Position numbers and translations under genes: made by a program. Positions 1 through 48,377 of a DNA stretch of 48,377 bases are shown piece after piece. Below the pieces are notes generated by a model. The model saw only the letters and a program-made list of their open reading frames with translations, was not told the origin of the DNA and ran no database searches. The stretch's first letter is position 1. Every line of letters starts with the position of its first letter. Source of the DNA: Candidatus Woesearchaeota archaeon (GTDB lineage Archaea; Nanobdellota; Nanobdellia; Woesearchaeales; UBA10216); assembly GCA_043807015.1 (NCBI GenBank), contig JAZDGJ010000043.1:1-48377 (forward strand). The letters are read 5' to 3'.

Positions 1-110
1 CTGTGCCCCTCTTTTTCAAGGAACGCAGCCAGGTATGCTATTCCCGCATGGGGTATGGTTGCAGTAATATATCTCCCTATGTTTGGCGGCAAAATAAGCA
101 GGACATTCAT
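1..110 (-). CDS. B12-binding radical SAM protein, N-terminal part (runs off window edge; not in ORF track)
   Basis: Hand translation from ATG at 110: MNVLLILPPNIGRYITATIPHAGIAYLAAFLEKEGH, a typical B12-binding-domain start (cf. PPLGILSIASVLEAKG in 1048-2478); TATA-like box at 135-143. Confidence 0.75.
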   Translation of the reverse strand, partial: MNVLLILPPNIGRYITATIPHAGIAYLAAFLEKEGH

Positions 111-202
111 GTTACTCCGGAAGTTTGCATTAGTAATATAAAACTTTTCATTTGGGGCGAACGAACCAAAACTTTATAAAAAGCCAGCAAAGCCCACTAG
201 CC

Positions 203-928
203 ATGGGCGATTCTGATAATTTTGTTCCCTTTGGGAAAGACCATTTTCCTAAGCTTGGCTCCTATGGGGGAATGCTGCTTCCGCTGCTCTATGTAGCATA
301 CAGCATAAGGAAAGACATCGCAGGCTACAAGGCGCTGCTGGAGCCCTTTGCAGAAATTAAAAACAATTCCCTTGCTTTTGACGAGGCAAGCACGCAGGAC
401 TTCCTGGCAACCCTTGAAAGCAGGCGGGCTTTGGAGGGGCCTGAATTTTTTGAGCTGCTTCCTGCATCTGCAGAAAAAGAGCACATATATGCATTGAGGA
501 GCATGGGCTGCAACATTACAGTCCTTAAGCTTTCTGAAGCAAGCCAGCTTGGGCTGAAGAACTACCTTGAGGCAGTTAACGGCAAGTTTGACATTACCTT
601 TTCAAATGCGCTTATGGAAGACAACTCAGGGATTTCTGATGGCGTGCATTCAAAAACCTTCAGGAGCATGGAGATGTATGCCTTATTTTCAAATATCACA
701 AAGCAGAACGGCTACAGCATCCATGCAGGCGGCAACTATGTAAGCACATTGTACAGCACGCTCCTTGACTTCCTTGGCTTCAGGATAATTAAATACTTCA
801 AGTTCGCTTCCGGCGAGAATGATTCTGTCTTGATTCTCAAGAAATACAACAGCAAGGAAACAAGCTATGAGGAATTCGATTACCTTTACCAGATGATGAA
901 GGCAAGGGATGCTTTAAGGTACAGGTAG
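203..928 (+). CDS. Hypothetical protein, possibly a diverged class I SAM-methyltransferase fold
   Basis: ORF 152-928; ATG 203 preferred because TTTATAAA lies at 173-180. KFDITFSNALME resembles the methyltransferase FDxxxS strand, but there is no clear GxG motif. Confidence 0.55.
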   Translation: MGDSDNFVPFGKDHFPKLGSYGGMLLPLLYVAYSIRKDIAGYKALLEPFAEIKNNSLAFDEASTQDFLATLESRRALEGPEFFELLPASAEKEHIYALRSMGCNITVLKLSEASQLGLKNYLEAVNGKFDITFSNALMEDNSGISDGVHSKTFRSMEMYALFSNITKQNGYSIHAGGNYVSTLYSTLLDFLGFRIIKYFKFASGENDSVLILKKYNSKETSYEEFDYLYQMMKARDALRYR

Positions 929-1047
929 CTTGGATTAAGTGCTGCAGAGTTGCCTGGTTTGCATTCATTATAAAGTTTTCATTTCTTAATGGTAGGGGGT
1001 AAGCTGAAAAAATACGATGTCTTACTGATTGCTCTTTAGAATAAGCC

Positions 1048-2478
1048 TTACATTGAGCCTGCCTCAATCGAATACTTCACATTATAGTAAATATCTTTTG
1101 GAGTAAGCGTCTTCAGTATGTTTATTATTTTGCTTGGCCTCAAGTAAAAACGCCTAAACGCCTGCTTGAATACTTTTCTCATCTCTTCCCTATCAATCAG
1201 CTTTGGAACATAGTTCAGTGTGCCTGAGTGAATACCCACATCCTGGTATTCGTTCTCAAGGAGCATGCCCCCGCTTTTTACTTCTTCATAGAGAGGCGTT
1301 CCTTCTATCGGCGTGTAGCGCGAGTATTGCACAAAATCTGTGTCAAGCTCCATTGCAAACTTAATAGTTTGTCCTATGTCGTCCAAAGTTTCCCATGGCA
1401 ATCCAATTATAAAAAGCGAGAAAGTCTGCATCTTTATCTCCTTGCACCATTTCACCACTTCCCTTACCCTTTCAAGGGTGAATCCTTTACATATTCGGTC
1501 TAGTGTCTCCTGTTTTCCAGTTTCTGGGGCGACGGCCACTAGCCACATACCTGCTTCCTTCAGCTTAAGCAAAAGCTCTTTATCGACTTTATCAACCCTT
1601 ATGCCGTTCTTGCACTGCATCTTGACTTTTATGCCGCGCTTTATGATATCTTCTGCAATATCCCATGCCCTTTGCCGGTTAAGTGTGAAGTTGTCATCTG
1701 CTATCCAGAGCTCCCTTACACCTAGTTTATTGACCTGCCATTCAATTTCATCAACGACGTTTGCAGCGCTTCTTTGCCTCCAAATGCCGCCCCGTGAGTT
1801 GCAAAATGTGCATTGCCCAGGGCATCCTCGGGATGTTATGATGCTGGAGACTGGATAAGCTTTTTTTATCGGAGTATTGTAGTTCCTTATTGGCACCTTG
1901 TCAAGTGCTGGGAACGGCAAATCATCTATGTTCATAATCACTGGTCTGGGTCCCGTATAGAATGGCTTGCCGTCTTTCTCAATCACAACTCCTTTTACAG
2001 AAGTAGGGTTTTCAGAAAGCAGGTATTCATAAATGGAATTCTCTGCTTCTCCAATGAATACGCCATCAACATGATATTCTTTAATCCAGTATTCTGCCCT
2101 TGATGGGCTCTGCGGACCTCCTATAATAATTTTTGGTTTTAGCCCTTCAGCACGGATTTCTTTTATATACTGAGCAGTGTTTTGGACGTTTGCTATGTTT
2201 ACTGAGAAGCATATTACGCCATAATCCTTGAAGTCAGGCATTTCCCTTGTGACGTGGCAGTCCACTACATCAGTTGGAATGCCTTTAGCTTCTAAAACAG
2301 AAGCAATGCTAAGGATTCCTAGCGGCGGCAGGGTGTTTAGCATGGTCTGCCTCCTGACTGGAGTCGGAAATATCATCAGCACTCTGCCAACTTTTTCGGC
2401 AAGGATTTTTTCTTCTTCTGTTGAAGTTATGTTGCCCTTTCGCTGCTTTATGGCTTCCAGATTTAGTTTTGAGTTCAT
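1048..2478 (-). CDS. B12-binding domain radical SAM protein (class B methyltransferase-like)
   Basis: TSRGCPGQCTFC (CxxxCxxC), PPLGILSIAS, IIIGGP, DDNFT, FIIGLPWET; ATG 2478 avoids overlap with the upstream gene. Confidence 0.9.
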   Translation of the reverse strand: MNSKLNLEAIKQRKGNITSTEEEKILAEKVGRVLMIFPTPVRRQTMLNTLPPLGILSIASVLEAKGIPTDVVDCHVTREMPDFKDYGVICFSVNIANVQNTAQYIKEIRAEGLKPKIIIGGPQSPSRAEYWIKEYHVDGVFIGEAENSIYEYLLSENPTSVKGVVIEKDGKPFYTGPRPVIMNIDDLPFPALDKVPIRNYNTPIKKAYPVSSIITSRGCPGQCTFCNSRGGIWRQRSAANVVDEIEWQVNKLGVRELWIADDNFTLNRQRAWDIAEDIIKRGIKVKMQCKNGIRVDKVDKELLLKLKEAGMWLVAVAPETGKQETLDRICKGFTLERVREVVKWCKEIKMQTFSLFIIGLPWETLDDIGQTIKFAMELDTDFVQYSRYTPIEGTPLYEEVKSGGMLLENEYQDVGIHSGTLNYVPKLIDREEMRKVFKQAFRRFYLRPSKIINILKTLTPKDIYYNVKYSIEAGSM

Positions 2479-2500
2479 TTTATTGCTGGCAGGAACTCTC

Positions 2501-2857
2501 TTATTTATGATTTGCCATTGGCAGTGCCAGAGGTGAATCCCGCACATAATCTGAATTGAATTTCATCGCAATCTCAGCTTTCTGCAGCTCAGATCCGAGG
2601 TATGCGGCATGCGCAAGAAGCGAAACCAATCCTTCCCTTATTATCGTGTTGTAGATTTGCTCAGCATTGATGCCTTCTATCAGGTAAATCAGCTTGTGCT
2701 TTGCATCATAATACCTTACTCTTATGAGTCCTTCTTCAGGAAAAGGCTTTATCGTGAAAAACCCTTTCGGGTCCATGGTCCATTCTTTCCTGCTGTCGTA
2801 TGATGCCGTAATCGTTTTTAGAGGCTGCTTGTCAGGAGGATTAACATAGGTTCCCAT
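2501..2857 (-). CDS. DUF4346-like protein
   Basis: DPKGFFTI ... HAAYLGSELQKAEIA ... YVRD pattern recalled as DUF4346; TATA-like box at 2880-2887. Confidence 0.7.
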   Translation of the reverse strand: MGTYVNPPDKQPLKTITASYDSRKEWTMDPKGFFTIKPFPEEGLIRVRYYDAKHKLIYLIEGINAEQIYNTIIREGLVSLLAHAAYLGSELQKAEIAMKFNSDYVRDSPLALPMANHK

Positions 2858-2897
2858 ATTTTTTTGAGGCAGTTCGCTCCTATATATGCTTTGCGGC

Positions 2898-4604
2898 TCA
2901 GCCGGCAGTGACGTTGTAGACGAATATTGTGTGCCCTATTATCTTGATTGGCTTGTAGCCATGAAGCCAGCTGTAGCAGCTCGTGTTTATGAGAAACATC
3001 CCTTTTAGATTTGGGGCGCTTACTGCCACAATGCCTTCCTGCCTGCTGCAGTTCTCGTAATATCCGGGTGGCAGGTCTTTTTTTTGCGGCGCATACTCAG
3101 GCACCCATGGCAGGAAATATGGAGTCGGAAGATATTCATATTCAAGGTAAGCTTTTGGGTTGGTTGTGCCGAAATAGCTCAGCTTCAAGGGCTCCAGGCT
3201 GTTTGCTTTGGCGTATTCTGAAAGCTCTTTGAGGTTCTGTCCCTGGTCAAGGTTGGCTGTGAGGAAATATTGGTGGCCGTTGTCGTCATTGACGAATTCG
3301 TTGAAATATGATATGTAGTTTGGAAATGCGATTATTGCACCAATCACGTACGCTGCCGTAAGTATAATCACTAGGATTTTCAGCCTTCTTAATTTTGCGA
3401 GTCTGCCTGTCAGCACAAACATGAACGGGAAAAGAGACAGCAGGTGTTGTATGCCTGAGTTTATGTTTATTATGAATATGAATGCTGCCGCAAATGCCAG
3501 GATGGGTACAAGCAGGAAGATAATTTCATCATCATTTTTCTTCCTTGACATAAAAAGCGATGCAATGCTAATGCCCACGAGTATTATGAATGCAATTGAT
3601 TCCTTTAGCAGAAAACTCTCGAGATGGAAATACCACACGCTGCCTTGATACACCACCCCATTTATGTAAGAGCTTTTGAGGCTTGTTGCAGATATGAACA
3701 TCTGGGCAGACACGCCGACGAAATAGCTTGGGAACGGCACAGGCACATTCTCAATTGCGAACAAGGCAGCATTTGAAACCTGTTCGTTTGAAGGGAGATT
3801 TTGGTGTATTATGTCCATAAAACGCTGAGGTGCTCCTGACGCAAAAGTGCCGAAGCTAAAGCCGTACACCGCCCACATTGCAATAAAGCCGATACTGAGA
3901 ATTATTCCTGAATACTTGGCAACTTTTTTGGCATCAGGCTTTGTTTTGTGCCTTAATGCATACAATATTCCGATGGCTGCATAAGCAGGAATGAGCATAA
4001 TAGCTGTAAATTTCGACGCCTGCGCTAAGCCGAAAAATATGCCAATTAGAATTGCATTTGCTGCAGATGGCTTGCTGAAAAGCTTCCAGAGGAAATAGAC
4101 ACTTATGAAGCCGAATGCTGCGGCAGAAAAGTCTGGATTTATAAGCGCAGACCAGCCGAGCACAGTCGCATTGAACGCATACATAACCAGTGCCAGCAGC
4201 CCGCCTTTATCGCCGTATAATTCCTTTGCCCATTTGAAGATTAAAAATCCCGTGAGCAATGCAAGGATTATGAAAGGAACCCTTCCCCAGAATATTGCGC
4301 TTCCGCCATCTAGCCCTGAGTTGTAAAGGAACTTGTCGGCGCATGCATAATACAGAAACTTTTGGCAGTATTCATTATCATAAGGAAATGGCGGGTTTGA
4401 AAAAAGGAGCGGGACTGCGCCAAGCTTTAATGCAAATGGCGGCTGTGCAGGCTGCATTCTGTAATCATTTGTCTTAAGCATGTAGTAGCCGCTAGTGAGG
4501 TATTCATTTTCCTCAAAAATAGCAGATTTTCTGGCTGATTCCAAAAGCAGCATGGCTGCAAATACGAGAAAGATTACCCAAAGGAGTATGTATGTTTTTT
4601 TCAT
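2898..4604 (-). CDS. GT-C fold (ArnT/PMT-like) lipid-carrier-dependent glycosyltransferase
   Basis: Multi-TM; early EENEYL..QPPFALKL loop, GLAQASKFTA, C-terminal ANLDQGQNL. Confidence 0.8.
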   Translation of the reverse strand: MKKTYILLWVIFLVFAAMLLLESARKSAIFEENEYLTSGYYMLKTNDYRMQPAQPPFALKLGAVPLLFSNPPFPYDNEYCQKFLYYACADKFLYNSGLDGGSAIFWGRVPFIILALLTGFLIFKWAKELYGDKGGLLALVMYAFNATVLGWSALINPDFSAAAFGFISVYFLWKLFSKPSAANAILIGIFFGLAQASKFTAIMLIPAYAAIGILYALRHKTKPDAKKVAKYSGIILSIGFIAMWAVYGFSFGTFASGAPQRFMDIIHQNLPSNEQVSNAALFAIENVPVPFPSYFVGVSAQMFISATSLKSSYINGVVYQGSVWYFHLESFLLKESIAFIILVGISIASLFMSRKKNDDEIIFLLVPILAFAAAFIFIININSGIQHLLSLFPFMFVLTGRLAKLRRLKILVIILTAAYVIGAIIAFPNYISYFNEFVNDDNGHQYFLTANLDQGQNLKELSEYAKANSLEPLKLSYFGTTNPKAYLEYEYLPTPYFLPWVPEYAPQKKDLPPGYYENCSRQEGIVAVSAPNLKGMFLINTSCYSWLHGYKPIKIIGHTIFVYNVTAG

Positions 4605-4611
4605 TTCAGCC

Positions 4612-5319
4612 CTAAAGGCGCCATTTCAAAGCCAGCACGTACGGCAGCATTCTTAACTCGCGCTTTATCCTGAAGCTGCTCTTCATATCCCCTTGCCAAT
4701 TCACAGGAACTTCAGCTATTTTAAGCCTCTTGCGTTGGGCTCTTAACAGCAATTCAGCGTCCCAAAACCAGCCCCTGCGAAATTTTGAATCATAGCCAAG
4801 CTCTTTAATAAGCTCCAGCAGGATTTCCTTTCTGAATGCCTTGAAACCGCACTGGTGGTCTTTCACCTTGGAGCAAAAATATATTCGCATGAAGAGATTA
4901 TACGCATAGCTTATTGCCTTTCTGAAAAATCTTCTTTCCACTCTTGTCTTTGCAGCATATCTGCTGCCTGTTGCGATGTCAAAACCTTCATTTAATTTGG
5001 CTATCAGCTCAGGCATATATTTTGGATTCACAGAAAGGTCAATGTCGCTGTAGAAAACAATCTCGCCTTTGGCCCCTTTCATGGCCAGCGCAAGATTTTC
5101 CCTTCTCGATGGGCCATTTTCGTACTTGATAAAACTTATCTCCTTAAACTCCTTAGCCAACTGCAGGCATATTTGATTGGTCCTGTCTTTTGAGGAGTCG
5201 TCGCAGATTATGATCTCAAATGGCAGCCTAAGTTTCTTTGCTTCATCGTAAACTGCCAAGGTGTTTTTCATTAGGATGTCTTCCTCATTATATACCGGCA
5301 GAAAAATACTTAGTCTCAT
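4612..5319 (-). CDS. GT2 glycosyltransferase (dolichyl-phosphate hexose synthase-like)
   Basis: LPVYNEE, CDDSSKDRT, SDIDL, DHQCGFKAF. Confidence 0.9.
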   Translation of the reverse strand: MRLSIFLPVYNEEDILMKNTLAVYDEAKKLRLPFEIIICDDSSKDRTNQICLQLAKEFKEISFIKYENGPSRRENLALAMKGAKGEIVFYSDIDLSVNPKYMPELIAKLNEGFDIATGSRYAAKTRVERRFFRKAISYAYNLFMRIYFCSKVKDHQCGFKAFRKEILLELIKELGYDSKFRRGWFWDAELLLRAQRKRLKIAEVPVNWQGDMKSSFRIKRELRMLPYVLALKWRL

Positions 5320-5358
5320 CTCTTCGCGATGCTGAATATTATTATATAAACCTTTTTA

Positions 5359-6153
5359 TCAGGCAAAAGGGCTCAATTTCTTTATTGCCACAACACCTAT
5401 ATGGGGTGGAATGACTGGAAGAAAGTTCAGACTGAATGTATTAGGCGACAAGCCAACAACTTCGAACCCTTTTGAGATAAGGTATTTCTTTATGTCATAA
5501 GGGTTTGATACATAAGTTGCATCAGCATCAGGCCCGGATGCGTTAAGCAGGGGCTTTCTATAAATGAACCTCGGCTTTGCCGCAAGCCATTTTGAAAAGG
5601 ACCATCCAATGCTCCTCACCAGCCAGCCAAATGTCTGCAACCGTGAGCTTGTGAAGCCGACATATCCCTTTGCGCTGAAAAATGCGAGAATCGGCCTTAG
5701 CGGGCTTGTTAAATTCGGCGCCACAACAATAACGCAGCCGCCCGGCTTGGTAACCCTCATTGCCTCATCAAGGTACTTTGGGACATCTGTGATGTGCTCA
5801 ATAACCCCGTAAGAAACAGCAGCATCAAAAGAGCTGTCAGGGAAAGGCAGATCAAGGGCGCTGCACACCCTGAATTTTGCGCCCTTGTAATTTTTCTTTG
5901 CATAGGCTATGAACTTCCTCGAAAGGTCAGCCCCTATCACATCATATGTTTTGGAAAAGAGGGCTGTTGAGTTGCCCCTACCGCACCCTATGTCGATTAT
6001 CTTTGAGCCCGGCTTTACAAACTTCTGCACATACTGGACATACTTTGGAAGGTAAAGGTCATCGTGGGCTGCCAGCATCTTCAGGTATGCATCTGAAGAG
6101 TTGTAAAAATCTGCCATCTCAGAACTAACGCGTTTAACTCTGTCCGAAGCCAT
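5359..6153 (-). CDS. Class I SAM-dependent methyltransferase
   Basis: IDIGCGRG, LPFPDSSFD, VIEHI, KPGG. Confidence 0.9.
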   Translation of the reverse strand: MASDRVKRVSSEMADFYNSSDAYLKMLAAHDDLYLPKYVQYVQKFVKPGSKIIDIGCGRGNSTALFSKTYDVIGADLSRKFIAYAKKNYKGAKFRVCSALDLPFPDSSFDAAVSYGVIEHITDVPKYLDEAMRVTKPGGCVIVVAPNLTSPLRPILAFFSAKGYVGFTSSRLQTFGWLVRSIGWSFSKWLAAKPRFIYRKPLLNASGPDADATYVSNPYDIKKYLISKGFEVVGLSPNTFSLNFLPVIPPHIGVVAIKKLSPFA

Positions 6154-6238
6154 AATTTTTGTGTTATAGCGGCTTATTTAAATATTTTCAGGCTTAGCAG
6201 CCATTAATTTAATAAACATCGTAATACTCCAGCCCATT

Positions 6239-6703
6239 ATGCAGAATATTGAAGGCGTTGAGGTAAAGAAACTGAATCTATTCAAGGACAACCGGGGCTC
6301 AGTTATGGAGATACTTCGCTCTGATGACGCAATTTTCGAGAAGTTCGGGCAGGTCTACATCACCACATGCAAGCCGGGCATTGCAAAGGCATGGCATTAC
6401 CACATAGGGCAGTCAGAAAGCTTTACGTGTGTAAAAGGAGTGCTCAAGCTCGTTCTTTACGACGGAAGGAAAAATTCGAAGACATACGGCAGCATTCAGG
6501 AGTTCAGGATAAGCCTTGAGAATCCCATTCTTGTGAAGATTCCTGCTTTTGTGCTGCACGGTTTTGAGTGCGGCACTAATGAGGAACTCATCGCAATAAG
6601 CATAAAGACAGAGCCTTATAACCCCAAAAACCCCGATAAGGTAAAGGTTGCTTTTAATGACCCAAGCATACCTTACAAGTGGGAGTCAAAGGAAGGCGGC
6701 TGA
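6239..6703 (+). CDS. dTDP-4-dehydrorhamnose 3,5-epimerase family (RmlC-like cupin)
   Basis: DNRG, KAWHYH, LVLYDGR..SKTYG, IPAFVLHGF. Confidence 0.85.
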   Translation: MQNIEGVEVKKLNLFKDNRGSVMEILRSDDAIFEKFGQVYITTCKPGIAKAWHYHIGQSESFTCVKGVLKLVLYDGRKNSKTYGSIQEFRISLENPILVKIPAFVLHGFECGTNEELIAISIKTEPYNPKNPDKVKVAFNDPSIPYKWESKEGG

Positions 6704-7911
6704 TGAAACCAAAAGTCCTTGTATTGGCCTCAACATTTCCCAGGTGGAAATGGGACACAGAGCCTGACTTTGTATACTGGCTTGAGGATTCCCTGTCGAT
6801 AAAATTCGACATCACAGTCCTTGCACCCCATCATCCGGGCGCAGAGCTTCACGAGAAGCTTGGAGGCCTTGATGTGAGGCGCTTCAGGTATTTTATTCCA
6901 AGGTATGAGCGCCTTTGCTACCAAGGAGGAATAAGGCCCAACATGAAAAAGAGCCTTCTTGCGAGGCTGCAGCTTCCGCTGCTTTTGCTTTCAGAATTTT
7001 TTTCTGTGAAAATGCTGATGCTTAAGCAGAGGTTTCCCCTGATTCATGCGCACTGGATACTGCCGCAGGGGCTTGTTGCAGTCATGGCAAAGAAATTGTT
7101 CCATGCCAAAGTGCTTGTCACTGTGCACGCTGGAGATGTTTTCCCCCTGAAGTCAGGGCTGCTCAGGCTTCTTTCAGCATGGACTTTGCGAAATGCAGAT
7201 GCGGTGACTGTAAACAGCATTGCAACAGGCGACGCTGTAAGACGCGTTGCGGATGTGCCCATGAGAATAATTCCCATGGGCGTTGACCTGAAGCTGTTCT
7301 CATCCAGAGGCTCAAGCATTAAGAAAAAATACGGCATAGATGGAAAGATGATACTTTTCGTAGGCAGGCTGGCAGAGAAAAAAGGCGTTTCTTACCTTAT
7401 TTCCGCGATGGTGAGCATAAAAAAGTCCTGCCCTGATTGCAAGCTGCTAATTGTTGGAGAGGGTCCTGAAAAGCCATTGCTTGAAAAGCAGATAGAAGGG
7501 CACGCGCTTAACGATTCTGTCATATTTGCAGGAAGCATGGCAAAGGAAAAGCTGCCTGCATTTTACCATTCTGCCGATGTGTTTGTTCTTCCGTCAATAA
7601 TTGCCAAAAGCGGCGACACAGAAGGGCTTGGAGTGGTGCTTCTTGAGGCAATCGCATCAGGCGTTCCTGTGGTTGCAAGCAACGTTGGCGGAATACCTGA
7701 CATTATAATCAATGGCAAAACAGGCTTGCTTGTGAAGCAAAAAAATCCGGGGGCAATTTCTGATGCAGTAATTTCTTTGCTCAGGCAGGAAAACAAGGGC
7801 AGGGCATTGTCAAAAGCAGCACTTGAGCATGTCAGGAAGAACTACTCCTGGGAAAAAGTATCTGGGCGCTTTTCTGAGATTTATTCGTCTCTTGCCCACC
7901 CAGCACTATGA
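6703..7911 (+). CDS. GT4 glycosyltransferase
   Basis: FVGRLAEKKG, EGLGVVLLEAIASG; TGATG coupling to the upstream gene. Confidence 0.92.
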   Translation: MKPKVLVLASTFPRWKWDTEPDFVYWLEDSLSIKFDITVLAPHHPGAELHEKLGGLDVRRFRYFIPRYERLCYQGGIRPNMKKSLLARLQLPLLLLSEFFSVKMLMLKQRFPLIHAHWILPQGLVAVMAKKLFHAKVLVTVHAGDVFPLKSGLLRLLSAWTLRNADAVTVNSIATGDAVRRVADVPMRIIPMGVDLKLFSSRGSSIKKKYGIDGKMILFVGRLAEKKGVSYLISAMVSIKKSCPDCKLLIVGEGPEKPLLEKQIEGHALNDSVIFAGSMAKEKLPAFYHSADVFVLPSIIAKSGDTEGLGVVLLEAIASGVPVVASNVGGIPDIIINGKTGLLVKQKNPGAISDAVISLLRQENKGRALSKAALEHVRKNYSWEKVSGRFSEIYSSLAHPAL

Positions 7912-9330
7912 AGGCTTTTGTCTTTCAAAAATACGCCTAAATCTTTCTATGTCTTTCATTCCAAGCTCTTTTGTCAGCACAAGCACGGCAACATAAGCTG
8001 CGCCCATTGCAGCATATTCAAGCGGAAGCATGAATTTGTTTGTTATGGGAATTATGCAGCTGATAAGCCACATGACCACTGTTGCCAGCGCTATCCTTAG
8101 AACTGAGACTGTTGAAACAAGTGTTTTTATTTTTACGAAGATGTAGCCCGTAGCTAGCACAAGGCTTAGCGCTCCTGCGAGAGTTGTTGCTATTGCCGCG
8201 CCCATAATGCCGTATTGGGGTATAAGCAGCAGGTTGAATGCAGCGCTTGCAGCCAGCGAAACAGTGATTATAATAGTGCTTATCTTCGGCTTTCCTATTC
8301 CGTTTATCACTGCAGCAAGCACATATGTGATTGAAAGCAGCGATGTTCCTGCAATAAGTATTACGAGCGGTTTTCCCCCGGGAGCATATTCTGAGCTGTA
8401 AAGCAGTATCAGGAAAAGCGATGCTGTGCCGCTTATCGCCGCTCCAATTGGCGCGATTATCATCAGCGCAAGCCTCATTGCTTCCCTGACAGTCTTTTGC
8501 AGCTCGTGGATGGGCTCACTTGCATGAAGCCTTGCAACTTCCGGCAGTATTGTCATCGCAAGCCCGCTGAAAAGCAGGTAAGGCAGCTTTGCGAGCGTGG
8601 ATGCCGCAGCATAATATCCTGCTTCGGCACTGGCCAGCAGTGCTTTTACGAAGAGCAGGTCAATGCTCATAACGCCTATAAAGATAGCAGCAAACAGCGT
8701 TGCAGGTATGCCGAACCTAAGCAGATTCATTGGGCTGAATTTTCCAGTGTCGCTGCCGCGAGTCATAAGCCAGCCATAGGCCATTGTAAAAAAAGATGCT
8801 GCTATCAGGCCATAAACAGCTCCTTTGATGAAGAACAGGTAGCCTAACCCAGTTAAAATAAAAAGCCTCCCTGCGCCGTATATTGCAAGCAGGACAGCCT
8901 GCCTGCCAAACATTCTTTTTCCAAGCAGGTAGCCGCTGTAGGCGCTTGTAATTGAGTAGATTATTATTCCAGGAATAAGCAGCCTGAGATATGTTGAAAG
9001 GTCAGGCTCATTGAGTATGCCTGCTATAAAAGGCGCTGCAAAAAAGAATATTATGCAGAACCCGGAGGATATTATCAGCTGGAGCTGCAGCGACTTGTTC
9101 TTTATCGTATGGGCAATTGCCTCGTTTGAGGCTATCTTTTGCGAGGTAGCCTGCATAAAGCCCGTGGTTAGCAGAAGCGTTATAAGGTTCCAGAATGCTA
9201 TGAGCACACCAAAGACGCCGTAAAGCTCAGGTCCAAAGTGCCTTCCAAGGATGAAGTTAATTACAAATCCGCTCAGGACTATAACTGCCATTGAACCGAT
9301 AATTGCCGCAGTTCCTTTGAAAAGAGACAT
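7906..9330 (-). CDS. Oligosaccharide flippase (Wzx/MOP family)
   Basis: About 14 TM segments; GPELYG, AGYYAAA, NLLLIPQYGIMGAAIAT. Confidence 0.88.
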   Translation of the reverse strand: MSLFKGTAAIIGSMAVIVLSGFVINFILGRHFGPELYGVFGVLIAFWNLITLLLTTGFMQATSQKIASNEAIAHTIKNKSLQLQLIISSGFCIIFFFAAPFIAGILNEPDLSTYLRLLIPGIIIYSITSAYSGYLLGKRMFGRQAVLLAIYGAGRLFILTGLGYLFFIKGAVYGLIAASFFTMAYGWLMTRGSDTGKFSPMNLLRFGIPATLFAAIFIGVMSIDLLFVKALLASAEAGYYAAASTLAKLPYLLFSGLAMTILPEVARLHASEPIHELQKTVREAMRLALMIIAPIGAAISGTASLFLILLYSSEYAPGGKPLVILIAGTSLLSITYVLAAVINGIGKPKISTIIITVSLAASAAFNLLLIPQYGIMGAAIATTLAGALSLVLATGYIFVKIKTLVSTVSVLRIALATVVMWLISCIIPITNKFMLPLEYAAMGAAYVAVLVLTKELGMKDIERFRRIFERQKPS

Positions 9331-9334
9331 TTTC

Positions 9335-10453
9335 TTAACCTTTTTCCTGTGCCGCAAAGGCGCTTATGCTTTCTTCCAGCTTGTCTCCGAGCCTCTGCCA
9401 GGAGTATTTTTCAACTATGCTGTTGTAGTCTGCCTTGCCTTTCTTTCTAAGGCAGGCAATTATTTTTTCTGCAAGGTCATGTGCTTCTGGCCGCGCGAGC
9501 TGATCAGGATGGTCTTTTAGCACCTCTTTGACATCTCCAATTGCAGTAGCCACAACACGGGTGTTGCACGCCATGTATTCCATCAGCTTGTAAGGAAAGG
9601 TGTACCTGCTTGTCTCATTTTCAGGTTGCGGCAGCACAGCAACGTTTGCAGCGTTTATTCCCATTACAACATCTTCCCTTCTCGGCAGCTCAAGCCATAT
9701 TATGCCTGGCTGTTTTATGTTGATTTCAGGGTCAACTTTTCCGCTCAAAAGCAAAACAGCATCCTTGTATTTTGATCTTATCCTTGCAAATGCGGCAAGA
9801 AGCATTTTTGCCCCCCTCTCTGCAGAAACGTGCCCTATATACGTTATTATTGGTGCGTTTTCTGGGAGCTTTAGGGCTTTGCGGCATTTTTCCATGGGCA
9901 TCGGCTTGAACATTCCCTCTATGCCGTTTTCAACCACTATTGTCCTGCCTTTTCTTATTCTCCCGACTTTGCTCTTAAGGCTCTGGCTGACGCATACAGC
10001 AAGGTCAGCTTTCCTTATCAGGAAGTTATTGACAAGCCTCATCAGTGTTCTGCCAATAATCCCTTTTCTCATTAGAGGTAGGCTTGCGAAGTCATATGTC
10101 TCGTAATTGTCACGCAGGTCATAAACAAACTTTTTCCTGCCCTTTGCAAGGTATGCCAGGAAGGCAAATAATGGGTGTGTTGTGCCGACAACTATGTCGC
10201 TTTTTTTTGCAAATCTCCTTGCCTCGCCAAGAAATTCCGGAATTTTCAGCAGGGTAAAAGGCCTCACTTCAGCTCTCATCCGGTGCATGTACCTCGTGAA
10301 TTTTTCTTTCCTTTCGTGGTCTCCCGCAAGTATTGTGACGCTGTGCCTTTTTTGCAGCGCTTCGCCAAGCCTTATCTCCCTGCCAAAATCCTGCAGCACG
10401 GCGTCTTTCCCCGTCGTGCTGGAAAACCTCTTTGTTACAATCAGAATTCTCAT
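9335..10453 (-). CDS. GT4 glycosyltransferase
   Basis: YIGHVSAERG, FPYKLMEYMAC, YSW; ATGA overlap with the upstream stop. Confidence 0.88.
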   Translation of the reverse strand: MRILIVTKRFSSTTGKDAVLQDFGREIRLGEALQKRHSVTILAGDHERKEKFTRYMHRMRAEVRPFTLLKIPEFLGEARRFAKKSDIVVGTTHPLFAFLAYLAKGRKKFVYDLRDNYETYDFASLPLMRKGIIGRTLMRLVNNFLIRKADLAVCVSQSLKSKVGRIRKGRTIVVENGIEGMFKPMPMEKCRKALKLPENAPIITYIGHVSAERGAKMLLAAFARIRSKYKDAVLLLSGKVDPEINIKQPGIIWLELPRREDVVMGINAANVAVLPQPENETSRYTFPYKLMEYMACNTRVVATAIGDVKEVLKDHPDQLARPEAHDLAEKIIACLRKKGKADYNSIVEKYSWQRLGDKLEESISAFAAQEKG

Positions 10454-11415
10454 TCTTCCTTCAGGTTTTCTTTGTACCAATCGTAAGTCTTTTTGATGCC
10501 CTGCTCCAAAGTGTGCTTTGGCTTCCAGCCAAGAACTTTCCTTGCCTTTGTGCTGTCAAGGTACTGCTTAAGTATCTCGTTTGGCGCATTTCCCAGTATC
10601 GTTATTTGCCCTTCTTTGCTGAGGGTTTTCATTATGAGCTTCACCAGCTCAGTAACGCTTATCGGATTGTTTGTGCCGAAGTTAAATGCCTCTCCTGCAA
10701 GCCTGTTGCCGTCCATTGCCCCCGCCAGCGTCAGATATGCATCAACTGCATCTTCAACATAAATGTAATCCCTTACAAGTGTGCCGTCGCTCCTTATTGT
10801 CGGCTTCTCGCCCTTAAGGAGAGACCTGATTGTTCCCGGGAATATCCTGCTCCAGTTTGAGTCTCCGCCGCCGTAAATGTTTCCGCACCTTGTTATCGCA
10901 ACATTGAGCCCGTAAGTCTTCGCATATGCCTGTGCCAGAAGGTCTGCGCAGCTTTTCGAAACGTCATAGGGGTGGCTTCCCTTGAGGCAGAATTCTTCTG
11001 TGTAAGGCAGCTTTTCCTGGTCGCCATAAGCCTTGTCGCTTGATGCAATCACCAGTCTCTTCAGGTTAAGGAGCCTTGCCGCCTCAAGCACGTTCCATGT
11101 TCCCTTGATGTTGCTCTCAAAAGTTGACAATGGCGACTTGTTGGCTATTCCGACAATTGTCTGCGCCGCAAGGTGGAATGCAATCTCAATGCTGTACTCG
11201 TTGAATGCCCTCATCAAAAGCTGCAGATCCTCAAGCTCGCCATAGACGCAGTTCACCTTGTCTAGCAGCCCGAAGTCTCTCATCCTGGAATCGCTCTTCC
11301 TGTCGCGCAGAAGGACAGTCACTTCCGCGCCTTCGTCAATAAGCCTGCTGACCAGCCAGCTTCCCAGGAAGCCGTCTCCCCCGGTTACAAAGACATGTTT
11401 TGATTTCCAGCTCAT
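10450..11415 (-). CDS. CDP-glucose 4,6-dehydratase-like NAD-dependent epimerase/dehydratase (RfbG-like)
   Basis: VTGGDGFLGSW, ASSDKAY, YDVSK, RCGNIYGGGD; ATGA-coupled to rfbF. Confidence 0.85.
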   Translation of the reverse strand: MSWKSKHVFVTGGDGFLGSWLVSRLIDEGAEVTVLLRDRKSDSRMRDFGLLDKVNCVYGELEDLQLLMRAFNEYSIEIAFHLAAQTIVGIANKSPLSTFESNIKGTWNVLEAARLLNLKRLVIASSDKAYGDQEKLPYTEEFCLKGSHPYDVSKSCADLLAQAYAKTYGLNVAITRCGNIYGGGDSNWSRIFPGTIRSLLKGEKPTIRSDGTLVRDYIYVEDAVDAYLTLAGAMDGNRLAGEAFNFGTNNPISVTELVKLIMKTLSKEGQITILGNAPNEILKQYLDSTKARKVLGWKPKHTLEQGIKKTYDWYKENLKEE

Positions 11416-12176
11416 CCCCACACCTTCCACGGAGCGCCTTTTTCCCACAGGTCGCCGAATGACTGGTAATCCTTGAATGTATCCATGCATTGCCAGAAGC
11501 CCTCCAGCTTGAAAGCTGCAATTTCCCTCTTAGCAGCAAGCGCCTCAAAGGGCTTTTTCTCAAGAGAATCATTCTCACCAATGTAGCTGAATATGCTGTG
11601 CTTGAAAACAAAGAATCCTCCGTTGATCCAGTAGTCAAGCCTCGGCTTCTCCCTGAAATTAGTGACAATGCCGTCATCGGTTTCAACAATGCCAAACTGT
11701 GAGTAAGGCCTTAGGCAGGCAATTGTTGCAATTTTTCCTTTCTTCCTGTGGAATTCAAGCAGCTCATTGATGTTGATGTCAGAAAGTCCGTCGCCGTATG
11801 TTGCGAAAAAGTCCTCTCCTTTCGGTATATACTTTTCTATCTGCTTGATTCTGCCTCCTGTGTTTGTCTCAATTCCTGTATCGGCAAATGTGATGTTCCA
11901 GTCTTCTTCTTCGGTGGAATGGTCTACCTTTTTCCGTTCCTTGGTTTGGAGCGTGAAATCCTTTGAGCGCCATTCCTCCTCAAGGAAGTATTTCTTTATC
12001 AGGTCGCCCTTGTAGCCAAGGCACAATATAAAATCCCTGAAGCCGTAATGTGCGTATATCTTCATTATGTGCCACAGAATCGGCTTGTTTCCTATCAGCG
12101 CCAATGGCTTTGGTATTTCCTCAGGATACTCCCTGAACCTTATTCCCTTTCCTCCGCATAATATTACTAGTTTCAT
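11412..12176 (-). CDS. rfbF: Glucose-1-phosphate cytidylyltransferase
   Basis: ILCGGKGIR, PKPL..IG.KPILWHIMK, DTG.ETNTGGRI, TYGDG, INGGFF, GFWQCMDT; the domain begins at ATG 12176. Confidence 0.9.
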   Translation of the reverse strand: MKLVILCGGKGIRFREYPEEIPKPLALIGNKPILWHIMKIYAHYGFRDFILCLGYKGDLIKKYFLEEEWRSKDFTLQTKERKKVDHSTEEEDWNITFADTGIETNTGGRIKQIEKYIPKGEDFFATYGDGLSDININELLEFHRKKGKIATIACLRPYSQFGIVETDDGIVTNFREKPRLDYWINGGFFVFKHSIFSYIGENDSLEKKPFEALAAKREIAAFKLEGFWQCMDTFKDYQSFGDLWEKGAPWKVWG

Positions 12177-12178
12177 TT

Positions 12179-12354
12179 GTTTACGGGGCTGTTTTTCAGC
12201 CCGTTCTTTGCTTACTGGTTTCCCAGTAAACAACTGAAACATCAGAATTCCATCATTTTTAATGGTATTGGATGGAATTCTGAGTGTGCTCAAAAACCAC
12301 ATGATTGTGGTTTTTGACAATCCCAACATTCGTAACATATCCTTCGGTTGGGAT
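12179..12354 (-). repeat. Array of five tandem hairpins flanked by 8-bp direct repeats (insertion-like element or structured leader)
   Basis: Stems 12186-91/12197-202, 12212-18/12223-29 (GAAA loop on minus strand), 12242-54/12271-83, 12290-301/12306-17, 12319-27/12347-55; TTTCATTT at 12171-78 and 12355-62. Confidence 0.75.
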
Positions 12355-12356
12355 TT

Positions 12357-13238
12357 TCATTTTCGCATCATGTCAGCAAGGAATCCGAACAGCACAATCT
12401 GTGCGCCAACTGTTATCAGCAGCATGCTCAGGATTAAGGTGGGCATCCTTCCCACTATTCCTGTTGTCAGGAATAAGTAGACCAGCCATATTCCCAGTGC
12501 TATGCCCATTGCAAAGAAAAGCCCGCCAATGGCACCGAAAAACTTCAGCGGCTCGTAATCCCTCAGTATCCTGAAAAGGTTTATCCACGCCCTTATAGCA
12601 TAGCCGAATGGGCTTCCTATCAGCCTGCTCTTGTCTTTTCTCTTTGCAAAGTAGACAGGCACTTCTGCAATTTTGAATTTTTCCCTGACAGCCCGGATTA
12701 TCTGCTCCTGGGTGTAGGTGTGATTTGAGATTATTGTTGCTCTCTGCGCCACTTCCCTTGTGAAAGCCCTGAAGCCTGTCTGCGCGTCGGTGATTTTCAT
12801 CCTTGTAATCTGTGAAATCGCATAGGAGAAAGCCATGTTGCCAATCCTTTTCATCAAAGGCATGGTCTCTATCTTTCCTAGAAACCTTGAGCCAAGCACG
12901 AGGTCGTATCCTGCTCCTATCTTTGCCAGGAGCTTTGGAATATCGGAAGCAAGATACTGTCCGTCAGCATCTGTATGCACAATCACATCTGCCTTTCTCT
13001 TTAGCGCCGCATCAACCTCAGTCCTGAACGTTTCTGCTAAGCCGTAATTCTTCGGGTGCTTTATGACCTCTGCGCCAGCCTGCTTCGCCGCTTCTGCAGT
13101 GTGGTCGGTGCTGCCGTCATCAACCACAAGAATCTCAAACTTGCGCTTTTCCCTGCCAAGGATTTCTTTTATGCTTCTGATTACATTTCCTATGGTTTTC
13201 TCCTCGTTAAACGCAGGTATTGTAACTATCAGATTCAT
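12357..13238 (-). CDS. GT2 glycosyltransferase with two C-terminal TM helices
   Basis: IPAFNEE, VDDGSTD, TDADGQY, DAQTGFRAF. Confidence 0.92.
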   Translation of the reverse strand: MNLIVTIPAFNEEKTIGNVIRSIKEILGREKRKFEILVVDDGSTDHTAEAAKQAGAEVIKHPKNYGLAETFRTEVDAALKRKADVIVHTDADGQYLASDIPKLLAKIGAGYDLVLGSRFLGKIETMPLMKRIGNMAFSYAISQITRMKITDAQTGFRAFTREVAQRATIISNHTYTQEQIIRAVREKFKIAEVPVYFAKRKDKSRLIGSPFGYAIRAWINLFRILRDYEPLKFFGAIGGLFFAMGIALGIWLVYLFLTTGIVGRMPTLILSMLLITVGAQIVLFGFLADMMRK

Positions 13239-13328
13239 AGGCGTCCGTGTTCAAAGTGGATTTATATATGTTTCTATGTGAATATGCAAACAACAAACTA
13301 TTTATATGAGCTTTTTTGCCGTTGCAGT

Positions 13329-14366
13329 ATGAAGATTTTTGTCAGCGGCGGCGGGGGATTTATTGGAAGTAATGTCGCTGAATATTACGCAAGGCTCGGG
13401 CATGACGTCGTCGTTTTGGACAACCTTTCAAGGGCTAAGCTTCTGAAGAAGGACATCAAGAGCCTTGACTACAACATAAAGTTCCTCCAGCAGTTCAAAA
13501 ACGTAAAGTTTATTCTTGGTGATGTCGCTAAAAAGGAAGATGTCCTTTCTGCCTCAAAAGACGCGGATGTTTTCTTCCACCTGGCAGCCCAGACTGCAGT
13601 GACAACTTCTGTAACAGATCCAGAGCCTGACTTCCAGTCAAATGCTCTCGGCACGTTTAATGTAATGGAAGCAGCCAGGAAATCCCAAAAAAACCCCGCA
13701 GTAATCTATGCCTCTACAAACAAGGTCTACGGCAACAACCCGAACTCAATAGGCATTGTTGAAAAGCAGGACCATTATGAGTTTGAGCAGAAGTTTGCAA
13801 AGGGAATTCCTGAGTCATTCTCAATAGACTACTGCGAGCATACCCCATACGGCTGCTCAAAACTAACAGGGGATCTCTACGTTCAGGACTATGCCCATGT
13901 CTACGGCTTGAAGACAGGCGTTTTCAGGATGTCCTGCATTTACGGCACAAGGCAGTTTGGTGTTGAAGACCAGGGCTGGGTAGCCTGGTTTGCAATTGCC
14001 ACAATTCTTGGCAAGCCAATAACAATCTATGGAGACGGCAAGCAGGTCCGTGATGTCCTGTTCGTAAAAGACCTGATAGAGCTTTACAATTCTTTCCTGA
14101 ACAGCAAGCTCAAGCACGGTGTTTTTAACGTTGGCGGCGGTCCTGAAAATACAATGTCGCTCCTCCAGCTCCTGGACATGCTTGAGAAGCTGACTGGAAA
14201 GCGCAGCACAATTTCCTATTCAGACTGGAGACCCTCAGACCAGAAGGTATTCATAGCAGACATTGCAAAAGCAGGCAGGGAGCTTGGCTGGAAGCCAAAA
14301 ATCTCGCCAAAGGAAGGCGTGAAGCAGCTGGTTGACTTTGTCAATGCAAATAAAAACCTCTTTTGA
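13329..14366 (+). CDS. CDP-tyvelose/paratose 2-epimerase-like NAD-dependent epimerase
   Basis: GGGGFIG, HLAAQTAVTTS, STNKVYG, YGCSK, FRMSCIYG..Q.G.EDQGWVAWF; TATA at about 13300. Confidence 0.85.
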   Translation: MKIFVSGGGGFIGSNVAEYYARLGHDVVVLDNLSRAKLLKKDIKSLDYNIKFLQQFKNVKFILGDVAKKEDVLSASKDADVFFHLAAQTAVTTSVTDPEPDFQSNALGTFNVMEAARKSQKNPAVIYASTNKVYGNNPNSIGIVEKQDHYEFEQKFAKGIPESFSIDYCEHTPYGCSKLTGDLYVQDYAHVYGLKTGVFRMSCIYGTRQFGVEDQGWVAWFAIATILGKPITIYGDGKQVRDVLFVKDLIELYNSFLNSKLKHGVFNVGGGPENTMSLLQLLDMLEKLTGKRSTISYSDWRPSDQKVFIADIAKAGRELGWKPKISPKEGVKQLVDFVNANKNLF

Positions 14367-14371
14367 TTGGC

Positions 14372-15085
14372 ATGAAAATTTCTATAGTTATCCCGGCGCA
14401 TAATGAGGAAGCGAATCTTCCTTCTCTTGTTGACTCCCTTGTGCAGCTTGGCGAGAGCCAGAAGTGGGACTATGAAATCGTAATTGGTGACGACCACAGC
14501 GCTGACAGCACAGGCAGAATTGCTGATGAATACTCAAAGAAAAATCCGAGAATAACAGTAATACATAGGCGCAACAGCATCAGGGGAATGGGAAACACTT
14601 TGAAGGAAGCCACAAAAGCTGCAACCGGCGACGTAATAATCTGGACAATGGCTGACAAGTCTGATGCCCTGGAAACATATCCGCTTATGGTTGCAAAAAT
14701 CAACGATGGCTATGACCTGGTTTTTGGCGCAAGGTACATTAAAGGAGGCTCAAAGGGAGATTTGGCATCCCACAAGGCATTCTCAAGCCAGACCTACAGC
14801 CGCATCGCAGGATTTATTTTTGGCATGAAAGTCCATGACATCACAAATGCGTTCAGGGCTTTCAGGAAGGCTGTTTTTGACTCAATCGAGCTCGAGTCAG
14901 GCGATTTCGCAATCTCGCCGGAGTTTGCAATCAAGGCGCATCTTCTCGGCTACAGGCTTGGGGAAGTTCCAACCACTTATTCTGACAGGAAAGCAGGCAA
15001 GACAACTTTCAAGATTATGAAGATGGGCTTGCGCTACGGCTCACTTTTCAAATACCGGTTTATGCCTGTAAAGAAAAAGCAGTAG
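14372..15085 (+). CDS. GT2 glycosyltransferase (DPM1-like)
   Basis: IPAHNEE, DDHSADST, MADKSD, DITNAFRAF. Confidence 0.9.
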   Translation: MKISIVIPAHNEEANLPSLVDSLVQLGESQKWDYEIVIGDDHSADSTGRIADEYSKKNPRITVIHRRNSIRGMGNTLKEATKAATGDVIIWTMADKSDALETYPLMVAKINDGYDLVFGARYIKGGSKGDLASHKAFSSQTYSRIAGFIFGMKVHDITNAFRAFRKAVFDSIELESGDFAISPEFAIKAHLLGYRLGEVPTTYSDRKAGKTTFKIMKMGLRYGSLFKYRFMPVKKKQ

Positions 15086-17239
15086 GCATGCGATGAATGC
15101 TGCTGCAGAGAAATAAAAAAGCACTTTTCTCAATGGCGAAGGATGGGCAATAATCTCAATTTCGTGCCTGCCTCCTTCAACTTTTATTGCGATTGTGTTG
15201 AATGCAGTCCTCATAAACGGAACATCTTTCCCATCTACCATGACTTCAAGCCACGGGTAATATGAATAGGCGAGCATAAGGTAAGCTGGGGTTGTCTCAA
15301 CTTCCAATGCAACCCTGCTTAGCTCAGTCTTTGCGCTTATCACTCTTGCAGTTGCAGAGGCATTTGAGCCTGTGCTTTCATTTGAGCCTTCTTTCAGGGG
15401 TATGCTTTCATGCACCCTGCTGATAAGGGCATCAGTTATGTCTGAGTTTATAGCCCTCTGCTCAAATTTAATCCTCATGAGCCACGGCTGTTCGCTGTCA
15501 AGCTCTGTTGCATAGCAGCACTCAACTGATTCCGCAGCGATAACCTGGGTGCTGTTCAGCGTTATTATGCTCAGGTTTCTCTCAAGGCCCAGGCTTGGCG
15601 ATTTGTCGCTGAATGTTTCTTCTGCATTCCTGCCTATCTGGCTGTTGTGGATGATTACGTATTTGACGTTGAACATTTCCAGGCCATGGATTGTTGCTTC
15701 TGACATTGGCTGCTGCAGGTCATAGATTTCATGCGCGGCTTTCTGGGAGATTGCCGCAAGATAGGGTATGCTTGGCGGCGATGATTCTATCACTGGCGAG
15801 AAGACTGTCTGCAAGCCAGCATCAGTATAGAGCTTTGACGGCCAGTATGTCCTTCTGTTGCTGTGAAGGTCCAATACCCTGAAATCAGATTTGTCCAGTG
15901 CGATTTCCCTGTGGAGGGCTTCCTGGTAGGAGTCATCTATGTATGTTGCCTGGTAGAATGACGGGAAGAAATCAATCATGATTATCACAGCTATTATGAT
16001 GAAGGCTCTTGGCTTTGGCAATGCCAGCATTGATATTCCTGCAAGGGCTGAGAGCATTAGCACCAAAACAGGTAGGTAGCGCGGAGACTGCACAAATGTA
16101 AGTAGCAGGGCAACCGCCAGAGAAATTGCCATTGCTTTTCCTGGCTCAAGCTTTTTCCTGAAAGCATAAATTGCTCCTGTTGCTGCAAGCAAAATGGTGA
16201 TTATTCCAAGATAGAATATTTCCCTGTAGCCCGGCAGCAAGTGCCACGTTAGCGCGCCAATTAAAGCCTGCCCATCTGGCATTTTAAGCGCAAGGTTGCC
16301 AGATGCCTTTTCAGATGCCGTGATTGTGTTTTTTTCCATGAAGAATGGCGCAGCCCAGACTGAAACAATCAGCAGGAATATGGCGCCGGCTGCTGCCAAT
16401 GGCATGATTTTCCTGCTCCTTATCAGCGCATAAACTGCAAAGATTGCTATTATGAATGCGCCGTCTGCAGGATGGGTGAAAAAAAGCAGCGAGCAAACCA
16501 GCGCGATAGCAGGAATAACCTGCTTTTTCCCGATGTACTTTTCAAACACCAGAAATAGCAGCGGCGCAAGTGCATAGAGCATCGCTGCCTGCGTCCTGCC
16601 TATCATTATCCTTCCGATGTGCTCAAGGCTCAGCGAGTAGGCAAGCGCGCCGATGAAAGCAGCCTTTTTGCTGTTTGATATTTTTTCAATAAAGAGGAAT
16701 GCAAAAATTGAACCTGCTACTTGGGCAATGAACATATAAAGCTTAACCGCAGTGTTTATGTCGCCTGTTATGAAACCAAGGAGACCGGCTGCAAGCGGAG
16801 CCAGGAAGCCGTATGCAGAGAATATGCTCACGCCAGCGTTCCAGTAAAAATTCCAGAATGGAACCTGAAGGTGCCTTATCGCATCATGGGCATACCGCGC
16901 TGTTGCTGTAAATGCTGCTGCATCCCCCAATGCGACATCTCCAGGCGCAAAATAGAAAACAGATATTGTTGCAATGATGGCAGCCAGAAGGGCAATTGGC
17001 AGCCGTTTCTTCCTGAACAAGGCTTCTATTGCCTCTGGTTTTTTTAGCAGAAGAATGAGGCAAGAGACCAATACTGCTGCCAGGGCTAAGCATAGAATTA
17101 TCACCCAGGCGCTTATGCAGCCTGCAAGATGAAGGTTTTGACTCAGGGCGCATCTCTTGATTTCCGGAAGCGCTTTCAGCTGCAGCAAGGAATAGAGAGC
17201 AACCGCTGCTGTAACCAATGCAATTAGCTTGCCTTTCAT
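15041..17239 (-). CDS. Large membrane protein, YfhO/PTPS-related GT-C-like
   Basis: Multi-TM; PFWNFYWNAG, C-terminal SYYPWLEVMVDG..GRHEIEI typical of YfhO-like proteins. Confidence 0.7.
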   Translation of the reverse strand: MKGKLIALVTAAVALYSLLQLKALPEIKRCALSQNLHLAGCISAWVIILCLALAAVLVSCLILLLKKPEAIEALFRKKRLPIALLAAIIATISVFYFAPGDVALGDAAAFTATARYAHDAIRHLQVPFWNFYWNAGVSIFSAYGFLAPLAAGLLGFITGDINTAVKLYMFIAQVAGSIFAFLFIEKISNSKKAAFIGALAYSLSLEHIGRIMIGRTQAAMLYALAPLLFLVFEKYIGKKQVIPAIALVCSLLFFTHPADGAFIIAIFAVYALIRSRKIMPLAAAGAIFLLIVSVWAAPFFMEKNTITASEKASGNLALKMPDGQALIGALTWHLLPGYREIFYLGIITILLAATGAIYAFRKKLEPGKAMAISLAVALLLTFVQSPRYLPVLVLMLSALAGISMLALPKPRAFIIIAVIIMIDFFPSFYQATYIDDSYQEALHREIALDKSDFRVLDLHSNRRTYWPSKLYTDAGLQTVFSPVIESSPPSIPYLAAISQKAAHEIYDLQQPMSEATIHGLEMFNVKYVIIHNSQIGRNAEETFSDKSPSLGLERNLSIITLNSTQVIAAESVECCYATELDSEQPWLMRIKFEQRAINSDITDALISRVHESIPLKEGSNESTGSNASATARVISAKTELSRVALEVETTPAYLMLAYSYYPWLEVMVDGKDVPFMRTAFNTIAIKVEGGRHEIEIIAHPSPLRKVLFYFSAAAFIACLLLFLYRHKPVFEK

Positions 17240-17262
17240 TGCTTGTGGGCATTCAAGCAGAA

Positions 17263-17272
17263 TATTTAAATA
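17263..17272. promoter_or_regulatory. Palindromic TATA box shared by two divergent genes
   Basis: TATTTAAATA perfect palindrome, 23 nt and 22 nt from the ATGs at 17239(-) and 17295(+). Confidence 0.7.
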
Positions 17273-17294
17273 ATGCTGTCTTTCCAAACGCACT

Positions 17295-19166
17295 ATGGCT
17301 TTTATCAGCATATTGCTGTTCTTCCTCTACACCTGGGGATTGGGCTTTGGCGCAACAAGGTGGATGAAGAATTCAGAAAATTTCTTTGAAAGGAACCTCA
17401 TAAGGATAGGCATAGGTCTCGGCATTATCCCGCTGCTTATCGTTATCTTCAACGTGCTGCACATCGCAATAATGCAGGAAATTTTCATGGTGCTTGCCCT
17501 GGCAGGACCAATTTATGCGCTGGCCAGGGAAAGAAAAGTCAGCATTCCTCCGCTAAGGCTCACAAAGTCAAATCTTGCGGTGCTTATTGCCGTCATAATT
17601 TTCTTTGCCTCGCTCTTCATTTACAGCTCAGGCGCTTTTAAGTATCCTTATCTTGAGAATGATGATCCCTGGGGGCATGCCGCTGCTTCAAAATACGTCG
17701 CAGACGAAAAGACTGTAAGCCAGTCAGAATACCGCACTTTCCAGTACCTTAGCCCCTATCCTCCGGGATATGACGGCTTCCTCGGGCTTATGGCGCAATC
17801 CAATGATTCTGTATACTGGACCCTGAAGTTTTTCAACGCATTGATTATATCTTTGGGCATACTGTTCTTTTTTTTCTTTGCAAGGGAGTTCACAGGCAGT
17901 CTTTCCAAATCGCTGATAGCCACATTTATTCTTGCTTCTGTCCCGTGCTATTTAAGCCATTTCATCTGGGCGCATGCCCTCACAATGACGCTTTTCTTCC
18001 CGGCAATGTATTGCCTGGAGATGATAAAGCATGACAGGAAGTGGATTTTTCCTGCAAGCTTTGTGATAAGCGGATTGATGGTCTCTGACCCGACTACTGC
18101 CTTGAAGCTTGTTGCTATGATGGGCATTTACTTTGCCGTGAAGTCAATTGCCATGAAGAAATTCTCGGTTGCGCATTTCTCTGCGCTTGCGCTCGGCAGT
18201 CTGCTTTCATTGTTTTGGTGGGCTCCGAATGCAAAAGGCTTCTTCTCAATGGTTGAAAACGGCGGCACCACTGTTGGTGAAGCTGTCGCCTCAAACACAA
18301 ATCTTTTTGTGAAAATCTTCCACATAATACAGGGCGCATTTCCGACAGACAGCGGCACAGCCAGCAGGGCTTACTCTTTCAGCGACTTTTTCATGGCCCA
18401 AAAAGCGAACATGATTAACAACCCGATAGGAATTGGCGTTGCTGTCTCAGTTCTCGCCATAATCGGGCTCGCAGTGGTCTGCCTCAGGTACAGGTCCTGG
18501 CTGCAGGAGAAGGGCGGCTATCTCCTGATAACGCTGTGCTGGGGTGTATTCGCATTTTTGGGCGTTAACAGCATCACTTTCAACCTCCCAATTGGATTTT
18601 TTGCCTTCCGCTTCTGGATGATTCTCGCAGTGCCAGTTGCCCTGCTGGCTGCAGAAGGCATAATGCTCCTTTCAGGCATGGTGAATATGAAAGCTGTCAA
18701 GGCAGCCATTATTGTAGCGTTGATTGTGGCAGTCACATTTACATCAGGCATCCAGAAATATGCAGTCAACACAGCCCCTTGGGGAGCTGGTGCTTTCTGG
18801 ACCTACGAAATGACGCCGCAGGGTCCCCAGTCGTATGAGCTTGCAGGCTATGTCTGGCTTCATACGCTGCCGCCAAACACAAAAGTGTTTTCTTTCCTGA
18901 CTGATGACCAGGTGATTGGGTTTGACAAGTTTTCATGCGGCTGGTGCAAGGATGAGTCAGAGCTCAGGAAAAGAGGATTAAACATTACTGGCGAGGAAAT
19001 GCATTCCTGGATGCTTGAGCACGGCTACCAGTATCTTTTGGTTGGCGGCATGGAGGTCAGGAATTTCGGGCAGGATGCAGTTGACTCTTTCATCGACAGC
19101 ATCCAGAACTCAACGCTTTTCTCACTGGCCCACCAGACAAACGGGCTTATTGTGCTTAAAGCCTGA
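17295..19166 (+). CDS. GT-C-like membrane protein (AglB/STT3-like first-loop motif)
   Basis: Multi-TM; ENDDPWGH ... YPPGY; soluble C-terminal domain; no WWDYG. Confidence 0.65.
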   Translation: MAFISILLFFLYTWGLGFGATRWMKNSENFFERNLIRIGIGLGIIPLLIVIFNVLHIAIMQEIFMVLALAGPIYALARERKVSIPPLRLTKSNLAVLIAVIIFFASLFIYSSGAFKYPYLENDDPWGHAAASKYVADEKTVSQSEYRTFQYLSPYPPGYDGFLGLMAQSNDSVYWTLKFFNALIISLGILFFFFFAREFTGSLSKSLIATFILASVPCYLSHFIWAHALTMTLFFPAMYCLEMIKHDRKWIFPASFVISGLMVSDPTTALKLVAMMGIYFAVKSIAMKKFSVAHFSALALGSLLSLFWWAPNAKGFFSMVENGGTTVGEAVASNTNLFVKIFHIIQGAFPTDSGTASRAYSFSDFFMAQKANMINNPIGIGVAVSVLAIIGLAVVCLRYRSWLQEKGGYLLITLCWGVFAFLGVNSITFNLPIGFFAFRFWMILAVPVALLAAEGIMLLSGMVNMKAVKAAIIVALIVAVTFTSGIQKYAVNTAPWGAGAFWTYEMTPQGPQSYELAGYVWLHTLPPNTKVFSFLTDDQVIGFDKFSCGWCKDESELRKRGLNITGEEMHSWMLEHGYQYLLVGGMEVRNFGQDAVDSFIDSIQNSTLFSLAHQTNGLIVLKA

Positions 19167-20580
19167 TAACTTTCCTGAGGAGGGTTAGCTCTTCTCTTCC
19201 TATTGCCCTGAGCAGCAAAAGCGATGCAAGGTATGCGGCTGCGCCTAATGCTATAAGAGTAAAAAGGCTGAAGTCTGAAAGCCCCAGAATAACAGCCGAC
19301 ATGACCAATGAAGCAATCAGCGGCTTCAGAAGAAGCTTGAAGACATTTATGGCATAGCCGTTTTTCGAGCTGTAGTATAGCAGCACTGCGAATCCAACCG
19401 CCTGCGTCAGGATGGTTGCTGCTGCAACACCTATGTGCTGGTATTTTGGTATCAGAATCAGGTTAAGCGCTATGTTTATCGCCAGGTATATTGCCGTCGC
19501 CCTTGCAAAAAGCTTCTGCTTGTCCACTGCATTAAGCAGGTAGCCAATCAGGTAATTGAAGAATACGAAGACCTCTGACCATATCAGCAGCTGAAGAGCC
19601 ATGACGGCAGGGCTGTATTCTGGAGTGTAAAGGAAGCCGATTATTTTTCCGGCAAGAATGGTAGTGGCAAAAGCAATCGGCAGCGCGACCATTGCAAGAT
19701 AGTAGAATACCTTCTTGTAAAGCAGGGCAAGAAAATTCTTTGCTTCAAGGTGAAACCTTGACATTGCCGGAAACACTGCAGTTACCAGTATCAGTGGGAT
19801 GAATGAGAGAGAATCCACAAGCCCATAGGCAGAATTGTACCAGCCTACAGGGTCGTTGCTTTTAACCATTACCTTCAGCATTATTATGCCGATTCGGTAG
19901 TATATTGCCATGAACAGCACTGAGAGGAGGAAAGCCCAAGATTTCTTAAGCAGCTGAAGCCATTTTTTAAAATCAAGGGTAACGGAAAAATGCGTGAACC
20001 TGTTCCACACAATCAGGGCGCTCGCGGCAAAGTTGAGCCCGTAGGAAACTACAAACACCCAGAGCACTGCAAGCAGCCCATGCCCTGTAAGCAGGAGGTA
20101 TATGCCAAGCCCTGTAGCTATAACCCTTTCAAAAATGTTCATAAGAGCGTAATAATGGTGCCTTTCAAAGGCAAGGAAAATGTTCCTGAACGGCTCTGTT
20201 ATGCTATTGAAAAAGCTCGCAAGCATCACTATAGACACCGCAACTGCCATTTCAGGCAAGGCAAAGTTTGAGAAAACAAGAACTACAACGATAGCAAATG
20301 CCAGCGTTGCGAATAGCTTAATTGAGAAAGTGGTGCTTAAGTACTCATAAGCCTTCTTTTTGTCCTTTGCAATTTCCTTGATAGTGAGAGTCGCGAGCCC
20401 CATGTCAGAGAATATCAGGAAGATGCTGGCAATCGCAAACGCAAAAGAGTATATCCCGAAATCCGACACCCCGAGCTTCCTTGCAAGGATTACGAAGAAA
20501 ACCATTGAAAGCGCCCTTGAGATTATTTCGCCGGCAAAGAGAAATCCCGTATTCCTTGTTATTGTCTCCGCATCTCCCAT
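19156..20580 (-). CDS. Oligosaccharide flippase (Wzx/MOP family)
   Basis: ARKLGVSDFGIYS, SDMGL, VGWYNSAY, NLILIPKYQHIGVAAAT. Confidence 0.9.
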   Translation of the reverse strand: MGDAETITRNTGFLFAGEIISRALSMVFFVILARKLGVSDFGIYSFAFAIASIFLIFSDMGLATLTIKEIAKDKKKAYEYLSTTFSIKLFATLAFAIVVVLVFSNFALPEMAVAVSIVMLASFFNSITEPFRNIFLAFERHHYYALMNIFERVIATGLGIYLLLTGHGLLAVLWVFVVSYGLNFAASALIVWNRFTHFSVTLDFKKWLQLLKKSWAFLLSVLFMAIYYRIGIIMLKVMVKSNDPVGWYNSAYGLVDSLSFIPLILVTAVFPAMSRFHLEAKNFLALLYKKVFYYLAMVALPIAFATTILAGKIIGFLYTPEYSPAVMALQLLIWSEVFVFFNYLIGYLLNAVDKQKLFARATAIYLAINIALNLILIPKYQHIGVAAATILTQAVGFAVLLYYSSKNGYAINVFKLLLKPLIASLVMSAVILGLSDFSLFTLIALGAAAYLASLLLLRAIGREELTLLRKVIRL

Positions 20581-20602
20581 GCCTCACAATCATTGCAATA
20601 AC

Positions 20603-20614
20603 TTTTTAAATTTA
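20603..20614. promoter_or_regulatory. Bidirectional TATA box
   Basis: TTTAAA at 20605-20610 sits centrally between ATG 20580(-) and ATG 20634(+). Confidence 0.6.
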
Positions 20615-20633
20615 TTCTTATTCTCAGGGAAGA

Positions 20634-22115
20634 ATGGGTTTTAGGGCAAATTACGGCAGGCTTTCTGCGATAGTAATCATTTTCGCAGCCATTCTCAGGT
20701 TTGCCCTGGCATCTGTCTCGCATGCTTCAGGCGACAGCTGCTGGCACCTCGCTGCCGCAAGGTTCATTGCCCAGAACATGCAGATTCCCCTTTTGCAGCC
20801 TTTTGGCAGTGGAAGAGAAGTTTTCTGGGCGCCTCCCTTGTTTCATATTGTGGCAGCCGGCTTCTACAAGCTCTTTTACCAATTCGGCGCAATATGGGGG
20901 CCAACCCTTTCTGACTTCTCAATGAAGATGGTCTCGCCTTTGTTTGGCTCAATGACCCTGATTTTTGTCTACCTTATAGCGAAGAAGCTTTTTGACAGGA
21001 AAATTGCATTCTACTCTGTTTTGTTCATGGCTTTCGTGCCTTTGCACATTTACCAGAGCTCAATCTCCTATGTTGATTCTTTCACTGCGTTCTTTGTGGT
21101 TGCCAGCGTCTATTTCCTGCTGCAGAAGCGCCTCATTGTATCTGCAGTGTTCTTCGGGCTTTCCCTCATTGCAAAGCAGACCGCGCTCTTCACGCTGCCG
21201 CTGATGTTTTACATAGTCTATCGGCAGTATAAAGGAAAAGTTGCGCTGAAGTCAGCCGTTTTTGCCGGTGTAACAGCTTTGGTCGGCTGCTGGTGGTTCA
21301 TCAGGAACCAGGTTTTGCTGGGAAACGCTTTCTGGCCGTTCTTCTACAAGTTCTTTGGCGGAAAAATAGCGCCATATGCATCTGAGACCGGCTTTAATAT
21401 ATTCAACATCCTTCACCCGCTCGTTTACCTGCAGGGATACCTGGAATTTTTCGGCGTTCCGCTGGGAAGCTACGCCATAATTTCAGGCTTTTCAATCCCT
21501 TTCAAGCCAATCCTTCTTTCAGGCTGGCTCATTGCAACAATGCTGTTCATTGCTCCTCTCTTCATAGGCATTGCTGTCCTGAAGCTGAAGAGCCCTGCAA
21601 AAATTCTTTATCTCTGGATTCTGCTGAATGTTGCCGGCGTGCTTATCTATGTCATGAGCCTGGACACATTTTATTCAAGGTTCATGCTGCCAGCATTCCC
21701 TGCCTTTGCCATGCTCTGGGCAGTCGGGTTTGACAGGCTTCTAACTTCAAGGATAAAAAAAGTTGCAATTCTCCTTTTTGTTGCGGTTGCTTTTGTTTTT
21801 GTCTCGGCAGAGTTCGGCAAAGATGTTATTGCTGCAAGGCAGTGGCAATCCTACAGCGATGACTTCAGCTGGATAAGAGCGAACCTTGAGCCAGACGCGT
21901 TTTTCTATTACGGAGGCCAGTGCCTCAGCTACAACATAAACAGGCTTTCAGACTTCAGCCTTGACAAGCCCGAAGCGTATATCTGGATTAATCCAAACTT
22001 CGCCCTTGAGCCAGTTGCGCAGATAAACACCACCATACTGAAGGAGTTCTCAAACTACACTCTTTCATACAATAATCCAACTACAGGCACAGAAGTCTAT
22101 CTTGTAAAGCAATAA
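20634..22115 (+). CDS. GT-C fold (ArnT/PMT-like) glycosyltransferase
   Basis: GDSCWH..WAPPLFH, YVD, GLSLIAKQT, WWFIRN...GN, RFMLP. Confidence 0.82.
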   Translation: MGFRANYGRLSAIVIIFAAILRFALASVSHASGDSCWHLAAARFIAQNMQIPLLQPFGSGREVFWAPPLFHIVAAGFYKLFYQFGAIWGPTLSDFSMKMVSPLFGSMTLIFVYLIAKKLFDRKIAFYSVLFMAFVPLHIYQSSISYVDSFTAFFVVASVYFLLQKRLIVSAVFFGLSLIAKQTALFTLPLMFYIVYRQYKGKVALKSAVFAGVTALVGCWWFIRNQVLLGNAFWPFFYKFFGGKIAPYASETGFNIFNILHPLVYLQGYLEFFGVPLGSYAIISGFSIPFKPILLSGWLIATMLFIAPLFIGIAVLKLKSPAKILYLWILLNVAGVLIYVMSLDTFYSRFMLPAFPAFAMLWAVGFDRLLTSRIKKVAILLFVAVAFVFVSAEFGKDVIAARQWQSYSDDFSWIRANLEPDAFFYYGGQCLSYNINRLSDFSLDKPEAYIWINPNFALEPVAQINTTILKEFSNYTLSYNNPTTGTEVYLVKQ

Positions 22116-22147
22116 ATTTTAAAAGCAGCAGCCTTAACTCAGAGCCT

Positions 22148-23269
22148 ATGGCAGCTTACAAGGTTCTTGTTACTGGAGGAGCGGGATTTATTGGCTCATT
22201 CATAGTAGACGAGCTTGTTAAGAAAGGGCATCAGGTGGAAGTCTTTGACAATCTGACTGAGCAGGTTCACCAGGGAAAGATGCCCTCTTATCTCAATCCT
22301 TCTGCCAAATTCATAAAGGGGGATGTAAATGACTACGAGGCTTTCAAAAATGCAGTTCTGGATTCTGACATTGTTTTCCATGAGGCTTCTGCTGTTGGCG
22401 TCGGGCAGAGCATGTATGAGATTCGCCATTATGTGCAGGACAATGTAATGGGCACAGCCAACCTTATGCATATTGTCGCAAATGAGCCCCATCACCTCAA
22501 AAAAATCCTTGTCGCTTCCTCAATGAGCAGCTACGGCGAAGGCGCTTACCACTGCGGAAAATGCGGAACAGTCTATCCGCCTTTAAGGGCGGAGCAGCAG
22601 ATGTCTCATGCAGAGTGGGAGCCCATATGCAGCAAGTGCAATTCTGTACTGAAGCCTATTCCCACTTCTGAGGATAAGCCCCTCAACCAGAATAGCATTT
22701 ATGCGATAACAAAGTCAACACAGGAGCAGATGGTGCTCACAGTTGGAAAGGCATACGGCGTTCCATCTGTAGCACTGCGTTACTTTAATGTCTACGGTCC
22801 AAGGCAGTCGCTATCCAATCCCTACACGGGCGTAGCTGCCATATTCATGAGCAGAATCAAGAATGATAACCCGCCAATAATCTTTGAAGACGGCATGCAA
22901 ACAAGGGATTTCGTCTCAGTCCATGACACGGCAAGGGCTAACATCCTGGCTATGGAGTCAAAAAATGCTGACTACGAGGCTTTTAATGTCGGCTCAGGCA
23001 AGCCCACCACAATAAAAGGGGTTGCTGAGGTGCTTGCAAAGCTCTACGGCAAGGGCATAAAGCCAATGGTGAATGGAAAATTCAGGAAAGGCGACGTAAG
23101 GCACTGCTACGCTGACCTTTCAAAGATAAGGTCAAGGCTGGGCTTTGAGCCAAAGGTTTCTTTTGAAGAAGGAATGAGGGAGCTCGCTGAGTGGTCTGAA
23201 AAGGAGAAGGCTGTTGACATGGTTGAGAAGGCAAACAGCGAGCTGAAGCAGAAGGGTCTGGTGAAATGA
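22148..23269 (+). CDS. NAD-dependent nucleotide-sugar epimerase/dehydratase with CxxC..CxxC insertion
   Basis: TGGAGFIG, YAITK, LRYFNVYGPRQ; CGKC and CSKC. Confidence 0.9.
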   Translation: MAAYKVLVTGGAGFIGSFIVDELVKKGHQVEVFDNLTEQVHQGKMPSYLNPSAKFIKGDVNDYEAFKNAVLDSDIVFHEASAVGVGQSMYEIRHYVQDNVMGTANLMHIVANEPHHLKKILVASSMSSYGEGAYHCGKCGTVYPPLRAEQQMSHAEWEPICSKCNSVLKPIPTSEDKPLNQNSIYAITKSTQEQMVLTVGKAYGVPSVALRYFNVYGPRQSLSNPYTGVAAIFMSRIKNDNPPIIFEDGMQTRDFVSVHDTARANILAMESKNADYEAFNVGSGKPTTIKGVAEVLAKLYGKGIKPMVNGKFRKGDVRHCYADLSKIRSRLGFEPKVSFEEGMRELAEWSEKEKAVDMVEKANSELKQKGLVK

Positions 23270-23312
23270 GTTCTAAGTAATATTTTTATATTATGGCGTG
23301 TTTCACCCACCC

Positions 23313-24140
23313 ATGGGTAAATTAGGTTTTTTTCTGATAAATCTGCGTTATGGGATTAAGCATGCTTTTGACTGGGTGGAATATGCAAGGTATCTTGAGT
23401 ACCCGCTTGTTTTTGAAAAGCTCGGGCTTGCAAATGCAGGCTCAAGCTGCAAGTTCCTTGATGTCGGGAGCGGCCGCTTCGGAAAATTCGCCCTGTATGT
23501 TGCGCTGCACACTAAATGCGCAATTCATTCCACCGATGTTGGTGACTATGTCTTCCAGCAGAAAAATGCATTCAGGCGCTTCGGGCTTGGCTCTGCTCTG
23601 GGCAGCTGCATCATGATTGAGCAGCAGGATGCAACAAGGATGAGCTTTGCTTCGGCGCAGTTTGACAGGATATCGTGCATTTCAGTGGTTGAGCACATAG
23701 TCGGCGATGGGGATATAAAAGCAGTGAAGGAGATGGCAAGGGTTTTGAAAAAAGGGGGAAGGCTTGTCATAACTGTTCCCTATAATCCTCTCAAAACAGG
23801 CGAGGAGTCCTACGTTTTCGCAGACAAGCTTTACGAGAGGACCTCCAGGAGCGGAAGGATATTCCTGGCAAAAACCTATGATGACGATACGCTTACGGGC
23901 AGGATAATAAAGCCCTCAGGCCTTTCTGTCAAGAGCATAACCTATTTTGGCGAGCCCGGCTTTCCATGGTCAAGGCTGATTTATGACAACAATTCCTACC
24001 TGGTCAAGCTTCTTACCAAGCCTCTTGGCATTCTCACGCCTTTGTTTACCTTCTTTTTCTTCAGGGAAATGCCGAAAAGCAAGTTTCACAATAATGACTG
24101 GCAAGGTGTAGGCGCCTGCATTGTGCTTGAAAAGCGCTAG
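23313..24140 (+). CDS. Class I SAM-dependent methyltransferase
   Basis: LDVGSG, FDRISCISVVEHI, RVLKKGG. Confidence 0.88.
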   Translation: MGKLGFFLINLRYGIKHAFDWVEYARYLEYPLVFEKLGLANAGSSCKFLDVGSGRFGKFALYVALHTKCAIHSTDVGDYVFQQKNAFRRFGLGSALGSCIMIEQQDATRMSFASAQFDRISCISVVEHIVGDGDIKAVKEMARVLKKGGRLVITVPYNPLKTGEESYVFADKLYERTSRSGRIFLAKTYDDDTLTGRIIKPSGLSVKSITYFGEPGFPWSRLIYDNNSYLVKLLTKPLGILTPLFTFFFFREMPKSKFHNNDWQGVGACIVLEKR

Positions 24141-25270
24141 AAAATATTCTCGTAAACTTCTATTGTCTTTTTTGCGCTTTCCTTCCAGCTGAAGCGCTCT
24201 GAATTCTTCAGTCCTTTCCTTGCAAGCTCTTTCGCAGTCCTGCTGTTTTCAAGGATTTCCATGATTGCGCTGCTGTAGCCTTCGGCATCATAGACATCCA
24301 CGATTTTTCCGGCATCTGCCACAACTTCTGCCAAAGAGCCTCCATTGCTTGCCACAACAGGGCAGCCGCATCTCATGGCTTCTGCGGCAGGCATGCCAAA
24401 GCCTTCATACACAGAGGGGAAAACGAATGCATCTGCCGCATTGTATAGCATCACCAGGTCATCTGAGAAATAAGCGTTTTTCACCTGCCCGAGCTCAACA
24501 ACATCTTTTCCCAGGCTAAGTTTTTTTATCACTGCAGGAATTGCCTCATAGCCATACCCCCTTTTTCCTGCGAGCACAAGCTTGTGCCTGATTCCCTTCT
24601 GCTTCAGGATGCTGTATGCCCTTAGCAGCGTTGGTATGTTCTTCTTTGCCTCAAGCGCTCCAACATAAAGTATGTATGGTTCTTTTATACCGAACCTTCT
24701 TGCAACGTTTTCCTTGGCAATTTTTCTGCTTATAATCCTGAATCTTTCGTTTGGCGCAAGATAGGTTACTGTTATTTTCTCGGGCTTTATCCCGAAGCGG
24801 CGCATTATGTCTTTTTTTGAGTTTTCGCTGCAGGTGATTATGTGGTCTGAATTTCCAACTGCCTTTGGAAGCAGGAACTTGAATGCAATCCTGACAGGCA
24901 GTTCATGAAGCTCGGGATGCAAAAGGGGTATTATGTCGAGGACTGACTGGATGTTCTTTTTGCCTGGAAGAATCTGCCTGAAAACAAACGGCCCGATGCT
25001 GCTTGTGTGGTGCACGATGTCAAATTTCTGCTTTCTGAGCTTCAATGGCAGAGTTATGAAATTTCTTATGATGGACAGCGGAAACTTTCCGGAGGGGATT
25101 ATCTCCTCATGAGCCATTGAGTATATGTCGTGCTTCTCTCTCCGCCTGTGCACGAGCCAGTATTCATTTTTTTTGTCCTGCAGGAGTATCTGCTTCGTTA
25201 TGTTGAGCGTGTATGTTCCGAGCCCCACAAGCGGGGTGTCTGTTTCGTCTGTTATGATTCCTATTTTCAT
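24137..25270 (-). CDS. GT4 glycosyltransferase (MtfB/WbdA-like)
   Basis: YVGALEAKKN, FPSVYEGFGMPAAEAMRCG, FSW. Confidence 0.92.
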   Translation of the reverse strand: MKIGIITDETDTPLVGLGTYTLNITKQILLQDKKNEYWLVHRRREKHDIYSMAHEEIIPSGKFPLSIIRNFITLPLKLRKQKFDIVHHTSSIGPFVFRQILPGKKNIQSVLDIIPLLHPELHELPVRIAFKFLLPKAVGNSDHIITCSENSKKDIMRRFGIKPEKITVTYLAPNERFRIISRKIAKENVARRFGIKEPYILYVGALEAKKNIPTLLRAYSILKQKGIRHKLVLAGKRGYGYEAIPAVIKKLSLGKDVVELGQVKNAYFSDDLVMLYNAADAFVFPSVYEGFGMPAAEAMRCGCPVVASNGGSLAEVVADAGKIVDVYDAEGYSSAIMEILENSRTAKELARKGLKNSERFSWKESAKKTIEVYENIF

Positions 25271-25399
25271 CTGGCTTTTGAAGCGAGGCGGCTTTTTAAA
25301 TGTTTTCTGCATGAAGTGCTGAAGACAGGGCGCCTGAAAATTTTATTGAAGCCAAAATCATGGAAAATTATTAAAAGAGGCATTTTTTCTTCAGCAGTC

Positions 25400-26539
25400 A
25401 TGAGTCCTAAAAAGTTCATCATGCTTGTTAACTGCTATCCCCATCCCTTTCATGTAAAAAAAGAGGAAGACTACTTTCTGATACCCTGCTCTGTAATGAG
25501 CAAGAAGGGGTTTGGGTGCGAGTACGTGACTTTAAGAGCTCAGGGCAGCAGGACAATAGAGACCAAGTTTGCCAAGGATTCTGCTTACGAAGAATATTAC
25601 GAGGGCTTCAAGATAAGGCGTTTTGACAAGACAACCCAGCTTCTCAGCTACATCAGGAAAGAAAGGGCGATTCTCCAGAGCAACCTGAGGCCGTGGCTTC
25701 CTTCAACGCTTTCAGCTTTCCTTCCAAACACAAAGGTGATGCGCTCCTTCACTTATTTCATGGGCTCAAACATGCCCATAGCGTTTTTCTCAGCTTTTGC
25801 ATTCAGGTTTTTTGATAGGATACTTGCGGTTACGCCATACGAAATGGATGTTTACAGAAAGTACAAATTGCCTGAAAAAAAATTGCGCTTAATACCTTTT
25901 GCAATAGACTATTCTTTCTTCAGCAAAAAAGTTCCGGCAGACGACTTTAAGGAAAAGTTCGGAATAAAGGAGCAGGACAAGCTCATAGTTGCAGCTGCCA
26001 ACGTCCGGAAGCTAAAGCGTTTTGATGTCCTGATAAAGGCACTGCCCCTTGTGAAGGAGGAAATACCGTCTGCAAAGGCAGTCATAGTTGGAGCTGACTT
26101 GCTCCACGCCCAGGGGCTTCCATCAATTAAGGAGCTCGCTGAAAAATATGGGGTTTCTGGCTCAGTGGTGCTTGCCGGCCACAATGATGCAGAAGGCGTC
26201 AGGAAATTCTACTCAATGAGCCACGTTTTTTGCCATCCTGCAGCTGACGAATACCAGGGGCTCGTAAGCTATGAGGCAGCAGCAATGGGGCTGCCGCTCT
26301 GCCTCTCAACCATCGGCTCCCACACATCTGTATACAAGGAGCATGCATTATACCATGATGTCGGCGACTATGAAAAGCTTGCAAAGGACATAATTTACTC
26401 GATAAAGCACCGCGATGAGAGGGAGGAGCACATCAGGTTCCTGAAGGAGCACATGAAGGAATGGGATGAGAAGCTGATTTTCAAGAAGACATCTGATTTC
26501 TATGATGAGCTTATTGAGTCAAAAAAGCTCAAGTTTTAA
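25400..26539 (+). CDS. GT4 glycosyltransferase
   Basis: ANVRKLKRFD, EYQGLVSYEAAAMG; ATG 25400 with TATA at about 25370. Confidence 0.85.
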   Translation: MSPKKFIMLVNCYPHPFHVKKEEDYFLIPCSVMSKKGFGCEYVTLRAQGSRTIETKFAKDSAYEEYYEGFKIRRFDKTTQLLSYIRKERAILQSNLRPWLPSTLSAFLPNTKVMRSFTYFMGSNMPIAFFSAFAFRFFDRILAVTPYEMDVYRKYKLPEKKLRLIPFAIDYSFFSKKVPADDFKEKFGIKEQDKLIVAAANVRKLKRFDVLIKALPLVKEEIPSAKAVIVGADLLHAQGLPSIKELAEKYGVSGSVVLAGHNDAEGVRKFYSMSHVFCHPAADEYQGLVSYEAAAMGLPLCLSTIGSHTSVYKEHALYHDVGDYEKLAKDIIYSIKHRDEREEHIRFLKEHMKEWDEKLIFKKTSDFYDELIESKKLKF

Positions 26540-27561
26540 TTTTTAAGGATTTTCTTGTAAAGCTCGAAATGCTTTCTTCCGACAGCACCCCAGTTCGCAT
26601 CTTTCTGGTATCTCCTGATGCCCTGCTGGAATTTCCCATAGCTTGCTGAAACTTTTTTGACTGCTTCAGCCATGGCTTTTGGATTTTTTGGATGCACCAC
26701 TATGCCTGTGCCGTATTTCTCAACTATCTCCCATATGCCGCCTGTCTTTGTAATAACAACCGGCTGGCCAAATGACATTGCATCATGAAGCGGCCCTGAC
26801 TGGTATGGCGCCCAGACATAGGGCAGTGCCACAATATCTGCCTCATTATAATACCTGCTCTTTGTATCTTCCGGCACCCACCTGAGGTCAATGGAAATGT
26901 TACTGCGGCCTTTTGCTGCTTCCCTTACACTTTTTTCATACTGGGCAGAGGTTGGCTTTCCTGCAACCAGCAGCTTATATTCAGAGAGGTAATCCATTGC
27001 TCTCATCAGGTATTCAATTCCCTTTCCAGGGCTTACAAACCCGAAGCAAATTATTTTTTTGTCCTTCCGCTTTCTCAGCTTGCGCTGTATAAGTCCCATG
27101 TTGATGTTGAAATTTTTCCTGTTATGCCTTCCAAGGTATTCTGCCTGTTTTGGAGTGTGGGCAATAACTGCTGCAGCCCTTGTTGCAATCATTTTCTGCA
27201 GCCACCTCAGCACAATCTCCCTCAGCCCCTTGCCCTCATCGGTGTGCACTTCCGCAAAAGTAATCACCACAGGTATTTTTTGCTTCATAGCCAGGACAAG
27301 GCTCATGTTTAAGGTGTATTTTCCAAAATACTGCCCTGCAGGAACGTACTGGACATGCAGAAGGTCGAGCTTTTCCTTTTCTGCTATCTCTGCCAGCTTT
27401 TTCCCAAGGTTTAGCGCTCTCAAATTGACTTTATAGTCGGCATCAGACCACAAATCCCCAATCCTGACAACCTTGCATGGAATCTTCTCGCACAGCCGTT
27501 CAGCGTAGATTGCGCCGCCGTCCTTCTCAGGCAGAAACTTGCTCACGTAGCCGATTTTCAT
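26536..27561 (-). CDS. GT4 glycosyltransferase
   Basis: FGFVSPGKG, LPY...QSG....AMSFGQPVV. Confidence 0.88.
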   Translation of the reverse strand: MKIGYVSKFLPEKDGGAIYAERLCEKIPCKVVRIGDLWSDADYKVNLRALNLGKKLAEIAEKEKLDLLHVQYVPAGQYFGKYTLNMSLVLAMKQKIPVVITFAEVHTDEGKGLREIVLRWLQKMIATRAAAVIAHTPKQAEYLGRHNRKNFNINMGLIQRKLRKRKDKKIICFGFVSPGKGIEYLMRAMDYLSEYKLLVAGKPTSAQYEKSVREAAKGRSNISIDLRWVPEDTKSRYYNEADIVALPYVWAPYQSGPLHDAMSFGQPVVITKTGGIWEIVEKYGTGIVVHPKNPKAMAEAVKKVSASYGKFQQGIRRYQKDANWGAVGRKHFELYKKILKN

Positions 27562-27654
27562 TCTGTTTCCGAGGCGTTAAAGAATTTATATACTTTTGCA
27601 TGGAGCCATGAAAAAATATATAAACCGCCCGAATTTCGGCAGGAGTGATTGATT

Positions 27655-29262
27655 ATGATTAAATGCCATATGTGCAGAAGCTCTAACCTGTATAAGTTTC
27701 TTGACCTTGGCTCCCAGCCCCATTCAGACGGCTTCCTGACTAAGGAAGACCTTTCAAATCCAGAGCCGTTCTATCCTCTTGATGTCTACATATGCAGGGA
27801 TTGCGGGCTTGTCCAGCTCGGCACAATAGTCTCTGGAAGAGTGATGTACAACGAGAAGTACTTTTATGAGCAGTCAACCACAGACACTGGAAAGTGCCAC
27901 TACTTCAGCATGAGCAAGATGGTTTGCGAGAGGTTTGCACTTCCAAAGAGCTCCCTTGTGGTTGACATAGGCAGCAATGTGGGCGTTCTTTTGTCTGGCT
28001 TCAAGGCGCAGGGCATGAGCATCCTCGGGGTAGACCCGGCGCCACTTATAGCCAAAAAGGCAAACGAGCTTGGGATTGAGACGATTGCGGATTTTTTCAA
28101 CCCAGAAGTTGCCCGCAAGATAGTTGGCATGAAGGGAAAAGCAAAAGTTGTCACAGGAACCAATATTTTCGCGCATCTTCCAGACCTTCATGAAACAATG
28201 GACTCCTTGAAAATACTGCTTGATGAGGATGGCATGTTTATAATTGAGGTTCCTTATTTGGTTGACCTTATCAAGAATGTGGAGTACGATACGATTTATC
28301 ATCAGCATCTTAGGTATATTTCAGTGAAGCCCCTTGTGCCCTTCTTTGCAGGGCATGGCTTTGAGATTTTTGACATTGAAAAACTGCCAATACATGGCGG
28401 CTCACTGCGCATATCCGTAAGCCGCAAAGGCAAGCGCAAAATCTCGCCGCATGCCCAGGAGTTCCTTGACCTTGAGAAAAAAGAAAATATCTACTCGCTA
28501 GAAGTTCTGCAAGATTTTGCCAAAAAAGTTGCAGAGCAGCGCAGGCTACTAATGGAGCTTCTGCTGAAGCTGAAAGCAGAGGGCAAGAGGATAGTTGCAG
28601 TAAGTACGCCTGCCAAAGGCAACACTTTGCTGAACTACTGCGGCATTGGCGCAGATATACTTGACTACGCAACAGAAAAAGCCAAGATTAAGATAGGGCT
28701 GTACACGCCAGGAACCCACATACCTATTTTTCCCGATGCTAGGCTGCTTGAAGACATGCCTGACTACGCGCTGCTGCTTGCCTGGAACTTTGCAGAAGAG
28801 ATAATGCGAAACAACCAGGAATACTTGAAGCGCGGGGGAAAGTTCATAATACCAATACCAAAACCAAGGGTGGTGACTGAAATGGAAGAAATGAAAATTG
28901 AAAACAGAAGCCCTGCTGCATCTGATAAAAGGGGCACAATAATTGACATAATGAGCGGCGAGATCCACCATGTCTCAATCATCACTTTTACAAAGGGCTC
29001 GGTGAGGGCGAACCATTACCATAAGAACCAGACGCAGTATACCTATGTGATTAGGGGCGAGATAGAGCTCAAGATGAAGGATTTGCGCGAAAAAAATCCT
29101 AAGGTTACAACAACTGTAATGCCGGAAAGAAGCTTTGTGGCTATTCCGCCAATGGTAATTCACAAGCTGACTGCATTGAAGGATTCTGAAATCCTTGCCC
29201 TTACAACCGAAGAAAGGACAAGCGAAAAATACGAAGAAGACACATACCGCATAGAGATATGA
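27655..29262 (+). CDS. NDP-sugar C-methyltransferase (Zn-binding) fused to a C-terminal cupin domain
   Basis: CHMC/CRDC, DIGSNVG, YDTIYHQH, HGGS, AKGNTLLN, LLAWN, GGKFIIPIP; then DKRG..RANHYH..IPPMVIH. Confidence 0.88.
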   Translation: MIKCHMCRSSNLYKFLDLGSQPHSDGFLTKEDLSNPEPFYPLDVYICRDCGLVQLGTIVSGRVMYNEKYFYEQSTTDTGKCHYFSMSKMVCERFALPKSSLVVDIGSNVGVLLSGFKAQGMSILGVDPAPLIAKKANELGIETIADFFNPEVARKIVGMKGKAKVVTGTNIFAHLPDLHETMDSLKILLDEDGMFIIEVPYLVDLIKNVEYDTIYHQHLRYISVKPLVPFFAGHGFEIFDIEKLPIHGGSLRISVSRKGKRKISPHAQEFLDLEKKENIYSLEVLQDFAKKVAEQRRLLMELLLKLKAEGKRIVAVSTPAKGNTLLNYCGIGADILDYATEKAKIKIGLYTPGTHIPIFPDARLLEDMPDYALLLAWNFAEEIMRNNQEYLKRGGKFIIPIPKPRVVTEMEEMKIENRSPAASDKRGTIIDIMSGEIHHVSIITFTKGSVRANHYHKNQTQYTYVIRGEIELKMKDLREKNPKVTTTVMPERSFVAIPPMVIHKLTALKDSEILALTTEERTSEKYEEDTYRIEI

Positions 29263-30002
29263 TGGAACTAAAAAACAAGATAGCAATAGTCACAGGAGGA
29301 AGCCGCGGGCTTGGCGCTGCAATGTCAGAATGCCTTGCTGAATCAGGCGCTTCTGTCGTGATTTGCTCAAATAACCAAAAAGAGCTTGACGGGGAATGCA
29401 GAAAAATTTCTGAAAAGGGCAGATGCTTCTGCTACAATGTTGATGTTTCCCAGCCTGAGCAGGTTAAGGGCTTCATTTCTTCTGTGATGAAAGCCCACGG
29501 CAGGATTGACATCCTCATCAATAATGCAGGCGTTACCCATCCCAAGAAGCCAGTTGAGGAAATCTCTGATGAGGAATACGAAAAATGCCTGCAAGTCAAC
29601 ACAGCCTCTGTGTTTTATTTCCTTAGGGAGGCGGTTCCAATAATGAAAAAGCAATGCAGCGGAATAATTGTCAACATTTCCTCAGGTGCAGGAAAGAAGG
29701 GCTACCCAGGGCTTTCAATCTACTCTGCCTCAAAGTTTGCAGTTCAGGGCTTGACAGAGTCAGTTGCAAAGGAGATCGAAAAAACCCCGGTGAAATGCAT
29801 TGCAATCTGCCCAGGTGGCATAAACACAGAGATGCGAGCTTCGATTTTCGGGAAAGAGGACGCTGAAAGGCAGCAGTCTCCATATGCTGTTGCAAAAATA
29901 GTCCGCGACATTATTGTAGGAAAAGTTTCTGTCCCCAACGGCGCAGATGTCCAAGTAAGAAACGGCGAAATAACAGGGATTAACGACAACCTTTCATTAT
30001 AG
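29259..30002 (+). CDS. Short-chain dehydrogenase/reductase
   Basis: TGGSRGLG, NNAG, YSASK. Confidence 0.92.
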   Translation: MMELKNKIAIVTGGSRGLGAAMSECLAESGASVVICSNNQKELDGECRKISEKGRCFCYNVDVSQPEQVKGFISSVMKAHGRIDILINNAGVTHPKKPVEEISDEEYEKCLQVNTASVFYFLREAVPIMKKQCSGIIVNISSGAGKKGYPGLSIYSASKFAVQGLTESVAKEIEKTPVKCIAICPGGINTEMRASIFGKEDAERQQSPYAVAKIVRDIIVGKVSVPNGADVQVRNGEITGINDNLSL

Positions 30003-30063
30003 AGATTTTCTACAGAGCCCCAAACAGCAATATTTATATTGGACCTGTTTTTAGTCTCCCTGG

Positions 30064-30783
30064 ATGAAAACTCTTTCAATTGTCGTCCCATGCTACAATG
30101 AGGAGGACAGTCTGCCCCAGCTTTTTTCTCAGATGACAGAAGTTTCAAAGCAGCTGCTGAAAGATTACCGCCTTGATGTTGTTTTTGTGGATGATGGCAG
30201 CAGGGATAATACCTTTGCCATGCTTTCCGGCTTCAAGAAAAAATTCAAAAGCAGCGGGGTGAGCGTTACCATATGCAGGCACGGAAAAAACCGCAACCTT
30301 GGTGCTGCCCTTAAGACTGCTTTCAAGGTGGTGAAGGGCGATTTGATAGTCACCGCTGACGCTGACTGCACATACTCTCTACTGGACATACCAAAGCTTC
30401 TGGCGCTTCTTGATGAAAATACCGACATTGTCTCAGCCTCCCCCTATCATCCTGAAGGAAAGTCTGCCATGATGCATGCCTACAGGCTGTTCCTCAGCAA
30501 GGCAATATCAAAAATATACAGGGTTCTCACAGGAAGCAGGATATACACATTCACAGCACTCTTCAGAGTCTACAGGAAGAAAGTCATAGATGATATACAT
30601 CCAAAGTCGGATAATTTCCTCGCTGTGACAGAGCTGCTTGTCTACTCGCTTAGAAAGGGATATAAGGTGAAGGAGTTCCCTGCTGACCTGACAGCAAGAA
30701 AATATGGCAAATCAAAGATGAAGCTGCTTTCAACAATAATGTCGCACGTTTCCCTGATAATGCGGCTAATTTTCAGGCTGTAA
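30064..30783 (+). CDS. GT2 glycosyltransferase
   Basis: VPCYNEE, VDDGSRD, DADCTY. Confidence 0.92.
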   Translation: MKTLSIVVPCYNEEDSLPQLFSQMTEVSKQLLKDYRLDVVFVDDGSRDNTFAMLSGFKKKFKSSGVSVTICRHGKNRNLGAALKTAFKVVKGDLIVTADADCTYSLLDIPKLLALLDENTDIVSASPYHPEGKSAMMHAYRLFLSKAISKIYRVLTGSRIYTFTALFRVYRKKVIDDIHPKSDNFLAVTELLVYSLRKGYKVKEFPADLTARKYGKSKMKLLSTIMSHVSLIMRLIFRL

Positions 30784-30784
30784 A

Positions 30785-31897
30785 ATGGCAAAACACAAAG
30801 TCATGACGCTTTTCGGCGTGAGGTCAGACATAATAAAGCTCTCTCCTCTGTTCCCGCTGCTTGACAAATCTTTCAGTCATGTGATGGTCCACAGCAACCA
30901 GCATTATGACTACAACATGGACAGGATATTTTTCAGGGAGCTTAAGCTGCGCGAGCCGGATTATAACCTGAATGCAGGGTCAGGCACCCATGCAGAGCAG
31001 ACATCCAAGATAATGCTTGGCTTTGAGAAAGCCCTCCTGAAGGAGAAGCCTGATGCAGTTATTGTGCAGGGCGACATAAACACCACCCTTGCCGGCTCCA
31101 TTGTCGCATCAAAACTCAGCATCCCCTTAATCCATATAGAAGGCGGCTGCAGGGGTTTTGCAAAGAAGGAGCCTGAGGAGATAAACAGGAAAGTTGCAGA
31201 TGTCCTCAGCGACCTCATATTCGTTCCTGATAAGGAATCTGTAAGAAACCTTGAACAGGAAGGATTTCCCCCAGGATCGTTCTTCCTTTCAGGCAATACC
31301 TCCCTTGACGTTTGCCTGCGCAACGTCAAGCTTGTTCCTTCAGGAGTTTTGGAAAAGTATGGGGTTGAGAGAGGCAAGTTCATTGTGGTTACAATCCACA
31401 GGGCGCAGAACACCGCGAGCAAAGAGCGCCTCGGCAGCATAGTATCAGCGCTTAATGAGATAAGCTCATTCTGCAAGGTCATTTTTTCTGTCCACCCGAG
31501 GACAGCAGCAGCCATCTCAAGGTTTGGGCTAAAAATTGGCAGGAAAGTCAGGGCAATAAAGCCAATTGGCTATCTTGATTTCCTTGGGCTTATGAAGGAT
31601 GCAAGGCTTATCCTGACTGACTCAGCAGGCATGCAGGAAGAGTCAGTCTTCCTTAATGTGCCCTGCCTCATAGCCTATAACGAGACGCCCTGGGTGCCGT
31701 ATGTGAAGAGCGGGAAGAACAGGCTTGTCGGATACAGGAAAAATTCAATTGTTTCTGCAGTAAAGAAGCTCTTATACGACGACAAGTATTATGGCTCAGT
31801 AAAGAAAATACCGTATGACTTCTACCCGAATGTTTCAGAGACCATATGCAAAAAGATAAAATCGTGGCTGGATGAAAGGAAGAAAAATAAGAATTAA
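30785..31897 (+). CDS. wecB: UDP-N-acetylglucosamine 2-epimerase, non-hydrolysing (WecB/WbpI family)
   Basis: QHYD, QGDINT, HIEGG.R, PEEINR, TIHR, TDSAGMQEE. Confidence 0.85.
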   Translation: MAKHKVMTLFGVRSDIIKLSPLFPLLDKSFSHVMVHSNQHYDYNMDRIFFRELKLREPDYNLNAGSGTHAEQTSKIMLGFEKALLKEKPDAVIVQGDINTTLAGSIVASKLSIPLIHIEGGCRGFAKKEPEEINRKVADVLSDLIFVPDKESVRNLEQEGFPPGSFFLSGNTSLDVCLRNVKLVPSGVLEKYGVERGKFIVVTIHRAQNTASKERLGSIVSALNEISSFCKVIFSVHPRTAAAISRFGLKIGRKVRAIKPIGYLDFLGLMKDARLILTDSAGMQEESVFLNVPCLIAYNETPWVPYVKSGKNRLVGYRKNSIVSAVKKLLYDDKYYGSVKKIPYDFYPNVSETICKKIKSWLDERKKNKN

Positions 31898-32988
31898 AAT
31901 CCCTTTATCTTTTCCGTAACATAGCCTATCTCGTCTTCCGTGAGCTCAGGGAACATTGGCAGCGAGAGTATTTCTTTTGCCGCTTTCTCGCAGTTCGGCA
32001 CAGAGCCTTCCTTCAAGCCGAGGGATGCATATGCCTCCTGAAGGTGGATTGGAGTCGGGTAATGTATGCCTGTGGAAATGCCGTTGTCGTTAAGGAATTT
32101 TGCCAGTTCGTCCCTTCTCTGCGACCTTATGACATAGAGGTGGTATATGTGCTTCCTTCCCTCCAGCTCCTGCGGCGTTATTACACCTGATTTTCCCAGC
32201 AGCTCGTTGTAGAGCGCAGCATTTTTCCTTCTCTTTTCGTTCCAGCTGTCAAGGCGCTTCAGCTTCACAGTGAGCACAGCAGCCTGCATTTCCTCCATCC
32301 TGAAATTATAGCCGGGAATCCGGTGAGTGTGCTTTGGCTTTTCGCCATGCGACCTGAGGAGCCTCATCTTCTCGTCAAGCTTTTCGTCACTTGTGACACA
32401 CATGCCGCCTTCGCCATAGGCGCCCAGGTTTTTTCCAGGGTAGAATGAGAAGCACCCAATCCTTCCGAACGAGCCTGATTTCTTGCCGCGGTATTCTGCG
32501 CCATGCGCCTGGCATGCATCTTCCACAACAGCTATGCCTTTGCTTTCTGCGAGCTCCATTATTTCGCCCATGGCAGCCACTTGGCCGTAAAGGTGGACAG
32601 GAATTACTGCTTTTGTCCTGGGGGTCATTTTCCCTTTCATGCTTTCAGCGTTCATGCAGAAATCGCTGTTATTGATGTCTGCAAAAACGGGCTTTGCGCC
32701 TGTGGCAGTTATTGCCTCTGCTGTCGCGAAGAACGAATTTGGGCATGTTATTACCTCGTCTCCTTTTCCTATGCCCAGCGCCAGCAGCGCGATATGCAGC
32801 GCAGACGTTCCAGAGTTGACGCCTGCTGCGTATTTTGAATTGCAGTATGCTGCGAATGCCTTCTCAAACTCCTCTGTCTTTGGGCCCATGGCAAACCTCT
32901 GGCTTTCAACAACCTCAACTATTGCCTTGCTTATTTCACCCTTTATCTGCTCGTATTGCCTTTTCAAATCCAGAAATGGAACATTCAT
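31894..32988 (-). CDS. DegT/DnrJ/EryC1/StrS aminotransferase (WbpE/WlbC-like)
   Basis: VPFLDL, SGTSAL, PVHLYG, EDACQAHG, SFYPGKNLGAYGEGG. Confidence 0.92.
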   Translation of the reverse strand: MNVPFLDLKRQYEQIKGEISKAIVEVVESQRFAMGPKTEEFEKAFAAYCNSKYAAGVNSGTSALHIALLALGIGKGDEVITCPNSFFATAEAITATGAKPVFADINNSDFCMNAESMKGKMTPRTKAVIPVHLYGQVAAMGEIMELAESKGIAVVEDACQAHGAEYRGKKSGSFGRIGCFSFYPGKNLGAYGEGGMCVTSDEKLDEKMRLLRSHGEKPKHTHRIPGYNFRMEEMQAAVLTVKLKRLDSWNEKRRKNAALYNELLGKSGVITPQELEGRKHIYHLYVIRSQRRDELAKFLNDNGISTGIHYPTPIHLQEAYASLGLKEGSVPNCEKAAKEILSLPMFPELTEDEIGYVTEKIKGF

Positions 32989-32989
32989 T

Positions 32990-33457
32990 TTATTCGTCCT
33001 CCCTTGCCTTTCTGAGAACCCTTGCAGGGTTTCCGGCAACTATTGAATTTGCAGGGACATCCTTTGTTACAACGCTCCCTGCGCCAACAATTGCGTTCTC
33101 GCCTATTGTGACGCCGCAGAGTATCGTGGAGTTTGCGCCGATGCCTGCCCTTTTCTTCACAATCGTCTGCTCAACTTTCCAATCCCCTGAGCCTTTCATG
33201 CTCCCATCCTTGTTCGTTGACCTTGGGTAGCGGTCGTTTACAAAGCAGACGTGTGGCCCTATAAAAACCTCATCTTCTATTATAATGCCTTCGGGGATGA
33301 ATGCAAAAGCCTGTATCTTGCACCGCTTTCCTATTTTGACGCCTTCTCTTATTTCAACGAAAGAGCCAATTTTGGTGTTGTCGCCTATCTCGCATCCGTA
33401 AAGGTTCACGAAGCCGTAAATCTTAACGTCTTTGCCCAGCTTTACGTCATCTTTTAT
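32990..33457 (-). CDS. Hexapeptide-repeat N-acetyltransferase (WbpD/WlbB-like); start codon uncertain
   Basis: [49 protein letters not shown]; family-like sequence continues upstream of the only canonical start (GTG 33409). Confidence 0.85.
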
Positions 33458-33474
33458 AAGCTGGTGAGCCCCAC

Positions 33475-34518
33475 TTACTCTTTGCTGTCCAAGAATACTT
33501 CATCACCGTTGCTTTCAAGCGATTTTTGCGCTGCCTCTAATGCCAGCATAACCTTGTAGCCAGAGTAGCCGTCGCTTAGCGGATTCCTGCCTGTTTTTAT
33601 GCACTCTATGAAGTGGCTGGAGACCTCTTTTAGAGGTTCCCTGTCGTCAATTTTTGGTATGTAAATGTCCCCTGAACGGTAAAGGAGCTGGAAGTCCCCG
33701 AAGCTTCCGTAATATTGCTGTGGGGGCAGCCCATGGTTTTCAATGCTCACGCCTTTGTCAAAAATCTTGATCTTCTCGCTTTGGCTCACATCGTCATACA
33801 CAAGCATCTTCTTGCTTCCTATAATCGTCATTTCCCTTATTTTTCTTGGGCTGAGCCAGCTTACATGAAGGTGTGCTGCCACGTTGTTTGGGAACTTAAG
33901 TATTACATGGGCAGTGTCCTGGTTGTTTGGCATGACATGAGATTCAGCAAAGGTCCTTGCAGAAATAGGCTCGCTTCCAAGGAGGAACCTAAGCATGGAA
34001 ATGTCATGCGGTGTGAGATCCCATAGGACATTAACATCTTTCTGAAAGAGCCCCAGATTTATCCTGGTGATGTGAATGTTGAAAATCTCACCAAGCTCCT
34101 TCTTGTCAATGATTTCCTTTATTTTTCTCACGCTTGTGGAATACTCGAAAGTATGGTCAACCATCAGGGTTTTACCAGCCTTTTTGGCTATTCTTGTAAG
34201 TTCAAGGGCTTCGCTGCTTGTTTTCGTTATCGGTTTTTCTACCAGTGTATGCTTTCCATGTTCAAGCGCCTGTTTCGCAAGCCCATAGTGCGTAGCCACA
34301 GGGGTTGCTATTACCACCCCATCAATGTCTGTTTTTAGGAGAGCTTCGTAGTCAGTAGTGGTTTTGACGTTGTGGAAGATGAGCTTCATCTGCTTCAGCC
34401 TTTCTTCATTAAGGTCACAGCACACAACCTCTTCAACTTCGATGTTTTGGGAGAAATTCCTTACAAGGTTTGGTCCCCAGTAGCCGCACCCAACAATCCC
34501 AATTTTATATTTCTGCAT
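33475..34518 (-). CDS. Gfo/Idh/MocA oxidoreductase (WbpB/WlbA-like)
   Basis: [25 protein letters not shown]. Confidence 0.9.
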
Positions 34519-34573
34519 GCCTTTTCAAGAAAAGGCGTATTAATAGCTGCTTAATAAAGCTTTTCTTGTTTTC

Positions 34574-34715
34574 GGGGATGTCACATAATTCGGCCGGCTG
34601 CGGTCGCAATGCGACTTCCCCCATTCCCGCCACAACTTAGTTAGGGCGGGAATAGGGGAACCCCAAGGAACTTGGGGCGCAGCCGGCTAGAAAAAAGGGT
34701 TTTCGCAACAACCCC
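34574..34715. mobile_element. MITE/REP-like four-way-junction element, copy 1 (142 bp)
   Basis: P1 34593-602/34678-87; P2 GTCGC-AAT-GCGAC; P3 34616-31/34645-60; P4 CCCCAAG-GAA-CTTGGGG; ends GGGGATGT/ACAACCCC; flanks CTTGTTTTC and CTTGTTTCC. The structure is seen; mobility is inferred. Confidence 0.55.
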
Positions 34716-34736
34716 CTTGTTTCCAGCTCTCTTCAA

Positions 34737-35447
34737 TCAAATTCTCTTCTTTTTCAGCCTATAGAAATATAATCTCAAAAGGCCGCCAAGGTAATTGGAG
34801 TATTCGCTCAGTCCTATCTTGCTCTTTCCCACAGTCCTGTTCCTGAAGGTGTAAGGCACCTCAATTGCTTTGCTATACCTTCCCTTTACAATGATCTCAA
34901 GCAGTATCTTGTAACCCCTTGTTTCAAGTTTCACGCCTTCTATTACTCTCCTCCTTGTGAAAAACAGTCCGCTCATGGGGTCTTTTATCCCTGTTAGCGG
35001 GTATGCCAGCAGCGTCGCTGCCTTGCTCATAAGTTTGCGGCTCAGCGGCCATACTTCAACCCCTCCGCCCTTTGCATGCCTGCTTCCAATCGTAAGGTCT
35101 GCTTTGTTCTCCAGTATTGGCCGTATCAGCAGCGGCAGCACCTCAGGGGGATGGCTCATGTCAGCATCCATTACTCCAAGTATGTCCCCCTTCGCTTCAG
35201 AGAACCCTGTTTTCACTGCAGAGGCAAGGTCAATTTTTTTGTTTCGCACAATCACCCGTACATTATACTTTTTGCCGAATGTCCTTGCTGCCTTTGCTGT
35301 TCCATCAGGAGAATTGTCATCAACAATCACAACCTCAATTTTTGCGCCAATTTTTTTGCAGCTCGCGAATATCTGGGGGATTAGCAGTTTTATATTCTCG
35401 CGCTCATTGTATGTAGGCACTATCAGTGAAACGGTTTTTCCCATCAT
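34737..35447 (-). CDS. Polyprenol/dolichol-phosphate mannose synthase (DPM1-like GT2)
   Basis: PTYNEREN, VDDNSPDGT, MDADMSHPP, DPMSG. Confidence 0.92.
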   Translation of the reverse strand: MMGKTVSLIVPTYNERENIKLLIPQIFASCKKIGAKIEVVIVDDNSPDGTAKAARTFGKKYNVRVIVRNKKIDLASAVKTGFSEAKGDILGVMDADMSHPPEVLPLLIRPILENKADLTIGSRHAKGGGVEVWPLSRKLMSKAATLLAYPLTGIKDPMSGLFFTRRRVIEGVKLETRGYKILLEIIVKGRYSKAIEVPYTFRNRTVGKSKIGLSEYSNYLGGLLRLYFYRLKKKRI

Positions 35448-35454
35448 GCCCTTC

Positions 35455-36123
35455 CTAATTTTTCCTTGCCACTATTATTATGTAAAAGAAATTGCCGTTT
35501 ATCTGCTCTGCTATTGAAAAGCCCCTTTTCTCAAAATCTTTACTTAGGCGTTTTGGCGAAAAATGGTTTATGTGCCCGCAGTTTCTCCTGTAAAGCTCCT
35601 TGTCCAGGAGGTATCCCTGGATAAAGCACTGCACTGCAAAAAGAGGCTTCCACAAGCTCAGGTTTGTGTCATAAGGAACCGTGACAATTGCAATGCCGCC
35701 TGGCTTCAGCACTCTTCGGATCTCTGCAATTGTGTCCGTGTAGTTCGGTATGTGCTCAAGAGTTTCTGTTGTGATTATTACGTCAACTGAGTTGCTTTTC
35801 AGCCCTGTCCTGTTGATGTCCTCTACCCTGTAATCTTTCAGCCGCCCTATTCTCTTGGCGTATTTGGGCATCTTTTCGTTTATGTCTATGCCTGTTACCG
35901 GCATGCCCCTTCTGTTCCAGTTGCAGGTTCCGCAGCCAAGGTCAACTATTTTTGCGCCCTTTGCAGTATACTTCCTTACAAGGCGGTCAACTGCGCTGTT
36001 GCTTGATCTGTGGAACCACGCCCTTATGGGGTTAAGGGAATTTGTTTGGTCATCGAAGAACTCATCTCCGAGGCCTTCATTTAGCTCAATCATGCGCCCA
36101 TATTCATTATCCTTTCCCCTCAT
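35455..36123 (-). CDS. Class I SAM-dependent methyltransferase
   Basis: VDLGCG, ETLEHI, RVLKPGG. Confidence 0.9.
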   Translation of the reverse strand: MRGKDNEYGRMIELNEGLGDEFFDDQTNSLNPIRAWFHRSSNSAVDRLVRKYTAKGAKIVDLGCGTCNWNRRGMPVTGIDINEKMPKYAKRIGRLKDYRVEDINRTGLKSNSVDVIITTETLEHIPNYTDTIAEIRRVLKPGGIAIVTVPYDTNLSLWKPLFAVQCFIQGYLLDKELYRRNCGHINHFSPKRLSKDFEKRGFSIAEQINGNFFYIIIVARKN

Positions 36124-38072
36124 TGCCCAACCTCATCACACTTCTCTAATGTCCCAGCATTTTTGGCAGTTAGCTCGAGCGTTATAAAGCTTTCTTTTTT
36201 TATTTCAGCATAGTTTTTGCATATGCCTTCTCCATAGCTTGCTCCTGACTTCAGCAGTAGCCAGGAGCCTTTTCCGGCAATAATCCCATATTGCTCATCG
36301 TTAAGCAGCTCATTTACATATCCGATAAATTCCTCTCCGGTGTATATCCCTTCTGTGGACGGCGTGAGGCTGAGCAGCACATAGTCTGCCGTTACCTTTT
36401 TTTCATCTGTGAGGTACCATGCCTTGTGGAAGGGGTTTGGAAAAACATATATCAGCTCCCTCTGGCTCAGGTGGGGAACTGCCGTGTTTGATGCTGAAAC
36501 AGAGGCGTTGGATGGTATCATTGCAGAAAGCTCCCTGGCGGCTTTTGCATCGCCTGAGTTAAAGTCATAGCTGCTGTACGAGAAATTCCTTGCTCCGGGC
36601 AGGGGACCGTAATAGTAAGCGCTGAAAACCGATGCCGAAAGAACTAATGCCATTATAGCTGCATTTGCCTGCAGTGCAGTTATTCCCCACTTCAGTTGGT
36701 GTGCCTCAAGCATTTTCCTTGCTCTTGAAAGCCCTGCTATCAAAGCCAGGAATATGAATGGTATTATATTGGCATTATAATGGAAGAATATTGAATGCAG
36801 CTGCGGCGCCTCGCTGAGCATGTTTATTGAGAAGGCGGGCAATGCCCAGACGAGCAGCTCAGGAGCTAGCAGTGACAAGCCGCCTGTAGGTAGTAGCATC
36901 ATCGCCAAGTAGGCAAGCCGCTCAGGGCTCGCAATGGCTGAAAGCGTGCCAATCGGGTTTAGCAGAGCGTTCTTCACCACCTCAAGCGGTGTGCTTCCAA
37001 GCGCCCCAAATCCGCTTACGCTGAATGTGCCCGCTTCTGAGAAATAAGGAATGAACAATTCTGTCGCAAACAGGAAGATTGCTGATGAAATGACTGCTGC
37101 AGCCATCCCGATTTTCCACCTTCGTTTTATTACTAAGGCATACAGCCCAAGTGCAACGCCTGCTATTGCTGCATCTTCCTTTATAAGCGCTGTAAGAACC
37201 GCCATAAGGAAGAAAAGCATCTCTTTTTTTCTCTCAAGGAAATAGAGCCCGAAAAGAATTGTTGTTACAGCAAAGCTCTCAATGTGGAAATCCTCAAGGG
37301 TGATGTAGTTCATTGCAGGATAAATAAGGTATGCTACAGCAACAACCAGCGCGGCTTTTCCACCAAGCTTGCTTTTGGCAAGTTTGAAGAGGGGCAAAAC
37401 GCCAGCTGCCATGACTAAGCACTGCAGCGCAAGCAGGAGCTCCACCTTTGGCGCAACCTTATAGAGCAGCGACAGAGGGAAGAACAGGAAGAAGGAGTGA
37501 TGAGCAAAAAGGTAATCGCCAACAACTGTGCTGAATATTACCTTGCCGTGTGCCAAGCCCCAAAGCGTCTGGTCAAATATGCCGAGGTCAAAACCCCTGG
37601 TATTAAATGCGTGATGTTTCGCAATGCTCATAGCTGCTAGACCTATCGCATAAGCAGCAGCCAGCACAAGCGCAATTTTGCTGCTCCTCTCGCCGACGTT
37701 CCGCGGTAGCCTGGCTGCAATCCTGTCTCTGAATTTCGCCAAGAAATATACCTTAAGCGCTACAAAAAAGCTAACTGAAACAGTCACCAAAAGAGCTCCT
37801 GGCAGGTATGCGAACCTTTCAAATTCCTGCGGCACCTTCACGAGAGCTGTGAGCGGCAGGAAAAAAAGCAGGGCAGCTGCAGCATACGTCTTTGCGTCAT
37901 CTTTCAAAACCCCTGCCAGCCGTGTTCCAGCAAGCCATGCAAACATTGCGGAGTAGCCGAGCCATGCCGCATATGGCCATGGCGAATTCAGCGCAAAAGC
38001 AGCCATTGTGACAATTAGGAAAGGCAATATAATGGCAGGTTGCCTTATTGTGCTGACGACTTTAGTAATCAC
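36120..38072 (-). CDS. DUF2079-like GT-C membrane protein
   Basis: FDLGIFDQ, HHS, DFH, KED, HY, PHLSQR..IY.FP. Confidence 0.8.
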   Translation of the reverse strand: MITKVVSTIRQPAIILPFLIVTMAAFALNSPWPYAAWLGYSAMFAWLAGTRLAGVLKDDAKTYAAAALLFFLPLTALVKVPQEFERFAYLPGALLVTVSVSFFVALKVYFLAKFRDRIAARLPRNVGERSSKIALVLAAAYAIGLAAMSIAKHHAFNTRGFDLGIFDQTLWGLAHGKVIFSTVVGDYLFAHHSFFLFFPLSLLYKVAPKVELLLALQCLVMAAGVLPLFKLAKSKLGGKAALVVAVAYLIYPAMNYITLEDFHIESFAVTTILFGLYFLERKKEMLFFLMAVLTALIKEDAAIAGVALGLYALVIKRRWKIGMAAAVISSAIFLFATELFIPYFSEAGTFSVSGFGALGSTPLEVVKNALLNPIGTLSAIASPERLAYLAMMLLPTGGLSLLAPELLVWALPAFSINMLSEAPQLHSIFFHYNANIIPFIFLALIAGLSRARKMLEAHQLKWGITALQANAAIMALVLSASVFSAYYYGPLPGARNFSYSSYDFNSGDAKAARELSAMIPSNASVSASNTAVPHLSQRELIYVFPNPFHKAWYLTDEKKVTADYVLLSLTPSTEGIYTGEEFIGYVNELLNDEQYGIIAGKGSWLLLKSGASYGEGICKNYAEIKKESFITLELTAKNAGTLEKCDEVGQ

Positions 38073-38168
38073 AGCCTTGGGCTTAATCTTTCACTTTAAA
38101 ATATTTACCGTTTGTTGAGCCCATTACTACTAAAAACGTTTTTAAATAGCCGCTCTTTTCCAAAGGGC

Positions 38169-38954
38169 GTGGCAGCCATCTATGTCTACAGGAAAGGCAG
38201 GCTCAAAAAGGAGCTGAAGGAGCTTTTTTCTGCCCACGAGTCGCTTGACGTTTCCGTTGTGCTTCCTACTTACAATGAGGAAGCGAATGTTAAGCGCCTT
38301 ATCAGCGAGCTCGGAAACGTGCTTAAGGGGTATGAGTATGAAATTGTCGTGGTGGACGACAACTCAAAAGACAAGACTCCTGAAATAATTGACAGGTATG
38401 CTGCAAAAGGCGTTGTTGCAGCACTGCACCGGTATGGCATAAGGGGCATATTTTCTGCAATAAATGACGGAATAAAAGTTGCTGAAGGCAAAACCGTTGT
38501 AATCATGGACGCGGACTTTTCCCATCCTCCGTCACTGCTGCCGCAGCTTCTTTCAAAAATTCCAGACTATGATGTTGTGTCAGGCTCCCGTTTCTGCAAG
38601 GGCGGTGGTATTAACGCGCCGAGCTTGAGAAAATTCAGCACGCTTGCCTTTAATACGGCGATAAGGTTCATCCTTGGCGCAAAAATCACTGACTGGACAG
38701 GCGGCTTCCATGCAATAAGGAAAGACGCCTATGAGCAGCTTAAATTCAAATACCCTGCAAGCTGGGGCGAGTTTGACCTTGAGCTGCTTTACAGGGCAAA
38801 AAAAGCAAAACTGAAGATTTTTGAAGTCCCGTTTGTCTACAACTTCCGCGAGGAAGGGGCGTCTAAATCAGCGGAGGGCTTTAGCTTCTTCTTCGGCTAT
38901 GCAATCAAATACGGATTGAGGGCGATAAGGCTGAGATTCTTTGACTGGCTGTAA
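38169..38954 (+). CDS. DPM1-like GT2 glycosyltransferase
   Basis: LPTYNEEAN, VDDNSKD, MDADFSHPP; GTG 38169 preferred because TTTAAATA lies at 38141. Confidence 0.88.
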   Translation: MAAIYVYRKGRLKKELKELFSAHESLDVSVVLPTYNEEANVKRLISELGNVLKGYEYEIVVVDDNSKDKTPEIIDRYAAKGVVAALHRYGIRGIFSAINDGIKVAEGKTVVIMDADFSHPPSLLPQLLSKIPDYDVVSGSRFCKGGGINAPSLRKFSTLAFNTAIRFILGAKITDWTGGFHAIRKDAYEQLKFKYPASWGEFDLELLYRAKKAKLKIFEVPFVYNFREEGASKSAEGFSFFFGYAIKYGLRAIRLRFFDWL

Positions 38955-38987
38955 AAATTTATAAATGAAGCACATAATCCTGTTGGG

Positions 38988-39482
38988 ATGCCTGAATTGA
39001 AATCCAAGCTGAATCTCGGTGCTGGAAAGGACATAAAGGAAGGATACCTCAACCTTGACATAGTTCCCCTTAAGGGAATAGACGTTGTCCATGACCTCAA
39101 CAAAATTCCGTATCCTTTTAGGGATAACCAATTTGAAGAAATCCTGTGCTTGAATGTCCTTGAACATCTGGATGACTTCCAGAAGGTCTTGGAGGAACTG
39201 CATAGGATTGGCTCGAATGGAGCAAGAGTAAAGATAGGCGTCCCATACTGGAACAGCCTTCTTGTTTGGGCTGACCCACAGCACAAAAGGGGCTTTACGC
39301 TGGACACTTTTACTTTCTTTGAAAAATCTCATTACTACAATTTCCGTTTTAAGGTTATCAAGCAGGAGTTGATAGGCTCAAAGGTTGGCAAATTGTTTCC
39401 AGGTCCCCTCCGCTACTTGCTTTCTTATTTTCTCTGTAACATCGTGGAAGGTATGCGCGTTGAGCTGGAAGTTGTGAAATAA
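38988..39482 (+). CDS. Small class I SAM-dependent methyltransferase
   Basis: KLNLGAG, VHDLN..PYPF.D, VLEHL, DPQH. Confidence 0.85.
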   Translation: MPELKSKLNLGAGKDIKEGYLNLDIVPLKGIDVVHDLNKIPYPFRDNQFEEILCLNVLEHLDDFQKVLEELHRIGSNGARVKIGVPYWNSLLVWADPQHKRGFTLDTFTFFEKSHYYNFRFKVIKQELIGSKVGKLFPGPLRYLLSYFLCNIVEGMRVELEVVK

Positions 39483-39538
39483 GCTGCTGCATTCGGCATG
39501 TGAAAACTTTATAAACCAGAGCCCTATTCTCCCTGGCA

Positions 39539-40633
39539 ATGAAATCCATACCTGTTGCAGAGCCTGATCTGAGGGGCAATGAAAGAAAATACGTTCTTGA
39601 CTGCCTTGATACAAACTGGGTTTCAAGCCTTGGCAAATACATCCCTTTGTTTGAGCAGAAATTCAGCGCCTACTGCAGCTGCAGCAATGGCGTAGCTGTG
39701 GCTAACGGCACCGTTGCCCTGCATCTCGCATTGGCTGCCCTAGGCATCGGCAAAGGCGATGAAGTCCTTGTTCCAGACCTGACATTTGTTGCAACGCCTA
39801 ATGCAGTGACCTATACTGGCGCAAAGACTGTGCTTGTTGATGCTGACCCTAAAGTCTGGAATATCGCTCCTGAAAAGATTGAGGAAAAAATCACTCCGAA
39901 CACAAAGGCAATAATCCCCGTCCACCTTTACGGGCATCCCTGCGACATGGAACCCATAATGAAGATTGCTGAAGAGCATAATCTCTTTGTGGTTGAGGAT
40001 TGCGCTGAAGCCCATGGCGCAGAATACCGCGGCAAAAAAGTTGGCAGCATTGGCGATGTTGGCTGCTTCAGCTTCTATGGCAACAAGATTCTTACAACGG
40101 GAGAGGGCGGGATGTGCACTACAGGAGATGAGGAGCTCGCGCAAAGGATGCGCCTGCTGAAAGACCACGGCATGGCTAAAAGGCGCTATTACCATCCTGA
40201 AATAGGCTTTAACTACCGCATGACCAACATACAGGCGGCAATTGGGCTTGCCCAGCTTGAAAGAATTGATGAGATTATTGCAATAAAGAGGAAGAATGCA
40301 ATGCTTTACAAAAAGTTCCTTGGCTCCTGCAAGGGCATAACCTTGCAGCCTGAAATGCCCTGGGCTAAAACTGTCTACTGGCTCCACTCCATCCTTGTGG
40401 AGAATGATTTCCGCTCAAACCGCGACCTGCTGATGCAGGAGCTGTCTGCAGAGGGAATTGACTCAAGGCCATTCTTCATCCCGATGCATGAGCTTCCGAT
40501 GTACAGGCAGGACGGCTTTCCTGTCGCCACAGAGCTTTCAACAAAAGGCATCAACCTGCCTTCTTCAACCTTGCTCACAGAAGATGACATTAAGATGATT
40601 TGCGGCGTGATCAGGAATGAAAAAATTCGTTGA
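39539..40633 (+). CDS. DegT-family aminotransferase (perosamine synthase-like)
   Basis: IPVAEP, NGTVALHL, EDCAEAHG, SFYGNKILTTGEGG, NYRMTNIQAA. Confidence 0.92.
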   Translation: MKSIPVAEPDLRGNERKYVLDCLDTNWVSSLGKYIPLFEQKFSAYCSCSNGVAVANGTVALHLALAALGIGKGDEVLVPDLTFVATPNAVTYTGAKTVLVDADPKVWNIAPEKIEEKITPNTKAIIPVHLYGHPCDMEPIMKIAEEHNLFVVEDCAEAHGAEYRGKKVGSIGDVGCFSFYGNKILTTGEGGMCTTGDEELAQRMRLLKDHGMAKRRYYHPEIGFNYRMTNIQAAIGLAQLERIDEIIAIKRKNAMLYKKFLGSCKGITLQPEMPWAKTVYWLHSILVENDFRSNRDLLMQELSAEGIDSRPFFIPMHELPMYRQDGFPVATELSTKGINLPSSTLLTEDDIKMICGVIRNEKIR

Positions 40634-41078
40634 TGAGATCCTCACTTATGACAGGATTCTGAAAGCATATCCCATTTACGGCACTTTGAGGAGATATTTC
40701 ATCTTCCTTCTCGGCGGCGGAACAGGGCTGCTCATAGCAGAGGTAACTACAACACTGCTTACTGAATCGTTCCAGTTATGGTATATGCTTTCTTACATAA
40801 TAGGCACAATACTGGCGATAATTTTCACTTTCATATACCACCGCTATGTTACCTTCAGGAAGTTCACAGACGTCAGAAAAAGGTTCGTTAAGTTCGTTTT
40901 TGTTGTTTCAATAATAGCTGTGGTAAATATAGCCCTGGTCTACTTGTCTACAGAGGCGGTTGCAGGATATTTTGGCACAGAGGTTACGAAGTTCTACTAC
41001 TGGGCCACAATCTTCATCGTTACCCTTGTGCTTTCAACAGTCAACTTTACTGTCAACAAACTGTGGGTGTTTAAGTAA
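40617..41078 (+). CDS. GtrA-family membrane protein
   Basis: 4 TM; F.YHRYVTF and NF..NKLWVF. Confidence 0.85.
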   Translation: MKKFVDEILTYDRILKAYPIYGTLRRYFIFLLGGGTGLLIAEVTTTLLTESFQLWYMLSYIIGTILAIIFTFIYHRYVTFRKFTDVRKRFVKFVFVVSIIAVVNIALVYLSTEAVAGYFGTEVTKFYYWATIFIVTLVLSTVNFTVNKLWVFK

Positions 41079-42670
41079 TGGATAGGAAAGACATCATTAC
41101 TCTAGCAGTTCTCTTCATAGCAGCCCTTTTCCTCTGGACCATGCCTTTCCAGCAAAACCGCCTGCCTTTCGGCGAAGGCGATTCTGCCTGGCATTTCTCA
41201 ATAGGCGACTACATGCACTCCTCAGACAGGGCAATTTCTAGGCTGCCGTTCTATGTCGGAGTCTGGTATTACAATTACAACAGCATTCTCGGTCCTTTTG
41301 CCCTTGAGTATCCTCCTGCAAACCACATGAATTATGCTTTTATGCAGTTCTTTGGCGACAGGTTTGTGTCTGTGCTGATGATTCGGGCTATAACAAGCTT
41401 CCTTGGAGTTTTTGCAACATATTTCCTGATAAGGAAGCTTTACGGCTTCCTCCCGGCAGCCATAGCCAGCCTTGCATTGGTATTCTCGCTCAGGGAGCAG
41501 ATGATTTATCTCTGGGGGCAGCAGCCTACGCTTTCCAGCTTCGTAATAATTCCCGTCCTTCTTTATTCATTCTACAAGTATGCAACATTGTTGTTTGAGG
41601 GTAAGCCAAGCAGCACTTACCTTTTCATTACAGCAGCGCTGATTGCCTCGCAATACATGCTCCACATTCAGGGCATAATAGTTTCTCTTCTTGCTATGGT
41701 GGTATTCTTTTTCTTCATGATTATAAGGCACAAAAGGCTTCCCATTTCCAAAAATACGGCTTTGCAGATTGGAATAGTGGTTCTTGCTCTCGTTGTGGTT
41801 ATGTTGCCGTTTGCAAACATTTACCTGGGCGCGCAGAGTGCTACAGCTCCCAGCAGCAAGCAGCCTTCAAGGCTGCTTCAGTGGACAGTCCCATCAGAGC
41901 CGATAAGCGGAAGTTTCCCTGCAGCTTTTGTGCAGTTCAGCTCTGAATACAGGTTCTGGATGCTTCCGTTAATTCTCCTTGGCGTGTTTTTCCTGCTTTT
42001 CAGGCGAGAGCCAAAAGACTTGCTGATGCTTGCATGGCTTGCTTCCATCTACATAACATTTCACCTTGATGTAATACTTGGCGCAGACTGGCTTGGCAGA
42101 ATTGCCAGGATGGGCGTTGCAGAGCCGCCGCTGTTCTTTTCGTTGATGGCTATCGGGTTATTCTCGATTTTTTCATTAATCAAAATTCCGTCGCAGCCAA
42201 GAATCCTTCTGAAGTATGCTGTGGCAATCGCAGTGGCAGTAATCCTTGTTTTCACTTTGGGAGCTGCTGCTAAGGAGAACCTAAGCCAGGCCTATGGTGG
42301 AATAGGCCGCATCACTCCCCAGCAGCTTGAGCTGGCAGAATGGCTGCACAGCAATACGGCAGAGAATTCAATGATCTATGACCTTGGGACATCTAGCTAT
42401 CCTAAAATTAGGTGGCTTTTGGCCTCTTCGCAAAGATACATTAACCAATACTACGGCTCTTTTGTGAACGCCTCCTATGCAAAGGACTCGCCGTCCTACT
42501 TTATTTTTGACTATTCTGACCTTCAGCTGCTTGTTAACTCACAATACCGCGACCAGTTCCTGCCACAGCTCAATCAGGCCCAGCAGGCTGAGCAGGCGAT
42601 GTTTGCAAACATCACTCCAGTCTATGATAAAAACAATATAAGGGTGTACAATGTTCAAGTTAGCAACTAG
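41078..42670 (+). CDS. GT-C-like membrane protein
   Basis: LPFGEGDSAWH..YPP..H, YLWGQQP; paralog of 44390-45979. Confidence 0.65.
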   Translation: MDRKDIITLAVLFIAALFLWTMPFQQNRLPFGEGDSAWHFSIGDYMHSSDRAISRLPFYVGVWYYNYNSILGPFALEYPPANHMNYAFMQFFGDRFVSVLMIRAITSFLGVFATYFLIRKLYGFLPAAIASLALVFSLREQMIYLWGQQPTLSSFVIIPVLLYSFYKYATLLFEGKPSSTYLFITAALIASQYMLHIQGIIVSLLAMVVFFFFMIIRHKRLPISKNTALQIGIVVLALVVVMLPFANIYLGAQSATAPSSKQPSRLLQWTVPSEPISGSFPAAFVQFSSEYRFWMLPLILLGVFFLLFRREPKDLLMLAWLASIYITFHLDVILGADWLGRIARMGVAEPPLFFSLMAIGLFSIFSLIKIPSQPRILLKYAVAIAVAVILVFTLGAAAKENLSQAYGGIGRITPQQLELAEWLHSNTAENSMIYDLGTSSYPKIRWLLASSQRYINQYYGSFVNASYAKDSPSYFIFDYSDLQLLVNSQYRDQFLPQLNQAQQAEQAMFANITPVYDKNNIRVYNVQVSN

Positions 42671-42671
42671 A

Positions 42672-42971
42672 ATGACTGCATTGGCGTGCTATGCCCTGGT
42701 GCTTTTGGCAGGCTACATGCTGTTCGGCATGACAGGAGCTGGCGTAATATTTGCAGCAGCGCTTTTCTTTGTTGTATCGCCTTATTTTATCCTCAGCAAG
42801 TTAAGGATTGAAGAAGACGAGAAATGGTTCTTCTCGCTCTTTATCGGGCTTGGCTTGTTTTCAACGCTTGTGTGGGCAGTTGGCAGGGTAATGTCCCTTA
42901 GGGTTGCGCTCATAGTTACCGTCCTGATTTTGGCAGCGGTATTTTTCTTTGTTAAGCGCAAGACTGCGTAA
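42672..42971 (+). CDS. Small 4-TM membrane protein (alternative start 42651)
   Basis: Hydrophobic ORF starting 1 nt after the upstream stop; EKWFFSLFIGLG. Confidence 0.7.
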   Translation: MTALACYALVLLAGYMLFGMTGAGVIFAAALFFVVSPYFILSKLRIEEDEKWFFSLFIGLGLFSTLVWAVGRVMSLRVALIVTVLILAAVFFFVKRKTA

Positions 42972-42974
42972 CTC

Positions 42975-43282
42975 GGGTCTGTCTTGAGTCCTTGTTTTTC
43001 TCTTGTTCGTGGCGGTCCGAGGGACTTGTTGCTTTCCCGTGACAGGCGCTCTGTCTACGCGCTTAAGCGGGACAACGCTCCTTCGGAGCTAAAGTCCCGC
43101 GAACCATACGACTCGTAACTAGTCGGCTTTAGCCCGCAGGCGTTGCCGGCTTAAGGTAAATTGTCGGGGTCTGCAATTTACCCGACAATTTAAGCCAGAC
43201 TTTGCTGGCAGCGGGAAGCAACAACCTGAGCGAACACGCCTGCGGGCTCAGGCGCCACGAACAATAGATTCGGGACAGAATC
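42975..43282 (+). ncRNA. Highly structured 308-nt element (four-way junction plus pseudoknot); ncRNA or MITE-like, copy 2 of the family
   Basis: P1 43003-14/43253-64; P2 GTCC-GAG-GGAC; P3 43026-39/43212-24; P4 43225-31/43246-52; 13-nt complement 43131-43/43236-48; outer stem 42978-90/43267-79 with 3 G-U pairs on the + strand. Confidence 0.6.
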
Positions 43283-43328
43283 CCATAACCCGCAACTTTT
43301 TTATAATCTGCCTGAGAATTCTTTCTGC

Positions 43329-44063
43329 ATGGGGCTTGCCAAGGCATACCTTTCCTACCTTTATGGGAATGTCACAAGAAGCTATGAAAAAGCCCTGATT
43401 TCTAGCCTTGAGAAAAACCCAAAAGCCATCCTTGTGGATGCAGGATGCTGGGACGGCGCAAACACGCTCAGGTTTGTGCAGGCTACAGGCGCAAAGGCAA
43501 TAGGGCTTGATTTGGTTGAAAGCGCTGTTGCGAGCACAAGGCGAAAAGGCATTGAGGCAATGGTTGCAGACCTCAACAAAAGAATCCCGCTGAAGGACTC
43601 AACTGCTGACGTTGTTATGGTAAACCACACTATAGAGCACCTTTACAACACAGCAGGCTTTGTCTCAGAAATTTACAGGATACTCAAGCCAGGGGGATAT
43701 GCTCTTATCGGCACTCCAAACCTCGCAAGCTGGCACAACATCTTTGCCCTGCTGCTGGGCAGACAGCCCTTCAGCGGTCCAACAATTGACCTGTCTGAAA
43801 AAAGCATGGTGTCTGGCATGAAGCAGGAAAAGAACAGGCGCCTGGTCTCAGGGCTTGGTTTGAAAGCAGAGGATGCACTGGGGCATATTGTTGTCATTGC
43901 ATACAAGACGCTGCTTAAGCTCCTAAGGTCAAAAGGCTTCATTGTTGAGAAGGCATATGGCTTTGGCTATTACCCATTGCCGCCCTTCATAGCAGGGCTT
44001 TTGGCTTCGCTTGATAAGAGCCACTCCCACTATGTGCTTGTCAAAGTCAGAAAGCCTGCTTAG
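43329..44063 (+). CDS. Class I SAM-dependent methyltransferase
   Basis: VDAGCWDG, DLN, TIEHL, RILKPGG...GTPNLASW; TATA at about 43299. Confidence 0.9.
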   Translation: MGLAKAYLSYLYGNVTRSYEKALISSLEKNPKAILVDAGCWDGANTLRFVQATGAKAIGLDLVESAVASTRRKGIEAMVADLNKRIPLKDSTADVVMVNHTIEHLYNTAGFVSEIYRILKPGGYALIGTPNLASWHNIFALLLGRQPFSGPTIDLSEKSMVSGMKQEKNRRLVSGLGLKAEDALGHIVVIAYKTLLKLLRSKGFIVEKAYGFGYYPLPPFIAGLLASLDKSHSHYVLVKVRKPA

Positions 44064-44418
44064 ACTTCTTGAGTGAAATAATTGTCGTAACGCCAATTAT
44101 GACAATCGGAAGGATTATCGCAGAATACCTGAGGTTCAGCCCTAATACGCCAAGATAGTAGCTGGCTATGCCGACCACAGCCATGCCGAGAATTGTTCCC
44201 ATTACAACCATTGCCGCTGGGCTTATTTTTTCTTTCCACCACCAGAGTATTGCCATTCCAGGGATTGTGAAAAGCCAGAACAGCCCTGCTGCAAGCCGCA
44301 ATACAGTCAGGGCGCTTTCCCTGTAGAATGTTACCTGCAAGATTATGAATGCAACCGCAAATGCAATCCCTAACGTTATCAGCTCCTGCTTAAATTTCAA
44401 GGCAATCTCCCTCCACAA
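44047..44418 (-). CDS. Small 4-TM membrane protein (alternative TTG start 44400)
   Basis: Hydrophobic; GLFWLFTIPGMAIL; overlaps the end of the upstream GT-C gene. Confidence 0.7.
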   Translation of the reverse strand: MWREIALKFKQELITLGIAFAVAFIILQVTFYRESALTVLRLAAGLFWLFTIPGMAILWWWKEKISPAAMVVMGTILGMAVVGIASYYLGVLGLNLRYSAIILPIVIIGVTTIISLKKSKQAF

Positions 44419-45979
44419 GGTTGTTTTTGACTATGCTTACAATGCTGTTGCTGTAGACTTCTTCTCCGTGCATAAGGAGCTTTTCCCTTATTGCAAGGTT
44501 GTATTGCACGAGCGGAGACATCTGCGAATATGCTGTCTTTGTGTCAAATACAAAGTAGTCTTTTGAGCATATGCTTGCGTTTTGCTCCCAGGTCATGTTG
44601 CCGGTATGGAAGCCGAATGAGAACAGCCCTTTTTTGTAAGGGAAGCCTGCGCCAGAGTCAGAGGCAAGCATGGATTCATATCTCTCCCTTATTGTGTTGT
44701 TCATCAAGCCCTTAATGTAATCATCTGTGTTGACTATTGTTGAAAGCCTGCCGGTGTTGTAAAGCATTGATGTCTGCGAGTATATGTCGCCGTAGAAGAA
44801 ATAAACTGTTGAGCCTTCAGGAGTGTTCCTGCTCAGCCATTGCAGCCCAGCCCACCTGCTCTGGTCCATCATTCCCTGGCTCTGCCCCATCATCTGGCTT
44901 GTTGAAGCAACAGCAACCGACAATATCAGCGCAGCCGCCACTGAAATTGCCAGCCTGAATCTTTTTGCAAAAAGGCTTGCCACGGCAGAAAAGCCCAGCC
45001 CGAAAAATACAGCGAGATAAACCGGCCAGAAAAACCTTGTCTGGAAAGCCCTGAAGCTCATGCCAACGTAATTTGTCATCCCTGCCAGAAACATGTATGC
45101 AGAGAACGCCACGGGAAGTTTTCTTGCGGCAAGCAGCGCGATAACAGCACCAATGGCAATAATTATTGCCGCCCAGCTGAAATGGCTCAGCATTATTGTC
45201 GGGAAGCTTTCCGTTGTTCTCTCAACCTGGAACAGGTTATACTTCTGGAACCTTGCCCAGGTGCCCTGGAATATCAGCAAATAATAGCCTGCCGAAACTA
45301 CTGCCGTCAATGCCAAAGCAAGCAGTTCCTTGACTTCCCTCCAGTCCTTCATCAACAGCTTTGCCGCCCCGTAGATTGAAAAAAATCCTATTAGGAAAAT
45401 CATTTCCGACGTATGCGTCATGCCGACCGCTGCCATGAATATTCCTGAAAAAAGCCACCAGAGCCTTCCCTTCACCACAAGCGCCCACACTGCTGCAACG
45501 AGGAAAACATGCGATGCCGCAGAGGGCCACTGCCCCCACAGGTATGCTGCAGTGAATGGCGCTGAGAAGAGGAAAACAAAGAGCGGTATGCCCAGTATTG
45601 CGGCATTTGAATTGAAGTGTTTTATAACGAGATACATTGCCGCTGCAGCCAGCACTGCTGAAAGGAACACAATAAAATAAATTGTGTCATAAGTCTGGAG
45701 ACCTGTCACGTTTGAAAGCAGTGCTGAAAGGTGGTAAAGCAGCGGCGGGTAAAACCCAACCACGTCGGTGAATCCGTTGACGATATAAGGCGCTTCATGG
45801 GCATAACCGCCCATCTCCTTTATTGATTCAGCCCTCGCCTGGTGCTGGAAGGCGTCGCTTGCGCCCAGACCGTATGGAAAGCCGTGCTCAATCTCGTGCC
45901 CCCACAACGCGCCGATTCCAAACCACAGAAGCAGGAAGATAATTGCAGGAATTATTATTGTGTCGCGGTCTAGTTTCAT
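44390..45979 (-). CDS. GT-C-like membrane protein
   Basis: FPYGLGASDAFQH..YPPLLYH, YLWGQWP; paralog of 41078-42670. Confidence 0.65.
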   Translation of the reverse strand: MKLDRDTIIIPAIIFLLLWFGIGALWGHEIEHGFPYGLGASDAFQHQARAESIKEMGGYAHEAPYIVNGFTDVVGFYPPLLYHLSALLSNVTGLQTYDTIYFIVFLSAVLAAAAMYLVIKHFNSNAAILGIPLFVFLFSAPFTAAYLWGQWPSAASHVFLVAAVWALVVKGRLWWLFSGIFMAAVGMTHTSEMIFLIGFFSIYGAAKLLMKDWREVKELLALALTAVVSAGYYLLIFQGTWARFQKYNLFQVERTTESFPTIMLSHFSWAAIIIAIGAVIALLAARKLPVAFSAYMFLAGMTNYVGMSFRAFQTRFFWPVYLAVFFGLGFSAVASLFAKRFRLAISVAAALILSVAVASTSQMMGQSQGMMDQSRWAGLQWLSRNTPEGSTVYFFYGDIYSQTSMLYNTGRLSTIVNTDDYIKGLMNNTIRERYESMLASDSGAGFPYKKGLFSFGFHTGNMTWEQNASICSKDYFVFDTKTAYSQMSPLVQYNLAIREKLLMHGEEVYSNSIVSIVKNNLVEGDCLEI

Positions 45980-48330
45980 TTTATCAGCCTTAACACAGCA
46001 TCTGCAAACGCCTTTACATCGCCTTCTTTTACAAGGATGCCGTTCTTCACAACCTCTGGATGGCTGCCGACGTCAAAAGCCACAACTTTCTTGCCGACTG
46101 CCTGTGCTTCGCAATTGTGGACGGCTCCCTGCATCGTAACATAAGTGTTGTCTGCCTTCACATGCAGGTTATAAACATCGCCATTGTACCGTTCTTTGCT
46201 TATTTTCCTAATCATTGCATATAAGTGCTTTTTATCTAGCCAGTAGTGGTTATGCGATGATCTCTCTCTGTTCCCCCTGCACACAGCACCCATTAATGCG
46301 CAAAAATATTTCTTTTGTTCTCCAGTGATGTCCAAAGTATATTCTTCCTTTCCTCTTCTCCTGTTCGTTTTGATGTTTGATATTGCGCCGACACTTAGCA
46401 ACAGGTCTTTTAGCTGTTCAGCTAGTTTCGGCGAGGAAGTGCTATAAGAAACGATCGTATTCTCATTTTTGTCCGCATATATCGTGCCGTCGCCCCTCCA
46501 TAGTCCTTTGAGCAGCTCTATCGCTTCTTTTTTTGGTCTGCACATCAACTTAGAATCAATGTGTTTGTTCTTCGCGCCTTTTCCAAAGAGCGATGAAAAG
46601 AACATATTCAGAATCTGCGAGCTGTAAGTTATCCTGCAGCCGTTTCCGTTAATTTCCTTGCTTCCGCTAATGCCGAATATTTTCTCCATCAGATAAAGTA
46701 CATCGTTTTGGTAAGCCGTTTCCTTTGAATTAAATGAAAAGCAGAGTGTTGTTTTTGAAGTTGGAGAGCAACCTTCTGACAGGTAGTATCCGGCAAGTCT
46801 CATAAATTTGCGGTTAATCCTTATTTTATTCGGCAATGATAACTTTTTTCTCAGCTCATAAGCCATTGCTTTCAGTTGATCTCCGATTTTTCTACAGGTC
46901 TCTGCCGATAGCTCTGAAGTTTTGTTGAGGTAGCGGTATATGGCGTTTTTGCTCATGCCCATTGAGCGTCCAAGCTTTTCATATGTGTCTTTGCCTTTTT
47001 CAGCCAATCTGCTATATTTGTAATAGACACGCCCGCCCTTCATCTCTATTCCGGTTACATAATCACTAATTTTTAAAAAGTTGCTTCGTCCATTATGATT
47101 GTAGTTGCCATAAGGATAAATCAGCGCATACCCCTTTTCAAGATCTTTTGCCTCAATCCATTCTGGCTTATAGCTTGCATAATGCCTTTTTTTGCAGGGG
47201 CAATCTGGCTTGCATATCTTATTTGTTTTACATCTCTTTGTACGAATCGCATAAACCCTATGTTCCGGCGTTATTCTCAGGGGGCTATTGCAGCCATATA
47301 CGCTGATATTCAGCAGGTTCCCCGCATAATGCCTTTTTGTGGCTGAATTTATTTCTCGTTCATTACCTTTGTGGGTTGTGACTTTTTCCCCGATTTGTAA
47401 CGAGATTATATCCTTGAACCCTTGATCTGTTTTTATTTTTGAGTCAGGAGTGAGACAGATCGGCATATTAAAACCCTCCCACAGTGATGCGGTAACGTAA
47501 AGGTCGCAAGCATTGTAGTAGTGGGGCAAATCCTCGTCTGGAATGAATCCTGTGAATATTACTCCGCCGTTGTCCAGCTTTTCAAGCTCTTTTGAATACG
47601 AATCAAACGTGTGCTTTCCAATAACAAGCAGTTTTGCCTTCGGAAATTTCCTCCTCACAATGTTGAAAGCCCTTATCAGGAGATGGATTCCTTTGTGGGG
47701 CGAAATCCTGCCGACGTAAAGCAGTGTTGGCTTGCCAAGCCCGTATTTTTTCCTCACCGCTTCAGTCTTTTTTTCGTCAACGTTTAAGTTGAACCTGCTG
47801 CGGTCTATTTTCACGTATTTTACCCTGCTCCGGAGCCCTGTTTCTTTTTTCAATTCATTGCTGAGGAACCTGCTTATTGAGATTGCATCGTCTGCATTTT
47901 TTACTGTGATTTTGGTGAAGAAATTTATCAGCTTCATCGCTGTCCTTTCAGCAAAGCCCCTGAACAGCTTCGGGTAAGCAAGCCCAACGTCATAGTAAGT
48001 GTAGTGCTTGCCGTATCGCTTTTTCGCAAGCCACGCAGGAATCGTCATTGGGTACAGGAAGCAGATAATCCAGTCATAGCCCTTGAGCATCTTTGCAATC
48101 TTTTCAACCTTTGGAACATCCATGAAGAAGAAAATCTTGTAAATCCTCTCCAGAGTCTTGTTCTTAGGCGCGCCAAACTCAAAGACGCCTGCTTTGGGAT
48201 GATTCATGTCTGCCTTGAAGCAGAAAACGCTGACTTCATTGTTTTCTGAAAGCTCGTCTGCCTCATTCCAGGCAACCCTGTCAGGACCGCTGAATGCAGA
48301 GAACGTCGGCGTGAGTATTGCTATTTTCAT
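45976..48330 (-). CDS. GT4 glycosyltransferase interrupted by an intein (336-aa extein)
   Basis: YVGRISPHKG; removing aa 292-739 gives SLWEGFNMPICEAQAVGKKVV. Confidence 0.93.
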   Translation of the reverse strand: MKIAILTPTFSAFSGPDRVAWNEADELSENNEVSVFCFKADMNHPKAGVFEFGAPKNKTLERIYKIFFFMDVPKVEKIAKMLKGYDWIICFLYPMTIPAWLAKKRYGKHYTYYDVGLAYPKLFRGFAERTAMKLINFFTKITVKNADDAISISRFLSNELKKETGLRSRVKYVKIDRSRFNLNVDEKKTEAVRKKYGLGKPTLLYVGRISPHKGIHLLIRAFNIVRRKFPKAKLLVIGKHTFDSYSKELEKLDNGGVIFTGFIPDEDLPHYYNACDLYVTASLWEGFNMPICLTPDSKIKTDQGFKDIISLQIGEKVTTHKGNEREINSATKRHYAGNLLNISVYGCNSPLRITPEHRVYAIRTKRCKTNKICKPDCPCKKRHYASYKPEWIEAKDLEKGYALIYPYGNYNHNGRSNFLKISDYVTGIEMKGGRVYYKYSRLAEKGKDTYEKLGRSMGMSKNAIYRYLNKTSELSAETCRKIGDQLKAMAYELRKKLSLPNKIRINRKFMRLAGYYLSEGCSPTSKTTLCFSFNSKETAYQNDVLYLMEKIFGISGSKEINGNGCRITYSSQILNMFFSSLFGKGAKNKHIDSKLMCRPKKEAIELLKGLWRGDGTIYADKNENTIVSYSTSSPKLAEQLKDLLLSVGAISNIKTNRRRGKEEYTLDITGEQKKYFCALMGAVCRGNRERSSHNHYWLDKKHLYAMIRKISKERYNGDVYNLHVKADNTYVTMQGAVHNCEAQAVGKKVVAFDVGSHPEVVKNGILVKEGDVKAFADAVLRLIK
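46114..47457 (-). mobile_element. Intein with LAGLIDADG homing endonuclease (448 aa)
   Basis: Block A CLTPDSKI, block B ITPEHRV, LAGYYLSEG and LKGLWRGDG, block F VYNLHV, C-terminal VHN followed by +1 Cys. Confidence 0.95.
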
Positions 48331-48377
48331 CTTGCCACGGGAAGAATTTGCGGTTTTAAAAAGGTTTGTAAAAGCAA

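What the first reader, a model, noticed from the sequence alone, without database searches (positions are those of the whole stretch)
34574..43282. Two intergenic elements share a perfect four-way junction with an identical core but unrelated arms: candidate new structured DNA/RNA family
Seen: copy 1 reads GCCGGCTGCG|GTCGC-aat-GCGAC|TTCCCC...GGGGAA|CCCCAAG-gaa-CTTGGGG|CGCAGCCGGC (34593-34687). Copy 2 reads TTGTTCGTGGCG|GTCC-gag-GGAC|TTGTTGC...GCAACAA|CCTGAGC...GCTCAGG|CGCCACGAACAA (43003-43264). Both have four helices with no unpaired bases at the junction and the same core GCG|GTC..GAC|TT..AA|CC..GG|CGC. That is 10 independent positions, about 4^-10 for a fixed register. Outer arms differ in sequence and length (95 vs 262 nt) yet stay paired, like compensatory change. 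Several loops are 3 nt (AAT, GAA, GAG, TTC), more typical of ssDNA hairpins than RNA. Inference: a protein (transposase, resolvase, HUH enzyme or RNA-binding factor) recognises a Holliday-junction-like fold by its core. I do not recognise the family.
Basis: partly seen in the sequence, partly recalled or inferred. Interest (0 to 1): 0.9.

Follow-up and report, generated by a model that had tools for sequence, protein, structure and literature searches.

The report
Four-way-junction mobile repeats near archaeal promoters
The two elements are copies of a small mobile DNA repeat of a tiny-genome archaeal lineage whose middle folds into a perfect four-armed junction, and which lands about 14 bases upstream of gene promoters.

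Summary
Both elements belong to one repeat family. It has about 30 loci in this 1.1-Mb genome and occurs in 16 of 25 genomes of the same family. It is patchy elsewhere in the order and was not found outside it. The ~95-nt core keeps a perfect four-way junction: 47 of 62 parsed copies have no unpaired base there. Junction base pairs are nearly invariant (G|GT..AC|T..A|CC..GG|C), while the arms change by paired substitutions (97% Watson-Crick; 58% with shuffled partners). No Rfam family or tRNA matches.

It is not a free-standing RNA or DNA gene. The core sits inside ~142-154-bp miniature transposons (MITEs). These have GG-started terminal inverted repeats like the IS6/IS26 consensus and 8-9-bp target duplications (35 of 87 copies). 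Window copy 1 is 34574-34715. Copy 2 is a short type-B copy with other repeats nested in arms 3 and 4.

Pairing is strictly Watson-Crick and strand-symmetric. Loops and cores occur flipped, and a quarter of copies lie between divergent genes. All this favours a DNA-level structure.

New: 23 of 35 copies end 13-17 nt from a TATA-like box (control 3-4.5%). What the junction does remains inferred.

The parts
34565..34573 (.). Copy 1: left target-site duplication CTTGTTTTC
   Evidence: Matches 34716-34724 at 8 of 9 positions.
34574..34592 (+). Copy 1: left terminal inverted repeat and spacer of the MITE (GGGGATGTCAC...)
   Evidence: Matches the reverse complement of the right end at 8 of 12 positions. 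The same frame flanks copies L063, L085 and L089 in relatives.
34593..34687 (+). Copy 1: four-way-junction core. Outer stem 34593-34602 with 34678-34687; arm 2 34603-34615; arm 3 34616-34660; arm 4 34661-34677.
   Evidence: Minimum-energy fold with no unpaired base at the junction. Model R1 scores 88.9 bits, E 1.5e-18. Coordinates.
34697..34715 (-). Copy 1: right terminal inverted repeat (reverse complement GGGGTTGTTGCGAAAACCC)
   Evidence: It resembles the IS6/IS26 consensus printed in PMC6807381.
34716..34724 (.). Copy 1: right target-site duplication CTTGTTTCC
34551..34558 (-). A/T-rich TATA-like box 15 nt outside the left end of copy 1, upstream of the gene 33475-34518 (-), which is transcribed away from the element
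   Evidence: Read from the sequence; ORF. It is looser than the strict motif counted. A second candidate box lies at 34538-34545.
42975..43002 (+). Copy 2: left frame with a degenerate inverted repeat (GGGTCTGTC...)
   Evidence: The same frame flanks type-B copies C64, C68, C45, C17 and C11. It resembles the ends of a full insertion sequence in relative G025.
43003..43264 (+). Copy 2: type-B four-way-junction core. Outer stem 43003-43014 with 43253-43264; arm 2 43015-43025; arm 3 43026-43224; arm 4 43225-43252.
   Evidence: The outer stem and arms 2-4 match short type-B copies.
43040..43211 (+). Nested repeat modules that replace the tip of arm 3 of copy 2, including a hairpin module at 43158-43191
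   Evidence: Parts of this stretch recur on their own at C47:30088-30165, C70:3866-3931, C35:6117-6188, C56:15549-15613, C40, C69, C5, C28 and C42.
43265..43284 (-). Copy 2: right frame with inverted repeat (reverse complement GGGATTCTGTCCCGAATCTA)
   Evidence: The target duplication is only approximate (6 of 8).
43297..43306 (+). TATA-like box TTTTTTATAA, 13-17 nt outside the right end of copy 2 and 22 nt before the ATG of gene 43329-44063 (+)
   Evidence: Sequence; ORF.

Best explanation
[quoted passage not shown] The host is a Woesearchaeota-like DPANN archaeon. Each element is about 142-154 bp. It has GG-started terminal inverted repeats of the IS6/IS26 style, a short spacer, and a ~95-bp core of nested inverted repeats, and it makes an 8-9-bp target duplication. 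A DDE transposase supplied in trans moves it. Insertion is aimed about 14 bp upstream of the TATA box of a gene that reads away from the element. Folded as a single strand, or extruded from the duplex, the core gives a perfect four-way junction. This is a DNA-level feature, not an RNA gene.

Shown: family membership, mobility marks, conservation of the junction, compensatory arm changes, and the promoter-proximal position.

Inferred: why the junction is kept. My best guess is selection on the element's own propagation. A fold-back or hinge could bring the two ends of a very short element together, or stabilise a strand-transfer or circular intermediate. Template-switch correction of quasi-palindromes would help keep the arms perfectly paired.
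For: Family: model R1 finds 32 distinct loci in the own genome. Four more type-B copies with large insertions or a deletion are seen only by BLAST and nhmmer. R1 hits 16 of 25 genomes of the same family. R2 hits 5 of 149 genomes of other families in an order sample. It also hits f44 (3 of 16) and f131 (1 of 2) in a phylum sample, and nothing outside the order.

Structure: 47 of 62 parsed copies have no unpaired junction base. Junction positions are 44-47 of 47 invariant. The 26 junction-anchored pairs are 97.0% Watson-Crick, against a mean of 57.7% (maximum 62.9%) with shuffled partners, and most positions show 3-4 pair types. On relatives only, 95.2% of cells pair against 72.2% shuffled and at most 55.4% slid. 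There, 31 of 34 pairs change on both sides, and 0 of 500 shuffles reach the observed values.

Mobility: 35 of 87 copies have an exact 8-mer or at least 8-of-9 target duplication plus inverted ends (examples). The inverted repeats fit the IS6/IS26 consensus and its conserved G1, G2 and G7 (PMC6807381). IS6-type DDE genes (PF13610) occur in 12 of 26 family genomes, with 3 loci in the own genome. A complete insertion sequence in G025 has an 8-bp duplication and ends like the frame of copy 2. An own-genome ORF is 36% identical to its transposase.

DNA level: G-T and A-C mismatches are balanced, 15 against 12 and 55 against 47. The arm-3 loop occurs in both orientations within one subtype. Copies show no orientation bias, and 8 of 32 lie between divergent genes. 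Copy 2's junction is the minimum-energy fold only with DNA parameters.

Target: 23 of 35 copies have a TATA-like box 13-17 nt from one end, against 2.7% and 4.5% of random intergenic positions. In 11 of 12 cases with long flanks an outward ORF follows that box.
Against: No autonomous element with matching ends was found in the own genome.

Across the 25 family genomes, presence of the IS6-type transposase does not track presence of the element. It is found in 7 of 16 genomes with the element and 4 of 9 without (my tally).

The junction is not obligatory for elements with the same ends. G015 carries 130-134-bp copies with only a long hairpin. G010 and G013 carry ~160-bp copies with another core. 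G011, G012 and G020 share a 51-bp mini-element. So a strict need for the junction in transposition is unlikely.

Transposase-bearing loci contain no junction: 15 loci, 41,027 bases, best E 3.

Perfect pairing and flipped loops could come from template switching without any selection. Expression could not be tested. The genomes are metagenome assemblies, and kin are not independent. Of the 87 copies, 52 lack a detected duplication.
Confidence: 0.75

Rival explanations
1. The junction has no function. It is inherited from one ancestral MITE. Replication template switching then keeps its arms perfectly complementary by copying one arm from the other and occasionally flipping loops. The 'covariation' would be a mutational signature.
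For: Pairing is strictly Watson-Crick with very few, strand-symmetric wobbles. Loops and cores are found in both orientations. MITEs with the same ends exist without the junction.
Against: Junction-flanking base pairs are 44-47 of 47 invariant, while neighbouring stem positions show 3-4 pair types. Arm lengths are tightly kept (arm 3 is 40-45 nt). The architecture survives across several families of the order. A pure mutational bias would not protect particular positions.
Confidence: 0.2
2. It is a host-level cis element upstream of promoters. The cruciform-prone core would absorb negative supercoils or bind a regulator or chromatin protein. It would so insulate or tune the neighbouring promoter, and the host would keep it for that reason.
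For: It lies at a fixed position about 14 bp upstream of TATA boxes of outward-reading genes. Eight of 32 copies sit between divergent genes, where negative supercoiling accumulates (the supercoiling point is general knowledge).
Against: The fixed distance is measured from the target duplication, so it reflects the choice of insertion site and not a later function. Insertion sites differ between genomes. No binding protein is known and no expression data exist.
Confidence: 0.12
3. It is a structured RNA: a small RNA gene family, or a cis-acting RNA element such as a transcript stabiliser, spread by the transposon.
For: Predicted folds on either strand are very stable. Other structured mobile repeats are transcribed (bcr1, ERIC; PMC3184786).
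Against: No Rfam match at gathering thresholds and only chance-level hits at E up to 10. No tRNA. G-U pairs are no more common than A-C mismatches. There is no orientation bias, and a quarter of copies lie between divergent genes, where no neighbour reads through. The adjacent TATA box drives a gene that reads away. Copy 2's junction is not the RNA minimum-energy fold.
Confidence: 0.07
4. It is a folded single-strand DNA site for an HUH enzyme (REP/RAYT or IS200/IS605-like) or a Holliday-junction mimic cut by a resolvase.
For: The hairpin loops are short (3 nt). The junction is perfect. An Hjc resolvase gene is present in the genome.
Against: Terminal inverted repeats and 8-9-bp duplications are not made by HUH transposition (established knowledge of those families). 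No Y1 transposase and no TnpB were found in the 92%-complete genome. Hjc is a housekeeping enzyme of archaea.
Confidence: 0.04

Closest known systems
bcr1 repeats of the Bacillus cereus group, as described in Delihas 2011 (PMC3184786; passages read)
   Same: A mobile intergenic repeat of about 155 bp, flanked by short direct repeats. It has a cruciform-like fold with independent stem-loops kept by compensatory base changes.
   Different: bcr1 is bacterial, has 5-bp direct repeats, is reported as transcribed and is interpreted at the RNA level. Here the host is archaeal, the ends are IS6-style inverted repeats with 8-9-bp duplications, the junction is perfect with no unpaired bases and has conserved junction pairs, pairing is strand-symmetric, and the element sits at a fixed distance from TATA boxes. 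Sequence homology to bcr1 was not tested because no bcr1 sequence was at hand.
IS6/IS26-family insertion sequences and their MITEs (MITEBth2 and MITEHarch3 are named in PMC6807381; passages read)
   Same: GG-started inverted repeats close to the family consensus printed in that paper, an 8-bp target duplication, and IS6-type DDE genes (PF13610) in the same genomes.
   Different: [quoted passage not shown] The one complete element found (G025) also scores on the Mutator/IS256 model and has a SWIM finger. One frame resembles the IS256 inverted repeat printed in PMC4045577. No conserved four-way core or promoter-distance targeting appeared in the passages I read.
Structured bacterial MITEs and REP-type repeats (Correia/nemis, ERIC, BOX, Nezha, Chunjie; PMC3184786)
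   Same: Short, non-coding, intergenic and multi-copy, with very stable predicted folds and a modular or nested make-up (BOX-like).
   Different: Those fold as simple or imperfect hairpins. None is described there as a perfect four-helix junction with invariant junction pairs conserved across an order.
Ty3 retrotransposon targeting of RNA polymerase III promoters through TFIIIB (recalled; no paper read here)
   Same: Insertion at a fixed short distance from a TBP-bound promoter element, a 'safe haven' strategy in a compact genome.
   Different: Ty3 is a eukaryotic LTR retroelement with an integrase. Here the element is a DDE DNA transposon of archaea. Any contact with TBP or TFB is pure inference.

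Membership tests
MITE (non-autonomous DDE transposon) | Terminal inverted repeats | tested here: met
   35 of 87 copies have at least 7 of 12 matching terminal bases next to a duplication. Four frame types were seen.
MITE (non-autonomous DDE transposon) | Target-site duplication of fixed length | tested here: met
   8-9 bp, exact or at least 8 of 9, in 35 of 87 copies. Copy 1 matches 8 of 9. Copy 2 is only approximate (6 of 8, read by eye).
MITE (non-autonomous DDE transposon) | Small, non-coding, multi-copy, at unrelated loci | tested here: met
   Mostly 142-154 bp. About 30 loci in the own genome, all intergenic by a crude ORF map.
MITE (non-autonomous DDE transposon) | An autonomous element with the same ends | tested here: inconclusive
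   The frame of copy 2 resembles the ends of a complete insertion sequence with an 8-bp duplication in G025. None was found for the other frames or in the own genome.
IS6/IS26 family derivative | 14-bp inverted-repeat consensus with G1, G2 and G7, plus an 8-bp duplication | tested here: met
   The C16 copy ends GGCTCTGTTGAAAAT and GGCACTGTTGAAAAT match 12 of 14 positions of the consensus printed in PMC6807381. Other frames are looser.
IS6/IS26 family derivative | Co-occurrence with an IS6-type transposase | tested here: not met
   PF13610 is present in 7 of 16 family genomes with the element and 4 of 9 without. The assemblies are incomplete.
Any Rfam RNA family (including tRNA, SRP, RNase P, and the hairpin and twister-sister ribozymes with four-way junctions) | Score at or above the family's gathering threshold | tested here: not met
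   0 matches in the window. Only chance-level microRNA and sRNA hits at E up to 10. ARAGORN finds 0 genes.
REP/RAYT or IS200/IS605 (HUH, single-strand DNA) | Y1 transposase or TnpB in the genome; no inverted ends or duplications | tested here: not met
   PF01797 gave 0 matches and PF07282 gave 0 matches in the own genome. Inverted repeats and duplications are present.
bcr1-like structured mobile repeat | Sequence homology to bcr1 | not tested
   No bcr1 sequence was fetched. The likeness is of kind only.
Functional structured RNA (generic) | Excess of G-U over A-C in helices and a preferred transcribed strand | tested here: not met
   G-T 15 against A-C 12, and 55 against 47. In tandem contexts 7 copies have the same orientation as their neighbours and 10 the opposite.

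The most novel reading that the evidence does not exclude
The transposase of these elements is steered to a fixed spot about 14 bp upstream of the TATA box by the TBP/TFB-bent promoter. That would be an archaeal counterpart of Ty3-TFIIIB targeting. In addition, the perfect four-way core would be a Holliday-junction-like DNA structure read through its invariant junction base pairs by an element or host protein (transposase, Hjc or a chromatin protein) during transposition or resolution. This would be a structure-dependent step not known for DDE transposons.
Probability: 0.15. Interest if true: 0.85.

Novelty: new variant of a known kind. Interest (0 to 1): 0.6.

Why it matters
DPANN archaea have tiny, gene-dense genomes, yet this one carries dozens of nested small repeats. 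The family shows three things. First, a mobile element can keep a precise four-helix architecture over order-level divergence. Second, that architecture behaves as DNA and not as RNA. Third, the elements sit at a fixed distance from archaeal core promoters. This third point suggests promoter-guided 'safe-site' insertion in archaea, which I did not find in print. It gives a testable system for target choice by IS6-like transposases and for cruciform biology in archaea. It also gives a practical marker: models R1 and R2 can annotate these repeats and avoid calling them RNA genes.

Tried and rejected
Rfam at gathering and at E up to 10 and ARAGORN found nothing meaningful. My first guess, that copy 2 was SRP or RNase P RNA and copy 1 a tRNA-like gene, is therefore rejected.

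The ISL3 reading of the ends is dropped. PF01610 is in only 2 of 26 genomes, both at contig ends and with different ends. The IS256/Mutator model PF00872 scored in 1 of 26 genomes. That hit led to the G025 element, which scores better on the IS6-type model.

The search for junction halves at the ends of transposase genes found none. The search for ends like the own frames around 15 transposase loci gave only one weak lead (L104), which did not hold up.

An exact-pattern scan of one-genome-per-species contigs with the arm-3 tip gave 0 hits; the own genome is left out of that scan.

No RNA holder was listed for the window stretch. Read laying was therefore not used, and expression remains untested.

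No structure prediction, complex prediction or large protein search was needed.

The supplementary tables of PMC11602168 (candidate MITE lists, including a Woesearchaea genome with 105 candidates per Mb) could not be seen. They may already list these elements as unnamed candidates.

Full report
WHAT IS THERE. It has an outer stem of 10 bp, arm 2 of 5 bp with a 3-nt loop, a long arm 3 and arm 4 of 7 bp with a 3-nt loop. No base is unpaired at the junction. The energy is -70.5 kcal/mol, z -8.3, and 0 of 200 shuffles fold as well. The complementary strand folds as well or better. Copy 2 (43003-43264) is equally exceptional: -138.2 kcal/mol, z -8.9. Its four-way junction lies 6.3 kcal/mol above the minimum with RNA parameters, but it is the minimum with DNA parameters. 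Rfam has no match at gathering scores. At E up to 10 only chance-level microRNA and sRNA hits appear. ARAGORN finds no tRNA.

IT IS A REPEAT FAMILY. The window is contig C43 of a 1.116-Mb, 70-contig, 92%-complete genome with 45% G+C. Copy 1 has six near-full-length relatives at 77-86% identity. Copy 2 matches other places piecewise, like a mosaic. nhmmer gave 36 non-overlapping loci. Of 21 canonical candidates, 19 fold as a four-way junction, and 16 of these have no unpaired junction base. By outer stem they fall into subtypes A to E. Copy 1 is type A and copy 2 is type B.

Short type-B copies of about 95 nt (C24:18021-18115, C11:26390-26488) have the same outer stem and arms 2 and 4 as copy 2. 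Copy 2 differs in two ways. The tip of its arm 3 is replaced by about 170 nt of other repeat modules that also occur alone elsewhere. The loop of its arm 4 carries a ~14-nt insert also seen in copies on contigs C17, C20, C28 and C45.

A covariance model from 19 own copies (A1, R1) finds 32 distinct loci in the genome. Five nearly identical type-C copies lie at or near contig ends, so the true number of loci is about 30.

CONSERVATION. R1 hits 16 of 25 other genomes of the same family. With stricter filters it hits 0 of 35 genomes of other families. The relatives' copies keep the junction while all arms differ in sequence. Of the best hits, 16 of 18 parse as a four-way junction, and 30 of 40 further copies do so.

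Over 62 parsed unique copies, 47 have no unpaired junction base. In these 47 the first pair of arm 2 is G-C in 47 and its second pair is T-A in 44. Arm 3 opens with T-A in 47. Arm 4 opens with C-G in 44 and then C-G in 47. The outer stem closes with G-C in 45. Arm 3 is 40-45 nt long.

I also counted outward from the junction without any alignment, in a slightly wider set of 49 copies with a perfect junction. The 26 pair positions are 97.0% Watson-Crick, and most show 3-4 pair types. Dealing the 3' partners among copies gives 57.7% (maximum 62.9% in 200 shuffles).

On an alignment of relatives only (A3; 52 distinct rows, 3 of them reverse-strand hits), 95.2% of cells pair. Shuffled partners give 72.2% and slid partners at most 55.4%. 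There, 31 of 34 pairs change on both sides, and 0 of 500 shuffles reach the observed values.

A broader model, R2, finds the family in 5 of 149 genomes of other families in an even sample of the order: G086, G097, G102, G112 and the unpublished G156. It also finds it in families f44 (3 of 16) and f131 (1 of 2) of a phylum sample, with no hit outside the order in those searched. Five of six copies inspected from G086, G097 and G112 show the same junction letters; the G102 copy (L115) keeps a perfect four-way junction but with different junction letters. A close relative of a window protein is titled a Candidatus Woesearchaeota MAG, and an archaeal Hjc gene is present. The host is therefore a DPANN archaeon.

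IT IS A TRANSPOSON CORE. Type-C copies align beyond the core up to 15-bp inverted repeats (GGCGCTATTGAAAAG) and are flanked by exact 8-bp direct repeats. An automatic scan of 87 copies (29 own, 58 from relatives) found a duplication (8 of 8, or at least 8 of 9) next to inverted ends (at least 7 of 12) in 35. Element lengths are mostly 142-154 bp. I estimate well under one such hit by chance.

At least four frames of ends carry the same kind of core. Copy 1 is a complete element at 34574-34715, with duplications at 34565-34573 and 34716-34724 matching 8 of 9. Its frame is shared with L063, L085 and L089. Copy 2 has degenerate ends (42975-43002 and 43265-43284) of the type-B frame, whose C64 member has an exact GGAAGAGC duplication.

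The ends match the IS6/IS26 consensus and its conserved G1, G2 and G7, and the 8-bp duplication fits that family (PMC6807381, passages; PMC8477213, passages). One frame resembles the IS256/Tn4001 inverted repeat printed in PMC4045577. IS6-type DDE genes (PF13610) occur in 12 of 26 family genomes, with three loci in the own genome. ISL3 occurs in 2 of 26 and IS256/Mutator in 1 of 26.

One complete insertion sequence in G025 (L097 25-2597) has an 8-bp duplication and ends like the type-B frame. Its 397-aa transposase scores on PF13610 (1e-11) and more weakly on PF00872, and has a SWIM finger. The own ORF C36:45872-47017 is 36% identical to it.

No Y1/HUH transposase and no TnpB are found in the own genome.

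Against a tidy story, no autonomous partner with matching ends is found in the own genome. Transposase presence does not track element presence (7 of 16 against 4 of 9). The transposase loci hold no junction.

DNA OR RNA. G-T wobbles are as rare as A-C mismatches: 15 against 12 in junction-anchored stems, and 55 against 47 over whole arms. A folded RNA under selection would be expected to show many more G-U pairs.

The 11-nt loop of arm 3 occurs in both orientations within one subtype. By eye, the core is flipped relative to its asymmetric frame between copies. Such inversions are DNA events between inverted repeats.

All 32 own copies examined are intergenic. Eight lie between divergent genes, 4 between convergent genes and 17 in tandem contexts (7 in the same orientation as their neighbours, 10 opposite). 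Three lie at contig ends. No RNA run holds the region (no evidence either way). I conclude that the structure is a property of the DNA.

WHERE THEY LAND. This was seen in passing and then tested. In 23 of the 35 elements with clear ends, a TATA-like heptamer lies 13-17 nt outside one end, and never at both ends. Random intergenic positions of the own genome give 2.7% with a 50-nt margin from ORFs, or 4.5% with no margin (binomial p 5e-28 and 4e-23). The control comes from one genome, whereas 25 of the 35 elements are from relatives.

In 11 of 12 cases with long flanks, an ORF of at least 60 aa reads away from the element. Its ATG lies 23-38 nt past that box in 10 cases and 64 nt past it in one. 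So the elements sit just upstream of the BRE/TATA of an outward-reading gene.

Both window copies obey the rule. Copy 2 ends 13-17 nt before TTTTTTATAA (43297-43306), which is 22 nt before the ATG at 43329. Copy 1 begins 15 nt from an A/T-rich box (34551-34558), on the side of the gene that starts at 34518 on the minus strand. The G025 insertion sequence lies 18 nt from TTTATAAA, upstream of a sequence I judge by eye to be tRNA-like.

The sharp distance, measured from the duplication, argues for target choice and not for survival of harmless insertions. Whether TBP or TFB guides it is inference.

WHAT THE JUNCTION IS FOR. This is not shown. The invariant junction pairs, the fixed arm lengths and the survival of the architecture across several families argue for constraint. 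Because subfamilies with different ends all keep it, the constraint most plausibly acts on the element's own spread.

However, elements with the same ends exist without it. G015 has copies with only a long hairpin. G010 and G013 have copies with another core. G011, G012 and G020 share an identical 51-bp mini-element. So the junction cannot be strictly required. Template-switch correction of quasi-palindromes could explain the perfect pairing and the flips without selection.

My odds are as follows. MITE identity: about 0.9. A role of the fold in propagation: about 0.35. By-product: about 0.2. Promoter-side host function: about 0.12. RNA: about 0.07. HUH or resolvase site: about 0.04.

COMPARISON AND NOVELTY. 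The closest known kind is the structured mobile repeat. The best example is Bacillus bcr1: ~155 bp, direct repeats, and a cruciform-like fold kept by compensatory changes (PMC3184786, passages). A survey noted that a Woesearchaea genome is among the archaea densest in candidate MITEs (PMC11602168, passage). Its supplements could not be seen.

Five full-text searches listed no paper on a MITE with a four-way junction, or on archaeal elements placed at a fixed distance from TATA boxes. I read only listings and the cited passages. I therefore rate it a new variant of a known kind, with a possibly new targeting behaviour.

Noticed in passing
35 elements in the own genome and relatives; in the window 34551-34574 and 43284-43306: The MITE ends lie 13-17 nt from a TATA-like box in 23 of 35 elements, against 2.7-4.5% of random intergenic positions. 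The gene behind that box reads away from the element in 11 of 12 cases. This suggests insertion aimed just upstream of archaeal core promoters.
   Followed up: yes
window 43040-43211, and genome loci C40:9188-9260, C35:6117-6188, C56:15549-15613, C47:30088-30165, C70:3866-3931: Several other short hairpin repeat modules are scattered through the genome. They are found nested in the loops of the four-way elements (arm 2 of C44:17294-17437; arm 4 of C16:15631-15782). Their own ends and duplications were not worked out.
   Followed up: partly
G020:C24:456-506, G020:C26:5343-5393, G020:C39:24723-24773, G011:C10:72342-72392, G012:C30:17202-17252: The 51-bp span between the two searched end motifs (the full ends were not delimited) is letter-identical in three genomes of two genera. 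G023 holds a variant with paired changes. This points to recent transfer or strong constraint.
   Followed up: no
G015, e.g. C14:1260-1391 and C8:153483-153614: About 26 weak model hits in G015 are 130-134-bp elements with the same ends but only a long central hairpin. Arms 2 and 4 are missing, so this is a junction-less sister lineage.
   Followed up: partly
genome contig ends C13:7863-7960, C15:32612-32709, C26:22329-22426, C44:15-112: Identical type-C copies sit at four contig ends, so these repeats break the assembly. The flanks of C15 and C26 share the duplication GTCCGCAG and probably join.
   Followed up: partly
genome C49:4467-4593: A chimeric copy: the 5' half (inverted repeat and outer strand) is type C and the 3' outer strand is type A. 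This suggests recombination between subfamilies.
   Followed up: no
genome C13:5286-5307: A 22-nt palindrome made of two abutting type-B-style ends with nothing between them. It could be an empty frame or a minimal element.
   Followed up: no
window 45976-48330 (-): A GT4 glycosyltransferase gene is interrupted by an intein with a LAGLIDADG homing-endonuclease domain (Pfam hits). It lies within a long cluster of glycosylation genes.
   Followed up: no
genome C16:13013-13906 and C21:989-1870: Two IS6-type DDE ORFs share 80% DNA identity over 778 bp, but the similarity stops at the gene. No inverted ends were found, so they may be domesticated or decayed copies.
   Followed up: partly
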